Shown here: positions 1-64,000 of the stretch, piece after piece
Position numbering within the stretch: the first letter of the stretch is position 1
Layout of the letters: the number at the start of each line of letters is the position of its first letter
Source: Clostridiales bacterium
GTDB taxonomy: Bacteria; Bacillota; Clostridia; Monoglobales; WRBX01
DNA length: 64,000 nucleotides
NCBI GenBank assembly: GCA_031261985.1
Contig: JAISIR010000003.1
Span: 26,924-90,923 of the forward strand
Direction: 5' to 3'
The notes under the pieces: generated by a model
Seen by the model: only the letters and a program-made list of their open reading frames with translations
Told to the model about the DNA's origin: nothing
Databases searched by the model: none
Program-made: the position numbers and the translations under genes

Positions 1-183
1 ATTTGTCTTAAATGTAATCAACTTGTTTTATGTTTGATATCTAACTTTCAAACTTCTGAAATAATTCTGTTAAAAAACATGGTAGATATTACATACCATG
101 TAAAAAATAGGGTTTTTTTGAAATATTTCGTTAACATAACGCCTTTTTGTAACGCTTTTGTAACATTAATATTTAAAGACATG

Positions 184-696
184 TTATATATCCATCAATC
201 TTTTAATATCCATAACCACATATCCGCCCTCAGCGTTCTTCTCTTTTACAAATTCATCTACATTAGGAACCAATACCTCTTTACCATTATTTAGCTTAAC
301 AATAAATATTATGTGCGCAGGATTATCCATAAAATCTTGAATCTTGCCTATCTCTTCACCATGCTCATCACGCACCGCCTGCCCTATTACATCAACTAAA
401 AAAGGCCTGCCATCGCCATTGTCCGCGCTATCACGGTCGGCATACAAAATTTTTCCCTTTAATAATTCCGCCTGCTCTATTGAATCTATCCCCTTAAACT
501 TTAAGATAACTTTGTTCTTAAAATATCTCACTTGCTCTATCTCACGCTCTATTCCGTCAATGCAACAACGCGTCATATTCTCAAACGTTATAGAGTCACC
601 CCACGGAAGACACTTAACCTCGCCCTTTAGTGCATGCGTATTTATTATTTTACCCATTTGTATAGTATACTCGCTGTTCGCCATATTCCCCTCCAT
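184..696 (-). CDS. rimM: 16S rRNA processing protein RimM
   Basis: 170-aa ORF with N-terminal 'MGKIINTHALKGEVKC' RimM-type motif and a PRC-barrel-like C-terminal half. Size is typical. Confidence 0.85.
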   Translation of the reverse strand: MEGNMANSEYTIQMGKIINTHALKGEVKCLPWGDSITFENMTRCCIDGIEREIEQVRYFKNKVILKFKGIDSIEQAELLKGKILYADRDSADNGDGRPFLVDVIGQAVRDEHGEEIGKIQDFMDNPAHIIFIVKLNNGKEVLVPNVDEFVKEKNAEGGYVVMDIKRLMDI

Positions 697-733
697 ATTA
701 CCTAACTAACCCGCCTGCTTCGCAAAAAAACAC

Positions 734-1372
734 TCAAGTATTCCGCTCTTTGTAAAACTTATACCATTTATATACACCCCAAAATGCAAGCAATACAAAC
801 AAGAATACAATCGAGAACTTATTCTTCGCCCACATTTGCACAAAAAACGATCCGAACAATCCGCCTAAGCTAACGCTCTCTAAATTATCCTCATCAACCG
901 CCTCTGGCGCACTTGCCGCAGGCGTCGCATTAGGGTCGGCAGATGTCTGCACACCGCCCCCCGCCTCGGGCGAGCTAGGGTTTGCCGCCACGTTAGGGTT
1001 AACAGGCGCCGCCCCCGTCCCCTTAGCTGTTATAACACAATCCGCGGTGAAATTCTCGGTCACTGTAACACTTTTAGGCGCCGAAAACGCAACGGTAGGT
1101 CTAAAGTTCTCATCTGCTGGGTCAACAAAAATGTAATACGTCCCAGGCTCTAACCCACTAATCAACGCGCTATATTCCGCCGAAGGATATAACGCAACCG
1201 TCGCACTCTCGTTAGTTGCGCCATTAGTATAAGTTACAATAATCCCCTCGGTATAATCAACACACTCTGCATTAAACGATATATTCCCCGCGGCTGCCAT
1301 AACCAATTGTATAGGCGCAATAAACATTATCAACATGATTACAATTAAAGATATCAAGTATATTTTCTTCAT
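734..1372 (-). CDS. Exported protein with C-terminal membrane anchor, unknown function
   Basis: Start moved to the ATG at 1372 (MKKIYLISL...), preceded by AAAGGGTG. Has a signal-peptide-like N-terminus, an Ala/Pro-rich linker and a C-terminal hydrophobic helix. Confidence 0.5.
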   Translation of the reverse strand: MKKIYLISLIVIMLIMFIAPIQLVMAAAGNISFNAECVDYTEGIIVTYTNGATNESATVALYPSAEYSALISGLEPGTYYIFVDPADENFRPTVAFSAPKSVTVTENFTADCVITAKGTGAAPVNPNVAANPSSPEAGGGVQTSADPNATPAASAPEAVDEDNLESVSLGGLFGSFFVQMWAKNKFSIVFLFVLLAFWGVYKWYKFYKERNT

Positions 1373-1420
1373 AATAACACCCTTTGTGAATAAAGTGAAA
1401 CACATTTCTGAAACAAGTAG

Positions 1421-1876
1421 CTGTTACTTTTTTTACGCTGCCCGAATGAGTTTTTCGCCGCAAACCTGACTAGCATTTTTCCGTTGCGAGTCAAGGGCGA
1501 TGCGAAGCATCGTGCATTTTACCTTTGACTAAGCAGGGAACCCATAAAAGCCGATTTTGCTTTTATGGGAATAGCGAAGCAATGCGAAACACAAGCGACG
1601 TTTTTGTGCTTTTGGCAAAAACAAGCGAGTGAAGCCATTGCGACGCATGCTAAGGTTGATAGGCGAAAGGCTCATCGGGCAAGCGTAAAATACGCAGCTT
1701 GAATAGATTTAGAGCTTTAAAGGTTCTAATTATCTTACCGGCTATCAACGTGGCAAAGTGGCGAAACTAAGCGAAGGAATAAAGAGCGCTTTCCTCGTCC
1801 TGACTGAGCGGTTTTGCCAATTTGCCGCGTTGATAGCTTTAAAAAATGTAATAAGTTTTCAGAAAAACAAGCCCCA
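1421..1876. repeat. Composite nested-hairpin repeat, copy 1 (partner at 10729-11082)
   Basis: Aligns end to end by eye with 10729-11082. Long imperfect inverted repeats, e.g. GCTATCAACGTGGCAAA...TTTGCCGCGTTGATAGC. Carries an extra ~110-bp module at about 1536-1647. Confidence 0.85.
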
Positions 1877-1956
1877 AACCACACATCAGCCTACCCCACC
1901 GCACCCATGCTCCTAAAAATTTGCGAACACCACGCAATTTTGCATATTTAAGTTTC

Positions 1957-3120
1957 TCACTCGTCCTCTACATCTATCCCATACTCGTCAATAAAAACTC
2001 TAACATCATCTTCGTCTATCGTCATCATGTCCGCCTTGCTAATATGCGCCCTCGAGCCCACACGCTCAGCCTGATGCTGAGCTAACTCTTCAAATATATT
2101 ACGCGCCAACCTACCATTAGCAAAATTCTTATCACGGTTGTCGATTAATGTCTGAAAAGCCTCTTCTAATAAATCCTTAGCCCCGTCTGTCAACGAATAA
2201 TCACGCTTCTTAGCATCTAACGTTAAAATCTTAACTAACTCAGCCGCTGTGTAATCGTCGAACTTAATATGCTTTGTAAACCTACTCTCTAGCCCTGGGT
2301 TGCTGGATATAAACTCGTGCATTAAATCGTCATACCCCGCAACAATTACAACTAAGTCTTCTTTATAATCCTCCATAATTTTAAGCAAAGTATCCACCGC
2401 TTCTTGCCCATAACTGTCCTTGCCTGCTGTTAAGGTATACGCCTCGTCGATAAACAATACACCGCCTAACGCACTCTCGGCTACCTCACGTGTCTTCATG
2501 GCTGTCTGCCCCTGATATTGCGCTATCAACGACGAACGGTCACACTCTATAAACACACCTGTAGATATAATCCCATTAGCCGCCAGCTCCTGCGCTAAAT
2601 ATCGCGCCACAACAGTTTTACCTGTTCCAGGATTGCCATAAAATACTAGGTTAAGGTTTAAATCACTTGCCGCCAAGCCCTTTTTCTTACGCTCACGCTG
2701 AACTTTATAATAGCCTATAATTTTCTCTAACTCACGCTTTACATTGGCAAGCCCTATCATCTCGTCTATATTTATCGCCGCAAACTTATCTACACGCGCC
2801 TTTTTAAGCCCCTTGCTGCGCCCAATCTCGCCCTTGTACTTTTTACTAAAGAAGAACATAAGCAACAGCCCTGCCACCAAGCAGATAAAGATGAATATGT
2901 ACAATGCGCTAACAAACACTTCTTTTTTAAACACAAACCCATGCTTAAGCGAGAATAGCACCGAAATAACTTGAGTAAAATTACTAACCCCCTGCAATAA
3001 GCTTAACCCTTTAAACGGGTAAAAGTTTAAAATAGTGGCTAATCGCATAGAAAAAACCGCCGCAATTATTATGCCAATAATGCTAAATGTTGTGTACCTG
3101 TTAGTGTTGTTTACCTTCAT
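1957..3120 (-). CDS. Membrane-anchored AAA+ ATPase, SpoVK/CbxX-like
   Basis: Walker A 'GNPGTGKTVVAR', Walker B 'LFIDEAY' and the CbxX/SpoVK-type 'VIVAGY' segment. The N-terminal ~95 aa is hydrophobic (2-3 TM helices). Confidence 0.7.
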   Translation of the reverse strand: MKVNNTNRYTTFSIIGIIIAAVFSMRLATILNFYPFKGLSLLQGVSNFTQVISVLFSLKHGFVFKKEVFVSALYIFIFICLVAGLLLMFFFSKKYKGEIGRSKGLKKARVDKFAAINIDEMIGLANVKRELEKIIGYYKVQRERKKKGLAASDLNLNLVFYGNPGTGKTVVARYLAQELAANGIISTGVFIECDRSSLIAQYQGQTAMKTREVAESALGGVLFIDEAYTLTAGKDSYGQEAVDTLLKIMEDYKEDLVVIVAGYDDLMHEFISSNPGLESRFTKHIKFDDYTAAELVKILTLDAKKRDYSLTDGAKDLLEEAFQTLIDNRDKNFANGRLARNIFEELAQHQAERVGSRAHISKADMMTIDEDDVRVFIDEYGIDVEDE

Positions 3121-3325
3121 ATTAAAATCACCACTTATTTTTTATATAAACTGCCATAATCATTATACCATACAATTCAACTAAAATAAAGAGATATTTT
3201 AAAATTTTACACAATTGTAAAAAATTTGTAATATTTTGCGACGAAAAAAACTTGCAAATAATAAACATCTGTGGTATATTTATCTATATGGAAGAATATG
3301 GAAATTTCCAAAGGAGGCTTCTCTC

Positions 3326-3676
3326 ATGCTGACCATTCTACGTCAAGACGACTCTATTATCGCGCAAATTTCAGGCGATTTAGACCATCATAATGCAATA
3401 GAAATTCGCTCTAAAATTGATGACCTATTAATTAAATACCCTAATTGCGATTTAATTTTAAATCTATCGGGCTTAAATTTTATGGATAGCTCGGGCATAG
3501 GCGTTATTATCGGTCGATACAGAAACCAGCAACAGCGCGGCAAAAAAACCTATATCTGCGGTGTTAATTCTAAGATATCTAAATTAATCGAACTCTCGGG
3601 CATTAAAAAGATAGTACCAATTATAGATAATCCCTCGGCAATTTCTACACTAAATAAAGGAGGCGAAGCGGTATGA
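3326..3676 (+). CDS. spoIIAA: Anti-sigma-F factor antagonist SpoIIAA (STAS domain)
   Basis: Start moved to the ATG at 3326, downstream of AAGGAGG (3311-3317). STAS motif 'LNFMDSSGIGVIIGR'. Immediately precedes spoIIAB and sigF. Confidence 0.85.
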   Translation: MLTILRQDDSIIAQISGDLDHHNAIEIRSKIDDLLIKYPNCDLILNLSGLNFMDSSGIGVIIGRYRNQQQRGKKTYICGVNSKISKLIELSGIKKIVPIIDNPSAISTLNKGGEAV

Positions 3677-4125
3677 GCAATAAAATACATAGCATCTTAA
3701 ACGAGGTTAAATTAGATTTTTTAGGGATCTCGCAAAACGAATCATTTGCGCGAGGCGTTGTGGCTAATTTTGTGTCACAGTGCGACGTTACCATCGAGCA
3801 GCTAAGCGATATAAAAACCGCGGTTTCGGAGGCTGTAACTAACGCAATCGTTCATGGCTATAAAGGTACAACTGGCATGGTAACTCTGGCTTGCAGGCTA
3901 TATTCTAGCAACGACAGATTCACCAAAACACTAGAGATTGCAATATCCGATAACGGCATAGGCATTAGCAATGTAGAAAAAGCGCGCGAGCCACTATTTA
4001 CTACCCAGCCCGAAATGGAACGCTCTGGCATGGGCTTTACTGTGATGGAAACCTTTATGGACGATGTAACCGTGCGCTCAGCACCCAAATGCGGCTGCAT
4101 TGTTACTATGAGAAAAACTTTATAA
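3673..4125 (+). CDS. spoIIAB: Anti-sigma-F factor SpoIIAB (serine kinase)
   Basis: HATPase N-box 'EAVTNAIVHG' and G-boxes 'DNGIGI' and 'GMGFTVM'. ATGA overlap with spoIIAA. Confidence 0.9.
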   Translation: MSNKIHSILNEVKLDFLGISQNESFARGVVANFVSQCDVTIEQLSDIKTAVSEAVTNAIVHGYKGTTGMVTLACRLYSSNDRFTKTLEIAISDNGIGISNVEKAREPLFTTQPEMERSGMGFTVMETFMDDVTVRSAPKCGCIVTMRKTL

Positions 4126-4216
4126 AGCATAATTCCTGTAATTTAAAATTATCAATTATGAATTATGATTGCCCCAAAGGAGTTGACACGCTATTTCTGT
4201 TGAAAACACTTACGAA

Positions 4217-4903
4217 ATGATAGAAAACGCTAAAAATGGCGATAGTGATGCGCGTCAATTTTTAGTAGAAAATAATATCGGCTTAATCTGGAATATCGCC
4301 AAAAAATTCTACGGTCGTGGCGTCGAGCCCGACGATTTATTCCAAATAGGCTCTATTGGTCTGCTTAAAAGTATCGATAAGTTCGACCCTAGCTTTGGCG
4401 TTAAATTCTCTACCTATGCCGTGCCAATGATACTTGGCGAAATCAAGCGTTTCTTGCGTGACGACGGTGCTGTAAAAGTAAGCCGCTCGCTTAAAGAACT
4501 AAATGGCAAAGTGCTTTTTGTGCGCGAAAGTTTAACAAAAGAACTAGGCCGCGAACCAACCATCCGCGAGATTGCCGAACATCTAGGAGTCGAGGTCGAA
4601 GACATTGTCCAAGCAGCAGACGCCATGCAAACCCCTACTTCACTATACGCAGGCGAGGGCGAGGATAGCCCCGTTGTAATAGACGGGCTTGCATCTAAGC
4701 AAAATGTCGAAGACGAGGTAGCGCATAAAGTTATGATACAAAACGCCCTCTCTAAATTTAAATCGCGCGAACGCCAAATAATTATAATGCGATATTTTGA
4801 AGAAAAATCTCAAACGCAAATAGCTAAAATGTTGGGTATCTCGCAGGTTCAAGTCTCTAGAATAGAAAAAAAAGTCCTGCTCGAAATGCGAAAATACATG
4901 TAA
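4217..4903 (+). CDS. sigF: Sporulation sigma factor SigF
   Basis: Close match to SigF regions 2-4: 'PDDLFQIGSIGLLKSIDKFD', 'FSTYAVPMILGEIKRFLRDDGAVKVSRSLKEL', 'ISQVQVSRIEKK'. The N-terminus is short and the start codon is uncertain. Confidence 0.9.
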   Translation: MIENAKNGDSDARQFLVENNIGLIWNIAKKFYGRGVEPDDLFQIGSIGLLKSIDKFDPSFGVKFSTYAVPMILGEIKRFLRDDGAVKVSRSLKELNGKVLFVRESLTKELGREPTIREIAEHLGVEVEDIVQAADAMQTPTSLYAGEGEDSPVVIDGLASKQNVEDEVAHKVMIQNALSKFKSRERQIIIMRYFEEKSQTQIAKMLGISQVQVSRIEKKVLLEMRKYM

Positions 4904-4989
4904 TCTACAATTCTCTCTGTTTTTACACGCATTATAAATCTTCCCCTACTTTTTTACAACCATTTTCTACTATGTGTTATTCAAACAAA

Positions 4990-5066
4990 CAAATTGCCAG
5001 CTTGTCGACAATTTGCACATAATAACTTTAGAAGCTTCAGTGGATTCATTCCACTGAAGCGTTTTT
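4990..5066 (+). repeat. Two-hairpin dispersed repeat (family H1)
   Basis: CAAATTGCCAGCTTGTCGACAATTTG hairpin followed by CTTTAGAAG plus the CTTCAGTGGA/TCCACTGAAG hairpin. Same architecture at 5133-5208, 22441-22518 (inverted), 47386-47464 and 48376-48406. Confidence 0.85.
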
Positions 5067-5132
5067 ATTTAATAAAAATATTATCCCTTGACATTTGCTG
5101 CAAAAATGTGATATAATGTAGTTATAAACATA

Positions 5133-5208
5133 CAAATTGCCAGGCAAGTCGGCAATTTGAACACAATACCTTTAGAAGTGTAGGCGGATTCATTCCGCCG
5201 GAACGTTT
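5133..5208 (+). repeat. Two-hairpin dispersed repeat (family H1)
   Basis: CAAATTGCCAGGCAAGTCGGCAATTTG followed by CCTTTAGAAG plus a GGCGGA/TCCGCC hairpin. Confidence 0.85.
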
Positions 5209-5250
5209 ATAATATAATATAATATTTTATCTGTTAGTTGGGGGATTTTT

Positions 5251-5409
5251 ATGCACGTCAAAAAAAGCATAGGTATATCGCTAGACACCGATGTTATAAC
5301 AAACATTAAAAAGCTTGCAAAAAAAGATTCGCGTCCACTCTCTCAATACATAAACCTTGTCTTGCGTAAACATTTAGAAGAGTATGCCGACGAGCTAGAT
5401 AATATCTAG
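5251..5409 (+). CDS. Small ribbon-helix-helix (CopG/Arc-like) protein, 52 aa, not in the ORF track
   Basis: ATG at 5251 after GGGGG. Encodes MHVKKSIGISLDTDVITNIKKLAKKDSRPLSQYINLVLRKHLEEYADELDNI, a beta-strand/helix/helix pattern typical of RHH DNA binders. Confidence 0.5.
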   Translation: MHVKKSIGISLDTDVITNIKKLAKKDSRPLSQYINLVLRKHLEEYADELDNI

Positions 5410-5428
5410 CCCTATCCTTTTAATTCCT

Positions 5429-6562
5429 TTGATTACTAATCCCACCCCAACGGATTCCGTTCTCACCAATACTCCCCCGCCAAAGCTAGGCCTCTATATC
5501 CATATCCCCTTTTGCCTTCGCAAATGCCATTATTGCGACTTTTTTTCGTTGTCATCATCTCCTGAATCGCGCACCAATTATATCAATTATCTTGTTAACA
5601 ATATAACAAGCTTCCCAAGCTCTCCCGCAGCACCTCACTGTAACAACGCCCTGGTAGATACTATCTTTTTTGGCGGCGGCACTCCTTCTGTTCTTTCGCC
5701 CAATCAGCTTAATTCTATCCTAACCGCCCTTCATTCCACCTTTACTATCAGCCCCTCAGCCGAAATCTCTATCGAGGTCAACCCTAAAACACACGCCGAC
5801 TATTCCGCCCTAAAATCTATCGGCTTCAACCGCCTTAGCCTTGGGCTACAGTCAGATAATAACGCCATCCTTAAACATTTAGGCCGTCTTCATACAGCCG
5901 AAGATTTTTTTGCAGAATACAATATAGCACAGCGTTATTTTGATAATATAAACATAGACCTTATGTTCGGTCTGCCACATCAAACGCTCGAATCTTGGCA
6001 ATCTACACTCAAAAATATAATCAACCTTAACCCTGCCCACATCTCGACATATTCACTTATTATCGAGCCCGGCACGCCCTTTTATAACCAAACCTTAACC
6101 CTTCCGCCCGAGGATATAGAGCGTAACATGTACTACACCGCCAGCCAAACACTTGCGCAAGCTGGGCTTAATAGGTACGAAATCTCTAACTTTTCGCACA
6201 TAAATAAAGAATGCAAACACAATTTAAAGTATTGGACGCGCCAAGATTATTTAGGCTTTGGCTCGAACGCCCATAGCATGGTAAACAATGTTAGGTACCA
6301 AAATTCATCTGAGCTTGAATATAAAACAAGTATAGAAGAAGTTGTTACCCCTAGCGAGCGTGTTAAAGAACAGATAATGCTAGGCCTGCGCTTGTCTTGC
6401 GGCGTATTAATAACACCTAAAATTCAAGGAAAATATGGTGACGCTCTGCGCAGGCAAGAACTCCTTGGCAACTTAAAAATTACTAACTCCCACGCCATTT
6501 TAACCCCCCGCGGCATAGATATTAGTAATGTTGTAATTTCAGAAATCTTGAACTTCGACTAA
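5429..6562 (+). CDS. hemW: Radical SAM heme chaperone HemW (HemN-like, oxygen-independent coproporphyrinogen oxidase family)
   Basis: 'LYIHIPFCLRKCHYCDF' CxxxCxxC radical-SAM motif, 'FFGGGTPS', and a HemN C-terminal domain. TTG start with a weak RBS. Confidence 0.8.
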   Translation: MITNPTPTDSVLTNTPPPKLGLYIHIPFCLRKCHYCDFFSLSSSPESRTNYINYLVNNITSFPSSPAAPHCNNALVDTIFFGGGTPSVLSPNQLNSILTALHSTFTISPSAEISIEVNPKTHADYSALKSIGFNRLSLGLQSDNNAILKHLGRLHTAEDFFAEYNIAQRYFDNINIDLMFGLPHQTLESWQSTLKNIINLNPAHISTYSLIIEPGTPFYNQTLTLPPEDIERNMYYTASQTLAQAGLNRYEISNFSHINKECKHNLKYWTRQDYLGFGSNAHSMVNNVRYQNSSELEYKTSIEEVVTPSERVKEQIMLGLRLSCGVLITPKIQGKYGDALRRQELLGNLKITNSHAILTPRGIDISNVVISEILNFD

Positions 6563-6610
6563 TGCGCAACCACCTTTCCCCACTATTTTAAAATTTTCGT
6601 CAAAAACCTA

Positions 6611-6639
6611 TTGACATTTAACATTTTTTGTAGTATAAT
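6611..6639 (+). promoter_or_regulatory. Sigma-A type promoter of tRNA-Lys
   Basis: TTGACA (6611-6616), 17-nt spacer, TATAAT (6634-6639). Nearly identical to the promoter at 42141-42169. Confidence 0.7.
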
Positions 6640-6687
6640 AGTCTAGTGAGATTTTTTTCTTGACGTTTTCTCACTTGTTAAAACTTT

Positions 6688-6763
6688 GGTCCATTAGCTC
6701 AGTTGGTAGAGCACTTGACTTTTAATCAAGGTGTCCCGCGTTCGAATCGCGGATGGATCACCA
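6688..6763 (+). tRNA. tRNA-Lys (anticodon UUU)
   Basis: Cloverleaf readable by eye: acceptor GGTCCAT/ATGGATC, anticodon loop CTTTTAA, T-arm GCGTTCGAATCGC, encoded CCA. Confidence 0.9.
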
Positions 6764-6908
6764 AAACTTTGCCTGCGGCAAAGAGATAAAAGATAAGAAT
6801 GAAAAGTTAAAAGTTGTTGAGGAAGTTTTGCTATCGCAAAACAATTAAAGGCAAAGTTTTGTACTTTTATCCTTTCACTTTTCATTTTTCTCTTTTCACT
6901 AAATCCTT
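6764..6908 (+). repeat. Structured tRNA trailer repeat (partner at 42262-42421)
   Basis: Begins right after CCA: AAAACTTTGCCTGCGGCAAAGAGATAAAAGATAAGAATGAAAAGT...GGCAAAGTTTTGTACTTTT. Near-identical to the trailer of tRNA(CAU). Confidence 0.85.
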
Positions 6909-6934
6909 TCCTTGCTACTTCGCAAGGATTTTTT
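6909..6934 (+). terminator. Intrinsic terminator of the tRNA-Lys unit
   Basis: TCCTTGC / GCAAGGA stem followed by TTTTTT. Confidence 0.7.
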
Positions 6935-7049
6935 AATTCCCCAAAACTTTACACAAATTTAACATAAATCCCCTTGACTTTTGTTGTGATTCGTGATATA
7001 TTTCAGTTATTCCATAACGATTATATAATAAAACTAAGGGGGATATATT

Positions 7050-7751
7050 ATGGAAAAAATATTTCAATGGCCAGATTACGATAAGTTTATTGATAATGTT
7101 TACAATGGTGAAAGTCCATTAAAAAATGCAATTAATGACTCCACATCTGCTTTTGATATGTCGTTAATGATTTGCATAAGAGCAAAATATTACGAACAAC
7201 AAAAACAGGACAGTAAAAACAATCCTGTTTATTCTAACGATATTAAGCAACGAATAGAACAAGATTTAAACACTAGTTTTTTAAATGAACTAAAAAGCCT
7301 ATCCGATAAACAATGGGAGAGTATTCTTTATTTAGCCTCGCGCAAAGTGAATGTGAATTCTTATTACGTTTATAATCGAGGTCAAAATATCGTTGATAAT
7401 AGAGCCGAGTCAATACCATCAAAAATCGCATGTGCGCTATTTGACCCTTCTTCTAATTACGGTTTTTATAATAAAACCGTTGATCTTTTATCTGTGGTTC
7501 CAACTAATTTGTTAGAAAAATATAAGCCGATTTTCTCTGAGTCAGCCGGCGACCAAAATAACTCGTACGTTCGTCCAACCAGCGACTATATCGGAATGTA
7601 CGGGGAGCCAGTTTCGATGATTACACATGAAATAACGCTTTTACATAATTTGCAACATCAATGCGCTGAGAATTTCACAAACGAGCTTAAATTAAGAAAC
7701 GGCAAAAACACAAGACAATTACTAAACACCCCTGCTCCGTTTAGTAAATAA
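7050..7751 (+). CDS. Hypothetical protein (233 aa)
   Basis: Clean ORF with GGGGGA RBS and its own TTGACT-17-TATATT promoter (6974-7001). No recognisable motif. Confidence 0.5.
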   Translation: MEKIFQWPDYDKFIDNVYNGESPLKNAINDSTSAFDMSLMICIRAKYYEQQKQDSKNNPVYSNDIKQRIEQDLNTSFLNELKSLSDKQWESILYLASRKVNVNSYYVYNRGQNIVDNRAESIPSKIACALFDPSSNYGFYNKTVDLLSVVPTNLLEKYKPIFSESAGDQNNSYVRPTSDYIGMYGEPVSMITHEITLLHNLQHQCAENFTNELKLRNGKNTRQLLNTPAPFSK

Positions 7752-7783
7752 TCCGTTAAGTACTAAATAAATTTTAGTATTAA

Positions 7784-7828
7784 AAAGACGAGGTGTTTCT
7801 AAAAACATTGCTCGTCTTTTATTTTTTC
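7784..7828. terminator. Bidirectional intrinsic terminator
   Basis: AGACGAG / CTCGTCT stem flanked by an A-run and a T-run, between convergent genes. Confidence 0.7.
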
Positions 7829-7843
7829 CTTTTTTCCTAATTG

Positions 7844-8851
7844 TCAATCACCTTTTTCTTCCCCCAACCAATGCAACTCAGCCCCCGCGGTCCGCCTAGC
7901 TATATCCTCGCGCATATCATCCATACTAAACTCCGCCCCTTGCTTCAGCGCGCCCACATATATCTCAAACTTAAGGTTGTAATTTATCGCCTCGGCAACC
8001 GCACGCGCACGCATATATGCAGGGGAAGATTCTGCCCCATCAATCACATCCACCATCGGCACAAAAATTACTTTATCTAGATTTAATTCTTTAATCCCAT
8101 GTTCTGCCAATTCCATATGCTCGCGCCCAATTTGGTCGAATCTTCCCATTATAATACCAATCTTCTTTGGCTCTAATAAATCAGGACGTTTTTTCTTAGT
8201 AACCTCATAGCTCTCACGCGCTCGCCATTTATCAATTTCCTTATGATTCCCACTTAACAACACACTCTCTACCTCTGCCCCGCGCCAACATGCAGGGCGC
8301 GTATATTGTGGATATTCCAAAGCAGATGTGTAAAAACTCTCGTCCGTTTGCTCAGCAATCACGCCATCTACACACCTCGCCGTCGCATCGATAATTGCCA
8401 TGGCAGGAATCTCGCCACCAGTTAAAACAAAATCACCAAGCGAAAGCTCCAGCGGCTCAAGCGCATCAATCGCCCTCTGGTCTATCCCCTCGTAATGCCC
8501 ACAAATTAGGTTAATCTTAGGCTGTGTCGATAAAAATTCCGCCATCGATTGGTCAAACTTGCGCCCCTGAGGCGTCAGCAAAACATTCAACGCATTATCA
8601 TCGGGCGGCGACACACTTTCTACCGCGGCAACAATAGGCTCTGCCTGCATAACCAGCCCTGTGCCACCGCCAAACGTGTAATCATCTACCTTTTTATGCT
8701 TGTTATCTGCAAAATCTCGAATATTAATCAAATTTATATTTATAACTCCGCCCGATACCGCCCGCGCAATAATGCTATCCTGCAACGGCGCAAACATGTT
8801 AGAGAACAGCGTGAACACATTAAACTGTGTTGGCGTTTTTTTATTACCCAT
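7844..8851 (-). CDS. trmD: tRNA (guanine37-N1)-methyltransferase TrmD fused to a degenerate NadD-like N-terminal half domain
   Basis: TrmD motifs 'VFTLFSNMF', 'DDYTFGGGTGLVM', 'ICGHYEGIDQR', 'SLGDFVLTGGEIPAM'. The extra ~105 aa, 'KKIGIIMGRFDQIGREHMELAEHGIKELNLDKVIFVP', resembles the (T/H)xGH nucleotidyltransferase start of NadD. Start set at the ATG at 8851. Confidence 0.85.
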   Translation of the reverse strand: MGNKKTPTQFNVFTLFSNMFAPLQDSIIARAVSGGVININLINIRDFADNKHKKVDDYTFGGGTGLVMQAEPIVAAVESVSPPDDNALNVLLTPQGRKFDQSMAEFLSTQPKINLICGHYEGIDQRAIDALEPLELSLGDFVLTGGEIPAMAIIDATARCVDGVIAEQTDESFYTSALEYPQYTRPACWRGAEVESVLLSGNHKEIDKWRARESYEVTKKKRPDLLEPKKIGIIMGRFDQIGREHMELAEHGIKELNLDKVIFVPMVDVIDGAESSPAYMRARAVAEAINYNLKFEIYVGALKQGAEFSMDDMREDIARRTAGAELHWLGEEKGD

Positions 8852-8993
8852 AAATATCAAACCTTCTTGGTTGCTTAATTTCACTTATTGTATCAGCTTT
8901 TTTTGCCATTGTCAAGGGAGTATTAACAAATTATAGCCACTTTTCATACTATATAAAGACATAACTATATCCTAAAAAGGAGAGATTTTTTTA

Positions 8994-9623
8994 ATGACAA
9001 ATTATTATGATCCAAACTGTGCAGAGGCATTGCTTGGTTTATCTACAAACGCTAATGTAACTAAACGCTGCACAGGAAAGTGTGGTGCAAGTGGCGCAGG
9101 CTGTTCTTGCTCATGCTGTTGTAGAGGTCCCGCGGGTCCTCAAGGCCCTATGGGTCCGGCTGGTATAGCAGGTCCTCAAGGCCCAACAGGCGCACAAGGC
9201 CCAATAGGTGCAACGGGCGCAACTGGCCCAATGGGTCCTCAGGGATTACAAGGCCCAGCAGGCGCAAGCGGCGCAACTGGCCCAACAGGACCCCAAGGTA
9301 TTCAAGGACCTCAGGGTGCAGCTGGAGCAACTGGACCTACAGGAGCAACAGGCGCGACTGGTGCAACAGGCGCGACGGGTGCAACAGGTGCAACTGGCGC
9401 AACAGGAGCGACGGGTGCAACAGGCCCAACTGGAGCAACTGGAGCAACGGGAGCGACAGGTGCAACTGGAGCAACAGGCCCAACCGGCCCAACCGGCCCT
9501 GCCGCTACACCTGCAGCTGATGTTGCCGATATTGCCAACCCATCAGAGGCTACAGCCCAGGAAAATGCTACTACCATCAATAGTATTCTAGCCGCTCTTA
9601 GAGCTGCTGGCTTGATGTCATAG
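8994..9623 (+). CDS. Collagen-like (Gly-X-Thr) repeat protein, BclA-like
   Basis: About 125 uninterrupted G-X-Y triplets (GPQ, GPT, GAT). Cys-rich segment '[18 protein letters not shown]' before the repeat and a short C-terminal tail. Confidence 0.75.
9340..9478 (+). repeat. Tandem 9-bp (GAT-triplet) repeat inside the collagen-like gene
   Basis: Runs of GGNGCNACN encoding (GAT)n. Likely length-variable. Confidence 0.8.
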
Positions 9624-9711
9624 TTAGATAAGACTTTTACCTCGCATTATCTGTTAAAAAACTAGCTTAAACCGAACATAACGTTCTTTAAGTAACAGAT
9701 GTTTTAGAGGC

Positions 9712-9746
9712 GCACAAGGCTGATTTTCTTCAGCCTTTTTGTGTTG
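9712..9746 (+). terminator. Intrinsic terminator after the collagen-like gene
   Basis: AAGGCTG / CAGCCTT stem followed by a T-run. Confidence 0.65.
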
Positions 9747-9792
9747 CATTCTTCAATTTAATCAAACACAATAGGCAATGCTCATTTAGGGC

Positions 9793-9821
9793 TTGACAAA
9801 CCGATATTTCTGTGATATAAT
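9793..9821 (+). promoter_or_regulatory. Sigma-A type promoter of rplU-rpmA
   Basis: TTGACA (9793-9798), 17 nt, TATAAT (9816-9821) with an upstream TG. Confidence 0.7.
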
Positions 9822-9828
9822 ATAACAG

Positions 9829-9989
9829 CTGTGATTTAAGCAAGTGCTAATTGCTTAAAAAGTGCCGCGTGAACAAGGCAACTAAGTGGTAAATTAGGGT
9901 TGTTACACTAATATCCAAAACCCCTTTGCCCGCCAATGTTTAGCGAGTCTTTTTCACAAATATTTTATAGAAAGAGGGTAACTAAGTTT
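9829..9989 (+). promoter_or_regulatory. Long 5' leader of rplU, a possible ribosomal-protein L21 leader
   Basis: About 160 nt of untranslated leader between a consensus promoter and rplU. Firmicutes are known to carry an L21 leader here. The structure was not verified. Confidence 0.3.
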
Positions 9990-10307
9990 ATGACAGCTAT
10001 TATTCAAACAGGCGGTAAGCAATATGACGTTCAAAAAGGAACTATTTTAAACATAGAGCTTTTGCCTAACGCTAACCCAGGTGATAAATACACTTTTGAC
10101 CAAGTGTTAGCCACCTTCGAAAATGGCGAACTTGTAACAGGCGCACCTTATATCGACGGTGCAAAAGTAGAGGCTAAGGTTATAGAGAACGGACGAGGAA
10201 AGAAAATCAAAATCTATAAGTATAAGCCAAAAAAAGGTAGCACTCGCAAACGCATGGGGCATAGGCAACCATTTACAAAAGTCGAGATTACTAAAATTTC
10301 TGCTTAA
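9990..10307 (+). CDS. rplU: 50S ribosomal protein L21
   Basis: Start moved to the ATG at 9990 ('MTAIIQTGGKQYDV'). Ends 'HRQPFTKVEI'. Confidence 0.9.
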   Translation: MTAIIQTGGKQYDVQKGTILNIELLPNANPGDKYTFDQVLATFENGELVTGAPYIDGAKVEAKVIENGRGKKIKIYKYKPKKGSTRKRMGHRQPFTKVEITKISA

Positions 10308-10366
10308 ATAACAATTTAGGCAATAGCAAAAACCATTTTTAAAAAACGAACGGAGTTGAATTATAC

Positions 10367-10621
10367 ATGGCACATAAAAAAGGTATGGGTAGTACTAAAA
10401 ACGGTCGCGATAGTGCTGCCAAACGATTAGGTGCAAAATGTGCAGACGGTCAAACAGTTACCGCTGGCATGATTATTTATCGTCAACGCGGAACACATAT
10501 CCACCCAGGCTTAAATGTAGGCAAGGGCGGCGACGATACCTTGTTTGCACTTGCTAATGGTGTTGTTAAATACGAACGCCTAGGTAGAGATAAAAAACAA
10601 GTAAGCGTGTACGCATCGTAA
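10367..10621 (+). CDS. rpmA: 50S ribosomal protein L27 (no N-terminal propeptide)
   Basis: '[22 protein letters not shown]...IIYRQRGT' begins directly with the mature AHKKG sequence. Confidence 0.9.
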
Positions 10622-10663
10622 AATTAGCAAATGCTAGTTAATTAGTAATTAATAAAATATAAA

Positions 10664-10696
10664 ATCGAGGCAGCCTATAGCTCCTCGATTTTTTTA
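10664..10696 (+). terminator. Intrinsic terminator after rpmA
   Basis: ATCGAGG / CCTCGAT stem followed by TTTTTT. Confidence 0.75.
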
Positions 10697-10728
10697 TATG
10701 TGCGAAACAAATTTGCATTCAGTAAGAA

Positions 10729-11082
10729 GCCTGCTTTTTTACGCTGCCCGAATGAGTTTTTCGCCGCAAACCTTGACAAGCATTTTTCCGCTGCGTGTCA
10801 AGGGCGATGCGTAGCATCGTGCATTTTACCCTTGACTAAGCAAGCGGAACAAATGCTAAGGTTGATAGGTGAAAGGCTCGTCGGGCAAGCGCAAAATTAC
10901 GCAGTTTGAATAGATTTAGAGCTCAAAGGATTCTAAATACTTGCCCGCTATCAACGTGGCAAAGTGGCGAAACTAAGCGAAGGAATAAAGAGCGATTTCC
11001 TCGTCCTGACTGAGCGGTTTTGCCAATTTGCCACGTTGATAGCTTGAAACAATACAATAAGTTTTCAGAAAAACAAGCCCCG
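10729..11082. repeat. Composite nested-hairpin repeat, copy 2
   Basis: Aligns with 1421-1876 but lacks the internal ~110-bp module. Lies between convergent rpmA and rny. Confidence 0.85.
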
Positions 11083-11101
11083 ATTCTGCATTGCCTTTAA
11101 A

Positions 11102-12655
11102 TCATGTCGCATACTCAACCGCACGAGTCTCGCGTATAACATTAACCTTTATCTGTCCTGGGTACTCCATCTCGCCCTCTATCTTCTTAACAATTTCTTT
11201 AGCCACAACAACCATCGAGCTATCGTTAACTTCTTCTGGCTTAACAATAATCCTAATTTCACGCCCCGCCTGGATAGCATACGTCTTCTCTACCCCGCCA
11301 AAGCTATTGCCAATTTCTTCTAATTGTTCCAAGCGTTTCACATAATTTTCTATGTTTTCCCTACGCGCTCCAGGCCTAGAAGCCGAAATCGCATCCGCCG
11401 CCTGAACAATAACCGCTATAACACTCTCTGGCTCTACATCGCCATGATGCGCGGCAATAGTGTTAATAATTACAGGGCTTTCTTTGTACTTTTTAGCAAT
11501 ATCCGCACCTATAGACGCGTGACTTCCCTCAACCTCGTGGTCTATTGCCTTACCAATATCGTGCAACAGCCCCGCACGCCTAGCCACTTTTACATCAGCG
11601 TGTAGCTCGGCAGCAATTAGCCCACTTATAATAGAAACTTCGCACGCATGCTTAAGCACGTTTTGCCCATAACTGGTGCGATATTTAAGCTTACCTAAAA
11701 TACGCACAAGTTCTGGATGCAATCCATACACATTAGTATCAAACGTTGCTTGGTTACCCGCCTTGCGAATAATCTCCTCAACTTCTTTTTTAGCCTTCTC
11801 GACCATTTCTTCTATACGCGTCGGATGAATTCGACCGTCTATAATCAACTTCTCAAGAGTTATGCGCGCAATCTCGCGCCTTACAGGGTCAAACCCGCTT
11901 AAAATAACCGCCTCTGGAGTATCGTCTATTATTAAATCTACACCCGTTAAATTCTCTATTACTCTAATATTCCTACCCTCGCGCCCGATAATCCTGCCTT
12001 TTATATCATCACTTGGCAGTTGAACAACCGAAACCGTCGACTCGGTAACTTGGTCAGACGCCACACGCTGGATAGCACCCACAATTATATTGCGCGCTTT
12101 ATCGTTCGCTTCTTCTTTAGCTTTTTCTTCAATTTCTTGAACACGTTGCGCCGCCTCATGCACCGCTTCGGTATGAATAGCATTTATCAGCTCTTGCTTA
12201 GCTTCTTCTGCCGACATATGCGCCACACGCTCTAGCTCTATTTTTTGCTTGTCTAACGCAACAAACAATTGTTGCTCTTTATCTGCAAGCTCTTTAACTT
12301 TATCGTCTAGCTGTTGTTCGCGCTTCTCTGCTGCTTCTTCTTTTTTATCTAACGATTCTTCTTTAAGCAAAACCCTACGCTCTTGGCGCGATATCTCTGC
12401 CCGACGTTCCTTAATCTCTTTATCAAGCTCCGTCTTGTTTTTTAAAATCTCTTCCTTAGCCTCAAGCAAAACCTCGCGCTTTTTAGCTTCCGACTTCTTT
12501 TTCGCTTCGTTAATAATGTCCTTAGCTTTATTTTCCGCCCCGCCAATTTCTGCCTCGGCAACTTTTTGACGATACGCCATTCCAAATTTAAAACATACAA
12601 AACCAGATACTCCGGCAAGTACCACTGCGATAACAATCGCTAACCATATATCCAT
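11102..12655 (-). CDS. rny: Ribonuclease Y
   Basis: N-terminal TM helix, long Lys/Glu coiled coil, KH domain '[12 protein letters not shown]', HD domain '[10 protein letters not shown]'. Confidence 0.9.
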
Positions 12656-12906
12656 CTTAATTTCTCCCTTTAAAAGTTAAGGCACAGGCTTTGTTAAAAC
12701 CTAAACCAAAACCATATATATAAACACTAAACACCATTTAAAAAAACAAATAGTTTTTAGCAGTTGTAAAACATTTTATCACATATTAAAAAAAAAGTCA
12801 AGTGGTATTGACAAATTGTAATATTTGTGATACAATTGTAAAGCAACAAATTTTTTAAACAAACAAAACGTATAAAGCAATCTTATTTTTAGGGGGTTAA
12901 TTAGCT

Positions 12907-13095
12907 ATGGCAAAATGTGATGTGTGCGGAAAAGGTGTTGCGTTTGGCAATAATGTAAGCCACTCGCACAGAAGGTCTAATCGTACATTTAAACCAAATA
13001 TACAAAAAATGTCTATATTTGTAGATAACGTTAAGCTTCGCTTTAATGTTTGTACTAAATGTATGCGTACTTTGCGCAAAAATTCAAACGCGTAA
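12907..13095 (+). CDS. rpmB: 50S ribosomal protein L28
   Basis: 'MAKCDVCGKGVAFGNNVSHSHRRSNRTFKPN' is the typical L28 N-terminus. 62 aa. Confidence 0.9.
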   Translation: MAKCDVCGKGVAFGNNVSHSHRRSNRTFKPNIQKMSIFVDNVKLRFNVCTKCMRTLRKNSNA

Positions 13096-13317
13096 AAAAA
13101 GTGATACAAAGATTTTTTATTTTATATAAAACTTTAGATATTTATTAATTCATTAAACAAATATTTATGTTTTATTAAAAATTTATAAATTTTGCTTGAC
13201 TTTTACCTTCTCTTTTTGATAAAATGTCCTTACACTAAACAAGGGCATTTTTTGTTTTTGCTTTTTTTGCAAAAACTAACCATGTGAAGCAGTTACGACG
13301 AGAAAGGAGGGGTTTCC

Positions 13318-14826
13318 ATGCAAGCACAACAAAATTTAGCAATTTCGGTTACTGCAGAAGATTTATCATCACCAAATACAACCGACGAACGCATTCCTAA
13401 CCAACTAATATGGAACAATATCCTTCCTCGCCTGGTTAAAAAGTTCTCGCAGGCTACTTTCGATGCCTGGTTTTCGTCGCTTAAACCCATGGGCATGACC
13501 AAAACTACCTTCTACATCGGCGCGCCTAATAACATTTTAGCAGATATCATTATGAAGATGTACACATCAACTCTTTCTCAAATTATCCACGAAATTACCG
13601 GCAAACAATACTTAATCGGTGTCGAAATTATTCAAAAGACTTCCCCTTTACCTAATAATCCTCAACAAACTAACACTAACACACCGCCTAAAACAACTAC
13701 GCTTCCCCTTAACACTAAACCTGTAGATAAACCTGTAGATTCACCTGTTAAAACCACATATACAATCCCGGCAAACATTACATATTCACAAACTACCACC
13801 CAAATTACCGAACCCTCTAATACAAATATAAAAAACCCTCATCTTTTGCCCGACCCTTCTTTTACCTTTAACAACTTTGTAGAAGGCGAGGATAACGAGT
13901 TTGCAAAATCGGCTGCTTTAAATGTAGCTCAAAGCAAAAATATTAAGTATAACCCATTAGTTATATATGGCGGAACAGGCGTGGGTAAAACTCATCTGCT
14001 TAATGCAATAGGTAACGAGATTCTTAAAAATAACCCAAGTTACATTGTTGCTTATGCCCCATCCGAAAAATTTACCAACGAACTTTTAGAAAGTTTATAT
14101 ACTAAAAACACTAGCGCATTTCGCAATAAATATCGCAAAGTAAACGCACTTTTGCTTGACGATATTCAGTTTTTGATGGAAAAAGAACGTACACAAGAAG
14201 AATTTTTCCATACCTTTAACGACCTTATTGCCGAAGATTGCTTGGTGGTTATTACTTCCGACCGACCACCTAAAGAGCTTACTAAACTTACCTCTCGCTT
14301 ACAATCTCGTCTACAAGGCGGCTTAATTGTAGATATTAAAAAACCTAATCTTTCTACTCGCTTAGGAATCTTACACTCTATGCTTAACGCCCTGCATGTT
14401 CCTTCCGATAAAATTGAGCCTGGCGCGTTAGAAGAATTAGCTAAAGATATAAAATCAAATACACGCGAACTTAAAGGGTTTGTTAATAAAATTGCCGCTT
14501 ATTACGATATTACAAATAAGCCTATATCCGTTTCTTACATAAAATCTCTTTTAGGTGAGTACTTTGGTACAACCGATAGTAATTTATCGTATACCGACAT
14601 AATCCGCCAGGTAGAACAACAATATAAACTACCTAGTAACTCGCTTGTTAGCAAAAGCCGAAATAAAAACGTAACTCTTCCGCGCCAAATTGCCATGTAC
14701 CTATGTAGAACTAAGCTTAACCTTAGCTATCCTAAAATAGGAAGCATTTTTGGCCGCTCTCATGCCACTGTTATACATAATGTTAAGATAATAGAAGAGA
14801 ATAAAGATATAATTAACTTCCTCTAA
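13318..14826 (+). CDS. dnaA: Chromosomal replication initiator DnaA
   Basis: AGGAGG RBS. Walker A 'GGTGVGKTHL', 'LLLDDIQF', and C-terminal DNA-binding 'LPRQIAMYLCR...SYPKIGSIFGRSHATVIHN'. Unusually long Pro/Thr/Asn-rich domain II. Confidence 0.95.
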   Translation: MQAQQNLAISVTAEDLSSPNTTDERIPNQLIWNNILPRLVKKFSQATFDAWFSSLKPMGMTKTTFYIGAPNNILADIIMKMYTSTLSQIIHEITGKQYLIGVEIIQKTSPLPNNPQQTNTNTPPKTTTLPLNTKPVDKPVDSPVKTTYTIPANITYSQTTTQITEPSNTNIKNPHLLPDPSFTFNNFVEGEDNEFAKSAALNVAQSKNIKYNPLVIYGGTGVGKTHLLNAIGNEILKNNPSYIVAYAPSEKFTNELLESLYTKNTSAFRNKYRKVNALLLDDIQFLMEKERTQEEFFHTFNDLIAEDCLVVITSDRPPKELTKLTSRLQSRLQGGLIVDIKKPNLSTRLGILHSMLNALHVPSDKIEPGALEELAKDIKSNTRELKGFVNKIAAYYDITNKPISVSYIKSLLGEYFGTTDSNLSYTDIIRQVEQQYKLPSNSLVSKSRNKNVTLPRQIAMYLCRTKLNLSYPKIGSIFGRSHATVIHNVKIIEENKDIINFL

Positions 14827-14970
14827 CCAACAACTTATCCAACAACTTTTTCAACACCCTCCATCCGTGGTTTTGACGAACCCCTTTTCCCTTTTTCAAC
14901 AGTTCCAACAACCATTACTACTACTACTTTCTTAATTATATTATATATTATATAAGGAACAAAAAAAGAG

Positions 14971-16200
14971 GTGTCTTTCATTAAAACATTAAAACAACTT
15001 AAAAACACAAAAAAACAAACTATCCTCTTTTGGTTAGCATTTATAATACTAATAAACATTCGTTTTTTATTAGCCTTTAAACTAGACATTAAACATAAAT
15101 ACGATTTTAATTGCTTCTGGGCATGGAGCAGCCACATCACACGCGTCGGATTCCGCGAATTTTACCCAACTATAAGCTTTTGCGATTATCCACCTTTTTA
15201 CATGATAATACTTTTCTTTGTAGGTAAACTTTCTAATCTTTTGCACATAACACAAGGAAGCATACCATATATAGGGCTAATAAAATCCCCTGCAATGATA
15301 TCCGACATCATAATAGCAATACTTTTATATATTTATGCAAAACAAAACAAAGCAGGCTCGGCAATACTTGCCACACTTTGGATATTACTAGACTTTGGCA
15401 TTGCAATAAACTCGGTCTTTTGGGGTCAAATAGATAGCGTTTGGGTATTAATGATAGTTGCATCTATAATTTTACTAACAAAAGATAAAAAAATCCCCGC
15501 TGTTTTCCTTTTTGTATTAGCAATCCTTACAAAAACTCAATCGTTTGTGTTTGCACCAATATATTTAGCATATTTTTTGACCGAAAAAAAGCCAAAAACA
15601 TGGGTGCTTTCGGTTGCAATAGCGCTTATAACTATATTTTTAGTGGCTATCCCCTTTACAAAAAACTTCGATTTTACTTGGCTGTACGAAAAATATCGCT
15701 ATGCTATGAATCTTTATAAATACAGAACCATGAACGCATTTAACTTTTACTATATGTTAGGTTGGAACTATAAAAGCTCTGAAGGAGCAATATTTAGTAT
15801 AATATCTATATTAGTAGCAGGAACATTATCTATATATAGCATGCTAACAATACTATTAAAAAAGAATAACAATAATATATTTTACACAGCCTTTTTATTA
15901 ATGTTTGGTATATTTGTTTTAATGCCCCAGATGCACGAAAGATACATCTTCCCCGCGCTTGTCTTTTTATACTTTGCATTTGTAGCATTCCCAATTACTT
16001 TGCGTAAAAAAGTATTACCATTATTAATTACCATATCGATAACAACATATGCAAATTGTCATTACGCATTAGTCTTTAACGAAGGACCAATACCAAACAA
16101 CTTTTTAACTTACGGATTATCATTAATTAACGTCATAGCCTTTATTTATTCAATAGTGTTTAGTATAAAGTTATGGAAAACACAACCAAGCAAAAATTAA
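14971..16200 (+). CDS. Polytopic membrane protein, GT-C-type glycosyl/mannosyltransferase-like
   Basis: About 11 predicted TM segments. N-terminal 'KYDFNCFWAWS...CDYPPFYMII' resembles the D..F..W / YPP motif of GT-C (DUF2029/Gpi18-like) transferases. GTG start is uncertain. Confidence 0.5.
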   Translation: MSFIKTLKQLKNTKKQTILFWLAFIILINIRFLLAFKLDIKHKYDFNCFWAWSSHITRVGFREFYPTISFCDYPPFYMIILFFVGKLSNLLHITQGSIPYIGLIKSPAMISDIIIAILLYIYAKQNKAGSAILATLWILLDFGIAINSVFWGQIDSVWVLMIVASIILLTKDKKIPAVFLFVLAILTKTQSFVFAPIYLAYFLTEKKPKTWVLSVAIALITIFLVAIPFTKNFDFTWLYEKYRYAMNLYKYRTMNAFNFYYMLGWNYKSSEGAIFSIISILVAGTLSIYSMLTILLKKNNNNIFYTAFLLMFGIFVLMPQMHERYIFPALVFLYFAFVAFPITLRKKVLPLLITISITTYANCHYALVFNEGPIPNNFLTYGLSLINVIAFIYSIVFSIKLWKTQPSKN

Positions 16201-16234
16201 AAATATATAAAACTCTAACAAAGGAGAAAAAACC

Positions 16235-16855
16235 ATGAGCAAAAAGAATCTAATGATTACAATACTAACCGTTGCAATCATAGCAATTTTAGGCGCGTTG
16301 GGTTATTACATCTACCTAAAAAACAGCACAATTAAACCAATGGCCGAAGAGCAAGCAAAACAAGTAAAAGCCGAGCAACAAAAACAAGTAGTAGCAAAGG
16401 TAGTTGGCGATAGCCGCCTTATTAAAATAAATAGCGAGGTTATGTTTAACTTCTTCCTAAAAAAAGATATAGAACTAACCGCGTTTGATAACAAAAAACT
16501 ATCTACTTTAATAAAAGAGAATTATGACCAAGACATCTCTAAATACTATGGCAAATATATAACTGTACGAACAGCCGATACCGTTTTAAGAACAACCACC
16601 GACCCTAACGAACCAGGCAACTTAACTTATGTGTTCGTGTTTGCAGAGGAAGAGCTTGTGTATAGCACAACCATCCCCGATAGCAGCGGAAGCGCAGAAT
16701 TTAACAATTTAATCCAAGTATGCGTTCAGCTAGAAAAAGAATATGGCATCCCAAGCCCAACACCTTCTCCTACTCCAACACCTACTCCAGAAGAAGAGCA
16801 AAACACAGAAGCACCAATCGAAGAAGTACCTGTAGAAGAAGTCCCAGCACAATAA
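16235..16855 (+). CDS. Membrane-anchored protein with Pro/Thr/Glu-rich tail
   Basis: N-terminal TM helix and a C-terminal 'PSPTPSPTPTPTPEEE' linker. AAGGAGA RBS. Confidence 0.5.
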   Translation: MSKKNLMITILTVAIIAILGALGYYIYLKNSTIKPMAEEQAKQVKAEQQKQVVAKVVGDSRLIKINSEVMFNFFLKKDIELTAFDNKKLSTLIKENYDQDISKYYGKYITVRTADTVLRTTTDPNEPGNLTYVFVFAEEELVYSTTIPDSSGSAEFNNLIQVCVQLEKEYGIPSPTPSPTPTPTPEEEQNTEAPIEEVPVEEVPAQ

Positions 16856-16881
16856 GCTAAAAATAAAATAAAAATAACCAA

Positions 16882-16920
16882 AAAACGGTCATCTGTCAAA
16901 TCAGGTGACCGTTTTGCTTT
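16882..16920 (+). terminator. Intrinsic terminator
   Basis: AAAACGGTCATCTG / CAGGTGACCGTTTT stem. Confidence 0.75.
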
Positions 16921-17147
16921 AATAATATGGAAAAAACAACATTAACAAAAAAACTTAACAGAAATTTAACAAAACGACAGTTTTACCCCTTGAAAAAGAT
17001 TTATATTTGTGTTATAATAGAAATGTAAGGAAAATAAGAAGGCTAGTCGGCATTAGTTAATCTGCTACGCCGCTAGCCCTTACTTGTATCCTTGACCCGC
17101 AAAAATGAATTTTTGCGGAATTTAATCACAAACAAGTAAAAAGAACG

Positions 17148-18050
17148 GTGGTGTTTCAATTGGCAAAATTCCCTAACAATTTAGATGTTATCTTAAAAGA
17201 CATCCCAGCACGCGATAAAAAGGCGGTTTTAGCCATTAAAAAGACCGACCCCGTTACCTTTGACCATGTTTGCGGTGTTGTCGAAACTGCCTATTTAATT
17301 GCCGATAATATCCAAAAACAAGGTATTAAAATAGATATGACCGCCGTTGTTCATGGCGCCCTGCTTCACGATATCGGCAAATGCGAGATAGACCCTACCA
17401 TGCTTCACTCGCCCGCCTGGCTTAACGACGAAGAAAGACGAGTTATGTCTAGCCATGTGCAATTAACCGCCGATTATATGGAAGGCAAGAACAATATATC
17501 ACCCCTTGCCAAAGATGTCGCCATTTATCACCACGAAAAACTAAGCGGCGGCGGAACATATGGCGTTAAACAATTACCCATCGAGGTAAGCATTGTAAGC
17601 GTTGCCGATGTATTCGATGCTCTAACTAAATATCGTTCGTATAAAGATGCAATGGAGCCAGAAGAAGCAATAGCCAAAATAAAAAAAGACACTATTGCAG
17701 GCGACTTCCCCGAAAGAGTTGCCGTTGCGCTAGAAAAGGTTAACCCTAAAATTAAAGGTTTAACTAAACAAGTAGTAGACGCGCACACAATTTTTTCTGC
17801 ATCTGGCGAGACCATTCCTAAACGAAAAATTAAAAGAATGAATAAAGAAGAAATTAAAGACACAATTGCTTACTTAAAAGATAATAAGTTCTTCGATTTA
17901 TTACAACTTCAGCATCGGACTAAAATTTCAAATGCGCTTACCGTTATTAACGATACAAAGAAGCGGAACACCATTATCAACATTCCTATAAATCAACACG
18001 GTAAACCAGTTGGCAAAATAACACCAATAAACGGAGGCGTTTTACAATGA
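17148..18050 (+). CDS. HD-GYP-type phosphohydrolase domain protein
   Basis: 'HGALLHDIGK' and 'HHEKLSGGGTYG' (degenerate HHExxDGxGYP). The exact start codon is uncertain. Confidence 0.65.
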   Translation: MVFQLAKFPNNLDVILKDIPARDKKAVLAIKKTDPVTFDHVCGVVETAYLIADNIQKQGIKIDMTAVVHGALLHDIGKCEIDPTMLHSPAWLNDEERRVMSSHVQLTADYMEGKNNISPLAKDVAIYHHEKLSGGGTYGVKQLPIEVSIVSVADVFDALTKYRSYKDAMEPEEAIAKIKKDTIAGDFPERVAVALEKVNPKIKGLTKQVVDAHTIFSASGETIPKRKIKRMNKEEIKDTIAYLKDNKFFDLLQLQHRTKISNALTVINDTKKRNTIINIPINQHGKPVGKITPINGGVLQ

Positions 18051-18571
18051 GCCATATAACAAATCAATTACGCGTCAGTAAAAAAAGGGAAAAAGCAATT
18101 AAAAAAGCACAAAGAATAAACCCTAATTTTAAAGAAATGGAAGCGAAATGCGAAGCTTTATGGGAATTAAAAGTTAGCTTGGTAGATAGCAATGAACAAA
18201 GCGACGGAAAATGGGAAGGCGGGCAACCAGATTCTAAAGCAACTATATATTCAGGCGAGCAAGAATATGTCCCCTTTGGCTCGTACATAACCGAGAAGCT
18301 AGGTATTACCGAGTCTATTATTATAGTGCCTCAAGAGTTCGATAACGTAGGCGACCGCGCATTTCATATAGAAATCCGTAAGCCGGGTGAAAAAGTAAAA
18401 ATAGGTCACACCCGTGAAGATAAAATGGACGCCACCGTTCTTACATATCTATCTGATAGCCTAGAGTTCTTTAATAGTAAACAGAATGTGCATGATAAAT
18501 CTACTCAAAACGCACGCGTCGAAGCCGCAATAAAAGCAACTCAAGCCAAAATAACCCCAAGGCAAATATAA
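18047..18571 (+). CDS. Hypothetical protein, translationally coupled to the HD-GYP gene
   Basis: ATGA start/stop overlap. No recognisable motif. Confidence 0.45.
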   Translation: MSHITNQLRVSKKREKAIKKAQRINPNFKEMEAKCEALWELKVSLVDSNEQSDGKWEGGQPDSKATIYSGEQEYVPFGSYITEKLGITESIIIVPQEFDNVGDRAFHIEIRKPGEKVKIGHTREDKMDATVLTYLSDSLEFFNSKQNVHDKSTQNARVEAAIKATQAKITPRQI

Positions 18572-18576
18572 CAAAC

Positions 18577-18607
18577 AAAAAATCCTTGAAATTCAAGGAT
18601 TTTTTTA
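18577..18607. terminator. Bidirectional intrinsic terminator
   Basis: AAAAAATCCTTGAA / TTCAAGGATTTTTT. Confidence 0.8.
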
Positions 18608-18626
18608 TAGGTTCAACTTATTATAT

Positions 18627-21600
18627 TCAATCAGTTTTAATTACATTTTCTATCATATTAAATAACGTCTGAGCTGTCTCGGCACGTGTTGCTGTGTTAT
18701 ATGGGTCGAACAAATTATTCAACCGCCCCTTCATAACACTCAAATTTTTAAGGAACAACACATTATCTCTCGCCCAAAGCGCAATATCGTTATCATCATC
18801 AAACGTATGAGGTAGCAAGGAATCATCATCTTTAATACCCTTATATCGTAAATAATTAGCAATAATCGTCGCCATTTCTTCGCGAGTTATGTTTTGCTCG
18901 GGTTTAAAAGTGCCATCACCATACCCTAAAATAATACCGTTTGCCGCACCCCATGCAACGCTCTTGGTATACCAAGTATCGCTGGCTACATCGCTAAACT
19001 CAGCATCAGGCGCACCCACAGGCTCACCCTCTAACCGCCAAAGAATAGTCGCTATCATGGCACGCGTTGTCGACATATCTGGTTCAAAATATGTATTGCT
19101 TGTGCCAATCATTAAATTATTATTAACCGCATACGCAATTGGCGCACTAAACCACGCATCAAGCGGAACGTCTGCAAACAAAGGAGTGTCTAGGCCGGGC
19201 CCAGGCGCAGGGCTAGGTTTTACGATAGGGCTAGGTGATGGCGAAGGACTCGGGCGTGGTCTAGAACCACCTCTGCCACCAATGTCATCTGTTGATGGGG
19301 CGTCAACATCCCACACAATTTGGCTTTCGGTATATCCAATGCTAGTGAACGCCGCAAAAACTTGAGCCTTTGTTAACGCACTTGTCCCGGTAAGATACAC
19401 ATAATCCCAACCGTCGCCAAGCACTTCCTCGGCAGCTGCCGCCGCCTCAGCCGCTGTCATACCTGTGATATCGCGCACATCCTCAAGTTTATTATGGTTT
19501 ATCGCAATATCATCGGTATGTGCAAAAGCCTCACCAATTATTTCACTACTTGGAGGAGAAGAAAGCGTTCCGTATTTTATTAGGAGCCTATAGAGCGATT
19601 CATCACCATAATCGTCATCGTCTGGGTTAAATGTAACGGCTGCGCCATATGGGTAAACGCCGATAGCCACTTCGTAAAAATAGGAACCAATGTTACTCCA
19701 CTTTAGCGTTATATTTTCTACTTCATCAGGAACATCAAAGTTATAATACACCGTGGTAAAACCGTCGCCCGATGTGCCATTATCAGGCATACCAATGCCA
19801 ACATGTTCACTAAGAACACCGTCAAAATAGATATCAAACTTGCTGTCGTTATCCCAACCGTCGCCATTGCTGTCATCCATTGCGATTGTATATCGCGTTA
19901 CAGGCACAACACTTTCATTCGCACCGTTTACCACCAAAGGCACAGCGTTCGAGACCGCCCTGCCCGCACTATTTTCCGCAAAGTATCGCAAGGTGTACCC
20001 ATCATGACGAGGATAGCTAGCGATATTGCGGTCAAGCACCGTCCAAGTCTCGTCGTCCGCACTTATCTCCCAGCCGACATCGGTTTCAGCACCCGATGGG
20101 TCAGCCGCACCAAACGTAACTTGCGGCGCTGTTAAATTTAGCGGGTCACCATGATTATACGCAGCCGGAGCATCGATATCTTCCAGCGTAGGCGCCTGGT
20201 ACACATAACGCCCACCAAAGACGATTTCACCAGAGTCGTCAACCGTCCAAGTGCGATATCTTGTCATAGCATACGCCATATCATAGCCAGCGTGCTCAGC
20301 GGTCAGCGCGGCACCTTTCCACATGCCACCAGTTCCAGGTGTGTCATCGTTTAGCCTTTCAACAGCATTGCCCGCAATCGCATCAGCATTCGTTAAAAAC
20401 CCAAGGTTCGCATCAAGCTTGTAATGATAATCGCTATCAAGGATTAAATTAAGCGCATGCCCAAAAAAGTCGCCGCCATCATATTCTCCCGCCGTGCCAC
20501 CGTTATTAAACTCATTGCCAATATAAAGATTGTTCACCACGCTATCGTTTACAACAAGCCCAGCTATACCACCTTTGTGGCTTCGATAATCTCCGCCACC
20601 GCCTACTTCAGCCAAATTAATGCTGATATCCGAGTATTCATAATCTGCAAAGTTATTAAGCAAGCAGAATTCCGACAATTCCTGAGTAGCCGAGGTAAAC
20701 CCTGCAATGCCACCGACAGCCATAATTGCTGTGCCATCGTCCGATAGATTCCCCTCAAGCTCAACAGATGAATAACAGCTAGTCACAACGCTGTCATAGT
20801 TCCAGCCGACAATGCCACCGACATACGCACCATAATCCGCGCCACCGTTATTATTATAACTATCACAAGGCACGTTATCCGCGGTGGCAGAGATAAGCCC
20901 AACGCCACCTCCATTATCTATATCGCCATACACTTCGCAATCGGTAAGGATAGCATTGCCCGATGTATATCCCACAATCCCGCCGACAACCGAAACGTTC
21001 ATATATTCGCTATCCATCGCCCTATCGTCAACTGTCAGCACAGGCTCTTCTACATTTACTTGCTTAATTTTCGCGCCGTCATACACGCCACCCGCCACCG
21101 AGCCAACATAGATGTTTGTAAACTCATCTACATAGTATGGTTTTGCATCAACCGTGACTTTTGGGCTTATTAGCGTAAAATCTTGCACGGTGCCACCGGT
21201 AATAGAAAGGAACAACCCACCACCTAGGTAGTCGTCGCTATTTGAAATGGGCATATCGTCTTCATCAGCGGCGTGGTATGTTGTATTTTCTACCTGCAAG
21301 CCCTCGATAGTATGCCCGTTACCGTTAAAGTTAGCATTCCACAGCACCCCTGGCATCCACAGATGAGCAGAAAGGTCGAGGTCGGCGCACAGCTCCACCG
21401 TAAAGCCCGCCCAATCCCACGGGTAGTCGGCTGATTCATACGCAAAGAGAGCAAACTCCTCTTCGTTATCTATGTATAACGTGGTTTCAACTTCTGCGCC
21501 ATCAGATTGCAGAAAGTCCATAATGTCATCAATATCCGCAGGGGTCTGCACATGTTCGCCACCCTCAAAATTGTCGGCGCGATTATCCTCATCCTGCCAA

Positions 21601-22397
21601 TAATCGGGAACGTGCGTCACTTTTAGATAACGCTCGTAGTCGTACGTGTAAAAATCCAATTCATCGCCGCGCAACATTTCAGGGTCTGCCGAAGTAACGC
21701 CTGCTTCCCATTCAAAATTCGGGCGCAGGGTGTTAATAGAGGTGCCAATAGCATAGCTTCCCGTCGCCTCGCCGCCTTGAGCGGTAATAGAACCAGTGTC
21801 AAGATTAATCCCCAAACCTATGCCGACAGAATAACCTGCTACTCCAAACACATCTCCGCCTGTAAAAGTTAGCTGCGGGCCGAGTATATTAACACTAGCA
21901 AAAACCTCTGCATAAAACCCTGTCGATTTCAAATTAGGCCCTGTGGCATCGGGCGCCGTTGCCGATAGCGCACCACTGCCAATAAAATTTAGCACACAGT
22001 CAGGTGACAAACTCGAAAAAATACCATATGTATCAGTCGCATAACCATAATCAGAAGCAAACGAGCTTTCGCTGCCCGTCGGCAAAGCGATATTAACAGC
22101 GCCAGAAAAGGTGTGGGCAATCTCGAATAAGATTTCCGCCGAAGAGGTAAAGTTAAAATTAATCAGCGTCAGCGTTTGAGAGGTTGCGTCCCACGTCCAA
22201 TTTTCGCCCTCACCTTGCGTGAACGCCGCGCCTCCAAAACCTCGCCTAAGCCCAGTCGAATCAAGATAAAGCGTGTAATCGCCACTAATTGATAACTCGC
22301 TTGGCAAACCTGCCGCCTGCACCGTCAAGGTAAACATAGGCATAAGCGAGAGTACCATTGCCAATATAATCAAACTGCTAGTTAGTTTTTTAAACAT
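18627..22397 (-). CDS. Large cell-surface protein with GLUG-like repeats and three C-terminal SLH domains
   Basis: Signal peptide 'LTVQAAG'. Repeated 'VGGIVGY / VGGIAGF / KGGIAGL' motifs, a PSPSPSP linker, and SLH repeats 'FADVPLDAWFSAPIAYAV', 'FSDVASDTWYTKSVAWGA', 'TRAETAQTLFNMIE'. Confidence 0.8.
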   Translation of the reverse strand: MFKKLTSSLIILAMVLSLMPMFTLTVQAAGLPSELSISGDYTLYLDSTGLRRGFGGAAFTQGEGENWTWDATSQTLTLINFNFTSSAEILFEIAHTFSGAVNIALPTGSESSFASDYGYATDTYGIFSSLSPDCVLNFIGSGALSATAPDATGPNLKSTGFYAEVFASVNILGPQLTFTGGDVFGVAGYSVGIGLGINLDTGSITAQGGEATGSYAIGTSINTLRPNFEWEAGVTSADPEMLRGDELDFYTYDYERYLKVTHVPDYWQDEDNRADNFEGGEHVQTPADIDDIMDFLQSDGAEVETTLYIDNEEEFALFAYESADYPWDWAGFTVELCADLDLSAHLWMPGVLWNANFNGNGHTIEGLQVENTTYHAADEDDMPISNSDDYLGGGLFLSITGGTVQDFTLISPKVTVDAKPYYVDEFTNIYVGSVAGGVYDGAKIKQVNVEEPVLTVDDRAMDSEYMNVSVVGGIVGYTSGNAILTDCEVYGDIDNGGGVGLISATADNVPCDSYNNNGGADYGAYVGGIVGWNYDSVVTSCYSSVELEGNLSDDGTAIMAVGGIAGFTSATQELSEFCLLNNFADYEYSDISINLAEVGGGGDYRSHKGGIAGLVVNDSVVNNLYIGNEFNNGGTAGEYDGGDFFGHALNLILDSDYHYKLDANLGFLTNADAIAGNAVERLNDDTPGTGGMWKGAALTAEHAGYDMAYAMTRYRTWTVDDSGEIVFGGRYVYQAPTLEDIDAPAAYNHGDPLNLTAPQVTFGAADPSGAETDVGWEISADDETWTVLDRNIASYPRHDGYTLRYFAENSAGRAVSNAVPLVVNGANESVVPVTRYTIAMDDSNGDGWDNDSKFDIYFDGVLSEHVGIGMPDNGTSGDGFTTVYYNFDVPDEVENITLKWSNIGSYFYEVAIGVYPYGAAVTFNPDDDDYGDESLYRLLIKYGTLSSPPSSEIIGEAFAHTDDIAINHNKLEDVRDITGMTAAEAAAAAEEVLGDGWDYVYLTGTSALTKAQVFAAFTSIGYTESQIVWDVDAPSTDDIGGRGGSRPRPSPSPSPSPIVKPSPAPGPGLDTPLFADVPLDAWFSAPIAYAVNNNLMIGTSNTYFEPDMSTTRAMIATILWRLEGEPVGAPDAEFSDVASDTWYTKSVAWGAANGIILGYGDGTFKPEQNITREEMATIIANYLRYKGIKDDDSLLPHTFDDDNDIALWARDNVLFLKNLSVMKGRLNNLFDPYNTATRAETAQTLFNMIENVIKTD

Positions 22398-22440
22398 TAT
22401 ACCGCTTCCTTTTATGAAAAGATATATATAAATACGCTTC

Positions 22441-22518
22441 AGCGGAATGAATCCGCTTTCGCTTCTAAAGTTATTTGGATATTTTCGGCGACAAGCTGCC
22501 GAAAAATTTTTTATATAA
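22441..22518 (-). repeat. Family H1 two-hairpin repeat in the 5' UTR of the SLH gene
   Basis: Reverse complement matches the H1 architecture (CGGCAGCTTGTCGCCG hairpin plus GCGGATTCATTCCGC hairpin). Confidence 0.8.
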
Positions 22519-22699
22519 TCTCAAAAAAATTAAGGAACGAACTCAAGTTGCAATATAGTTGCCCATGGTTCCACTCCTTATAGTATAATTATACATAAAG
22601 CTACACAAAAAGTCAACAAAACCTAAAATAATGTAACAAAAATGTAATAAAAAAACGCCTGTTTTCACAAGCGTTTTTAAAAATGAACATTGAAGAGTA

Positions 22700-23344
22700 T
22701 TAATATGCTACATATTCTGTATCATCTTCGGTAGAAATTGTGTATTGGTCTACAAGGAACAGCTTAATATCATCTTTACCCTCGCGTTTAATAAATATAA
22801 ACGCGCCGTCACTTTCGGTAGAATATGTCCCTCGCTCGGTCTCGCCATCACGCACAACATCGCATAAGCCATTGTTCTCGAATAAATAATACGAGCCACC
22901 GTCATAATCGGCATTTTTATAATACTCTACACCTGTTCTAAGCGCAACGTCTTTGTAAGGGCTTTCGCCTTCACCATAAAATACTTTGTTATTAAAAATC
23001 AAAGTAGTCTTGCCGTCCTCTTCACTAACCGAAACAACAAATTTGCCCGCTTCTTTAGAGGTAATATAGATATTGCCTTCTTCTTTAACTTTACCTTTAA
23101 ACTTTGCGCGAATCTGGTTAGATTCAGGTAAATCGCCAATTGGCATACCAGGGATAGAGTTAAAATCGACCGTGCCATCTTCATTAAACATTATGCCATT
23201 ACCGTTAGGATATCCCTCTTGATAATACCACATACCAGTTGTAACATTGCCGATATCGCCATACCCGCCACAGCCAGTTAAAAATAATGGAGCAAATAAC
23301 GCCACCGCTAAAAACAAAATGGTTTTAGAATTTTTTAATTTCAT
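22700..23344 (-). CDS. Lipoprotein, unknown function
   Basis: Lipobox 'FLTGCGG' after a signal peptide. Confidence 0.65.
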   Translation of the reverse strand: MKLKNSKTILFLAVALFAPLFLTGCGGYGDIGNVTTGMWYYQEGYPNGNGIMFNEDGTVDFNSIPGMPIGDLPESNQIRAKFKGKVKEEGNIYITSKEAGKFVVSVSEEDGKTTLIFNNKVFYGEGESPYKDVALRTGVEYYKNADYDGGSYYLFENNGLCDVVRDGETERGTYSTESDGAFIFIKREGKDDIKLFLVDQYTISTEDDTEYVAY

Positions 23345-23520
23345 AATTCTCCTCCTTGATAAAATTATTACTCCTATATTTTAACAAATATGATTTTAAA
23401 TGTCAATATTAAAAAAGCTAAATTTTACATAAACTTAACAATAAAGGCGAATAACACGTTGACATTCCTTGATTTTTATGGTATAATAGGTTTGTTACAA
23501 TCTAAGGGGGAGCAATTTTT

Positions 23521-24399
23521 ATGTCTTTAAACTCACTGCAAAATTTTTCTAAACCAAATAAACCAACAAGCGTTGCTGTTTCTAACGACGCAAGCAATTC
23601 TATTAAACGTCTGTCAAACTCTGTTAATTCTAGTAATCCCATTACAATTGGCGACAACTTAAAACAACGCGCACTTGCAAAAATTAATTCTGGCGAGGCG
23701 GGTAAACTTAAAGAGCTAGCTTACGACGAGGCAGAGCTTGTGTTTTTATTGGACGAAACAGGGTCTATAATTAATCAAGATGCCGACAATATTGCACAAG
23801 GCAGGCCAAGCGTTATCTTAGGTACAACAAAAGCTGTTAATTATGTGCTAGATAAAGAACGGCAAAATTCTAAAAACACATTAGTAACCATTGCTCAGTT
23901 TAGCGAGGATATGCGAACAGTTTGCGACCGCGCACATATCTCTAATGTTAAACCGTTTTCTTTTGAGCCAACAGGTGGAAACACTAGAATTTACGAAAAC
24001 TTATACAAAAAAATCAAACAAACAATGGCAATGCGCGCAAGCGAGCATCATGCTAATAACAATGTGTTGTTTGCAATAATGACCGACGGGCACGATTCAT
24101 ACTCTAGTTCTGCTCCGCAAGAATTACGCGACCTTATTAAAAAAAGTGGGTATAAATATATCCTGTTAGCAGAGGAAACACTAAATATTGCCTGGTTTGC
24201 TAACGATTTAGGCATAAATCAAAGCAACGCTGTTAGCTACTCTACCAAGGGTAAGTTTGGCGTTTCGGCAAACGGGCTTGCTATTTGCGCGGCAATCGAT
24301 GGTTTGCGCAAAACAGGCGATATACCTAAAAATTGGGCGCAAAATGTTATAGATAATAGAATCAACGACCCTTCTAAGCTACTAGGCAACAGGAAATAA
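23521..24399 (+). CDS. von Willebrand factor A (vWA) domain protein
   Basis: MIDAS elements 'LLDETGS', 'PTGGNT' and 'IMTDGHDS'. Confidence 0.65.
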   Translation: MSLNSLQNFSKPNKPTSVAVSNDASNSIKRLSNSVNSSNPITIGDNLKQRALAKINSGEAGKLKELAYDEAELVFLLDETGSIINQDADNIAQGRPSVILGTTKAVNYVLDKERQNSKNTLVTIAQFSEDMRTVCDRAHISNVKPFSFEPTGGNTRIYENLYKKIKQTMAMRASEHHANNNVLFAIMTDGHDSYSSSAPQELRDLIKKSGYKYILLAEETLNIAWFANDLGINQSNAVSYSTKGKFGVSANGLAICAAIDGLRKTGDIPKNWAQNVIDNRINDPSKLLGNRK

Positions 24400-24438
24400 T
24401 CGCAAAGCAAAGCATACACAAAAAAGGGGGGAGCCTTT

Positions 24439-26436
24439 TTGACACAGTGGCAACAAAGCTGGAAGGATTATTATAAAATATTAAATATAGCGCGAACCGC
24501 CGAGGCTAAAACTATCAAAAAGGCTTATCGTAAACTAGCCAAAAAGTATCACCCCGATATTAATCCTAACGATTCATCAGCCGAAGAAAACTTTAAACTT
24601 GTAAACGAAGCAAACGAATGCCTATCTAATGCAAGTTTAAAAAAAGAGTATGATGCTTCGTACGACGAATGGATACGTCTAGGCGAGCCAAAGCGTGAAG
24701 GCGATATCGGCAATTGGCAAGAGAATGTTAATAATTCTTACGCTGCCCCAAATAATGGCGATGCCGCAAACGCTCAAGCTAATTCATCTAGCCAATTCGA
24801 CGAGCAATTTTATGCAGAGGGCGAAGTATACCGTGAAGATATCCGCGCTTTTATAGATGAGTATTCTAAAGCATTCAATGATGCAATGGACGAAATCAAC
24901 CAAAAGTTAAACGATATAAACTACAACGATTATGAATCAGACTTTTTAGAACTAAGTAATTTTGCCGATGCTTTTGTTAAAAATTTGAAAGAGTATTTAG
25001 TGTATGCAAATCATTATGGCTTAGCAGAAGAAAAAACCGAGATAAACAATCTTATTAAAAAAACTAATCGGCGCACGTCAAAATTACAAACTAAAATTAG
25101 GCTGTTAAACACTACTCGTAAAATAGATGTTATGACACAAGAACTAAACGGAATTTTGTTCGATATGCCTAGCCTTTTAGAAGGAGTTTATACAGGAAAA
25201 GAAAATAACGAGAGCTATAGTAATAAGTATAATTTAATTTCGCAAAAGATGAAAGATTACCTTGCCGAACTAAACCCGCTTTTAGATATTCTCGACAAAG
25301 AAGGGTTCGTAAACGATTACCAAAAATTTGTTCGGCAAAAGGCAATTTTGCAGTTTCAGTTTAGAAGCATACCCAACTCTTTAGAGCATGCCTTAAAAGA
25401 CGTTAAAGTAGGCTCGCCGGGTGAAATGTATGGTCTAACGGTGTTTTGGGGTGCCAGCCACTCGTATATAAACGAGGATGCTAAAACTTATTATGGCATG
25501 CACTTTATAAAGAACTCTAATTTTAGAAGAAAGCACAATTTTATCAATTGTAGTTTTGATAGTAATTGCGACATAGCCGCTGGTTCAAACTTAACAAATT
25601 GCACTTTTGGCAGGTCGGTAAATATTAATTCCCATTTATATCCCGATGATGCACCCGACGAAGTTGACTTTGGCGAAGTAGTAAACAGCAGAATTATTAA
25701 TTGCAAATTTAGCAACGAAGCATTTATAGGCGGTTGCAATAAAGAGGGTCAAGGTATAACAGTTATTAATACTTCATTCGGAAGAGATTGCTCTTTAGGC
25801 GGCAACTCATTATTTACCGATTGTACTTTTGGCAGCAATTGCAAAGGCGGCTGGGGTGTCGATTACCCTATTTTTATAAACGGTGTTAAGTTCAAGAACC
25901 CTCCAACATCGGCGCATTCGTCTAGAAGTTCGGCTCAGCAAACGCAAAGCGGCAGTCAGCCGACGTTTAACACCTCGACCAGTTACGATTATAGCCCTTA
26001 TAACGACCCATACAACGATTTTTCTTACGGTTGGGAAGATATAGATGGCTGGCTACGATATACTAACTTTAAATCTAGCATTGTAGCACAAGCCGGGCAA
26101 AAGTTTTTATCTGGCGACCATACTATACAAATTGTAGAAGATGGAATACTAATTGACGGTGATGTGCCAAAGGTAAATGGAAAGCCTATAGATGTTTCGT
26201 TTTATGAACATCTAGACGGTAAAGAATACTTATGTTTTAAAAGAGAATGTATAGATTTTGCAGACAAAACTTTTTATTTTAACAACGAAAATGTTACGTA
26301 TAGAGATAAAACAAACGGCTTGATAATTTTTTTAGACCCATCGCCATATATATCTAATTCTTTTACACAAACAGCTCAGAACTCAGCTTCTAAGCCACAA
26401 AACAGCAACGCAAAATACGCAAGGAGGTTTATTTAA
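24439..26436 (+). CDS. J-domain (DnaJ-like) protein with a Cys/Asn-rich beta-helix-like repeat region
   Basis: 'DYYKILNIARTAEAKTIKKAYRKLAKKYHPDINP' (HPD motif). Later repeats 'NCSFDSNCDI / NCTFGRSVNI / NCKFSNEAFI / DCTFGSNCKG'. TTG start after AAGGGGGGAG. Confidence 0.7.
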   Translation: MTQWQQSWKDYYKILNIARTAEAKTIKKAYRKLAKKYHPDINPNDSSAEENFKLVNEANECLSNASLKKEYDASYDEWIRLGEPKREGDIGNWQENVNNSYAAPNNGDAANAQANSSSQFDEQFYAEGEVYREDIRAFIDEYSKAFNDAMDEINQKLNDINYNDYESDFLELSNFADAFVKNLKEYLVYANHYGLAEEKTEINNLIKKTNRRTSKLQTKIRLLNTTRKIDVMTQELNGILFDMPSLLEGVYTGKENNESYSNKYNLISQKMKDYLAELNPLLDILDKEGFVNDYQKFVRQKAILQFQFRSIPNSLEHALKDVKVGSPGEMYGLTVFWGASHSYINEDAKTYYGMHFIKNSNFRRKHNFINCSFDSNCDIAAGSNLTNCTFGRSVNINSHLYPDDAPDEVDFGEVVNSRIINCKFSNEAFIGGCNKEGQGITVINTSFGRDCSLGGNSLFTDCTFGSNCKGGWGVDYPIFINGVKFKNPPTSAHSSRSSAQQTQSGSQPTFNTSTSYDYSPYNDPYNDFSYGWEDIDGWLRYTNFKSSIVAQAGQKFLSGDHTIQIVEDGILIDGDVPKVNGKPIDVSFYEHLDGKEYLCFKRECIDFADKTFYFNNENVTYRDKTNGLIIFLDPSPYISNSFTQTAQNSASKPQNSNAKYARRFI

Positions 26437-27282
26437 ATGTTACCTTACAATAATCAAAACGAAAATTACGACCAAGACGGTGTTTCGCCTCAGGCAAGAT
26501 TAGCCGAGATGAATCGCAACCCATATAGCCGAGAATGGCGAATACCTAACGGGCCTCAACGTATAAAACCAATTAATAATCGAGTTTACAAGTTCTTTAT
26601 CGACGAGCATCAAGTTAGTGTAAGTAAAATGGACGAGAAAGACGGTATGGATGTTTTAATGGTACAAGTTGATGGTGCATCTTTACAAGTCTCGCGCTAT
26701 GATTTTAATTTCTTGTATTCATCTGATGGTTTTTTTGAAGTAAACCAAGAAGGTATTTTTACCACTCAAGACGATGTAACTTTTGAAAATGGCAATATAT
26801 ATTTTAATGGCAATTTAATTCGTCGCCCTACTAACCAAGTGACTAACGCTTATGGCAAGCCAACGGGCGACTGCCGAACGTATGCCGCCGACCGCCTTAG
26901 CGGCAAAATAGGCAAGCCAACCAACCCTAAAGAATGGTACCCAATAATCACTAGCGACATTACTAAAGAATATTGCCAAGTTGGCGAGGCAATTAATATT
27001 CTCGCACCGCTAATGAACCGAACAGTTGAACTTTTGCGTACCGAGGCAAAAGGCTTTAATGTTATTATCGACGATAAACTAGCAACGGTAAATGGCAAGC
27101 CAATAATGATTACATCTGGTGAAGGCGATGTTATATTTGGCAAAGATAAAGATGGAGATATCGCCATTAGCGGAATGACAGGTGATATCCTAAAAATCAA
27201 CGAGAATGCTACTCGAATTACCCTAAACGACGTTGCTGTTACTTGTAAAAACATGAATAACACTTTAAGCGCAACTAGGTAA
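26437..27282 (+). CDS. Hypothetical protein sharing a motif with the C-terminus of the J-domain protein
   Basis: The start abuts the stop of the upstream gene. 'VIIDDKLATVNGKPI' matches 'ILIDGDVPKVNGKPI' in the upstream protein. Confidence 0.5.
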   Translation: MLPYNNQNENYDQDGVSPQARLAEMNRNPYSREWRIPNGPQRIKPINNRVYKFFIDEHQVSVSKMDEKDGMDVLMVQVDGASLQVSRYDFNFLYSSDGFFEVNQEGIFTTQDDVTFENGNIYFNGNLIRRPTNQVTNAYGKPTGDCRTYAADRLSGKIGKPTNPKEWYPIITSDITKEYCQVGEAINILAPLMNRTVELLRTEAKGFNVIIDDKLATVNGKPIMITSGEGDVIFGKDKDGDIAISGMTGDILKINENATRITLNDVAVTCKNMNNTLSATR

Positions 27283-27290
27283 AACTCATT

Positions 27291-27320
27291 AAAAAAACGC
27301 CTTTATTATAGGCGTTTTTA
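27291..27320. terminator. Bidirectional intrinsic terminator
   Basis: AAAAACGCC / GGCGTTTTT. Confidence 0.8.
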
Positions 27321-27332
27321 ATATTTCAATTA

Positions 27333-27761
27333 CTATCGTCCAGGTCCCTTGCCGATATTCGGGTTCTTATTTAAATTAGAAGAACCATCGCGAATTCCGT
27401 CGAAAATTTGGCTAACGAGTTTTTCGTTATATAGCTCATTTGCCGTCGACAATAATTTTGAATATTTAGTAACCTTAGCTTTTTCTGCTTCCGTTAAATG
27501 CGGTTCAATGGTAGCATATTTTTCTTTAACGATAGCACAAAATTTGTCAAAGTCGTCTTTCGTAGCATTTAATTCTTTGCTTAACTCAAAAAGCGCAAAC
27601 TGGTTTTCGTCTCCCTTAAAATAATCGAAACAGATATTCGCCATTGCGGCATACATATCTTCAGATAAGCTGGCGCTAACAAAAACAAATAATTCATCGA
27701 CACTTTTGTCTGCATTCGGGTTTATTTCTTCGCGTGATTTAAGCGCTTCAGCAATATTCAT
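27333..27761 (-). CDS. Hypothetical protein (142 aa)
   Basis: GGGGGAG RBS. Promoter carries the shared TTAACACAAATTTAACATAA box (27828-27850). Confidence 0.5.
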   Translation of the reverse strand: MNIAEALKSREEINPNADKSVDELFVFVSASLSEDMYAAMANICFDYFKGDENQFALFELSKELNATKDDFDKFCAIVKEKYATIEPHLTEAEKAKVTKYSKLLSTANELYNEKLVSQIFDGIRDGSSNLNKNPNIGKGPGR

Positions 27762-27890
27762 TTTTTCTCCCCCTTATGTAACTATTATAACACAAAAGTA
27801 CCGCAAACGCAATAGCAAATTCGCGTTTTATGTTAAATTTGTGTTAAGTTATTTTGCAAAACTGTCATTCTAACCTTTGCTTAGATAATT

Positions 27891-28571
27891 TTAATAAGGT
27901 TTTTTAGGTTGATTTTTACTAGGCACATTTGGTTTAACATTAACATTAGGTGTATTAGCCCTATCTTGTTTAAACGTAGCTAGCTTCTTGCTTGGCGCTT
28001 GTTTGTTATGCTCTTCTACAGCCAAGTTAAAGTACATTTTTAAATTAGTTTCCTTACAGTCTTTAGCAATATCCATAATGCGTCTTTTAGCGTCTAAATA
28101 ATTTTCCACGTTATTAAAACTCATCCTGCTGTTCTTGCCTATTTCTATAACCTCATTACCATTAATTAAATATCCATTCCCAAAAACGTTTACAACAGCA
28201 CCAATGCCACCGTCTGTTTCCGCCTGTGTGTTGCCATAATAAACTCGTCCAAGAGCTGGGTTAAATGAAGCCACAATACCCTTAGCAGTTACAACAAAAC
28301 ATCCCTCGTTTAGGCTGTCACCAACGTTCGATTTTTCAGCCATTTCTAGTACATCGTTAAAAATATCTTTGGCGTAAACAGAAATATCACTTTGTGCAAT
28401 AATCTCGCACGAAATCTCTAAACTTTTCAATGGTAGACTAACATCGGTTCTATCATCAGATAAAGCGGCGAACCCCTTTAAGTGTTCGATGTTACTACTT
28501 ATCTCGCGCTCAAACTGGTCGTCAAGGTTTAACTTGTAATTATCGCTTTCAATAAAATTTGCAAAACTCAT
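27891..28571 (-). CDS. Hypothetical protein (226 aa)
   Basis: AAGGGGAG RBS, TTGACA-17-TATAAT promoter, and the shared upstream box at 28650-28672. Confidence 0.5.
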   Translation of the reverse strand: MSFANFIESDNYKLNLDDQFEREISSNIEHLKGFAALSDDRTDVSLPLKSLEISCEIIAQSDISVYAKDIFNDVLEMAEKSNVGDSLNEGCFVVTAKGIVASFNPALGRVYYGNTQAETDGGIGAVVNVFGNGYLINGNEVIEIGKNSRMSFNNVENYLDAKRRIMDIAKDCKETNLKMYFNLAVEEHNKQAPSKKLATFKQDRANTPNVNVKPNVPSKNQPKKPY

Positions 28572-28774
28572 TTTAAAACTCCCCTTTTATTGATTTTGCA
28601 AGCATTATATCACATTTTCTTACTTATGTCAACATAAAAACGCCCGATTTTATGTTAAATTTGTGTTAAGTTATCTAGCTTCCAAAAGCATCCTTGGTTC
28701 AAATTCATAAACAAAAAACATTTTGCTAAAAAGCAAAATGTCCTTCACAACTATTCATTGTTCGCTATTTATGT

Positions 28775-29164
28775 TTAATTCTCGTTTATATAATCTTCAA
28801 TGGTTTTCCCATCAACCCAAAGCCCAGTTACAACGCCTTTCTTCCCTAACACACTAATTGTAACATATGCCTTTTCTTGCCCATTACTTACCATTTCTTC
28901 TGCCTTTTGTGCATATTTTTCGTCGATGTAATATCTATCAAAAGTCGCAGTCGTCAAACCGACTTCTTCAGGGAATTCGCCTATTATATTAATAACAACA
29001 TATTTTCCACGGAAGGCATCATAAGGGTCTATTGGCGCAACTTCAAATTTATACTCCGTTCCATATTTTGCAATAAACGCATTAGAATTTAATGTGTAAC
29101 CGAGATATGAAAAAGTTAAAACTATCACAAGCAATGTAGCATATAATTTCAAGTTTTTACTCAA
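28775..29164 (-). CDS. GDYXXLXY-family-like membrane-anchored protein
   Basis: N-terminal TM helix and 'DPYDAFRGKYVVINI', which resembles the GDYXXLXY motif. Overlaps the upstream polytopic gene by 8 nt, the usual family pairing. Confidence 0.45.
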   Translation of the reverse strand: MSKNLKLYATLLVIVLTFSYLGYTLNSNAFIAKYGTEYKFEVAPIDPYDAFRGKYVVINIIGEFPEEVGLTTATFDRYYIDEKYAQKAEEMVSNGQEKAYVTISVLGKKGVVTGLWVDGKTIEDYINEN

Positions 29165-30473
29165 AACGATTCTCTCCTTTATTTAATCGCTGATTTTTCT
29201 TCGCATAAATATTTACACCTAAAAAAACACACCCTACTAGGATAAACACCAATGCTTTAATGCCTAATGCAAAATTACTGTCAAAAAATCTTGTTAAAAT
29301 TATTAAACAAACAAGGAACATTCCGCTATTCATATTCTTAAAATTGCCATCAATCATTCCAAAATAAATACGCATAGCACCAATAATTAAAACAACCCCA
29401 TTTGCAATAAGCATAGGAATAATAATTTTACCGGCAAGCGATGACAAAAATAATAGAGAAAAAGCAATAATCGTTACTCTAAAATACTTGCTATCGTTTT
29501 TATAAGACGCAATAGTCGCCAGCGCAATTGTAATTAAACCCAAAACAATCAAGGCTGCCCATTGCCCGCCAACAGGAACGCGCTCCGCTGTTGCATAGTT
29601 AATTGTTGCAAAAAACGAGTCGCCGAATCCCTTAAAAGTACAAAGATAAGTTATTACTAACAATGACGCTATGCTCCATTTTAAAATAGAAGCAAAAAAC
29701 TCATTTTTGTAATATTGCAAAATTATACTAACCGCAAGCAATAAAAGAGGCACCAAGTAAATAAAATCCATTATAATTTGGTTATTGTTAAAAGAGAGGA
29801 TAAAAGTATATATAAATATCCCAACAAAGCTGACCGAACCAAGGAACTTATTCAACCTATGGGAAGCGTTTAGTTTAAGTAAATGTATAATCCTTGGAGC
29901 AATTAATAACAATTCTATTGTGAACCAAATATTTTGTTCAACAATGCTTTTGTATTCAATTGCCGAATATGAACTTAAAACCGTTGCTATATATATTGGA
30001 ACTAAAGAAATTGAATCCAACAAATAAATCATGGGCAAGGTTAAAATCCCACAAGTTAAAAAATAAGAATGATTATCTACATGAAAAATTCTTGAGATTA
30101 ACGCAACAGCTGTGAACACCGACGCTGAATATAAAATGGCTGTTATTTCTTTGAAATTTTGTGAATCAATGCGATTTCCAACAATATAAATTGCTCCGCA
30201 ACTCGAAAGAATCAAAGGTAATAGTGAAATCACGGTCTTAGTTGCTACCGAAAACGAGTGCCAATTAATAGACGCAAACACTATAACGCCCAATCCTATT
30301 AATAGTGCGCCGATAATTGCAAACATCATGCTCGATGTTCTGGAACTTTCGTTATTCTTGCGGACTTTAATTTTGCTATAATACATTTCCATTTTGGTGG
30401 CTGTCTCTTGATCAATTATCCCACTAGCAAGCAAATTAGTAATTTCCTCGTTTGGAACAAAAAAATCTTTCAT
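29157..30473 (-). CDS. Polytopic membrane protein (DUF2157/DUF4401-like partner of the GDYXXLXY protein)
   Basis: About 12 TM segments after a short soluble N-terminus. Call rests on gene pairing. Confidence 0.4.
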   Translation of the reverse strand: MKDFFVPNEEITNLLASGIIDQETATKMEMYYSKIKVRKNNESSRTSSMMFAIIGALLIGLGVIVFASINWHSFSVATKTVISLLPLILSSCGAIYIVGNRIDSQNFKEITAILYSASVFTAVALISRIFHVDNHSYFLTCGILTLPMIYLLDSISLVPIYIATVLSSYSAIEYKSIVEQNIWFTIELLLIAPRIIHLLKLNASHRLNKFLGSVSFVGIFIYTFILSFNNNQIIMDFIYLVPLLLLAVSIILQYYKNEFFASILKWSIASLLVITYLCTFKGFGDSFFATINYATAERVPVGGQWAALIVLGLITIALATIASYKNDSKYFRVTIIAFSLLFLSSLAGKIIIPMLIANGVVLIIGAMRIYFGMIDGNFKNMNSGMFLVCLIILTRFFDSNFALGIKALVFILVGCVFLGVNIYAKKNQRLNKGENRFE

Positions 30474-30517
30474 ACATAAATCCTCCGCAACTGTTCATTA
30501 TTCACTTAGAAATATTG

Positions 30518-31213
30518 TTATCGCAATTTATTTATAAATTTTAACACATTTTGTTTTGCTGAGTTTTCAAAATTATCGACAATTCTCTCATTTTGTCTTT
30601 GAGCACTTGATTTAAATATTTTTTTCCTAGATGAGTTTTGTAACCGTTCTTTGGTGCGTTGTGCCATTTCCATTTCCTCTTTAGCTGCTGATATAAATTC
30701 TTCTGGGTTTTGCAAATAGTTTCTGCACTCTTTGATAAAAGCAACTTTCTCTTTTACTCTAACCACGTCATAAGAATCATGAGCTAAGCGAAAGTCATCA
30801 AATATTTTTGCAATTTCGTTTAGAATAGATACAGTCTTGTCGTTCGTTTCAGCATTCTTAACGAATCCTAACACTTTTTGTTTCTCAGAGTTTTCAAAAT
30901 TATTGACAATTCTCTCGTTTTGTCTTTGAGCACTTGATTTAAATATTTTTTTCCTAGATGAGTTTTCTAACCGTTCTTTGGTGCGTTGTGCCATTTCCAT
31001 TTCTTCTTTAGCTTTTGATATAAATTCTTCTGGGTTTTGCAAATATTCGCTACATTCTTTGACAAAATCAAGTATCCCATTTACATCATCGGCGCGATAA
31101 TAATCACTTCCTGCTATCATCATATTACCACAATATGTATAATCACACGTTGGATTGAGGCCATTAAATCTTTGTATTATTTCATTTAGAATAAATACAG
31201 CCTTATCGTCCAT
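30518..31213 (-). CDS. Protein with an internal ~107-aa tandem duplication, unknown function
   Basis: Start moved to the ATG at 31213, because the ORF-track N-terminus runs through the TTGACT-17-TATAAT promoter. Two near-identical units 'YLQNPEEFISxAKEEMEMAQRTKERLxNSSRKKIFKSSAQRQNERIV'. Confidence 0.55.
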   Translation of the reverse strand: MDDKAVFILNEIIQRFNGLNPTCDYTYCGNMMIAGSDYYRADDVNGILDFVKECSEYLQNPEEFISKAKEEMEMAQRTKERLENSSRKKIFKSSAQRQNERIVNNFENSEKQKVLGFVKNAETNDKTVSILNEIAKIFDDFRLAHDSYDVVRVKEKVAFIKECRNYLQNPEEFISAAKEEMEMAQRTKERLQNSSRKKIFKSSAQRQNERIVDNFENSAKQNVLKFINKLR

Positions 31214-31593
31214 TAGTATCATCCCCTTACTTATATTATAACAGATTTTCGCGTAAAAGTCAAGCAAAAAGATATGAATTATGTTAAATTTGTGTAAAGG
31301 TATTAAGGTAAAAAGTGCACCCCCGGTTCAAATCTGTTTTTAGGCTCTAAGTAACCCCCTAAACACTACAAATAAAAAAATGAAGAATGATAAGTGATGA
31401 ACGATAAATGTTGAATACAAAAAGTGCACTATAGCATGCCTTTCATTCATCATTTACAATTGATCATTTTTCATTGCCAAGCTTGCTTGGCACTTTTTGT
31501 TTGGTTTGGACAAAAAAGATACCCAAGAAGGTTTATAAGCAACTTTCAAAGTTTTATCAATTTTTTAATTCTTTTTTGTAGCTTGTTGGCAAT

Positions 31594-31872
31594 TTAATAG
31601 CCTCTTTCCCGATAAGAGCCATAAGGATTTTTCTTTCTCAATTCTTCGATATATTTTAATTGTGCTTTTTCTAAATCTTCTTTTTCCATTTTCTCAGTTG
31701 CCTTTTTGAAATAAGTTTCCCCTGCTTCATTATATTTTTGTGCTTTTTTTGCACTTTTGCGAGCAGATATGGCACTGCATAATGACCATATAGCACTTCC
31801 AACGGCGATATAAATAGTAATTATATCTCCTACTGTTATGTTTTCTTTCATAAATGTCATAAAACTTTCCAT
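31594..31872 (-). CDS. Small single-pass membrane protein (92 aa), island cassette A
   Basis: Start at ATG 31872, 7 nt after the AAGAGGTG of the conserved module. One TM helix 'ITIYIAVGSAIWSLCSAI' followed by a charged tail. Confidence 0.5.
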   Translation of the reverse strand: MESFMTFMKENITVGDIITIYIAVGSAIWSLCSAISARKSAKKAQKYNEAGETYFKKATEKMEKEDLEKAQLKYIEELRKKNPYGSYRERGY

Positions 31873-31877
31873 ATTAC

Positions 31878-31923
31878 TCACCTCTTACATAATTATATAT
31901 ATTTCGTCATACAAAGTCAATAC
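31878..31923 (-). promoter_or_regulatory. Conserved island promoter+RBS module, copy 1
   Basis: Minus strand reads TTGACTTTGTATGACGAAATATATATAATTATGTAAGAGGTGA (-35, 17 nt, -10, RBS). Confidence 0.75.
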
Positions 31924-32203
31924 TCAAAATGCCCCCCGTTCAAATCTGTTTTTAGGGGTGGAGAGGAACAGTGAAGTATTTTGGTTGCACCAAAAAGTGA
32001 AGCAGTTGGCTTTCAGCCAACAGTGAAGTATAGCGTGAACGCTAAATGAAGTAAAGTTTGCATAAAAATTACGAAGCAACTTCATTCGCCGATAGGCGAA
32101 CTTCACTTCGCAAGATACTTCACTTGCCCGACAGGGCAAACTTAGTTGCAATTTGCTATGCAAATTGCATGTCCCATTTGGACAAAAAAGATACCCGAGA
32201 GAT

Positions 32204-32329
32204 TTATGTTATCACGCCATGCGTCTGTTTAATTATAGTTCTATATCCTTTAACAACCCAAATCTCGCAATTCTTAGTAAAAGAAAAACTCTGTGCATAT
32301 CGAAAAATATTGCTTTTATTATTTTTCAT
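32204..32329 (-). pseudogene. 41-codon ORF behind a degenerate copy of the island module; possible decayed cassette
   Basis: MKNNKSNIFRYAQSFSFTKNCEIWVVKGYRTIIKQTHGVIT. RBS is GGAAGGGTG. The stop abuts the same GATACCCGAGAGAT junction that follows gene 37066-38616. Confidence 0.25.
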
Positions 32330-32496
32330 CACCCTTCCAAAATTATATTTAAATCGGTTTGTGAAGAAATTATAAATTTTCGTGTTTTATAATATAGCGT
32401 TCTGTTGACTTTTACATTATTATGTGCTAAAATAATAAAAAGATGTTGTCGTCATAATCGAATATTATTAAAAGTTTGATGAAGTGGAGGGCTATT

Positions 32497-33042
32497 GTGG
32501 CTAAAAGAGAGGCTATTAAAACAACACTTAATTCAATTGTGGAATATTGGGGCTCGAGGGTTGATGAATGTGATCTTAGTGTTGACTGGGCAGAAGCGGA
32601 CAGCCATTGTTGGAGGTGTGGGTGCGAAAAAAATTTAGAACGGTGTCATATAATCCCGCATTCATTACAGGGAAAGGATGAGCCTTCTAATTATGTGTTA
32701 CTATGCAAAAGATGTCATTTGGAAAATCCTAATGTCGCCGATAAGGAAATTATGTGGGATTGGCTAAAAGCATATAAAACATCTTTTTATGAAACTTTTT
32801 GGCTAATTCAAGGTTTAGAAGAATACAAACGCATATATGGAAAAAGCGTTGTTGAGGAACTCAAAAAGCTAGGAATTAAAGATAGAAATAAAGTTTTAAG
32901 CTCGTTCAAAGCTACCCATAATATGGCAAGCTTTCATTTCGGGCAACCATATTTCAACTCAGCAACTGTTGCAGGATTATTGAGGATGATGATAAAGGAA
33001 TTGGAAGCGGAAACGGAAACTATTGAGAAATGCAACGCATAA
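32497..33042 (+). CDS. Free-standing HNH endonuclease
   Basis: GTG start 6 nt after GGAGG. 'CWRCGCEKNLERCHIIPHSLQGKDEPSNYVLLCKRCH' is an HNH motif. Confidence 0.7.
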   Translation: MAKREAIKTTLNSIVEYWGSRVDECDLSVDWAEADSHCWRCGCEKNLERCHIIPHSLQGKDEPSNYVLLCKRCHLENPNVADKEIMWDWLKAYKTSFYETFWLIQGLEEYKRIYGKSVVEELKKLGIKDRNKVLSSFKATHNMASFHFGQPYFNSATVAGLLRMMIKELEAETETIEKCNA

Positions 33043-33097
33043 AATTCTCATAAATTAATTTGTTCTATTTATATCAGCTCGTTTATTTTTAAAAACA

Positions 33098-33910
33098 TTA
33101 TTGTTGAATAGCTTTAGTCAAGCCATGCATCCCAGCTTCAAAATCTTCTCTAAAATCAATATACTTTTTATTCTTTAATAAATGTGGGATTTCACAATCT
33201 TTTAGCAAAATAGGTATAACCTTGATTCTGTTTTCACCTATTTCACGCCAAAACATAGACTGCCATTCCGTTTTAACCCAGTTAGATTCAATAGAATTCG
33301 GAGATAGGATAACCAATATATAGTCGCTGGCATCAAGAGCTTTTGATATTTCATCGGGTATAGATTGCCCGCCACATATCTCACTATCTATCCAAGGGTC
33401 ATGCCCATCTTCTGCCAATTGAACAAATAAACTTTCTGCAAATGGCTTATCTTTTGTTGCGTGAGAGATGAAAATTTTCAAGCCTTTTTTATTGCCAAAC
33501 CTAGTTTTAACATGTCGCTCATACATTAAAGCTATAGTAAGATTAAGTTCCAATAATAAGTCTTCTTTTTGTTGCATTAATTCCTTTTCATCGCCCTCGC
33601 CAGACATAATTTTTTCGGTAATCCCCCAAATTTCATATTCTATAGATTTCATTCTATTTGAGCAAGCAGACATAGGAATAGTGTTTGTTATATTACCTTT
33701 TGGTACATAAGCAAATGTATTGCAATGCAATATATTTCCCCAATAGATAATCGCATATTGATTATGCAACATTTCACAATCTTCATCAATGCCATCTGTA
33801 CATAATTCACAAATGTCACATTCGCAAGCATCATCGTCAAAAATTCCAATTCTCCCTTTATACTCTCCTTTTATACATAAAACTGGACCATAGCTTAATT
33901 CAGAATGCAT
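33098..33910 (-). CDS. TIR-domain protein with a Cys/Asp-rich N-terminal domain
   Basis: C-terminal 'LKIFISHATKDKPFAESL...DPWIDSEICGGQSI...YILVILSPNSIESNWVKTEW' is TIR-like. The N-terminal ~130 aa contains 'DDDACECDICELCTDGIDEDCE'. Confidence 0.75.
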   Translation of the reverse strand: MHSELSYGPVLCIKGEYKGRIGIFDDDACECDICELCTDGIDEDCEMLHNQYAIIYWGNILHCNTFAYVPKGNITNTIPMSACSNRMKSIEYEIWGITEKIMSGEGDEKELMQQKEDLLLELNLTIALMYERHVKTRFGNKKGLKIFISHATKDKPFAESLFVQLAEDGHDPWIDSEICGGQSIPDEISKALDASDYILVILSPNSIESNWVKTEWQSMFWREIGENRIKVIPILLKDCEIPHLLKNKKYIDFREDFEAGMHGLTKAIQQ

Positions 33911-33948
33911 GTATTATCCTCTCTTTCGATGAGAATTATTTTAAAAAC

Positions 33949-34857
33949 TTAAACACATATTTTCGCACCTTTTTTTCTATTACATCTCCAACACAAACAT
34001 TGAAGGTTTTCCTCTACAGATAAACCACCTTTAGAAATTGGAATTATGTGGTCTATTTCTAGAAGTAGTGTGGGTTCATCTTTTATAGAAACATTACATA
34101 ACTTGCAAGCATAGTTATCTCTTTTTTTAATTTTTTCTCTTAATTGTGGAGTCATTATAACTCTTTGGTATTGAGCAGATTTTTTATATTTGATACTGTC
34201 GTCTAGCCAATGCATAAAACCCTCTAAATTATTGGGGTTGAGCTTTAAAGTGTAAGACAATCCACTATTGCCACCTGAACTTGTATAAGAGAAAACATAT
34301 TGCGGATAAATAACTGAAACTAAATCTAATTCAGTTAATCCTAACTTTTTATAAAGAGATTTTTTCAAAATTTTAATCAAAAATGGTAAATTGTTTTTAA
34401 TCTTATCAAATAAATTATTACGTTTTGTCCTAAGTAGTTCTCTCGATTCTTCATAAGAATTAAAATTATTCAGCATGTCGTTTGCATAATTACGATGCGT
34501 TTCATCTATAGGTATATTAAAATACTTACAAATATACTTATAGCCATTTAGCTGAGCATTACTAACAACAGAACGAGAACAATGATATATGTATTGTTTG
34601 TTTTCTCTACTAAAAAGCCCAGAATGTTTATAACCCCATCGGCTTTCATTTGAGATTTCTCCAACAAAAGTTTGCTTAGTTTGGCCTCCTAAAAGATTTA
34701 TGCTTAAAAAATCGGCATACTCATTCAGCTCGTTAAAATCGTTAGTTAAATCCTCTACACTTTTCTTTATGGAAGCAAATTCATCAGAATTAAAATAAAC
34801 ATTTCTATAAATGATAATACCTATCCAAACTATAAAAATTATTGCTAAAGGATTCAT
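33949..34857 (-). CDS. Membrane-anchored HNH nuclease
   Basis: N-terminal TM 'LAIIFIVWIGIIIY' and C-terminal 'CKLCNVS...LEIDHIIPISKGGLSVEENLQCLCWRCNRKKG'. Confidence 0.7.
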   Translation of the reverse strand: MNPLAIIFIVWIGIIIYRNVYFNSDEFASIKKSVEDLTNDFNELNEYADFLSINLLGGQTKQTFVGEISNESRWGYKHSGLFSRENKQYIYHCSRSVVSNAQLNGYKYICKYFNIPIDETHRNYANDMLNNFNSYEESRELLRTKRNNLFDKIKNNLPFLIKILKKSLYKKLGLTELDLVSVIYPQYVFSYTSSGGNSGLSYTLKLNPNNLEGFMHWLDDSIKYKKSAQYQRVIMTPQLREKIKKRDNYACKLCNVSIKDEPTLLLEIDHIIPISKGGLSVEENLQCLCWRCNRKKGAKICV

Positions 34858-34936
34858 GGTATTCCGCCTTTATGTTTTTGTATTTTACCGCTTAGAAATT
34901 ATAGTGAAATGAAAAATCTCAGGAGTTTTTTCATGC

Positions 34937-35521
34937 CTATTGTAATTTAAATCCATTTTGTTTGTCTGCTAATTTTGCGATTTCGGTTCTTTGAAGTTTT
35001 ATTTCTTTAAGAAATTTTTCTTCAAAAGTTTCAATAGTATGAAAATGAGCGTAATTCATTAAATTAATATGAAAATTTTGTTCTTTAATATCATCGTTGA
35101 TATCTTTATAATAAACAACTCCAGAAGCAGGTTCTTTCCTTGCGTTTCTTCTGATCTTTGTTGTACCAATAGGAACCTCATATGTTTGACCTATACCAAT
35201 TATACATTCCATGGTTTTTAATTCCTTAAGAATTCTAATTATATCGTTTTCCATGAGACTATTGATAAAGTTATCATCAAATACAATTTTTACATTTTTA
35301 GCTATTTTTCTTCCGTTATTTGTAAATTTTAACATGTAAAAAGCTCGATTCACAAAAACGACTTCTACGGTGATATAAGCCCGATTTTCTTCGTCAAATT
35401 GGCGCTTTATTTCTATAGTTTGTTCTTTAGTAGCTTTAGTGGATTTATAATTAAAAAAGCATATAAAAATTGTAGCTACTGTATAAATAAAAGTTATAAT
35501 AACATTAAGCCAATCTGCCAT
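34937..35521 (-). CDS. Single-pass membrane protein, first gene of the TIR operon
   Basis: Start at ATG 35521 after GGAAGAGGTGG. TM helix 'WLNVIITFIYTVATIFICFF'. The rest is unrecognised. Confidence 0.5.
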   Translation of the reverse strand: MADWLNVIITFIYTVATIFICFFNYKSTKATKEQTIEIKRQFDEENRAYITVEVVFVNRAFYMLKFTNNGRKIAKNVKIVFDDNFINSLMENDIIRILKELKTMECIIGIGQTYEVPIGTTKIRRNARKEPASGVVYYKDINDDIKEQNFHINLMNYAHFHTIETFEEKFLKEIKLQRTEIAKLADKQNGFKLQ

Positions 35522-35526
35522 ATCTC

Positions 35527-35570
35527 CACCTCTTCCATAATTATACATTATTCGCACTTTGATGTCAAGC
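35527..35570 (-). promoter_or_regulatory. Conserved island promoter+RBS module, copy 2 (more diverged)
   Basis: Minus strand reads TTGACATCAAAGTGCGAATAATGTATAATTATGGAAGAGGTGG. Confidence 0.7.
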
Positions 35571-35834
35571 CTCAGCTAAAATCCGCATTCAGCCTATAAC
35601 CAACTCTTAAACGCTATTTTTAAACTGCATCTTAAAAAACAAAAAAACCTGCGAGGCAGGCGTTAGAAATATATTTTTAATGGATAATGAAAAGTGGGGA
35701 AATATTAAAAACGTCGTTTAATAATTCGAAACAGCGTATTATCGCAGTTTTTGCTAAATAATCTTCCCTGTTTTCTTCTAAGGATGGCTTTATCTCACTT
35801 GGTAAAAGATATGAGAAATTTATACTTTCCCCAA

Positions 35835-36836
35835 CTAATATGGATTTTCAAGATCTAATCCATAATGATTTCCAATGCATCTATAGATACCTTCAACGGC
35901 ATTGCAAATATCTGATATATAGCTTGATATAATTTCATCTGTTATATCGATATTAATTTCAGCAGCGTGGACTATCGCATTTCTAATAGTAATTATATCA
36001 TCAATACTATCTAATAATGTATCGGAACGGGCAGGAATGGGTTTTGAAAATACAGCGTTTATATCAAGATTTTCGTTCACCATTTTATAATTGTCTATAA
36101 TAGATTTAGGTCTTTGAAAACTTAACCATTCGCTCAAAACCCATTCTACTTTTTCATTATCTTGCGAAAATGTTTCTATGTGTTGTGGAAGAATTTTTAT
36201 TTTATTTATTACTTTTTTAAATGCTTTTTTCCTGTCATCCGCAAATTTCAAAAGTACAACGAAAGTGGATTTAAGATATTTTTCCCAAGCACCAACAATA
36301 TAAGGTATAAGTAGATTGTTAAATATGGTATTTGCATTAAATTCCATAAGCCAAGGAATATTTGTATTATTACCTTCTATTCTAGTCTGATATTCGAGCA
36401 AAGCCACCTTTTTAATATTATTATCGAAAATCCACTTTTGATAGTACAACCCAACTTCTATTTCAGATTTCTCTGGTAATTCTACTCCGAGCTTAAGGTC
36501 GTCCCAATCATCTTCTTCAAATTCACCACCAAAAAAATTGCTTAAAGCTATTACGGTTTCGTGTTGATGCTTATGCTCCCAATAACTACGCCCAATACGC
36601 GTTCGCGTACAAACCGATATAACTCCATTTTCCTCGTAAAGAGTCAATTCAAGTCCAACAAGTGATTGGAATTCTTTTGCTCCAACCCACACATAACTCC
36701 CTTTGCGTTGCGGAATTTCTTCCTTAGGCACGATTTCAAAGCCATCGTATATCTCATAGTCAAGCCATTTAATAACATCTTTTACTCTTTCAATGTTTGT
36801 TCCAATAGGAAAGGTATTAGTGGTTTCATAACTCAT
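35835..36836 (-). CDS. HEPN-motif protein (ApeA/Abi-like), island cassette C
   Basis: Start moved to ATG 36836; the ORF-track N-terminus crosses the promoter module and spacer repeats. C-terminal 'IITIRNAIVHAAE' contains an Rx4H motif. Confidence 0.55.
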   Translation of the reverse strand: MSYETTNTFPIGTNIERVKDVIKWLDYEIYDGFEIVPKEEIPQRKGSYVWVGAKEFQSLVGLELTLYEENGVISVCTRTRIGRSYWEHKHQHETVIALSNFFGGEFEEDDWDDLKLGVELPEKSEIEVGLYYQKWIFDNNIKKVALLEYQTRIEGNNTNIPWLMEFNANTIFNNLLIPYIVGAWEKYLKSTFVVLLKFADDRKKAFKKVINKIKILPQHIETFSQDNEKVEWVLSEWLSFQRPKSIIDNYKMVNENLDINAVFSKPIPARSDTLLDSIDDIITIRNAIVHAAEINIDITDEIISSYISDICNAVEGIYRCIGNHYGLDLENPY

Positions 36837-36841
36837 GCTTT

Positions 36842-36887
36842 TCACCTCTTTCATAATTATATATAATTCGTCATGCGAAGTCAATAC
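36842..36887 (-). promoter_or_regulatory. Conserved island promoter+RBS module, copy 3
   Basis: Minus strand reads TTGACTTCGCATGACGAATTATATATAATTATGAAAGAGGTGA. Confidence 0.75.
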
Positions 36888-37006
36888 AAAAAAATGCGCC
36901 CCCAGTTTAAATCTGTTTTTTGGGGGTGGGCAACCCCCTAAAGCGCCCTTGCAAAAATTTGCACTTAGAAATGCGAAAAACGCCCATAAATACAGGCGTT
37001 TTTGGC

Positions 37007-37058
37007 TGGGTATCTTTTTTGTCCAAACAACTTGTCCTGTTTGGACAAAAAAGATACC
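37007..37058. terminator. Perfect 21-bp-stem palindrome between cassettes (bidirectional terminator/insulator candidate)
   Basis: GGGTATCTTTTTTGTCCAAAC, 10 nt, GTTTGGACAAAAAAGATACCC. Half copies at 31511-31531 and 32175-32197. Confidence 0.7.
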
Positions 37059-37065
37059 CGAGAGA

Positions 37066-38616
37066 TTAAGACTCTTCGTCATCGTCAACTTCATCGAAAA
37101 TGATATTAGAATTCCCTATTAAATAATCGACGCCTTCTAATCTTTCTTTCCATTTTTGTTTATTTTCTTCGCATAATTCATCATATAACACATCGACAGC
37201 ATCAGATAAATACTCACATCCATTTTTATTATCAAATATTTCGCTTATATAAGTCCCAATATTCGCACGGTCAAAATCTAATTCTTGAAAAACATTTAAA
37301 AATTCATGTTCAGGGTGTTTTTGCCCATATTTTAACAGCCAAAAGATAAGTTCTTTTTTCGATTGTTTTATTTGTAAAAATATATTATATAGTTTTTTGG
37401 ATTTTTCGCCTCTAAATACAAGACAAGCTGTTGATTCGCTTTCTAATTCGTATGCGTAAATATTAAGTTCTGAACACAAACTATACACTAGATTATAATA
37501 CGAAAAAGCTATTTTGCCCAAAGCAGTACCAAAAGCTTTTTTAATATTCTCAGAATATTCTTCTTTATTCCCACCACCTATTTTTTCTAATAATTTAAGT
37601 TCTTTGTTTATATCATCCTGTGTGCTAAATCTGGAATATCGTGCGTCATTATAGAATTGCAGCAATACGTCAAACAGGATGTTTTCATTATCCTTAAAAT
37701 CATTTTCTGCTATTTTATTTATATAATCACGAAGTCCTGTGTGATTGTGACTCATAAGCAGTCTTCTTATTCGATCTTGCTCGCTTCTTAAATCTTTGTT
37801 TTTATAATACATTAGCTCAATTATTATTTTTTGTAATCTTTCTACTCCTTGAGCTGCGAAATACAAAGCCAAAAATGGATACTCGCATAGGTATTCTTTG
37901 TTTTGAAACAAACTTTTATCATCGGGATGGAAAAATTTAATTTTACTTATCTCTTCTATTGATTTCCAAATCATTGCTCCAGAAATTTGCAACTCCTTTC
38001 TTAAAGCAAAATTCATTTCCGATAGATCTCTATCTAAATCAACTTCTATTTTTTCATCAAAATGTTCATTTTCTTCATGAGTGTAACTACCAATACTAAT
38101 TGCATAACTTAATTTTTTTGTTGCTTCTTCAAAAACAAAATTTTCTTCTTCACCGTCGCATTCATTGTGGAAAGCTGTTATTAAGTTTTCTTTTACAGAA
38201 CAAAGAGGTATCAAATTCTTCCAAAACTGTTTCCTTTCATCTTTAGACAACATATCAACCCTTGCCATTCCTTTGTAAGCAACTAGTTTTTTATTCAAAA
38301 TGTCGTCAATTACTTTCGCTGCTTTTTCTGAAATATTTTGCAACACCCAGCAAAAAGGCCAGCCTTTTAATCCGCCCCAAGATATCGGTTGAAAATCAAT
38401 GGTGCATAAATCGTCTTTAATGAGAAATGGCGATAAGTCTCCAAATACACGCCTATCAAGAATATCACCTGCTCTTATAACTATTTCATCTGAACAATTT
38501 TTCAATTCTTCAACACTCATAATTACTTCAAAAACTTCTTCGCCATACCAACCAGTGTTGAATTTTCCACTATCAAAAATAAAAGCAATATTAAGTTGTT
38601 CATTTATATTTCCCAT
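37066..38616 (-). CDS. Large Abi-like protein with a candidate Rx4H HEPN motif, island cassette D
   Basis: ATG at 38616 after GGAAGAGGTG. Central 'RIRRLLMSHNHTG' contains RLLMSH. Otherwise unrecognised. Confidence 0.45.
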   Translation of the reverse strand: MGNINEQLNIAFIFDSGKFNTGWYGEEVFEVIMSVEELKNCSDEIVIRAGDILDRRVFGDLSPFLIKDDLCTIDFQPISWGGLKGWPFCWVLQNISEKAAKVIDDILNKKLVAYKGMARVDMLSKDERKQFWKNLIPLCSVKENLITAFHNECDGEEENFVFEEATKKLSYAISIGSYTHEENEHFDEKIEVDLDRDLSEMNFALRKELQISGAMIWKSIEEISKIKFFHPDDKSLFQNKEYLCEYPFLALYFAAQGVERLQKIIIELMYYKNKDLRSEQDRIRRLLMSHNHTGLRDYINKIAENDFKDNENILFDVLLQFYNDARYSRFSTQDDINKELKLLEKIGGGNKEEYSENIKKAFGTALGKIAFSYYNLVYSLCSELNIYAYELESESTACLVFRGEKSKKLYNIFLQIKQSKKELIFWLLKYGQKHPEHEFLNVFQELDFDRANIGTYISEIFDNKNGCEYLSDAVDVLYDELCEENKQKWKERLEGVDYLIGNSNIIFDEVDDDEES

Positions 38617-38622
38617 TGATTT

Positions 38623-38668
38623 TCACCTCTTCCATAATTATATATAATTCGTCATACAAAGTCAATAC
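38623..38668 (-). promoter_or_regulatory. Conserved island promoter+RBS module, copy 4
   Basis: Minus strand reads TTGACTTTGTATGACGAATTATATATAATTATGGAAGAGGTGA. Confidence 0.75.
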
Positions 38669-39872
38669 AAATTATCGTGATTTTGGTATAATACACCGCA
38701 TTTTATCCCAAGCTTTCATTATGAGTAAATACACTAACGAACAAAAAGAAAAAGCGTTGGAACTTTATGCTTCTGGGGTAAGTGTTGCGAGCGTTGTTAA
38801 GGAATGCAAAATCCCGCGAAGCACGGTGTATGGGTGGATTTCAGCCGAAAATCTAAACGGCAATGACGAGCTTGCGTTCACTCCGAAAAACTTTCGCATG
38901 CTTAAAACAAAGGCGGACAAGTTGGAGCAGATTGTCGCTGTGCTTAAATCGTCTGATTGCACCCTTAACGCTCCATTACACGAAAAACTTAAAGTTATCA
39001 AAAAGCTGTATGGGCAATATAGTGTGCATATTTTATGCGAGGCGTTCTCAGTTAGCCGTGGGACTTTCTATAATTATCTACTACGCAACAAAAACGAAAA
39101 CACCACTTATGCAAAGCGGCGTGAGGTTTTTAGCAAACTCGTTAAAGATGTTCACGATGAGTTTAATCAGATTTTGGGTGCAAAGAAAATCACGGCGGTA
39201 CTAAATGAGCTAGGGCACAGGACGACTGAGAAATATGTGCGAAGCATTATGCAGGATATGGGGCTTGCGAGCATTCGGCAGGGGGCAAAAGCATTTTACC
39301 ACAAGGAACAATCAAAGGCAAAAAATCATCTAAATCAAAATTTCAAGGTGGACACCCCTAACGAGGTTTGGGTTAGCGATGTTAGTTTCTTCCATTTGCA
39401 CAAGCACACATATTACATTTGCGTGATTATCGACCTTTTCGCTCGAAAAGTTGTGAGTCATAAAGTGTCGCACAAAAACAGCACACAACTTACAAAATCA
39501 ACTTTTAAGCAAGCGTATTTAACACGAAAGCCCAAAGATGGTTTGATTTTCCATACCGATCAAGGCTCAAATTATCGCTCATTCACTTTTATGAGCTATC
39601 TAAAAGAGTTAGGCGTTACGCAATCGTTTTCGAGGGCTCATATTCCTTACGATAATTCTGTTGCGGAGGCGTTCTTTTCGTCTTTGAAGCAAGAAGATCT
39701 TTATCGCCATAAGTTCAAAACCGAAAAAGATTTCCGCAAAGCCGTCGATGAATATATTGTTTTTTATAACACCAAACGCCCACATACTTATAACAAGAAT
39801 AAAACGCCTGTTAAGGTGGAGGATGAGTTTTATAGCAATAATGAGAAGAATTCACAATAACAATATAGATGT
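38669..39872 (+). mobile_element. IS3-family insertion sequence (ends approximate)
   Basis: Contains the transposase ORF and fills exactly the gap between the copy-4 module and the stop of gene 39873-41279. Terminal inverted repeats are only weakly visible. Confidence 0.55.
38721..39860 (+). CDS. IS3-family transposase (HTH + DDE/rve), single uninterrupted ORF
   Basis: HTH region 'IPRSTVYGWI'. rve core 'VWVSDVSFF...YICVIIDLFARKVV...HTDQGSNYRS...YDNSVAEAFFSSLKQE'. Start set at ATG 38721. Confidence 0.8.
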   Translation: MSKYTNEQKEKALELYASGVSVASVVKECKIPRSTVYGWISAENLNGNDELAFTPKNFRMLKTKADKLEQIVAVLKSSDCTLNAPLHEKLKVIKKLYGQYSVHILCEAFSVSRGTFYNYLLRNKNENTTYAKRREVFSKLVKDVHDEFNQILGAKKITAVLNELGHRTTEKYVRSIMQDMGLASIRQGAKAFYHKEQSKAKNHLNQNFKVDTPNEVWVSDVSFFHLHKHTYYICVIIDLFARKVVSHKVSHKNSTQLTKSTFKQAYLTRKPKDGLIFHTDQGSNYRSFTFMSYLKELGVTQSFSRAHIPYDNSVAEAFFSSLKQEDLYRHKFKTEKDFRKAVDEYIVFYNTKRPHTYNKNKTPVKVEDEFYSNNEKNSQ

Positions 39873-41279
39873 CTATTTAGGTTTTTTCTTACTGTCTTTA
39901 TTGGTTTTGAATCTATTTTTATAATTAAAATAGAACATAAGTAATTCTTCTGGTGGCAGCTCGTTAATTTGTAAGGTTCTAGCGAAACTTCTCATTTGCC
40001 GCAGTAAAGCTTGTTCCGAAGGCGGAGAGTTTCTGTATTCTTCTTTTGAAAGTTCGTATTCCATTGCTTCATAAATACATTTTGCAGTAACAGGCGGAAC
40101 CCCCTGACTTTGCTTTAATGCAGTGTTATGCCAATTGCGGCAATACTTTACCCAAACATCATTTACATTTTTTATTTCAACTAAATTGTTAAACTTTTCT
40201 AACATATCAGGCAATTTCATATTTTTAGGATTAGTGCAATAATAAACAACTTTTTCCAAATTGCCGTTTTCTAAACTTTTACAAATGCAATCAAATATGT
40301 GAGAGTCGTTTTGGGGATTCACACCTATTATAAAAAGTGCACCTTCTATATTTTCAAACTCTGAAAAATGGTAATCAGACCAACCTTGCAATTCTGGATG
40401 CTCAATTGCTATATTTGGAGTTAATTGCAAGTAATGTTCGTCTGGAAATATTGTTTTATACAAGTCGACTATTCCTCTTTTGAGATTTTCCTGTTGGGTT
40501 CCAGTGCCACCCTTTAACTTATTATAATAATTATTAGCATTTTGAAAATCTTTAGCAAATGTATATTTTTTATTCCCTGAATAGCTTAATAAGGCATTGC
40601 AAAAACAATGTTCGAAATTTAGTGGTATATAAATCGAAGCCCCATCTTGTCGTCTTGCAAAGCCAGGAATAGTATGAGGATTTTCGCTATCTGGCAAAAC
40701 AGAATAGTCTCCATGCAAGTGATAAACAGGGACTTCCGTAATTTTTTCAATATTATTATCATAATTAAGTGTGAATATTTGTTCAAATTGTTTGAAAAAT
40801 TTCTTAGCTGTCATCATCGTTTTATATGTTTCTTGTAATCTGCCGTCACAATATATCGCATCTAAAATCATGCGTTCAACACCTTGAAGTGTAGCTCGCT
40901 TTTGAGAAATAACATCTGGGTTATCAATATAGAAAAACTCAAAAACTAAAAGCCAATCTTCTATCCCAATTTGGTCTGGCTTAGAAATTGGTTCATTATA
41001 TGTTTTTTTAAACTCAGTTAAAGCACTTTTTAAATTTTTTGGTACTTTTTCATCATATTTACCATTTATCGCATTGTTAATTAGAGGAACAAAGTTGTTA
41101 AATATATTCACTATGCCATCGCCTTCAATAGCCGCCTCTGAAGTTTCGTCTGCTTTGAATAAATCATTATATAAATTTTGCTTAGCTTTTGCAATCATAC
41201 GGATAAAAATCCATTTTGAAAGAAAATCCTTACCACCAAACTCAATATTAATGCCATTGCCTACTAATAAATTCTTCAT
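39873..41279 (-). CDS. AbiH-like / SIR2-like abortive-infection candidate, island cassette E
   Basis: Start at ATG 41279 after GGAAGAGGTG. N-terminal 'LLVGNGINIEFGG' resembles the AbiH 'IIGNGFDLAHG' start, and there is an 'YHLHGDY' motif. Confidence 0.4.
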   Translation of the reverse strand: MKNLLVGNGINIEFGGKDFLSKWIFIRMIAKAKQNLYNDLFKADETSEAAIEGDGIVNIFNNFVPLINNAINGKYDEKVPKNLKSALTEFKKTYNEPISKPDQIGIEDWLLVFEFFYIDNPDVISQKRATLQGVERMILDAIYCDGRLQETYKTMMTAKKFFKQFEQIFTLNYDNNIEKITEVPVYHLHGDYSVLPDSENPHTIPGFARRQDGASIYIPLNFEHCFCNALLSYSGNKKYTFAKDFQNANNYYNKLKGGTGTQQENLKRGIVDLYKTIFPDEHYLQLTPNIAIEHPELQGWSDYHFSEFENIEGALFIIGVNPQNDSHIFDCICKSLENGNLEKVVYYCTNPKNMKLPDMLEKFNNLVEIKNVNDVWVKYCRNWHNTALKQSQGVPPVTAKCIYEAMEYELSKEEYRNSPPSEQALLRQMRSFARTLQINELPPEELLMFYFNYKNRFKTNKDSKKKPK

Positions 41280-41284
41280 TTCAA

Positions 41285-41329
41285 TCACCTCTTCCATAAT
41301 TATATATAATTCGACTTATAAAGTCAATC
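41285..41329 (-). promoter_or_regulatory. Conserved island promoter+RBS module, copy 5
   Basis: Minus strand reads TTGACTTTATAAGTCGAATTATATATAATTATGGAAGAGGTGA. Confidence 0.75.
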
Positions 41330-41588
41330 TCATAAAAACAAAACTTCGCAAAAGGGGTAAGCGAATTTTTACGGTAATAATCATCGGATTTCTAAAATCT
41401 ATTTCAGACATTTGTGTTCAAAAGTAAACTTTTTTGCGATTTAGTTCCAAAATTTTCACTGTTTTGTATAAGTGTCCGAAAGTTGTTTATAACACGGAAA
41501 GATTAAACCCCTCATTAATTCAAGCGAAAATAAAAATAGCGACTGCACTTTTGGACACGGGGGTTCAAAAGTGAGCCACTAATTCACT

Positions 41589-41662
<74 letters not shown>

Positions 41663-41665
41663 GTG

Positions 41666-41880
41666 TCGTCGCAACTGCTACGCTCAGCTATTTTTTGCCA
41701 AAAGCGCAAAAACGTCGCTTATGCTCCGAGTTGCTCCTCTTATCCCACAAAACGGAAATCGCGTTTTGCGGGAGCCCTATGCGCTTACGCGCATAGCAAC
41801 TGCTACGCTTAGCTTATTTTCACAAAAAGCGTGAAAATATCACCTTGCTCCGCGTTACCTCTCTTTATAATAATATGTAA
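41666..41880 (-). repeat. Two-unit modular hairpin repeat immediately 5' of tRNA-Cys (family U)
   Basis: On the minus strand, 41666-41784 matches 48528-48646 with about 9 differences in 119 nt by eye. Units consist of a GGGCTCCC hairpin, ATAAGAGGAGCAAC, a TTTTTGCG..GCAAAAA hairpin and AGCAGTTGC. Confidence 0.85.
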
Positions 41881-41978
41881 TAGAGAGGACTAAGATTCCT
41901 TTTAAAAAAATAGAACGGAACAAAACGCTCCACCCTAAATTATATATCGCTGCAAAAAAGTGGATATTTAGCAGCTTT

Positions 41979-42053
41979 TGGAGCGGAAGACGAGATTCGA
42001 ACTCGCGACTTTCACCTTGGCAAGGTGACACTCTACCACTGAGTCACTCCCGC
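41979..42053 (-). tRNA. tRNA-Gly (anticodon GCC)
   Basis: Reverse complement is GCGGGAGTGACTCAGTGGTAGAGTGTCACCTTGCCAAGGTGAAAGTCGCGAGTTCGAATCTCGTCTTCCGCTCCA. Confidence 0.9.
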
Positions 42054-42140
42054 ATGACCAATTGCATAAAACATTATAGCATAAAGATGATACTTTGTCA
42101 ACCCCTTTTAAAAAAATATTACCAAATTTAATTAAAAGTA

Positions 42141-42169
42141 TTGACATATTTAATATTTTGTAGTATAAT
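42141..42169 (+). promoter_or_regulatory. Sigma-A type promoter of tRNA(CAU)
   Basis: TTGACA, 17 nt, TATAAT. The spacer ...TTTTGTAG matches the tRNA-Lys promoter. Confidence 0.7.
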
Positions 42170-42184
42170 GGTTAAGGTCAATGT

Positions 42185-42261
42185 GCACCTTTAGCTCAGT
42201 TGGTTAGAGCAACCGGCTCATAACCGGTTTGTCCGGGGTTCAAGTCCCTGAAGGTGCACCA
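42185..42261 (+). tRNA. tRNA with CAU anticodon (Met, or Ile2 if lysidine-modified)
   Basis: GCACCTTTAGCTCAGTTGGTTAGAGCAACCGGCTCATAACCGGTTTGTCCGGGGTTCAAGTCCCTGAAGGTGCACCA. The Ile-like body leaves the identity ambiguous. Confidence 0.85.
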
Positions 42262-42421
42262 AAACTTTGCATGCAGCAAAGAGTTAAAAGATAAGAGAGA
42301 AAAGTTAAAAGTTAAGGAAGTTTTGCTAACGCAAACAATTAAAGGCAAAGTTTTGTACTTTTCATTTTTCTCTTTTAACTTTTCACGCTTCACTAAAAAG
42401 CTAACTTCACAAATACCTTTT
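42262..42421 (+). repeat. Structured tRNA trailer repeat, copy 2
   Basis: AAAACTTTGCATGCAGCAAAGAGTTAAAAGATAAGAGAGAAAAGT...GGCAAAGTTTTGTACTTTT, matching 6764-6908. Confidence 0.85.
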
Positions 42422-42446
42422 TCCTTGCTTATAGCAAGGATTTTTT
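42422..42446 (+). terminator. Intrinsic terminator of the tRNA(CAU) unit
   Basis: TCCTTGC / GCAAGGA followed by TTTTTT, the same stem as at 6909-6934. Confidence 0.7.
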
Positions 42447-42508
42447 ATGTTTATTACTAATCATTTATTATTCATAAATTTTTTAATTTATACATTAATT
42501 CCGCACTT

Positions 42509-42559
42509 TGTAACAATTCTGTAATATTTCTGTAACAATTTTGTAAAAAACTCTTGACA
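42509..42559 (+). promoter_or_regulatory. Four 11-bp-phased TGTAAY repeats abutting the cysS -35 box
   Basis: TGTAAC 42509, TGTAAT 42520, TGTAAC 42531, TGTAAA 42542, then TTGACA 42554-42559. Confidence 0.6.
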
Positions 42560-42812
42560 TTTTAACCTCTTTATGATATAGTATGCAATAATTAACTAGC
42601 GTTTAGCTATTTTTAGGATAAATTTTTCTTTTTGAAACAAACGAGTAAGGCAAGGCTGGCGCCTGCCGCAATGAGTTTGTGCGCAAAAAGGGGGATTTAA
42701 CTAAAAAGAGCAAATGATAGTTATTTATTGCATACTAAAGTATGCTAAATTCGATATTACAACCACTTCTATCCGCTTTAATTTTTAATATTTACAAGGG
42801 GGAGCAATGCAA

Positions 42813-44369
42813 ATGAAAATTTACAACACGTTAAAAAAGCAAAAAGAAGATTTCATCCCGCTAGAACCTGGTAAAGTTAAGATGTACGCTTGTGGTATTA
42901 CTGTGTATGACCAATGCCATATTGGCCACGCCCGACAAGCCATTGCTTACGATATGATTACAAAATATCTCCGATTTAAAGGTTTAGAAGTTAAATATGT
43001 ACGTAATTACACAGATGTTGATGATAAAATAATCGCCCGAGCAAACGACTTAGGCGTTAATGCACTAGATTATTCTGCCGATAGAATTATAGATGCAGAA
43101 GCCGATTTAAAAGCGCTAGATATTGCAGATGCCACCGTTAAACCTCAGGCATCGCAATACATACCACAAATTCAAAAATTCGTCGAAGGGTTAATCAACA
43201 AAGGTAATGCGTATGCCACCGATAATGGCGATGTATACTTTTCGGTAGATAGTTTCCCTCAATATGGCGAGCTATCTGGCATAAAATCGGACGAACTAAT
43301 AGAAGGAACGCGCAAAGATATAGAGCCAGGCAAAAGAAGCCCTAAAGACTTCGCACTTTGGAAGTCTGCCAAGCCAGGTGAGATTTCGTGGGAATCGCCT
43401 TGGGGAGAAGGCCGCCCAGGTTGGCATATAGAGTGTTCTGCCATGGCAATAGATAATTTAGGCGAAACCATTGATATCCATGGCGGCGGTCAAGATTTAG
43501 TCTTCCCGCATCACGAGAACGAAAAAGCTCAAAGCGAGGCATTAACTGGTAAGACATTTGTTAAAACCTGGACTCATAGCGGGCTTATTACCGTTGACGG
43601 TCAAAAAATGGGTAAATCGCTTGGTAACTCGGTTACAATTAAGCAAGCACTTAATGCCTACGATAAAGAAGTAATCCGCTACGCCATGCTTTCTAAGCAT
43701 TATTCGTCACCGGTAGATTATAACGACAAAGAGTTTTCTCTTGCCGAAAAGCATTTGTATTATTTTTATAATTCGTTAAAATCGGTTAAGGATTATCTTG
43801 CCAAAGCCGACGCAACTAATGCACCTACCACTAAAGAAATGATGGACATAAACAAAAAAGTCTCTCAAATCCGCGAGAATTTTATAAACGCAATGGACGA
43901 TGACTTTAATTCAGCATCGGCTTTATCACAACTATTTGCTACTTTTAAAAACGTTAATAGTGTTTTAAATTCAAAGGGAGTATCCGAAGAATATAAAGCC
44001 GAGTTCTTTAAACAATTTAACTCGACCGTTTTAGAGTTATACAAAGTGTTTGGTGTTTTGCAATATCAGCCCGAGCAATTTATCGACCAAACGCGCGAGA
44101 AATACATGAAGGGGTTAGACATAACCGTCCCCGAGATTCAGCAATCTATAGCTGAAAGAGCAACGGCAAAAGAGAATAAAGATTACGCAAAATCGGACGA
44201 AATTAGAAACAACCTAGATGCCCGAGGTATTATTTTAAAAGATACCCGAGCAGGTACCACTTGGGATATAAAAGAGCTTTATATAAGAGACTTAGCCGCG
44301 TTAGAAAAAAATGCCGAGCAAGCAAAAGAAGTAAAGCCTATTAGTGGTACAATTAAATTTAACAGATAA
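42813..44369 (+). CDS. cysS: Cysteinyl-tRNA synthetase
   Basis: 'CHIGHAR' (HIGH) and 'KMGKSLGN' (KMSKS). Start chosen at the second ATG (42813, 8 nt from GGGGGAG). The ATG at 42807 is also possible. Confidence 0.9.
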   Translation: MKIYNTLKKQKEDFIPLEPGKVKMYACGITVYDQCHIGHARQAIAYDMITKYLRFKGLEVKYVRNYTDVDDKIIARANDLGVNALDYSADRIIDAEADLKALDIADATVKPQASQYIPQIQKFVEGLINKGNAYATDNGDVYFSVDSFPQYGELSGIKSDELIEGTRKDIEPGKRSPKDFALWKSAKPGEISWESPWGEGRPGWHIECSAMAIDNLGETIDIHGGGQDLVFPHHENEKAQSEALTGKTFVKTWTHSGLITVDGQKMGKSLGNSVTIKQALNAYDKEVIRYAMLSKHYSSPVDYNDKEFSLAEKHLYYFYNSLKSVKDYLAKADATNAPTTKEMMDINKKVSQIRENFINAMDDDFNSASALSQLFATFKNVNSVLNSKGVSEEYKAEFFKQFNSTVLELYKVFGVLQYQPEQFIDQTREKYMKGLDITVPEIQQSIAERATAKENKDYAKSDEIRNNLDARGIILKDTRAGTTWDIKELYIRDLAALEKNAEQAKEVKPISGTIKFNR

Positions 44370-44382
44370 GGGGAATAATAAA

Positions 44383-46137
44383 ATGCCAAACAAATACAAC
44401 TTTGATGTTTACACCGATAGAACTGGCACCCACTCTGCGCAACACGACGACGCACCAGCCGACGGGTTACCTCTTTGGGTTGCCGATACCGACTTTCCTA
44501 CAGTTAAAGAAGCAAACGAAGCCATTATAAAAGCCGCCGAAAAAGGCATTTATGGCTACGAGCGATTAGGCGATGAGTATTATAAAGCTATCATTAATTG
44601 GTTCGATAGGCATCATGGTTTAAAAATAAAAAAAGATTGGGTAGTAAACACTCCAGGCGTAGTGACGGCCGTGGGCCTTGCAATTAACGCGTATACCGAA
44701 AAAGGCGAGAGCGTAATGATAAACCGCCCTGTTTATTATCCATTCTCTAATACAATTAATGCAAGCGACAGAAAGTTAATTAACAGCCCCATGGTATACA
44801 AAAATGGCGAGTACACATTAGACTTTGCCGATTTTGAAGAGAAGATTAAAAACAATAACGTAAAGCTTTATATACTCTGTTCACCTCATAATCCTATTAG
44901 TAAAGTATGGAAGAAAGACGAGCTTAAAAAGATAGGTGATATCTGCCATAAGTATGGAGTAAAAGTAATTTCCGACGAGATTCACGCAGACTTAGCATTG
45001 TTCGGTAATAAACACACACCGTTTGCCTCACTAGGCAAAAAATATGCAGATATCTCGATAACCTGCACATCGCCAAGTAAAACCTTTAACCTAGCAGGCT
45101 TGCAGATGTCTAATATAGTAATATCTAACCCTCAAATGCGCGAGAAATTTAAAAAAGCCTACACGGGCGCAGGTCTAATGTGGCCAACCTTCTTCTCTGC
45201 CTTTGCAATAGAGGCGGCATATAATAACGGCGACGAGTATTTGGCACAATTAAAAGAGTACATAGAAGGCAACTTTAAACTAGCCGAAGAGTTTTTTAAA
45301 GAAAAACTCCCTAAAGTTAAAATTGTTAAGCCAGAAGGTACATACTTAGGCTGGTTCGATTTCTCGGAATATGGCTTAACTGGCGACGAAATGGAGCACT
45401 TGCTACAGAATAAAGCTAAGCTGTTCCTAGACGGTGGCAACTGGTTTGGTCCCGAGGGCGACCAGTTCCAAAGGGTTAATATGGCATACCCGCGTTCTAC
45501 TATACAAACCGCACTCGAGAAGTTAGAGATGGCGTTAACACCTACAAACGATATAAATGCCAAGCTAGATTTTGGTGACGCGCTAGACTTAACCGATAAG
45601 GACGAAAAAATTGCACTTGCTCATTATAAATTACGAATTGCCGATAGCAATATCCCAGAAAGCGAAGCAAGGGCGATTGTATCCGACCTTTTAGTAGCAG
45701 GCGATTACAAGTTTGTATTAAATGTGTTATCTAACCCCAAAACATCGTCTAATTTAAAAGAAATTATAGTAGAAGAGACCGCCAAACACATCCCACAGGT
45801 TGAAGATTACTTTTTAAACTCTAAGTTAGTAAATGCGCAATTGTATAAAGAATATAAAGAGTTCTTAAAAGGTTTTAACGCCATCAACGGCACAGAATAC
45901 TCGATACCAAAAGAGATTCAATGGAAAAACATGCCGTCTAAGGCAGACGAGCAAATAATGTTGGGCGAATATGTATCTGACACTAAAGTAGGCACAAACA
46001 AAAGCTTAAAAAGAATTTTAGATGCGTTTGATGAAGGAACAAAAGATAGAACAAGATTACAAAAGGCAATTGATAGAAATCCACAAACAAATCTAGGGGC
46101 AACACATAAAAACACAGCAATGGGCCACAAAAGATAA
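44383..46137 (+). CDS. PLP-dependent C-S lyase (PatB/MalY-type aminotransferase) with a ~190-aa C-terminal extension
   Basis: Start at ATG 44383 after AAGGGGA. 'SPHNPISKVW', 'SDEIHADL' and 'SPSKTFNLAGL' (PLP lysine). Residues after about 395 are unrecognised. Confidence 0.75.
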   Translation: MPNKYNFDVYTDRTGTHSAQHDDAPADGLPLWVADTDFPTVKEANEAIIKAAEKGIYGYERLGDEYYKAIINWFDRHHGLKIKKDWVVNTPGVVTAVGLAINAYTEKGESVMINRPVYYPFSNTINASDRKLINSPMVYKNGEYTLDFADFEEKIKNNNVKLYILCSPHNPISKVWKKDELKKIGDICHKYGVKVISDEIHADLALFGNKHTPFASLGKKYADISITCTSPSKTFNLAGLQMSNIVISNPQMREKFKKAYTGAGLMWPTFFSAFAIEAAYNNGDEYLAQLKEYIEGNFKLAEEFFKEKLPKVKIVKPEGTYLGWFDFSEYGLTGDEMEHLLQNKAKLFLDGGNWFGPEGDQFQRVNMAYPRSTIQTALEKLEMALTPTNDINAKLDFGDALDLTDKDEKIALAHYKLRIADSNIPESEARAIVSDLLVAGDYKFVLNVLSNPKTSSNLKEIIVEETAKHIPQVEDYFLNSKLVNAQLYKEYKEFLKGFNAINGTEYSIPKEIQWKNMPSKADEQIMLGEYVSDTKVGTNKSLKRILDAFDEGTKDRTRLQKAIDRNPQTNLGATHKNTAMGHKR

Positions 46138-46166
46138 TCTTAGAAAAGAAAAACGGAGGTTATAAA

Positions 46167-47357
46167 ATGGTTTATTTAGATAACGCAGCCACAACACCTG
46201 TCCGCGATGAAGTACTAGAAGCAATGATGCCTTATTTTAAGGAAGAGTTTGGTAATGCTTCAACTTCGTATAAACTTGGGCATAACGCAAAAAACGCGTT
46301 AGAGAACTCTCGAACTAAAGTAGCCGAAGTATTAAACACAAACGCTAACGAAATCCTTTTTACTAGCGGCGGAACAGAGAGCGATAATTTTGCCATAAAA
46401 GGTTATGCTCGAGCACACGCAAATAAAGGCAAGCACATTATCACTTCAAATATTGAACATCACGCTGTCTCTCATAGCCTTAAATCTTTGCAAAAAGAGG
46501 GCTTTGAAGTTACCGAGGTGCCCGTTAATAGCGAGGGCATTGTCGAAATCGCAGAGTTTGAAAAAGCAATCAGGCCCGACACTATTTTAGCAACAATTAT
46601 GCAGGCGAATAATGAGATAGGTACCATTCAACCTATAAAAGAGCTAGCCGAAATCGCGCATAAAAACGGATTTGCTTTTCATACCGATGCAGTTCAATCC
46701 ATCGCTCATATACCAGTTGATATAAACGATTTAGGTGTCGACATGCTATCCCTTTCTGGTCATAAATTTGGTGCCATGAAAGGCATCGGCGCAATATATG
46801 TTAAAAAAGGAATCAAACTAGACATCTTTAACGATGGCGGCGGTCAAGAAAAAGGCAGACGCGCAGGCACCGAGAATATCGCTGGTATTGTAGGCTTAGC
46901 AAAAGCTTTAGAGCTAGCACAGCAAGAATTACCAGAAGAAATGCCAAGGCTATCAAAATTGCGCGACACGCTAATGGACGGGCTATTAGAGAGAATTCCT
47001 GGCAGCAGGGTAAACGGCTCTAGAACTCAGCGCGTGCCTGGCAATGTTAACATGAGCTTCCCGTATGTAGAGGGCGAAAGCATGCTAATTCATCTAGATT
47101 TAATAAACACTTGCGCCGCTTCTGGCTCGGCTTGCACAAGCGGTTCACTCGACCCATCACATGTGCTATTAGCAATAGGGTTAGACCATGCCACCGCTCA
47201 CGGTTCAATAAGGTTCTCAATAGGCAAAGACAACACCGAGGAAGACATTAAATTTGTGCTAGACAATATGCCTAAAATTGTTGAAAAATTACAAGCCATG
47301 AGCCCGTTAAAACCACAAGGTAATACAAAAATGCCAATGTATAGTAGAGCAATGTAA
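46167..47357 (+). CDS. iscS: Cysteine desulfurase (NifS/IscS type)
   Basis: 'YLDNAATTP', 'SLSGHKFGAMKGIGAIYV' and the active-site loop 'AASGSACTSG'. Confidence 0.9.
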   Translation: MVYLDNAATTPVRDEVLEAMMPYFKEEFGNASTSYKLGHNAKNALENSRTKVAEVLNTNANEILFTSGGTESDNFAIKGYARAHANKGKHIITSNIEHHAVSHSLKSLQKEGFEVTEVPVNSEGIVEIAEFEKAIRPDTILATIMQANNEIGTIQPIKELAEIAHKNGFAFHTDAVQSIAHIPVDINDLGVDMLSLSGHKFGAMKGIGAIYVKKGIKLDIFNDGGGQEKGRRAGTENIAGIVGLAKALELAQQELPEEMPRLSKLRDTLMDGLLERIPGSRVNGSRTQRVPGNVNMSFPYVEGESMLIHLDLINTCAASGSACTSGSLDPSHVLLAIGLDHATAHGSIRFSIGKDNTEEDIKFVLDNMPKIVEKLQAMSPLKPQGNTKMPMYSRAM

Positions 47358-47385
47358 TCATTGCTTACATTGTATATGATATAAA

Positions 47386-47464
47386 CAAATTGCCAGCTTG
47401 TCGGCAATTTGCACAAAAGGGCTTTAGAAGCGCAGACGCGATTTACTCGCGTCGAAGCGTATTT
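47386..47464 (+). repeat. Family H1 two-hairpin repeat
   Basis: CAAATTGCCAGCTTGTCGGCAATTTG followed by GCTTTAGAAG plus a GACGCGA/TCGCGTC hairpin. Confidence 0.85.
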
Positions 47465-47492
47465 ATAAAAATTAATTAGGGGGAAACCAAAA

Positions 47493-48311
47493 ATGAAAAA
47501 GTTTCACGTAGAAGACGGAATTTTGTGTTATGTTAATCCAAAAACAGCAGGCGAGTTTGTAATACCCGAGGGCGTTACAGAAATTGCCGACCAAGCGTTT
47601 TACGACTGCTCACAATTAACAGGCGTTAAAATTCCCGACACAGTTACCACAATAGGCGCTCTTGCGTTTGAAGGCTGCTCGTCACTAAAAGAGGTAATTT
47701 TACCCGATAGCGTTACGTCTTTGGGCGAAGGCGCGTTTGCAAATTGCGAAAATTTAGAAAGCATCGACCTATCTAGCAATATCAAAAATTTAGAAGATGT
47801 TACATTCTCTAATTGCAAAAAGTTAAAACATGTTAGTGGTTTAGACTCGGTAGAAACAATCGGTTCAAAAGCCTTTTACTTTGCAGGGCTAGAAGCAATT
47901 TCGCTTCCTAAAGGTTTAACAACGCTTGCCGACAACGCGTTTTATGGCACAAAAATTAAAAAAGTTACATTTAATGGTAGTGTCGAAAACATCGTTTCAC
48001 AAGCGTTTGTTGGTGCAAACGATATTTCGGAACTAGAGTTTAACTTTAATGGCAAAAATGCTGGCGTCATTAATTTACAACAAAACAAAAGCCGCCTGCC
48101 TATGTTGCGCAAACCTTTAATGCTAACAGTTGTTCCCGATGCTCAAACCAAGGGCTACAACGTGTACCTAGGTAACGATGATACTAACCTAGCAGACGAA
48201 GTTTATAAAGTAAGCCAAAACTACATCCAAAAGTTCGAGAAAACATCAACAGGCTTCGATTATAAAACACGTCAAGAAGTGCCTGTTTATACACCATCAT
48301 TAATAAAATAG
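47493..48311 (+). CDS. BspA-type leucine-rich repeat protein (no signal peptide seen)
   Basis: Repeats 'IPEGVTEIADQAFYDCSQL', 'IPDTVTTIGALAFEGCSSL', 'LPDSVTSLGEGAFANCENL'. Confidence 0.7.
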   Translation: MKKFHVEDGILCYVNPKTAGEFVIPEGVTEIADQAFYDCSQLTGVKIPDTVTTIGALAFEGCSSLKEVILPDSVTSLGEGAFANCENLESIDLSSNIKNLEDVTFSNCKKLKHVSGLDSVETIGSKAFYFAGLEAISLPKGLTTLADNAFYGTKIKKVTFNGSVENIVSQAFVGANDISELEFNFNGKNAGVINLQQNKSRLPMLRKPLMLTVVPDAQTKGYNVYLGNDDTNLADEVYKVSQNYIQKFEKTSTGFDYKTRQEVPVYTPSLIK

Positions 48312-48331
48312 CATAAATTTTTAAAAAAGTA

Positions 48332-48360
48332 TTGACAAATTCGCATTTTTAGAATATAAT
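48332..48360 (+). promoter_or_regulatory. Sigma-A type promoter upstream of the cys leader/cysE-cysK
   Basis: TTGACA (48332-48337), 17 nt, TATAAT (48355-48360). Confidence 0.65.
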
Positions 48361-48375
48361 ACTATATAGTAAAAA

Positions 48376-48650
48376 ACAAATTGCCAGCTTGTCGGTAATT
48401 TGCACAAAAGGGCTCCCACAAAACGCGGGTTCCATTTTGTGGGATAAGAGGAGCAACGCGGAACAAAAGCGACGTTTTTGCGAATTTTGCAAAAACTAGC
48501 CGCGTGAAGCAGTTGCATTGCGCGAAAGCGCAAAGGGCTCCCGCAAAAGCCGATTTTGCTTTTGTGGGATAAGAGGAGCAACGCGGAGCATAAGCGACGT
48601 TTTTGCGCTTTTGGCAAAAACTAGCGGAGCGTAGCAGTTGCGACGAAAGG
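48376..48650 (+). repeat. H1 hairpin plus a two-unit family U modular repeat in the cysE leader
   Basis: 48528-48646 closely matches the sequence 5' of tRNA-Cys (41666-41784, minus strand). ORF-track minus-strand ORFs here are artefacts. Confidence 0.85.
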
Positions 48651-48659
48651 AAGGTAATT

Positions 48660-48743
48660 ATGCAAACTAACAAAGCAAATTTAGTATGTTGTTGCTGCGC
48701 TTGCTGTATTAAGCAAGTTAGTTTGTGTTGCATATTTATCTAA
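48660..48743 (+). CDS. Cys-codon-rich leader peptide (27 aa, 8 Cys), not in the ORF track
   Basis: ATG at 48660, 5 nt after AAAGGAAGG. Encodes MQTNKANLVCCCCACCIKQVSLCCIFI. Lies 104 nt upstream of cysE, with a terminator and alternative pairings. Confidence 0.65.
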   Translation: MQTNKANLVCCCCACCIKQVSLCCIFI

Positions 48744-48770
48744 AAAACATTGTAAAAGTAATTAGATAGA

Positions 48771-48805
48771 TACCGTGAGCAAACTAACTTGCCCACGGTG
48801 TTTTT
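48771..48805 (+). terminator. Attenuator terminator between the leader ORF and cysE
   Basis: Stem (T)ACCGTG-A-GC / GC-C-CACGGT(G), loop AAACTAACTT, then TTTTT. Confidence 0.7.
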
Positions 48806-48846
48806 ATGTAAAAAGCAAATATGTTAATAATTTAGAGGAGAATATT

Positions 48847-49506
48847 ATGTTTATCAATATGAAAAGCGAAATCGAAGCAGCAATAAAAAACGACCCCGCG
48901 GCAACATCTAGTTTTCAAGTAAAAATGCTTTATCCTAGTGTTAAAGTATTAAAAATGCACAAGATAGCCCATTATTTGTACAAGCACAAACACTTCTTTT
49001 TAGCAAGGCTTATATCGCAGATGGCAAGGCATAAAACAGGGATAGAAATCCACCCAGGCGCAACCATCGGCAAAGGTTTATTTATAGACCACGGAATGGG
49101 CGTTGTTATAGGCGAAACAGCCGAGATTGGTGATAATTGCCTAATGTATCATGGCGTAACCCTAGGCGGCGTGGGGCTAGAAGCAACCAAAAGGCACCCA
49201 ACAATAGGCAACAACGTAATGATAGGCGCAGGCGCAAAAGTTCTAGGGAACATTACAATCGGCGATAACGTAAAAATCGGCGCAAATAGTGTTGTTCTAA
49301 AAGACGTGCCCGCTAACTCGACAGTTGTAGGCATACCCGGCAGAATAATTAACAAAAGTAATAATACAATTAATAATAAAAATAATAAAGGAGAGCAAAT
49401 TAATGAAGGTTTACAAGAACTTAACCGAATTAGTAGGAAATACCCCGTTGGTAGAACTAGCTCGATATTCAAAGGAAGAGGGGCTGCAATCCAACTTAAT
49501 AGCTAA
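48847..49506 (+). CDS. cysE: Serine O-acetyltransferase
   Basis: Start at ATG 48847 after GGAGG; the ORF-track start lies in the terminator. '[33 protein letters not shown]' hexapeptide repeats. The Asn-rich tail overlaps cysK. Confidence 0.85.
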
Positions 49507-50314
49507 GGTAGAGTATTTTAATCCACTATCTAGCGTTAAAGACCGCGTAGGGCTTGCAATGATACAAGATGCAGAAGAGAAAGGCTTGCTAAAGCCAGGC
49601 GCAACCATAATAGAGCCAACCAGCGGAAACACAGGTGTAGGTCTTGCCTTTGTATCAGCTATTAAAGGATACAAACTAATACTAACCATGCCCGAATCGA
49701 TGAGCGATGAGCGCAAAAAATTACTAGCTAATTTAGGTGCCGAGCTTATTTTAACCCCTGCCAAAGAAGGCATGAGCGGCTCAATAGCTAAAGCAGAAGA
49801 ACTTAATAAACAAATAGAAGGCTCAATAATTTTAGGTCAGTTTGTAAACCCTGCCAACCCTGCCATTCATAAAAAAACCACCGCGGTAGAGATATGGAAC
49901 GACACCGACGGTAAAGTTGATTATATAGTAGCAGGCGTGGGCACAGGCGGAACGCTAACAGGTGTGGGCGAATATTTTAAAGAGAAAAACCCTAACGTTA
50001 AAATCATTGCCGTCGAGCCAGCCGAATCGGCAGTTTTATCTGGCAAGCCAAAAGGCACGCATGGGATTCAAGGCATAGGCGCAGGCTTTGTGCCAGAGAT
50101 TTTGGATACTAAAGTAATCGACGAAATTATGCCGATAGAAACCGAAGCCGCGTATGCGACTCTTCGTAAATTAGCCAAAACAGAGGGATTATTCGTCGGA
50201 ATCTCTGCATCTGCCGCTATTACAGCCGCTTCTATTATTGCAAAAACTCAAAAGGATAAAAACATTGTAGTAATTTTGCCCGACACTGGCGAAAGATATT
50301 TATCACTTTTGTAA
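49403..50314 (+). CDS. cysK: Cysteine synthase A (O-acetylserine sulfhydrylase)
   Basis: 'NPLSSVKDR' (PLP lysine), 'PTSGNTG' and '[10 protein letters not shown]'. AAAGGAG RBS. Confidence 0.9.
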
Positions 50315-50344
50315 TAAAATGTAGTTACAGTGTAGTTGCAATGT

Positions 50345-50375
50345 AAAAAACCACCTTGATTTGGTGGTTTTTTTA
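50345..50375 (+). terminator. Intrinsic terminator after cysK
   Basis: AAAAAACCACC / GGTGGTTTTTT. Confidence 0.8.
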
Positions 50376-50421
50376 ACGTTTAGTGACAAAAATATTACCA
50401 AAATGTAGAAAAATTTAAAAA

Positions 50422-50567
50422 TGTAACCAAAATGTTAAGTTATTGTAAAGAAAATGTAACAAAAGGCGAGTTGCCAAAATACCTAGGTTTACCCTTGCAA
50501 AAAGCCCTGTAATTTCTAATAATTTAACATTCTCTTAACACTAATTTAACACAAATTTAACTTGCAA
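50422..50567 (+). promoter_or_regulatory. Two blocks of 11-bp-phased (T/G)TAAC repeats ending at a promoter
   Basis: TGTAAC 50422, TGTTAA 50433, TGTAAA 50444, TGTAAC 50455. Then TTAAC at 50524, 50535, 50546 and 50557, then TTGCAA (50562), 17 nt, TATAAT. Confidence 0.6.
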
Positions 50568-50710
50568 TTTTCGACATTTGATTGTATAATAGAACTATAG
50601 CATTAGTATTATGCGTTCATTTTGCATACCTATATTAATGTAAGTAAAAAAACAAGCAAAAAACACAGACAACAACTCAAATAATAGATTTTTCTTAGGG
50701 GGAAATTTTT

Positions 50711-51499
50711 ATGTCAGATGAAAAGACAGAACTTACGTTCCAAGATAGCGGCGCAATTCAGATGGCTACAAGCCAAGCAATTATGACGGCAAACGCTGCA
50801 CGGATGAGCAAAAACGCAAATAAAAAAGACGAGAATTTACGTCGTCTGCCAAAAGCTTTAGCCGATCAGCCCGAGTCAGTTAAAAACCTTTACCGCGAGC
50901 TTACTAAAAAAGATAAAAAAACTTTTGCCGACCTTGTTAAAGGCGAACATATCCCACTAACTAAAGAGGGAATGACACATGTTTTAGAAAAATTTGTTGC
51001 TACTAAATCACCCGCTCAGCTTGGTAATAACTCTACAGATGAAGAAAGACTTAAAAACGATATGCTTTACCAAATGCTAGAGAGTTTAGCGCGCGCAGTT
51101 GGCGTTCCAGAAGAAGACTTACAAAAGATTCGTCGCGGCGAGGACCCTCACCCCGAAGAGCTTAAAGACACCGAGCAACAACTAAGCGCAAATAAAGAGC
51201 AAGATAAAATTGAAGTTAAGCACGCAGAAGCTAAAATTCGTGATGATTATAACAATAGCGATATATTAAAAGAAATTAGCCAGGACGATACCTTAAAGAA
51301 GCATACTAAACGTATAGAAGATGCTATGGATAAAGCTCCTGAAAAAGTAGGCAAAGAGATTAACGCTCTAGAGCGCACTTTCGATAACAGAAAATATTCT
51401 AACGAGAAGCGCAACGATATCCGTGAAGCGTTAATGCAAAAAAGCCCTAAAGTACGCGAGGCTTATGCACTACATCCGCCTGCTGGGCTATCAAAATAA
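50711..51499 (+). CDS. Hypothetical charged protein, first gene of the conjugation-module transcription unit
   Basis: GGGGGA RBS. Lys/Glu-rich with no motif recognised. Confidence 0.5.
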   Translation: MSDEKTELTFQDSGAIQMATSQAIMTANAARMSKNANKKDENLRRLPKALADQPESVKNLYRELTKKDKKTFADLVKGEHIPLTKEGMTHVLEKFVATKSPAQLGNNSTDEERLKNDMLYQMLESLARAVGVPEEDLQKIRRGEDPHPEELKDTEQQLSANKEQDKIEVKHAEAKIRDDYNNSDILKEISQDDTLKKHTKRIEDAMDKAPEKVGKEINALERTFDNRKYSNEKRNDIREALMQKSPKVREAYALHPPAGLSK

Positions 51500-51532
51500 T
51501 TTAACAATAAAAAACAAGGAGTGAGATAAATC

Positions 51533-53524
51533 ATGGCTGGAGAAGGAACCGAACTAAAACAAACCTTTGGGCAAAAACTAAGCAGCACCTTTTTGAACCC
51601 ATTTATGTTCAACTATTACTTTGCAATTATTAAGGCAATCAAACGTGCTATCCAAATTGGCGATGTTGGGCCTTTAAAAGACGAGCTTAAAACTTTAGGC
51701 GAGGTAATAGATAAAAATATAGAGGCACAAGGTAATTACTTAAACAAGCTAGGTAAAGCGCGCGATGGCGTGGCAAACGATTTAAAGAAAAAGAACGTCG
51801 AGCTTGTTGATGTTAATAACGACCTTGCAGATATTGCCGATAAAAATTCGCCCGCGTATAAAGAGGCAGCAGCTAAGCGTAATGCTATACAAAAAGAGAT
51901 TAACGGGCTTAACGAAGATATGTCTAACCTAGACGGCATGATAAAGAAAAATAGTGACTTTGCCAACCAATTGCAATCTCAAAGTGCCGAGATTAAAAAG
52001 TATACGCAAATGAGTAAAGAGCAATTTAAAGGCGTCGTAAGTAGCATGGACGCTAAACGTTGTAAAGAAGTATTTTACGATAATATGTTTAAACCGTTTG
52101 AGACTACAATGAATAACATGAGCATGGGCTATGGTGCCGATAAAGATATTTTGGCATCTGCTCATAGCCAGGCAGTCCAAGGCTTTATCCCCGAGTTGCA
52201 CGATGCAATGTCTAACGCTGTTGCTATTCAGTCGGTAGGTTCAAACTTTGCTCTAGAGCGCAAGCTAACTAAAGAAGAGTGGGAGACTTTAGCGCCAGCC
52301 TTTAAGCAATTAGATGTAGCTTCAGGAAAAGCTAAAAACGCTATCCACGATAAAGCTCCAGAGCTAACTAAACAGGTTCATGAAGAGGCATTAAACGCTG
52401 TGTTTGAAAAAGCTAAGGGTAACGCCGAGTTAGTTGCCGAATTAACCGACCCTAAAAAATTCACGCAACACATGACAGATTATATGGTAGACAAAGGCTA
52501 TATGAACCTAGAGCGTCAAAAGGAAATATTAGCAGACCCAAGATTAGCACAAGTTCAAGCCAACGATATAAACGTATTAAACAACCGTGGCAGTGGTCCA
52601 GATGGTCCTAGTGTCCCAACTCCTGGCGATCTTGGGGAGCCTGCACAGGAGCCAAATATCCAAAGCCCAGGGCAAGGCACTCCGCAGGGTAATGGTCAAC
52701 CAATAAACGCTACACGACCTCAGCCTGTGCAGCTTACTTCTGAGCAAATACAAGAGTTTACTAAAGCCAACGGGTTTTTACAAAAAAATGGGATTACAGA
52801 TGAACAGATTGGCGCTGCACTTCAAGAATCATTAGCCGAAGGAAAGATTCTCCCTACCGATAGAGCGAATGATATAGCTAAAAAAATTACCGATAAATTA
52901 TACGATAACCGCGAGATTAATAACGAGCAAAAGGCGATCCTAGAAAAAACTAGGTATGAGCAATTATCCGAGGCGGCTGTAGATACAAATTTGACCGTCG
53001 GGCAAATGGAAAAAACTCTCGACCCGCACGAAAATGCGTTCGACGGTGCTAACTTAAGCGAAGCATCGCGCACGGTAGAAGCAGCCAAGGTTCGCGGCGA
53101 TCGCGTGGTAGATAAAGCTAATAAGTTTCAGATGGACCTAGATAAAACTCTAGAGCTTGAAGGCGTTTCTCAAAGAGAGCGTAACAAAATAGCTAAAAGG
53201 TATGGTAAGCAACAATATAACCAATACAAGGTAGAGTTTAAAATTATCGAAGGTACAGGCATGTTAGATTATAAAGAACCAATGCTTGTGTCACCTATTG
53301 GCGTTCCAATACTCGACCCAAGGGTTAGCAAGCACTTAAAGCAGATTGATAAACACAGAGCCATAGGCGATAAGATATATCAGCATTTTAGAGAACATGT
53401 TAAAGGTGAACTCGCTGGATTTACCGATAAAAAAGTAAATGAAGTATTAGGTTCCGAGCCAGCCAAACAACTTGCGCAGTCCAGGGCACCAAAAGGTGGA
53501 CTTCCTGCACCTTTGCCTGTGTAA
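51533..53524 (+). CDS. Large coiled-coil protein, unknown function
   Basis: AAGGAG RBS. Long heptad-like charged regions and a Pro/Gln-rich linker. Confidence 0.5.
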   Translation: MAGEGTELKQTFGQKLSSTFLNPFMFNYYFAIIKAIKRAIQIGDVGPLKDELKTLGEVIDKNIEAQGNYLNKLGKARDGVANDLKKKNVELVDVNNDLADIADKNSPAYKEAAAKRNAIQKEINGLNEDMSNLDGMIKKNSDFANQLQSQSAEIKKYTQMSKEQFKGVVSSMDAKRCKEVFYDNMFKPFETTMNNMSMGYGADKDILASAHSQAVQGFIPELHDAMSNAVAIQSVGSNFALERKLTKEEWETLAPAFKQLDVASGKAKNAIHDKAPELTKQVHEEALNAVFEKAKGNAELVAELTDPKKFTQHMTDYMVDKGYMNLERQKEILADPRLAQVQANDINVLNNRGSGPDGPSVPTPGDLGEPAQEPNIQSPGQGTPQGNGQPINATRPQPVQLTSEQIQEFTKANGFLQKNGITDEQIGAALQESLAEGKILPTDRANDIAKKITDKLYDNREINNEQKAILEKTRYEQLSEAAVDTNLTVGQMEKTLDPHENAFDGANLSEASRTVEAAKVRGDRVVDKANKFQMDLDKTLELEGVSQRERNKIAKRYGKQQYNQYKVEFKIIEGTGMLDYKEPMLVSPIGVPILDPRVSKHLKQIDKHRAIGDKIYQHFREHVKGELAGFTDKKVNEVLGSEPAKQLAQSRAPKGGLPAPLPV

Positions 53525-53602
53525 ATATTAAAAAAAGTTAAAAATTTTTTGGGGGAGCAAATCAATAAAGAATCATAAACAAAAAAATTCGAGGTGCTCT
53601 AT

Positions 53603-55324
53603 ATGCCAAAATTAAAACCAAATGACATCTTAATAAATGCAATAGCCCTAGTACTAACTGTTCTGTTGGGCATGCGCATAGGCACCGCTTTAACCGAGTT
53701 TCCGGGTAAAGATTTAATCGTAACCGCACTAAACGATGCCTTAGCCCGCCCGCAACATATAGTGCTTGGCTTACCGCAAACCTTCCAGTTTGGAGCATAC
53801 GCCTTCTTCATCTACGCAGTTACATTTTTGTATATCCAAACTAATAAAAAGAACCTTATGCAAGGTAAAGAACATGGTACAGCCGAGTGGGGCAACCATA
53901 AAGACATCGCATCTATTATAGATTCTGACGATGACAAAAACATATTGTTTACCGAGTCAGAAAAAATGAGCCTAGACACTCATAAAACTCGTAAGAACCT
54001 AAACGTTATGGTTATCGGTGGTTCAGGTAGTGGTAAAACTCGCTTCTTTGTTAAACCTAATATAATGCAGCGTAACACTAGCTATATTATAACCGACCCA
54101 AAAGGCGAGCTGTTATCATCTACCAGCGGATTATTAGCCGAGGCAGGCTACAAAATAAGGGTGTTTAACCTAATAGATATGGCACATAGCAATTGCTATA
54201 ATCCATTTGCCTATCTAAAAGAAGATAAAGACGTAATGCGCCTTATCCGCACACTTATTAAAAATACTACCCCGCCTAACGCACAAGCTAACGACCCATT
54301 TTGGGAGAAATCCGAGACCGCGTTGCTAATGGCGCTTGTGTATTACTTGTTTTACGAGGCTCCACCAGAAGAACAAAACTTTAGCATGATAATGGAGTTA
54401 TTACGTGCCGCCGAAGTCCGCGAGACCGATGAGAACTTTGAAAGTGATTTAGATAGACTGTTTAATATGCTAGAAGAGAAAGACCCTAACCACGTTGCCC
54501 TAAAGCAATACAAGGTGTTTAAACAGGCAGCTGGTCAAACGGCAAAATCTATCTTGGTAAGTGCAAGCGTGCGTTTAGCACCATTTAATATCCGCGATAT
54601 TGGCGCACTAACCATCGACGATAATATCGATCTAGATAAAATTGGCGACGAAAAAACTGTTTTATATGCCGTTATCCCCGATAGTCACGATACTTACAAC
54701 TTTATAGTAGCCATGATGTATAGCCAAGTTTTCGAGTCACTATTCTATAAGGCAGACTTTGAATATGGCGGTAGGCTGCCAGTGCATGTGCGCTTCCTAC
54801 TAGACGAGTTTGCTAACATAGGTCAAATCCCCGATTTCGAGAAGATGGTTGCTACTATCCGAAGCCGCGAGATTTCTACTAGCATAATCATCCAGAACTT
54901 AGCTCAGCTTAAAACAATGTATAAAGATAGTTGGGAGAGTATAACCGGTAACTGCGATAGCACACTTTTCTTGGGCGGTCAAGAGCAATCTACGCTAGAG
55001 TACATATCTAAAGCCCTTGGCAAAAAAACTATCGATACCAAAACCACTAGCAAAAATAAAGGTAAAAGCGGTGGTACAACCGTTAACTTTAACATCCATG
55101 GGCGCGAACTTATGATGCCTGACGAAATAGGACGCATGCCCGACAACACTTGCATTTTGATGATGCGTGGCATGAGGCCGTTTAAATCTCATAAAATAGT
55201 GTTAGAGAAGCATAAAATGTATGGTAAATTATTCGATGGCAAAGGCGCACAAAGTTACGACTATCGCGACCACTTCGCTACACCTTACGATAAACTCGAC
55301 CACTTCTTTAATGAGTTTAAGTAA
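53603..55324 (+). CDS. Type IV coupling protein (VirD4/TraG family)
   Basis: Two N-terminal TM helices, Walker A 'VIGGSGSGKT', Walker B 'RFLLDEFANIG'. Start at ATG 53603 after GAGGTG. Confidence 0.85.
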   Translation: MPKLKPNDILINAIALVLTVLLGMRIGTALTEFPGKDLIVTALNDALARPQHIVLGLPQTFQFGAYAFFIYAVTFLYIQTNKKNLMQGKEHGTAEWGNHKDIASIIDSDDDKNILFTESEKMSLDTHKTRKNLNVMVIGGSGSGKTRFFVKPNIMQRNTSYIITDPKGELLSSTSGLLAEAGYKIRVFNLIDMAHSNCYNPFAYLKEDKDVMRLIRTLIKNTTPPNAQANDPFWEKSETALLMALVYYLFYEAPPEEQNFSMIMELLRAAEVRETDENFESDLDRLFNMLEEKDPNHVALKQYKVFKQAAGQTAKSILVSASVRLAPFNIRDIGALTIDDNIDLDKIGDEKTVLYAVIPDSHDTYNFIVAMMYSQVFESLFYKADFEYGGRLPVHVRFLLDEFANIGQIPDFEKMVATIRSREISTSIIIQNLAQLKTMYKDSWESITGNCDSTLFLGGQEQSTLEYISKALGKKTIDTKTTSKNKGKSGGTTVNFNIHGRELMMPDEIGRMPDNTCILMMRGMRPFKSHKIVLEKHKMYGKLFDGKGAQSYDYRDHFATPYDKLDHFFNEFK

Positions 55325-55364
55325 GGGCAAGCAATAAGCCAGAAGCCAGAAATATTGTAAAATT

Positions 55365-55400
55365 CCCGTCATTGCGGGCTACGACCCGCAATCTACACGC
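55365..55400 (+). repeat. Terminal hairpin motif, left of the GIY-YIG gene
   Basis: CCCGTCATTGCGGGCTACGACCCGCAATCTACACGC. The inverted partner is at 55833-55865. Confidence 0.8.
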
Positions 55401-55434
55401 AAATAAGGAATAGCAAAATAAAGAAGGGTAATAG

Positions 55435-55749
55435 ATGGATAAAAAATATTACGTCTACTTTATGAGTAATTACGATAATTCTGTTTTATATATAGGCGTA
55501 ACAAACAATTTAGTCCGTCGAGTATCTGAACATATAGAGAAACAAAAGTTAAAAGGCAAAAAGAAACCATTCACTTTTAAATATAATTGCAATCGTTTAG
55601 TTTATTATGAAGATTTTAATAGCATAAATCAAGCCATAGAGCGCGAGAAACAATTAAAAAATTGGAAGCGTGAGTGGAAAAACGAATTAGTAGAGAGGCG
55701 TAATCCAAATTGGTCAGATTTAAGTAGAATGATAGGCGCAAAGATGTAA
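55435..55749 (+). CDS. Small GIY-YIG nuclease (UPF0213/COG2827 type)
   Basis: 'YYVYFMSNYDNSVLYIGVTNNLVRRVSEH' carries the GIY...YIG...R motifs, with a downstream 'EREKQLKNW' glutamate. 104 aa. Confidence 0.8.
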   Translation: MDKKYYVYFMSNYDNSVLYIGVTNNLVRRVSEHIEKQKLKGKKKPFTFKYNCNRLVYYEDFNSINQAIEREKQLKNWKREWKNELVERRNPNWSDLSRMIGAKM

Positions 55750-55764
55750 AACAAGGTAGAGAGT

Positions 55765-55865
55765 TCCGTCATCCTGAACTTGATTCAGGATCTACACGCA
55801 ATGTTGTAATCGACTACTATCATTCAAAACAAGCATATAGATTGCGGGTCAAGCCCGCAATGACG
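55765..55865. repeat. ~100-bp double-hairpin palindromic unit right of the GIY-YIG gene
   Basis: TCCGTCATCCTGAACTTGATTCAGGATCTACACGC, 33 nt, GCATATAGATTGCGGGTCAAGCCCGCAATGACG. Confidence 0.8.
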
Positions 55866-56003
55866 TAACCAGATTTCTGCATTCTGCATTAGAACGAAGT
55901 TCTGCGTTCTGCATTATATACATTGTCCGCAACGACACTAAACTAACCCAACATGTAAAAATTTACAATATATATTCATCAAATCAAAAAGGAGATGTTT
56001 ACC

Positions 56004-56318
56004 ATGTTAAAATTCATCAAAGAGAAATTCACAAGGCTTGCAGTTTCTACAGGTGTTATGCTTAGCATGCCAATGACAGCGTTTGCAGTTACTATGCCAG
56101 CGATTGGCAGCGCAAACATGGATTCAGCCGATAGCGTGCTTTCATTGCTTTACAAAGGCATTCAGTACATTGGCGTAATATTTGTAGTATTCGGTGCTGT
56201 TCAAGCCGGCTTAGGTTTTAAAAACGACGATGCTGAGGGCAAAGCTAAAGGTATGCGTTCAGTTATCGCTGGTGCTATTGTTTGGGGTATTGGTGCACTT
56301 GTATCAGGAGTATCCTAA
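56004..56318 (+). CDS. Maff2-like small membrane protein, paralogue 1
   Basis: Signal/TM region then 'GAVQAGLGFKNDDAEGKAKGMRSVIAGAIV'. Start at ATG 56004. Confidence 0.5.
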   Translation: MLKFIKEKFTRLAVSTGVMLSMPMTAFAVTMPAIGSANMDSADSVLSLLYKGIQYIGVIFVVFGAVQAGLGFKNDDAEGKAKGMRSVIAGAIVWGIGALVSGVS

Positions 56319-56366
56319 ATAACATTTTAGTTAGCAGCAATAAAAGGAATTAAGGGGGAAGCAATC

Positions 56367-56939
56367 ATGCTTAACTTACATAAAAAAACTAAATTTTTCT
56401 GTGCAGGGTTATCAGCGCTGATTCTTCCCTTGCTTTTGCTGCCGCAACAAGTGCTTGCAGCCATTAATTTAGACCCTTCACAAGTAACCTCGGCAATGGA
56501 TGGCATTGGCGGCGGCGCGTATGGCAAAATAGGTAGCTACTTTTTAGGCGGCATATTTTGCATAGGCGTTGTATTGGTTACATTCGGTGCAGTTAAGTCT
56601 GGCATGGGTTTTAAAGATGAAGACTCTGCCGCAAAAATTCAAGGTATGCAATCAGTTATTGCGGGTGCATTATTAGCAGCTATTTCGTTAGTAACAGGCG
56701 TTTTTGGCTCGGCTACACGCCGAATTGCCGAAATCGAAGGCGTAGGCGAGACTATATCTCTACTATCGCAAGGAATTACATATTTAGGCGTAGCAACGCT
56801 TGTCTTTGGCGCAGTCCAAGCAGGCGCGGGCTTTAAAAACGACGATGCCGATGGTAAAGTAAAAGGTATGCGCACAGTTATTGCAGGTGCAATCGTCTTT
56901 GCCGTTGGTCAAGCAGCAGCTGCTGCAAGCGGTACTTAA
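56367..56939 (+). CDS. Maff2-like protein, paralogue 2 (two domains in tandem)
   Basis: 'GAVKSGMGFKDEDSAAKIQGMQSVIAGALL' and 'GAVQAGAGFKNDDADGKVKGMRTVIAGAIV'. Confidence 0.5.
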   Translation: MLNLHKKTKFFCAGLSALILPLLLLPQQVLAAINLDPSQVTSAMDGIGGGAYGKIGSYFLGGIFCIGVVLVTFGAVKSGMGFKDEDSAAKIQGMQSVIAGALLAAISLVTGVFGSATRRIAEIEGVGETISLLSQGITYLGVATLVFGAVQAGAGFKNDDADGKVKGMRTVIAGAIVFAVGQAAAAASGT

Positions 56940-56983
56940 TTGATTACTTTAAAAAAGCAAAATATCCCAAAGGGGTGTTTAAA

Positions 56984-57286
56984 ATGTATACAATAATACA
57001 AAAACTCAAAAAAATTGCATACGTCTGGGCGGTAACATTAGCCATTCCGCTGCAAGTTTGTGCTGCAGGATGGTCTGCCCCTGGTGGATATAGCACCATC
57101 GGCGGGTTCCTTGGCGAAGGCATTAAATATGTCGGCGCAGCAACCGCTTTGTTCGGCGCGGTTCAAGCTGCCATGGGCTTCCGTAAGGACGATAACGATG
57201 GCAAGATAAAAGGCATTCAAGGCGTTGTAGCAGGCGCGTTAACCTTTGCTATCGGTGGAATGGGCGCACAATTCTTTACCGCATAA
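56984..57286 (+). CDS. Maff2-like protein, paralogue 3
   Basis: 'GAVQAAMGFRKDDNDGKIKGIQGVVAGALT'. Start at ATG 56984 after AGGGGTG. Confidence 0.5.
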   Translation: MYTIIQKLKKIAYVWAVTLAIPLQVCAAGWSAPGGYSTIGGFLGEGIKYVGAATALFGAVQAAMGFRKDDNDGKIKGIQGVVAGALTFAIGGMGAQFFTA

Positions 57287-57346
57287 TTATTTGACATATA
57301 TCTGTCATTTAACACGCAAGATTTATCACGAAAGCAGGTGATTGCA

Positions 57347-57883
57347 ATGAAAAAACTCAAAACTATAGTGCTTGCACTTGTTGCCATTGCAATTATCCTT
57401 GTACCATCACCCGCCCTAGCAGAAGGCGAAGCCCAAGCTGTAAACGAATGGCTAGGCGGCGCATTTAACACGTTCGCTGGTGCCATGCTCTTCTTTGGCA
57501 TGGTCTCACTTAGCTTAGGGTTTATGGGTAACGACGATGCAGGCTTCCACTTTGACCGCGGCTGGAACAGTCGCAAACAACAAGGCTTAATTTTACTGTT
57601 TAGCGCAGGAATTTTAAATAGCCTAGGCGCAGACGGAGGCAGCATATTTAGCGCAATAACACCAGCCGATTGCACCGTTCCAGGTTTCACATGGATAGGA
57701 AAAGGCGCTAAGGAAATTGGCGGCATAGTAATGATGTATGGCATGGGGCAATTCGCCCTTAATATAGCAATGCCAGATATCGGCAGCCGCTTATGGGGCA
57801 TACGCTTGATAGTCGCTGGCGCGGCAATAACGCAGATAGGCGGCATTGCAAACCTTATATTGCCAGGGCTAGGAATAAGCTAA
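57347..57883 (+). CDS. Diverged Maff2-like membrane protein, paralogue 4
   Basis: Signal peptide 'PALAEG'. 'SLSLGFMGNDDAG' and a second hydrophobic/Gly-rich half. Confidence 0.4.
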   Translation: MKKLKTIVLALVAIAIILVPSPALAEGEAQAVNEWLGGAFNTFAGAMLFFGMVSLSLGFMGNDDAGFHFDRGWNSRKQQGLILLFSAGILNSLGADGGSIFSAITPADCTVPGFTWIGKGAKEIGGIVMMYGMGQFALNIAMPDIGSRLWGIRLIVAGAAITQIGGIANLILPGLGIS

Positions 57884-57936
57884 AGACTTTACCAAACCAA
57901 ACATATACCACTAACCAAAAAAAGGGGTTGTTTCCC

Positions 57937-58476
57937 ATGCTTATTACAAAACAAAAACTAAAAAAATTCTTTTCTAGCATCGGCGCTCGCGTTATAGCCC
58001 TTAGTGCTATTTTCGCCCTAACCCCTATCATCGCTTTAGCCGACCCTATAGCAGACGTCGCCGCCCCAGCAATAGGCTTTGCATCAAGGCTTATCGGCGG
58101 AGGCATAGTGCTTTTTGGCGCGTATCAAACAGCTTTAGCTTTTAAAGACGAAGCAGTGGGCGGCAAGGTAAAAGGTATTATGGTAATTGTAGCAGGCGCA
58201 ATGTTATACGCCTTAGGCGCAATGGATTTAAGCGGGTTTAGCGTGTATAGCAGCGGGCCAACACCCTTCCCAGGTGAAGGAAGCCTTTTACAAATTGCCA
58301 ACTCGATAGCTCAATGGATACCTGGTTTTGGCAGCGCAGCGGCATTATATGGCATATTTACCTTGATAATCGGCTTTAAAGACGATGCGCCAGGCGAGAA
58401 AATAAAAGGCATGAAGTTTATAGTCGGCGGCATAATGATGGCACAGATATGTGGCGTTGCACAAGCCTTGCTGTAA
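57937..58476 (+). CDS. Maff2-like protein, paralogue 5 (two domains)
   Basis: 'GAYQTALAFKDEAVGGKVKGIMVIVAGAML' and 'LIIGFKDDAPGEKIKGMKFIVGGIMM'. Start at ATG 57937. Confidence 0.5.
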   Translation: MLITKQKLKKFFSSIGARVIALSAIFALTPIIALADPIADVAAPAIGFASRLIGGGIVLFGAYQTALAFKDEAVGGKVKGIMVIVAGAMLYALGAMDLSGFSVYSSGPTPFPGEGSLLQIANSIAQWIPGFGSAAALYGIFTLIIGFKDDAPGEKIKGMKFIVGGIMMAQICGVAQALL

Positions 58477-58521
58477 AGGGAAATGATAAATGATAAATGA
58501 TAAATGATATTTCCTGGGCAC

Positions 58522-58620
58522 CTGTTATTGTGGACTTGATTCGCAATCTACACGCTAATGAGGAATGATATCAGTCAATTTCGACGAAGTGTATAGATCC
58601 TGAGTCAAGCTCAGGATGAC
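58522..58620. repeat. Gene-less ~100-bp double-hairpin palindromic unit (MITE-like)
   Basis: ...GGACTTGATTCGCAATCTACACGC, 33 nt, GTGTATAGATCCTGAGTCAAGCTCAGGATGAC. Same architecture as 55765-55865. Confidence 0.8.
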
Positions 58621-58712
58621 TATTTATAAATTGGAGCGTAGCGAGAATTTATTTCATTCATTCTCAATTCTCAATTATTCATTATTAATTGTTTTTTAGA
58701 GGGGTGTTTAAA

Positions 58713-60002
58713 ATGACAACACAATTAAGTATGAACCTACCAAAATTACATCGGTTCAAAAAAATACTACTCATTTTTATACTTAGCTTAACGCTAATCA
58801 CTACGGTGGCTAGTGTTTGCGATGTTGCCCCTATTTTAAGCCAATCAACCGGCAACACTGTGTATGCAGAACCTGTGATACCTACAGGCGAGAATCCGGA
58901 TGACTTATTAGGGCCAGCATTTGATGAAATAGCTGTTGCTGTAAATAGAGGATTAGGCTTAGATTTCAGCGATGGGTTTGGAGATGCAGTGGCTGCAATG
59001 GCACTATCGTTAGTTGCACTCTTTTTTGTAATAGAAGTTGTAAATAAAAGCGTGGCGTTAGAGAAAGTAACGATGGAAACAGTTATAAAGCTATTACTTC
59101 AATTGCTTGTAGCTAAAATATTAGTTGAAAATGCGCCAGAATTTATGGCAAAATTAGAATCGGGACTTACCGGGTTAGGTAACAAAATAGGAACAATAAC
59201 GTTAGCCGGTGGGGATGATGGCTGGAAAGGATTATTTAAAGGTTACACACATTTAGCTGGCACAAATGCCGAAACAGCATTAATAACTGATGGCGGCGGT
59301 GTATTTATAATAGTAAACTTATTAGCCTTAGCTAATACTATGGTTTTCTTTAACTTTATTATGCCGATAATCCAACTTATAGGTGGAGACCCATTTACAG
59401 GTAAGGCAATGGGCTTACTACTTCTTGTTCTTATCCCAGTGTATTATATTCAGTCGGGCGTAGCTATAGGTGCAGGCTTGGGGCTTGAAGCAGCATTCAG
59501 CGGTGCACCACCTGAGTTAGGCGTGCTTGAAGCTATTCTATCGGGCTGGACCAATTTGTTTGTAATGTGGGCTAATCTATTGATGATCGCATTAAATGGA
59601 GTTGCGTATTTATTATCTATTGTAGTTGTTAAAGTATTGCAGTTTTTTATATACATAGATTTATTACTAAGAGCTCTAGAACTGCAACTATTATTAGCTC
59701 TATCTCCATTGGCTATGGCAGCGTTTGTATCCGACGAATTTAGAAGCAACACCAAAAAGTTTATAATGAGTTTTGCAACCGTTTGTTTGCAAGGTGTTAT
59801 AATTGTTATTATGTGTAGAGTGTGTAAAGCGTTGTTTACCTTCGACGAAGGCACAGGGCTTTTAGGTAAAATGATGATAGCTGGCAATATAATGATGCCA
59901 AACCCTTTTAATACACTACTTACGCCTATAATAGGAATGTTATCGCTTAAAATGCTAATCGGTAAATCACGCGGGTTCGCCAGCGCAATTTTGGGCGGTT
60001 AA
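58713..60002 (+). CDS. VirB6/TrbL-like polytopic T4SS membrane protein (CD3337/EF1877-type)
   Basis: Signal/TM region plus at least 6 TM helices. Sits between the Maff2 and PrgI/VirB4 genes, as in Firmicute ICEs. Start at ATG 58713. Confidence 0.6.
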   Translation: MTTQLSMNLPKLHRFKKILLIFILSLTLITTVASVCDVAPILSQSTGNTVYAEPVIPTGENPDDLLGPAFDEIAVAVNRGLGLDFSDGFGDAVAAMALSLVALFFVIEVVNKSVALEKVTMETVIKLLLQLLVAKILVENAPEFMAKLESGLTGLGNKIGTITLAGGDDGWKGLFKGYTHLAGTNAETALITDGGGVFIIVNLLALANTMVFFNFIMPIIQLIGGDPFTGKAMGLLLLVLIPVYYIQSGVAIGAGLGLEAAFSGAPPELGVLEAILSGWTNLFVMWANLLMIALNGVAYLLSIVVVKVLQFFIYIDLLLRALELQLLLALSPLAMAAFVSDEFRSNTKKFIMSFATVCLQGVIIVIMCRVCKALFTFDEGTGLLGKMMIAGNIMMPNPFNTLLTPIIGMLSLKMLIGKSRGFASAILGG

Positions 60003-60110
60003 TGTAGAATTGAGAATGAACACAATTAAATTTTAGAAAGTAAAATTTAATTTCCTTCATTTTGTATTATTAGTTATTAATTTTTAATTGTTTTTTAAGG
60101 TGGTGATTGT

Positions 60111-60500
60111 ATGATAGAAATTAGAATACCAAAAGAGATTAACGAATATAAAGAGCGGTTATTCTTAAGCTTTACCCTACGTCAAACATTATCTATCGTA
60201 GGTATATTAGCCATAAACGTACCGCTGTGGTGGTTGGTTGCTCCCATAATTGGTAACGATTTAGCCGGGTGGATTTGTATCATCAACGCACCCATAATTG
60301 GCGCGATAGGCTTTTACCGCCCTAACGGAATGCCGCTAGAAAAATATATAGGCTTTATTTTTGTCACTACTTTTATTTATCCACCTAATAGAGCATATAA
60401 AACCGATAATATATTCGAGGAGATTGCACTTATTATAGATAGAGAGCGCGAGGCTGCAGAACGTGGCGGCTCACGCGGGTTTAAGTTGGGGAAGAGGTAA
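60111..60500 (+). CDS. PrgI/TcpE-like (VirB3-like) small T4SS membrane protein
   Basis: 129 aa with two adjacent TM helices, directly upstream of VirB4. AAGGTGG RBS. Confidence 0.55.
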   Translation: MIEIRIPKEINEYKERLFLSFTLRQTLSIVGILAINVPLWWLVAPIIGNDLAGWICIINAPIIGAIGFYRPNGMPLEKYIGFIFVTTFIYPPNRAYKTDNIFEEIALIIDREREAAERGGSRGFKLGKR

Positions 60501-60586
60501 AACCAAGCCACACAACACAACCACGAATTACTAAATATTGATACAATAGTTGCTCCGGGGAGGGAGTGAGATAGGGTGAATTAATT

Positions 60587-63376
60587 ATGCCAGATTTAAC
60601 AAAACTACCTCGAAACCATTCTAACCATGTGCAAGGCGCAGGGATAGGTACAAATGGCAAGCTCGAGGCAAACAAACATCTTTTAAATAATCCGCTAAAA
60701 AAAGGAGCTAAAAAAACTCCTCAATCTAAAAAAACTATACCTAAATCCTCGCAGGATACCGTGCCATATAAACGCATTCTGCCCGATGGTGTAGTGTACC
60801 TTGGCGGTAATAAATATTGCAAAAGTATTAGTTTTACAGATATTAACTACCAAATTGCGCGTCAAGAGGACCAAGAGAATATCTTTATTCGTTATGGCGA
60901 GTTTTTAAACTCGTTCGATGTATCTACCGGCGTGCAAATTACCATTGTAAACAAAGCCATGAACCGCGCTAAGTTCGAGAAGGATATGATGGTTAAGTAC
61001 CGTCACGACTTTTTAGACCACTTGCGCGAAGAGTATAACCAAATGCTTAAAAAGCAGATGACTCAAGGTAGTAACGAAATAGAACGCGAGAAGTTTGTCA
61101 CCCTAAGCATAACTGCTAAAGATGACGAAAAAGCTGTTGCCACTTTAACTAGGCTAGAGAACGAAACTATCGCTAACCTTAAAAAGCTAGGCAGTAAGGG
61201 CGAGAGCGTTGGGGTTAAAAAACGTATCGAGCTATTGCACGAGTTCTTCCGCCCGCTCGATTTACAAAGCACTAAAATAGATTACGACCGCTTGCAAGAG
61301 CAAGGTATAACAACCAAAGACCTTATCGCACCCGATAGCTTCTCGTTTAAACGCAATTACTTTATGATGGGCGAGAAATACGCGCGTGCGTTATATGTTA
61401 ACCAGCTTCCTAGCTTTTTAAGCGATAAATTTATAGCATCAATGACCGAGAACGCTATCCAAATGATGCTTACCATGAATATTAAAAATATCAACCCCGA
61501 AGAAGCACTTCGTATAGTTAGGCACCAAATAACGGGCATGGAAACTAATAAAATAGACCAGCAAAAAAAGGCGTTACGCTCGGGCTACGATATGACCATG
61601 ATTTCGCACGATTTAAAACACAGTCTAGACGAAGCCGAAGAGTTGCTAGACGACCTTATCAATAAAAACCAAAAGATGTTCTTAACTAATATAGTTATCG
61701 TCCACACAGCCGATACTTTAGAGCAGCTAAATGGTGATACCGATACGCTAATGTCTACTGGGCGTAAAGCCTTGTGTAACCTAGGCGTGCTTAACTTCCA
61801 GCAAGAGCAAGGAATGAACTCTGCTCTGCCACTTGGAATCAACACTATCCACGCAACTCGAAGCCTAACAACCGAGAGCACCGCTGTGTTTATGCCTTTT
61901 ACCTCGCAAGAGCTTATGCAAAAAGATGGTATGTACTATGGTCTTAATGCGGTTTCTAAAAACTTGCTAATGTTTAACCGCAAGCACCTTAAAAACCCTA
62001 GCGGATTCATCTTGGGTACTCCTGGTAGTGGTAAATCGTTTAGTGCTAAGCGCGAGATGGTTAATGTATTGCTTAACACCGACGATGACGTGCTAATTAT
62101 CGACCCCGAGCGCGAGTATACACCTGTCGCTCAAAACTTCCGTGGCACGCTAATCAATATTTCTACATCTAGTCAAAACTATATTAACCCAATGGATATG
62201 ACATCCGACTACTCAGACGACGAGAACCCGGTTGTCTTAAAGTCCGAGTTTATACTATCGCTTTGCGAAACATTGCTTGGCGGTAACGTAGGGCTATCGG
62301 GTACCGAGCGTACAATTATCGACCGTTGCGTGCGTAACGTGTATGCCGAGTATATACAAGACTTTAACCAAGACAAAATCCCTACCCTGTTAGACTTCCA
62401 ATTAATGCTAGAACGTCAGCCCGAGCCAGAAGCCCGCGGCATTGCCCTAGCGTTAGAGATTTATACTAAAGGTAGTCTTTCCATCTTTGCTAACAAAAGT
62501 AACGTTAACTTGGCTAACCGCCTAGTAGTATTCGATATTAAAGACCTAGGCAAGCAGCTTAAAACAATGGGTATGCTTATTGTGCTAGATGCTATCTGGA
62601 ACCGCATCACCACCAACCGATTAAGCGGCAAACGCACATGGATATACATGGATGAGATTTACCTACTATTCACTAACGAGCATTCGGCGCAATTCTTGTT
62701 CGAGCTATACAAGCGCGCGCGTAAGTGGGGTGGTATTCCAACAGGTATCACGCAGAACGTAGAGGATTTATTACAATCCGATTTAGCTAGGCGTATGCTT
62801 TCAAACTCCGACTTTTTGCTTATGCTTAACCAAGCAGGGCCCGATAGAATTGAGCTTGCAAACTTGCTTAATATATCTAATACTCAGCTAAGTTATGTAA
62901 CCAATGCAGATGCAGGTCAAGGCTTGCTATTTAGTGGTGACGCAATCATTCCATTTGTCGATAAGTTCCCAACTAATACCAAGCTATATCACATGATGAC
63001 AACTAAGCCAGAGGAAGTTGAGGCTAATAAGGTATCGGCAACTGGTATGAACAATACACCGGTAGATAGTAACAATGGCGATAGTGGCAATAACGCGCAG
63101 CCAGGCGCGGGCGATGCAAGCGCAGAATCGCTTATACCTAATAAATTTAGGCCAAAAGGCCCTGGTATAGGTCACGCGGCAACATCTGCTAAAACTGCAA
63201 TGGACGGGCTAGATGTAAGCCAGTTTATCCCTGGCGCGGCGGTGCCAACTACTCCTGTTATTGGCGCACCAAGCGAAGGCGGGGGGACAGCGGCTACACC
63301 TGCAACCGATGCTAATCCATTTATCCAAAAACTAAAAGATAACCCTAATATACCAAAGCCGGATAGTAATAATTAA
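60587..63376 (+). CDS. VirB4-family conjugal transfer ATPase with a low-complexity C-terminal tail
   Basis: Walker A 'GTPGSGKSF', Walker B 'WIYMDEIY' and 'GIPTGITQN'. The last ~120 aa are Gly/Ala/Pro/Asn-rich. Confidence 0.85.
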   Translation: MPDLTKLPRNHSNHVQGAGIGTNGKLEANKHLLNNPLKKGAKKTPQSKKTIPKSSQDTVPYKRILPDGVVYLGGNKYCKSISFTDINYQIARQEDQENIFIRYGEFLNSFDVSTGVQITIVNKAMNRAKFEKDMMVKYRHDFLDHLREEYNQMLKKQMTQGSNEIEREKFVTLSITAKDDEKAVATLTRLENETIANLKKLGSKGESVGVKKRIELLHEFFRPLDLQSTKIDYDRLQEQGITTKDLIAPDSFSFKRNYFMMGEKYARALYVNQLPSFLSDKFIASMTENAIQMMLTMNIKNINPEEALRIVRHQITGMETNKIDQQKKALRSGYDMTMISHDLKHSLDEAEELLDDLINKNQKMFLTNIVIVHTADTLEQLNGDTDTLMSTGRKALCNLGVLNFQQEQGMNSALPLGINTIHATRSLTTESTAVFMPFTSQELMQKDGMYYGLNAVSKNLLMFNRKHLKNPSGFILGTPGSGKSFSAKREMVNVLLNTDDDVLIIDPEREYTPVAQNFRGTLINISTSSQNYINPMDMTSDYSDDENPVVLKSEFILSLCETLLGGNVGLSGTERTIIDRCVRNVYAEYIQDFNQDKIPTLLDFQLMLERQPEPEARGIALALEIYTKGSLSIFANKSNVNLANRLVVFDIKDLGKQLKTMGMLIVLDAIWNRITTNRLSGKRTWIYMDEIYLLFTNEHSAQFLFELYKRARKWGGIPTGITQNVEDLLQSDLARRMLSNSDFLLMLNQAGPDRIELANLLNISNTQLSYVTNADAGQGLLFSGDAIIPFVDKFPTNTKLYHMMTTKPEEVEANKVSATGMNNTPVDSNNGDSGNNAQPGAGDASAESLIPNKFRPKGPGIGHAATSAKTAMDGLDVSQFIPGAAVPTTPVIGAPSEGGGTAATPATDANPFIQKLKDNPNIPKPDSNN

Positions 63377-63475
63377 GAAACAAGCCAGAAATAATGATAA
63401 ATTTGAGCATAGCGAAAATTTATTGCATTAACTTTTCACTCTTCATTCTTCACTTTTTTAAAAGGGGGTGTTCCC

Positions 63476-64000
63476 ATGGCTACTTATAAAAACGGAAAGA
63501 ATAAAAGTAAAGAGCACTTGGGAAGCGGCGACACCTCTAAAACGCCTCCACCCAAAGATACCACCAAATCAGGCGGCAGCACCAAAAGTACGGGATCTCT
63601 TAATAAAAAAGAGCCTAAAGAAGCTAAAGAGCCAAAGGGCAGCACATCCACTCGCTCTTCTGGCGGCTCATACGATAATACTCATATCGATACCTCTAAA
63701 ATAGCCGACCAAGTACGCGAGAAAGTTGGCAAGTCTTATCAAGAACAAGCAGCCGAGCGCGCAGCAGCAACACGTTCTAAAGAATCCACCTCTAGCAGCT
63801 CATCACGCTCAAGTTCGTCGCGTTCAAGCTCTTATAATCGCTCCAGCACGCCCGAACGTTCAAGCTCTAGCTATGGTTCTTCTAGCGGTTCAGGCTCACG
63901 TGGGAGTAAATCGACTAGCTCATTAAATAGTAAAGAAACAAAGGCACCCAAGCAATCTCGGGCGCCTAAAAGTGTTGCAGAAGTTGCCGAATCAAAAGTA
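63476..64000 (+). CDS. Partial ORF (runs off the window), Ser/Lys-rich disordered N-terminus; absent from the ORF track
   Basis: ATG at 63476 after AAGGGGGTG. 175 codons without a stop: MATYKNGKNKSKEHLGSGDTSKTPPPKD...SSSSRSSSSRSSSYNRSS. In an ICE this position often holds a cell-wall hydrolase, but no catalytic domain is visible yet. Confidence 0.5.
   Translation, partial: MATYKNGKNKSKEHLGSGDTSKTPPPKDTTKSGGSTKSTGSLNKKEPKEAKEPKGSTSTRSSGGSYDNTHIDTSKIADQVREKVGKSYQEQAAERAAATRSKESTSSSSSRSSSSRSSSYNRSSTPERSSSSYGSSSGSGSRGSKSTSSLNSKETKAPKQSRAPKSVAEVAESKV

Follow-up and report, generated by a model that had tools for sequence, protein, structure and literature searches.

An Ssn-family nuclease gene with flanking hairpins

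The 104-aa open reading frame (ORF) at 55435-55749 (+) of the 64-kb stretch of DNA analyzed here (the window) very probably encodes a site-specific single-stranded DNA (ssDNA) endonuclease of the Ssn family, for which five nearby hairpins would be the cognate Ssn-related motifs (SRMs), the whole forming a cassette inserted in a T4SS operon. The Ssn family and its NTS/SRM hairpins were characterized by Chenal et al. (Nat Commun 2025; PMC11893778), so that the view of the nuclease as a UPF0213-type enzyme of unknown role is outdated. The locus is a new example of this pairing and, since the pairing is already published, is notable mainly for its position inside a conjugation operon.

The ORF, preceded by an SD-like sequence (AAGAAGGG), carries a Pfam GIY-YIG domain (PF01541, E = 3.1e-17, residues 4-82) and no second domain, which is the build of Ssn proteins (a single GIY-YIG domain of ∼94-100 aa without a DNA-binding extension). 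By BLASTP it shares 44% identity over 90 aa (E = 1e-24) with the 94-aa SsnA orthologue of Neisseria gonorrhoeae, which was also recovered when the ORF was searched by tblastn against a 7.3-Gb database (E = 7e-13). This gonococcal reference (L001:1516-1797) comes from a chromosome mislabelled as a plasmid; its protein has the Y6, Y17, and E64 described for N. meningitidis SsnA (PMC11893778), and 16 NTS repeats surround its gene in 3.3 kb. The published homologue threshold of E < 1e-10 was applied in that study to the N. meningitidis protein (PMC11893778), and the ORF passes it when measured against the N. gonorrhoeae orthologue. In a 33-sequence alignment, Y8, Y19, and E71 of the ORF align to the catalytic Y6/Y17/E64 and are all invariant, and the ORF has the expected residue in 19 of 19 invariant columns (including Y8, Y19, R70, and E71); a 5-aa insertion (KQKLK) is unique to it, and the C-terminal helix of its closest relatives is missing. 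On these sequence comparisons, the ORF is a member of the Ssn family.

The UPF0213/COG2827-type assignment made in the sequence-only reading is thereby outdone. In a rival explanation, which we consider extremely improbable, the ORF would be a UPF0213/YhbQ-type housekeeping repair nuclease with coincidental repeats beside it: the proteins are indeed both small, stand-alone GIY-YIG nucleases, and the UPF0213 protein BH0048 is the best solved-structure match by sequence, but this match is marginal (E = 0.014, vs. E = 1e-24 for the SsnA orthologue), and the flanking repeats are far above chance both here and in relatives. No NCBIfam family reached its cut-off for the ORF, and its matches to TIGR01453 (E = 0.0057) and to phrog_5123 of PHROGs (E = 5.8e-4) were weak. 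Neither the PADLOC defense models nor PHROGs gave anything above noise, so the ORF is not a catalogued defense gene and not a phage homing endonuclease; no homologue was found by tblastn in a phage database, and IMG/VR contained one partial, weak match. The homing endonucleases I-TevI and I-BmoI share the GIY-YIG domain and the selfish-looking, free-standing gene between host genes; however, the ORF has neither their DNA-binding domain nor linker and is only weakly similar in sequence, and homing endonucleases target a double-stranded site, whereas the Ssn family targets single-stranded hairpin DNA.

CGTC-tagged hairpins in the window

Hairpins with the layout CGTC-AT[stem]-loop-[stem]AT-C-TACACGC stand on both sides of the ORF. 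The left end at 55367-55400 (+), 35 nt upstream of the start codon, has stem type 1 (CGTC AT-TGCGGG CTACGA CCCGCA-AT C TACACGC) and an ssDNA folding energy of -8.4 kcal/mol (z -3.29), and its inverted partner at 55833-55865 (-), 84 nt downstream of the gene, has the same stem type (CGTCATTGCGGGCTTGACCCGCAATCTATATGC; -9.1 kcal/mol, z -3.69). The arms of the two ends are 100% complementary over 14 nt (55367-55380/55852-55865) and 89% complementary over 18 nt (55383-55400/55833-55850), in agreement with the inverted, hairpin-containing ends recognized earlier. The sister end with a different hairpin was likewise confirmed at 55767-55799 (+), 18 nt past the stop codon; it shares both flanks with the ends, but has a different yet self-complementary stem (stem type 2, CGTC AT-CCTGAA CTTGA TTCAGG-AT C TACACGC; ssDNA fold z -2.51). 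Together with a 33-nt spacer (55800-55832) and the right end, it makes up an inverted 99-nt two-hairpin unit (unit A).

The gene-less ∼100-bp unit reported at 58522-58620 (unit B) is real and aligns over all 99 nt, including its 33-nt spacer (58556-58588), with the reverse complement of 55767-55865; the two-hairpin unit is thus also present directly 3′ of the ssn gene. The left half of unit B at 58523-58555 (+) is a decayed, type-1-like SRM (TGTTATTGTGGACTTGATTCGCAATCTACACGC) with two flank mismatches, in which TGTTAT replaces CGTCAT, the stem has decayed, and no stable hairpin forms (z +0.18), and the right half at 58589-58621 (-), located by the flank-motif search, is a stem type 2 hairpin (AGTCATCCTGAGCTTGACTCAGGATCTATACAC; -8.0 kcal/mol, z -4.12). 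An 8-bp ssDNA hairpin is thus formed by four of the five copies (z -2.5 to -4.1), and all sequences and coordinates quoted in the sequence-only reading were accurate.

The pattern GTCATN{14,30}ATCTAYAC matched three times in the window, vs. 0.05 expected, and a search for the flank pattern with ≤3 mismatches returned exactly the five copies plus one spurious match without a hairpin (0.27 and 0.18 expected). All five are intergenic and lie within 55.3-58.7 kb, so that this particular repeat does not "saturate" the window. Perfect hairpins of ≥7 bp are only about 2-fold enriched in the window (63, vs. 33.6 ± 5.9 in shuffles), and the remaining hairpins belong to other families or are ordinary-looking stem-loops. 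The suggestion that the nuclease spreads these other hairpins fails because they lack the CGTC...ATC flanks; they are unrelated to the five SRM copies. The outer purine/pyrimidine arms identified by TRF, perfect tandem heptamers of AAGCCAG (x2.3) at 55336-55351 and TTCTGCA (x2.3) at 55875-55890, do exist as an inverted-repeat pair, but the pairing is weak (75% complementary over 24 nt, right side 55868-55891), and, since two tRNA genes in the window are followed by paired purine/pyrimidine heptamer arrays of a similar kind that lack any SRM, the arms are probably host intergenic sequence and not part of the Ssn unit.

A role for the hairpins in RNA, in which they would terminate, attenuate, or stabilize transcripts of the T4SS operon next to an unrelated nuclease gene, is very improbable. 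Such a role would suit the intergenic position of all five copies and the proposal that REPs act as RNA elements, and one copy (58597-58617) scored as terminator-like; however, the copies occur on both strands, the hairpins track ssn in 80 unrelated contexts, while 80 related T4SS loci lack them, and SsnA does not bind RNA (PMC11893778). The terminator reading itself was rejected, as a T-rich tail of any kind was present in only one of five copies and terminator-like sites were fewer than in shuffles. A permissive Rfam search of the region and a gathering-threshold search of the whole window yielded nothing but tRNAs and noise, which means that no curated RNA family covers the hairpins.

Comparison with known hairpin repeat families

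Both the enzyme and the repeats resemble the Neisseria system. The protein is a ∼100-aa, single-domain GIY-YIG nuclease that keeps the catalytic Tyr, Tyr, and Glu, and the window hairpins have CGTCAT...ATCY in common with NTS (CGTCATTCCCGCGMAVGCGGGAATCYRG), with a CGTCAT 5′ flank, an AT-bounded stem, and a C directly after the stem; in both systems, the repeats are intergenic and inverted on both sides of the gene. The NTS stem is TCCCGCG with loop MAV, whereas the window has stems TGCGGG and CCTGAA and a CTTGA loop, which fall outside the published search string, and two stem classes sit beside one gene. Further differences are the copy number (five in the 64-kb window, vs. hundreds per Neisseria genome), the low-GC host, probably one of the Bacillota, with SLH-domain and Maff2-type T4SS genes, and the location inside a conjugation operon, a context undiscussed in PMC11893778. 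The published string, HGTCWYN(0-2)YYVSBRHN(0-5)WNVSBRGN(0-2)RNCYNB (PMC11893778), had zero matches in the 64-kb window when used as printed, and the window stems begin TG/CC...A, vs. the pyrimidine-rich pattern that it demands. It also found only nine of 16 NTS in the Neisseria control (seven missed) and 26 of the 184 hairpins in relatives (158 missed); the string is thus a narrow search tool and not a definition of the SRM, and we read its failure in the window as a limit of the string, not as a mark against membership.

The window hairpins also have the features of the CGTC-tagged REPs (families CGTC-1 to -4, including dRS3 of Neisseria and RPE-4/-6 of Rickettsia), which are characterized by a CGTC/TGTC tag, an 8-9 bp stem starting with AT, a 4-5 nt loop, and a short unpaired tail, and which form dimers of opposite units, often heterodimers with different stems, across spacers of 20-100 bp (Di Nocera et al., BMC Genomics 2013; PMC3733652). 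Sequence and ssDNA folds of the window copies agree with this tag, stem, loop, and tail, and each of the two 99-nt units joins a type 1 and a type 2 stem across a 33-nt spacer; the tail differs, with a consensus of CCA in the CGTC-tagged REPs and CTACACGC in the window. CGTC-tagged REPs were defined by high copy number and recorded in Proteobacteria, Chlorobi, Bacteroidetes, Spirochaetes, and Thermotogae, and no dedicated enzyme was found for them (PMC3733652). CGTC-tagged REPs and Ssn-related motifs are the same thing.

The likeness to REP/REPIN-RAYT systems lies in a single gene flanked by inverted short hairpins that are also present as gene-less inverted dimers, and in an enzyme that recognizes a hairpin in ssDNA (on the Ssn side, by family analogy). 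These systems are, however, built on a Y1 HUH tyrosine transposase (IS200/IS605-like) and a GTAG tag, neither of which is found at the window locus, where a hydrolytic GIY-YIG nuclease is paired with a CGTC tag and mobility is a hypothesis.

Association of ssn genes and hairpins in relatives

The association between gene and hairpins was assessed in 80 loci with ssn homologues from >12 phyla (388 kb in total). These loci contained 184 hairpins, vs. 7.65 in shuffles (24-fold above chance), with hairpins ≤400 nt from the gene in 47 loci and on both sides in 37, which bears out the proposal that the nuclease and these hairpins belong together. The flank motif alone occurred at 3.0 per kb ≤400 nt from the gene, vs. 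0.18 per kb beyond 800 nt. The nearest upstream copy was on the + strand in 26 of 42 loci, at a median of 40 nt, the commonest arrangement and that of 55367-55400, and the nearest downstream copy was on the - strand in 34 of 42; the usual layout thus places a + copy some 40 nt before the gene and a - copy some 30 nt after it; in the window, two + copies lie 35 nt before and 18 nt after the gene, and a - copy lies 84 nt after it. The relatives' loci contain both of the window stems again, including the CCTGAA stem with the CTTGA loop in nine loci, as well as the TCCCGC stem of Neisseria, and the C-terminal tails of many homologues (IAGQARND/DCGSSPQ) are translations of the hairpin DNA seen at 55833-55865.

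Insertion into the T4SS operon

The ssn ORF is co-oriented with the operon and lies between the gene for a VirD4/TraG-like T4SS coupling protein (53594-55324, +; Pfam T4SS-DNA_transf E = 5.9e-75, TraG-D_C E = 3.4e-39) and the first of five genes in the ORF list for small Maff2-like membrane proteins (55995-56318, +). The Maff2-like label is used here as a weak assignment, as only one of these proteins, a paralogue of the first, matched Pfam Maff2, and did so below Pfam's cut-off (E = 8.5e-4). Neither the ssn gene nor the hairpin block was present in any of 80 metagenome T4SS loci with relatives of the coupling protein (46-76% amino acid identity), and hairpin counts in these loci were at chance level. 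Homologues of the Maff2-like genes directly follow the coupling protein in related loci, and in the closest relative the next gene begins 16 nt after the stop codon, vs. 670 nt in the window. The absence of the block from all 80 loci identifies it, on sequence comparison, as an insertion relative to related operons, in keeping with the earlier view that it interrupts the T4SS operon.

The features of MITEs or insertion sequences are only partly present. The ends are inverted, but no known transposase family was recognized, and no direct repeat that could be a target-site duplication flanks either unit. Exact-protein look-ups yielded no insertion polymorphism and no empty site: neither the 95-aa product called by JGI nor the Maff2-like protein had a record, and the coupling protein was present on one other assembly, the contig of which is identical in sequence and breaks inside the left hairpin. 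An assembly break inside one hairpin copy fits a repeat, although it does not prove one. Around a homologue on a Rhizobium plasmid, synteny breaks down on one side, so its use as an empty-site comparison is uninformative, and a plasmid megablast with the 7.5-kb region returned no match.

Proposed activity of the nuclease

Biochemical data exist for four Ssn proteins, and the activity shown is strand-specific cleavage of ssDNA beside the hairpin, not transposition, with dsDNA, RNA, and the complementary strand left uncut (PMC11893778). For Neisseria SsnA, binding depends most on the C directly 3′ of the stem, and cutting depends most on the three nucleotides that precede the palindrome on its 5′ side; the activity of N. 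meningitidis SsnA is lost when the stem sequence is changed with the structure kept (PMC11893778).

By analogy with these enzymes, we infer that the 104-aa protein is active, where it cuts, and that it accepts both stem types. The ssn gene and hairpins would form a cassette placed in two intergenic gaps of the conjugation operon; the strand reading CGTC-AT...AT-C, once single-stranded, would fold into the 8-bp hairpin, and Ssn would bind the folded hairpin and hydrolyze that strand a few nucleotides before the CGTC tag on its 5′ side, while dsDNA, the complementary strand, and RNA would be spared. Top-strand nicks would fall immediately left of the three + copies (55367, 55767, and, provided that the decayed copy is functional, 58523), and bottom-strand nicks immediately right of the two - copies (55865 and 58621). 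As copies are present on both strands, either strand of the conjugative element could be cleaved as ssDNA in an enzyme-making cell. One of the two stem types may nevertheless not be a substrate, given the loss of N. meningitidis SsnA activity on stem change and the presence of two stems here.

Possible mobility and entry exclusion

The hairpin-ssn-hairpin arrangement could also be an autonomous mobile element that Ssn mobilizes in the manner of IS200/IS605 or RAYT, or by homing-type repair, with the 99-nt units as MITE- or REPIN-like non-autonomous derivatives; we regard this as possible, though somewhat unlikely. The mobile-cassette reading extends the assignment of the locus as an Ssn cassette and does not exclude it. 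Mobility would account for a block that is an insertion relative to 80 of 80 related T4SS loci and for the two copies of the 99-nt unit, which have their spacer sequence in common and are thus copies of one unit, not independent hairpins. It would also fit an inverted-end architecture conserved across phyla, proteins 50-65% identical in >12 phyla, and the existence of paralogous or tandem cassettes (a 423-bp unit repeated three times in relative L073, two copies in L041). An IS-like and REP/RAYT analogy was raised as a hypothesis in PMC11893778, and insertion in a conjugative transfer operon is itself circumstantial support for mobility of the cassette.

The chemistry, in contrast, argues against mobility, as the end hairpins would direct cuts on opposite strands, vs. 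the same-strand chemistry of IS200/IS605. Enzymes of the GIY-YIG superfamily hydrolyze DNA without forming a covalent intermediate, and to our knowledge none has strand-transfer activity. Also against it are the lack of a visible target-site duplication at either unit, the lack of an empty-/filled-site pair (given the broken second assembly and the uninformative Rhizobium plasmid), and the role demonstrated in Neisseria, the restriction of transforming ssDNA (PMC11893778). The MITE or REP/RAYT layout of autonomous and non-autonomous elements proposed from sequence therefore holds for the inverted ends and the gene-less derivative unit, but not for the remainder, as neither a target-site duplication nor an insertion polymorphism came to light, the enzyme is not a Y1 transposase, and mobility is a hypothesis. 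A more specific version, which we think unlikely but worth stating, is that the ssn block is self-mobilizing in the conjugation operon, with the 99-nt units as its non-autonomous copies and its spread possibly coupled to the ssDNA phase of conjugation. On the transferred or displaced strand, nicking 5′ of the hairpins that face outward would promote copying into targets that carry hairpins; a weaker variant would be ssDNA-specific entry exclusion of incoming copies by the Ssn of the element. If mobility were true, Ssn would be the long-missing mobilizing enzyme of the CGTC-tagged REP superfamily.

Because conjugation delivers ssDNA, the cassette might instead be functional cargo, in which the element-encoded Ssn cleaves incoming hairpin-bearing T-strands and so excludes a second copy or competitors, the resident dsDNA copy being immune; this we judge improbable. 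The co-orientation of ssn with the T4SS operon, where it sits after the coupling-protein gene and before the Maff2-like genes, would suit such a function, as would hairpins that are not typical terminators and that occur in both orientations, by which either transferred strand would be cleavable, and ssDNA is the sole substrate of Ssn, which in Neisseria reduces the uptake of DNA with NTS 5-fold (PMC11893778). However, the absence of ssn from all 80 related T4SS loci means that this conjugation system does not have it as a conserved module, only one of 33 PLSDB records with homologues is typed as conjugative, the PADLOC defense models gave no match, neither a relaxase nor an oriT was identified in the 64-kb window, and conjugation is unmentioned in PMC11893778.

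Implications for Ssn systems

As an Ssn cassette, the locus is explained rather than mysterious, with a nuclease-hairpin pairing that is real and recently published, and its addition to the known Ssn systems is a modest one. The hairpins of the family are more diverse than the published string, the kept features being the flanks, the AT-closed stem, and often the CTTGA loop, so repeat counts made with that string are underestimates. One ssn gene can have two stem classes around it, which bears on how Ssn enzymes read their sites and hence on the proposal to use them as programmable cutters of ssDNA. The placement of the cassette in a transfer operon links the Ssn system to the other major route of ssDNA entry, conjugation.

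Identification of an Ssn-type nuclease gene

The 104-aa ORF at 55435-55749 on the forward strand (ssn) encodes a protein whose sole domain is Pfam GIY-YIG (residues 4-82, E = 3.1e-17), and no further GIY-YIG paralogue is present in the 64-kb window. The protein is 44% identical over 90 aa (E = 1e-24) to the gonococcal orthologue of SsnA, the 94-aa single-domain GIY-YIG protein of Neisseria meningitidis (CDD family cd10448; Chenal et al., Nat Commun 2025, PMC11893778); its Y8, Y19, and E71 align with the catalytic Y6, Y17, and E64 of that orthologue, the residues that Chenal et al. describe for SsnA, and all 19 columns that are invariant in a 33-sequence alignment are intact. The UPF0213 label assigned in the sequence-only reading is very probably wrong: BH0048, a UPF0213 protein of solved structure, is matched only marginally (E = 0.014) in comparison with the SsnA orthologue, and ssn can hardly be a UPF0213 housekeeping nuclease. 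The gonococcal orthologue, also 94 aa, is set among 16 copies of the NTS hairpin repeat in 3.3 kb; both were taken from a 2.17-Mb N. gonorrhoeae chromosome mislabelled as a plasmid in a plasmid collection (NZ_CP119140.1). The database gene call for ssn (P0001, 95 aa) begins at Met10 (region 55435-55462), which would delete the GIY motif, and the ATG at 55435, with AAGAAGGG upstream, agrees with the N-termini of the homologues.

Hairpin repeats surrounding ssn

The sequences and coordinates quoted in the sequence-only reading were correct, and five copies of the Ssn-related motif (SRM) hairpin share the flanks CGTCAT...ATCTAYAYGC, three on the forward strand (55367-55400, stem TGCGGG/CCCGCA; 55767-55799, stem CCTGAA/TTCAGG; 58523-58555, stem decayed) and two on the reverse strand (55833-55865, stem TGCGGG; 58589-58621, stem CCTGAG). 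The exact pattern gave 3 hits in the 64-kb window against 0.05 expected, and a search allowing up to three mismatches recovered the five copies and one site lacking a hairpin, with nothing else in the window. Folded as single-stranded DNA, four of the five formed 8-bp hairpins (z-scores -2.5 to -4.1), and the decayed copy gave no hairpin fold. A lone type 1 hairpin (stem TGCGGG) lies 35 nt 5′ of the ssn start codon, and a two-hairpin unit composed of a type 1 stem, a 33-nt spacer, and a type 2 stem (CCTGAA), with the CGTC tags outward, adjoins the 3′ end of the gene (unit A, 55767-55865). The gene-less unit previously proposed nearby is real (unit B, 58522-58620): it aligns over the full 99 nt, spacer included, with the reverse complement of 55767-55865, and there are therefore two copies of the two-hairpin unit in the window. 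The window as a whole had been described as saturated with hairpins, which was overstated; it has 63 perfect hairpins of ≥7 bp where shuffles have 33.6 ± 5.9, and those other than four SRM copies look like ordinary stem-loops or are members of other repeat families.

Binding of SsnA to the NTS repeat, CGTCATTCCCGCGMAVGCGGGAATCYRG, requires single-stranded DNA and is confined to that strand, and the cut falls a few nucleotides upstream of the repeat (PMC11893778). The window hairpins have the NTS flanks, CGTCAT and ATC plus a pyrimidine, and also fit the tag, stem, loop, tail, and heterodimer description of CGTC-tagged REPs, which carry a CGTC or TGTC tag, a stem of 8-9 bp that starts with AT, a loop of 4-5 nt, and a short tail, frequently form heterodimers with spacers of 20-100 bp, and at the time of their description were said to be without a dedicated enzyme (PMC3733652). 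None of the window copies is matched by the degenerate SRM string in its published, printed form; because that string also finds only 9/16 NTS in the Neisseria control and 26/184 hairpins in the relatives described below, it is too narrow a search tool for the mismatch to be disqualifying. The system is an Ssn nuclease with SRM/CGTC-REP hairpins, of a kind already published.

Each of the two hairpin clusters lies between perfect tandem heptamers, AAGCCAG ×2.3 (55336-55351) to the left of the cluster with ssn and TTCTGCA ×2.3 (55875-55890) to the right of unit A, AAATGAT ×4.1 (58481-58509) to the left of unit B and ATTCTCA ×2.4 (58660-58676) to its right, with left and right arrays roughly complementary. 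The outer purine/pyrimidine arms of the sequence-only reading are thus present, as these arrays, but probably do not belong to the element: similar paired arrays follow tRNA-Lys and tRNA-Met with no SRM close by, and the arrays are regarded as a host intergenic feature outside the hairpin unit. The units may have been inserted into pre-existing heptamer-stem structures, or the association may be a coincidence.

Directly 3′ of tRNA-Lys (6688-6763) and tRNA-Met (42185-42261) lies a ~170-nt repeated element (6764-6930 and 42262-42440) in which a small hairpin is followed by purine-rich heptamers in tandem (×4-5), the central hairpin GTTTTGCTAnCGCAAAAC, an array of pyrimidine heptamers complementary to the first array, and finally a strong hairpin that resembles a terminator and has a T-run; no Rfam family matched the element. 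Inverted-repeat arms of 181 nt (41666-41846 and 48466-48646; 84% complementary) surround a 6.6-kb block containing tRNA-Gly, tRNA-Met, cysS, two aminotransferases, and a BspA-type LRR protein. About two 125-nt units dense in short hairpins make up each arm, the left arm adjoins tRNA-Cys, and 1545-1565 holds a hairpin related to these, none of which are SRMs. At 9169-9499, tandem repeats of 9/18/27 nt (GGAGCAACA type) form a long array that probably encodes a collagen-like Gly-X-Y repeat protein.

Association of ssn and hairpins in relatives

A protein search recovered 1324 ssn homologues, typically 60-65% identical, many of which end in the tails IAGQARND or DCGSSPQ, two reading frames of one hairpin, ATTGCGGGTCAAGCCCGCAATGACG, identical to the right-end copy at 55833-55865. 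A genome scan yielded at least 594 ssn relatives, the best 80 loci of which, spanning >12 phyla, were analyzed with a structural hairpin definition (GTCAT, a stem of 7-9 bp from the AT, a loop of 3-9 nt, and a C). Across 388 kb, these best 80 of at least 594 loci contained 184 hairpins, where dinucleotide shuffles gave 7.65; at least one hairpin was found in 51 loci, at ≤400 nt from the gene in 47, and on both sides of it in 37, bearing out the proposal that nuclease and hairpins belong together. In the published survey, an SRM was near the gene in 71% of Ssn homologues and on both sides in 42% (PMC11893778). The nearest upstream copy was on the + strand in 26 of 42 loci (median 40 nt) and the nearest downstream copy on the - strand in 34 of 42 (median 31.5 nt). 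The flank motif alone, with no hairpin required, occurred at 3.0 per kb ≤400 nt from the gene versus 0.18 per kb >800 nt away, and 56% of the near copies had Watson-Crick stems of ≥7 bp.

Stem sequences differed freely, with changes in one arm compensated in the other; the two stems of the window and the Neisseria stem TCCCGC recurred, and the loop CTTGA was common. Adjacent hairpins were in opposite orientation in 51 of 75 pairs, and in 14 of the 40 loci having two or more nearby copies, the stems differed at ≥3 of 6 positions and often alternated as heterodimers. In Mesonia sediminis (L073:2433-3681), a 423-bp unit of one hairpin and one ssn gene is present three times in tandem with 95-97% mutual identity, and another locus (L041) holds two diverged ssn cassettes 1.8 kb apart.

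Insertion into a T4SS operon

Upstream of ssn is a T4SS coupling-protein gene (53594-55324; T4SS-DNA_transf, E = 5.9e-75), and downstream are five small Maff2-like membrane-protein genes followed by a VirB6-like ORF and a VirB4-type ATPase. Outside this T4SS cluster the content of the window is chromosomal (cysS, aminotransferases, an SLH-domain protein, four tRNAs, and an IS3-family transposase), and the cluster therefore probably belongs to a conjugative element integrated into a genome of low GC content, probably from Bacillota. The IS3-family transposase gene (rve and HTH domains; 38616-39860) is ~11 kb upstream of the cluster.

The claim that the ssn block interrupts the operon was upheld by comparison with 80 metagenomic loci with coupling proteins 46-76% identical, none of which contains an ssn homologue and which together hold 11 hairpins in 737 kb, the chance level. 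In the closest relative (76% amino acid identity), a Maff2-like gene starts 16 nt past the coupling-protein stop, against a 670-nt gap in the window; in the relatives with 61% identity the gap is roughly 170-190 nt. The two long intergenic gaps in the window's operon are exactly those holding hairpins. Judged against all relatives available, the ssn-hairpin block is an insertion, with boundaries that cannot be set to the nucleotide at these divergences. The only other assembly of this sequence (L163, Logan SRR14710920), an independent one, has a contig that ends at window position 55397, in the 3′ flank of the left hairpin (...ATCTACA), a break that fits a repeat or inverted repeat in short-read assembly and shows no polymorphism. 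That the hairpins act as RNA-level terminators is very improbable, as copies occur on both strands, four of the five lack a T-rich tail, and the hairpins track ssn, not the operon.

The insertion relative to related T4SS loci, together with the spacer common to both 99-nt units, the phylum-spanning distribution, and the tandem or paralogous cassettes, would suit a cassette that moves itself and has the 99-nt units as non-autonomous copies, an idea of the sequence-only reading that is also a hypothesis of Chenal et al. (2025; PMC11893778) and is compatible with the Ssn reading; GIY-YIG chemistry is hydrolytic, however, the end hairpins direct cuts to opposite strands, no target-site duplication is visible at the insertion, and no empty site was found, and self-movement is considered rather unlikely. 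The sequence-only reading of a nuclease nested in a REP/MITE-like element is borne out in part, for the nuclease-hairpin link, the insertion, and the gene-less unit, and not for the family label and hairpin saturation. Conjugation-linked cargo, for example for ssDNA entry exclusion, is improbable given the absence of ssn from all 80 related T4SS loci and the typing of only 1 of 33 PLSDB records with homologues as conjugative. Either self-mobilization or a function coupled to conjugative ssDNA is considered rather unlikely.

Proposed activity and implications

Extrapolating from the biochemistry of four Ssn enzymes, the CGTC...ATC strand would fold into a hairpin when the DNA becomes single-stranded, and Ssn would bind it and cut that strand by hydrolysis, a few nucleotides to the 5′ side of CGTC; dsDNA, RNA, and the opposite strand would not be cut. 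Because three copies are on the + strand and two on the - strand, the region would be cleavable on either one. Replication and conjugative transfer would be the obvious sources of ssDNA here; Ssn cleavage in Neisseria restricts transforming ssDNA, and conjugative transfer is not mentioned as an ssDNA context by Chenal et al. (2025; PMC11893778). N. meningitidis SsnA loses activity when the stem sequence is changed with structure kept (PMC11893778), whereas ssn sits among two stem classes; either recognition in its clade depends on flanks, loop, and shape, or one stem class serves another enzyme. New here are hairpin variants beyond the published search string, one gene with two stem classes around it, and a clear insertion of an ssn cassette into a conjugation operon.
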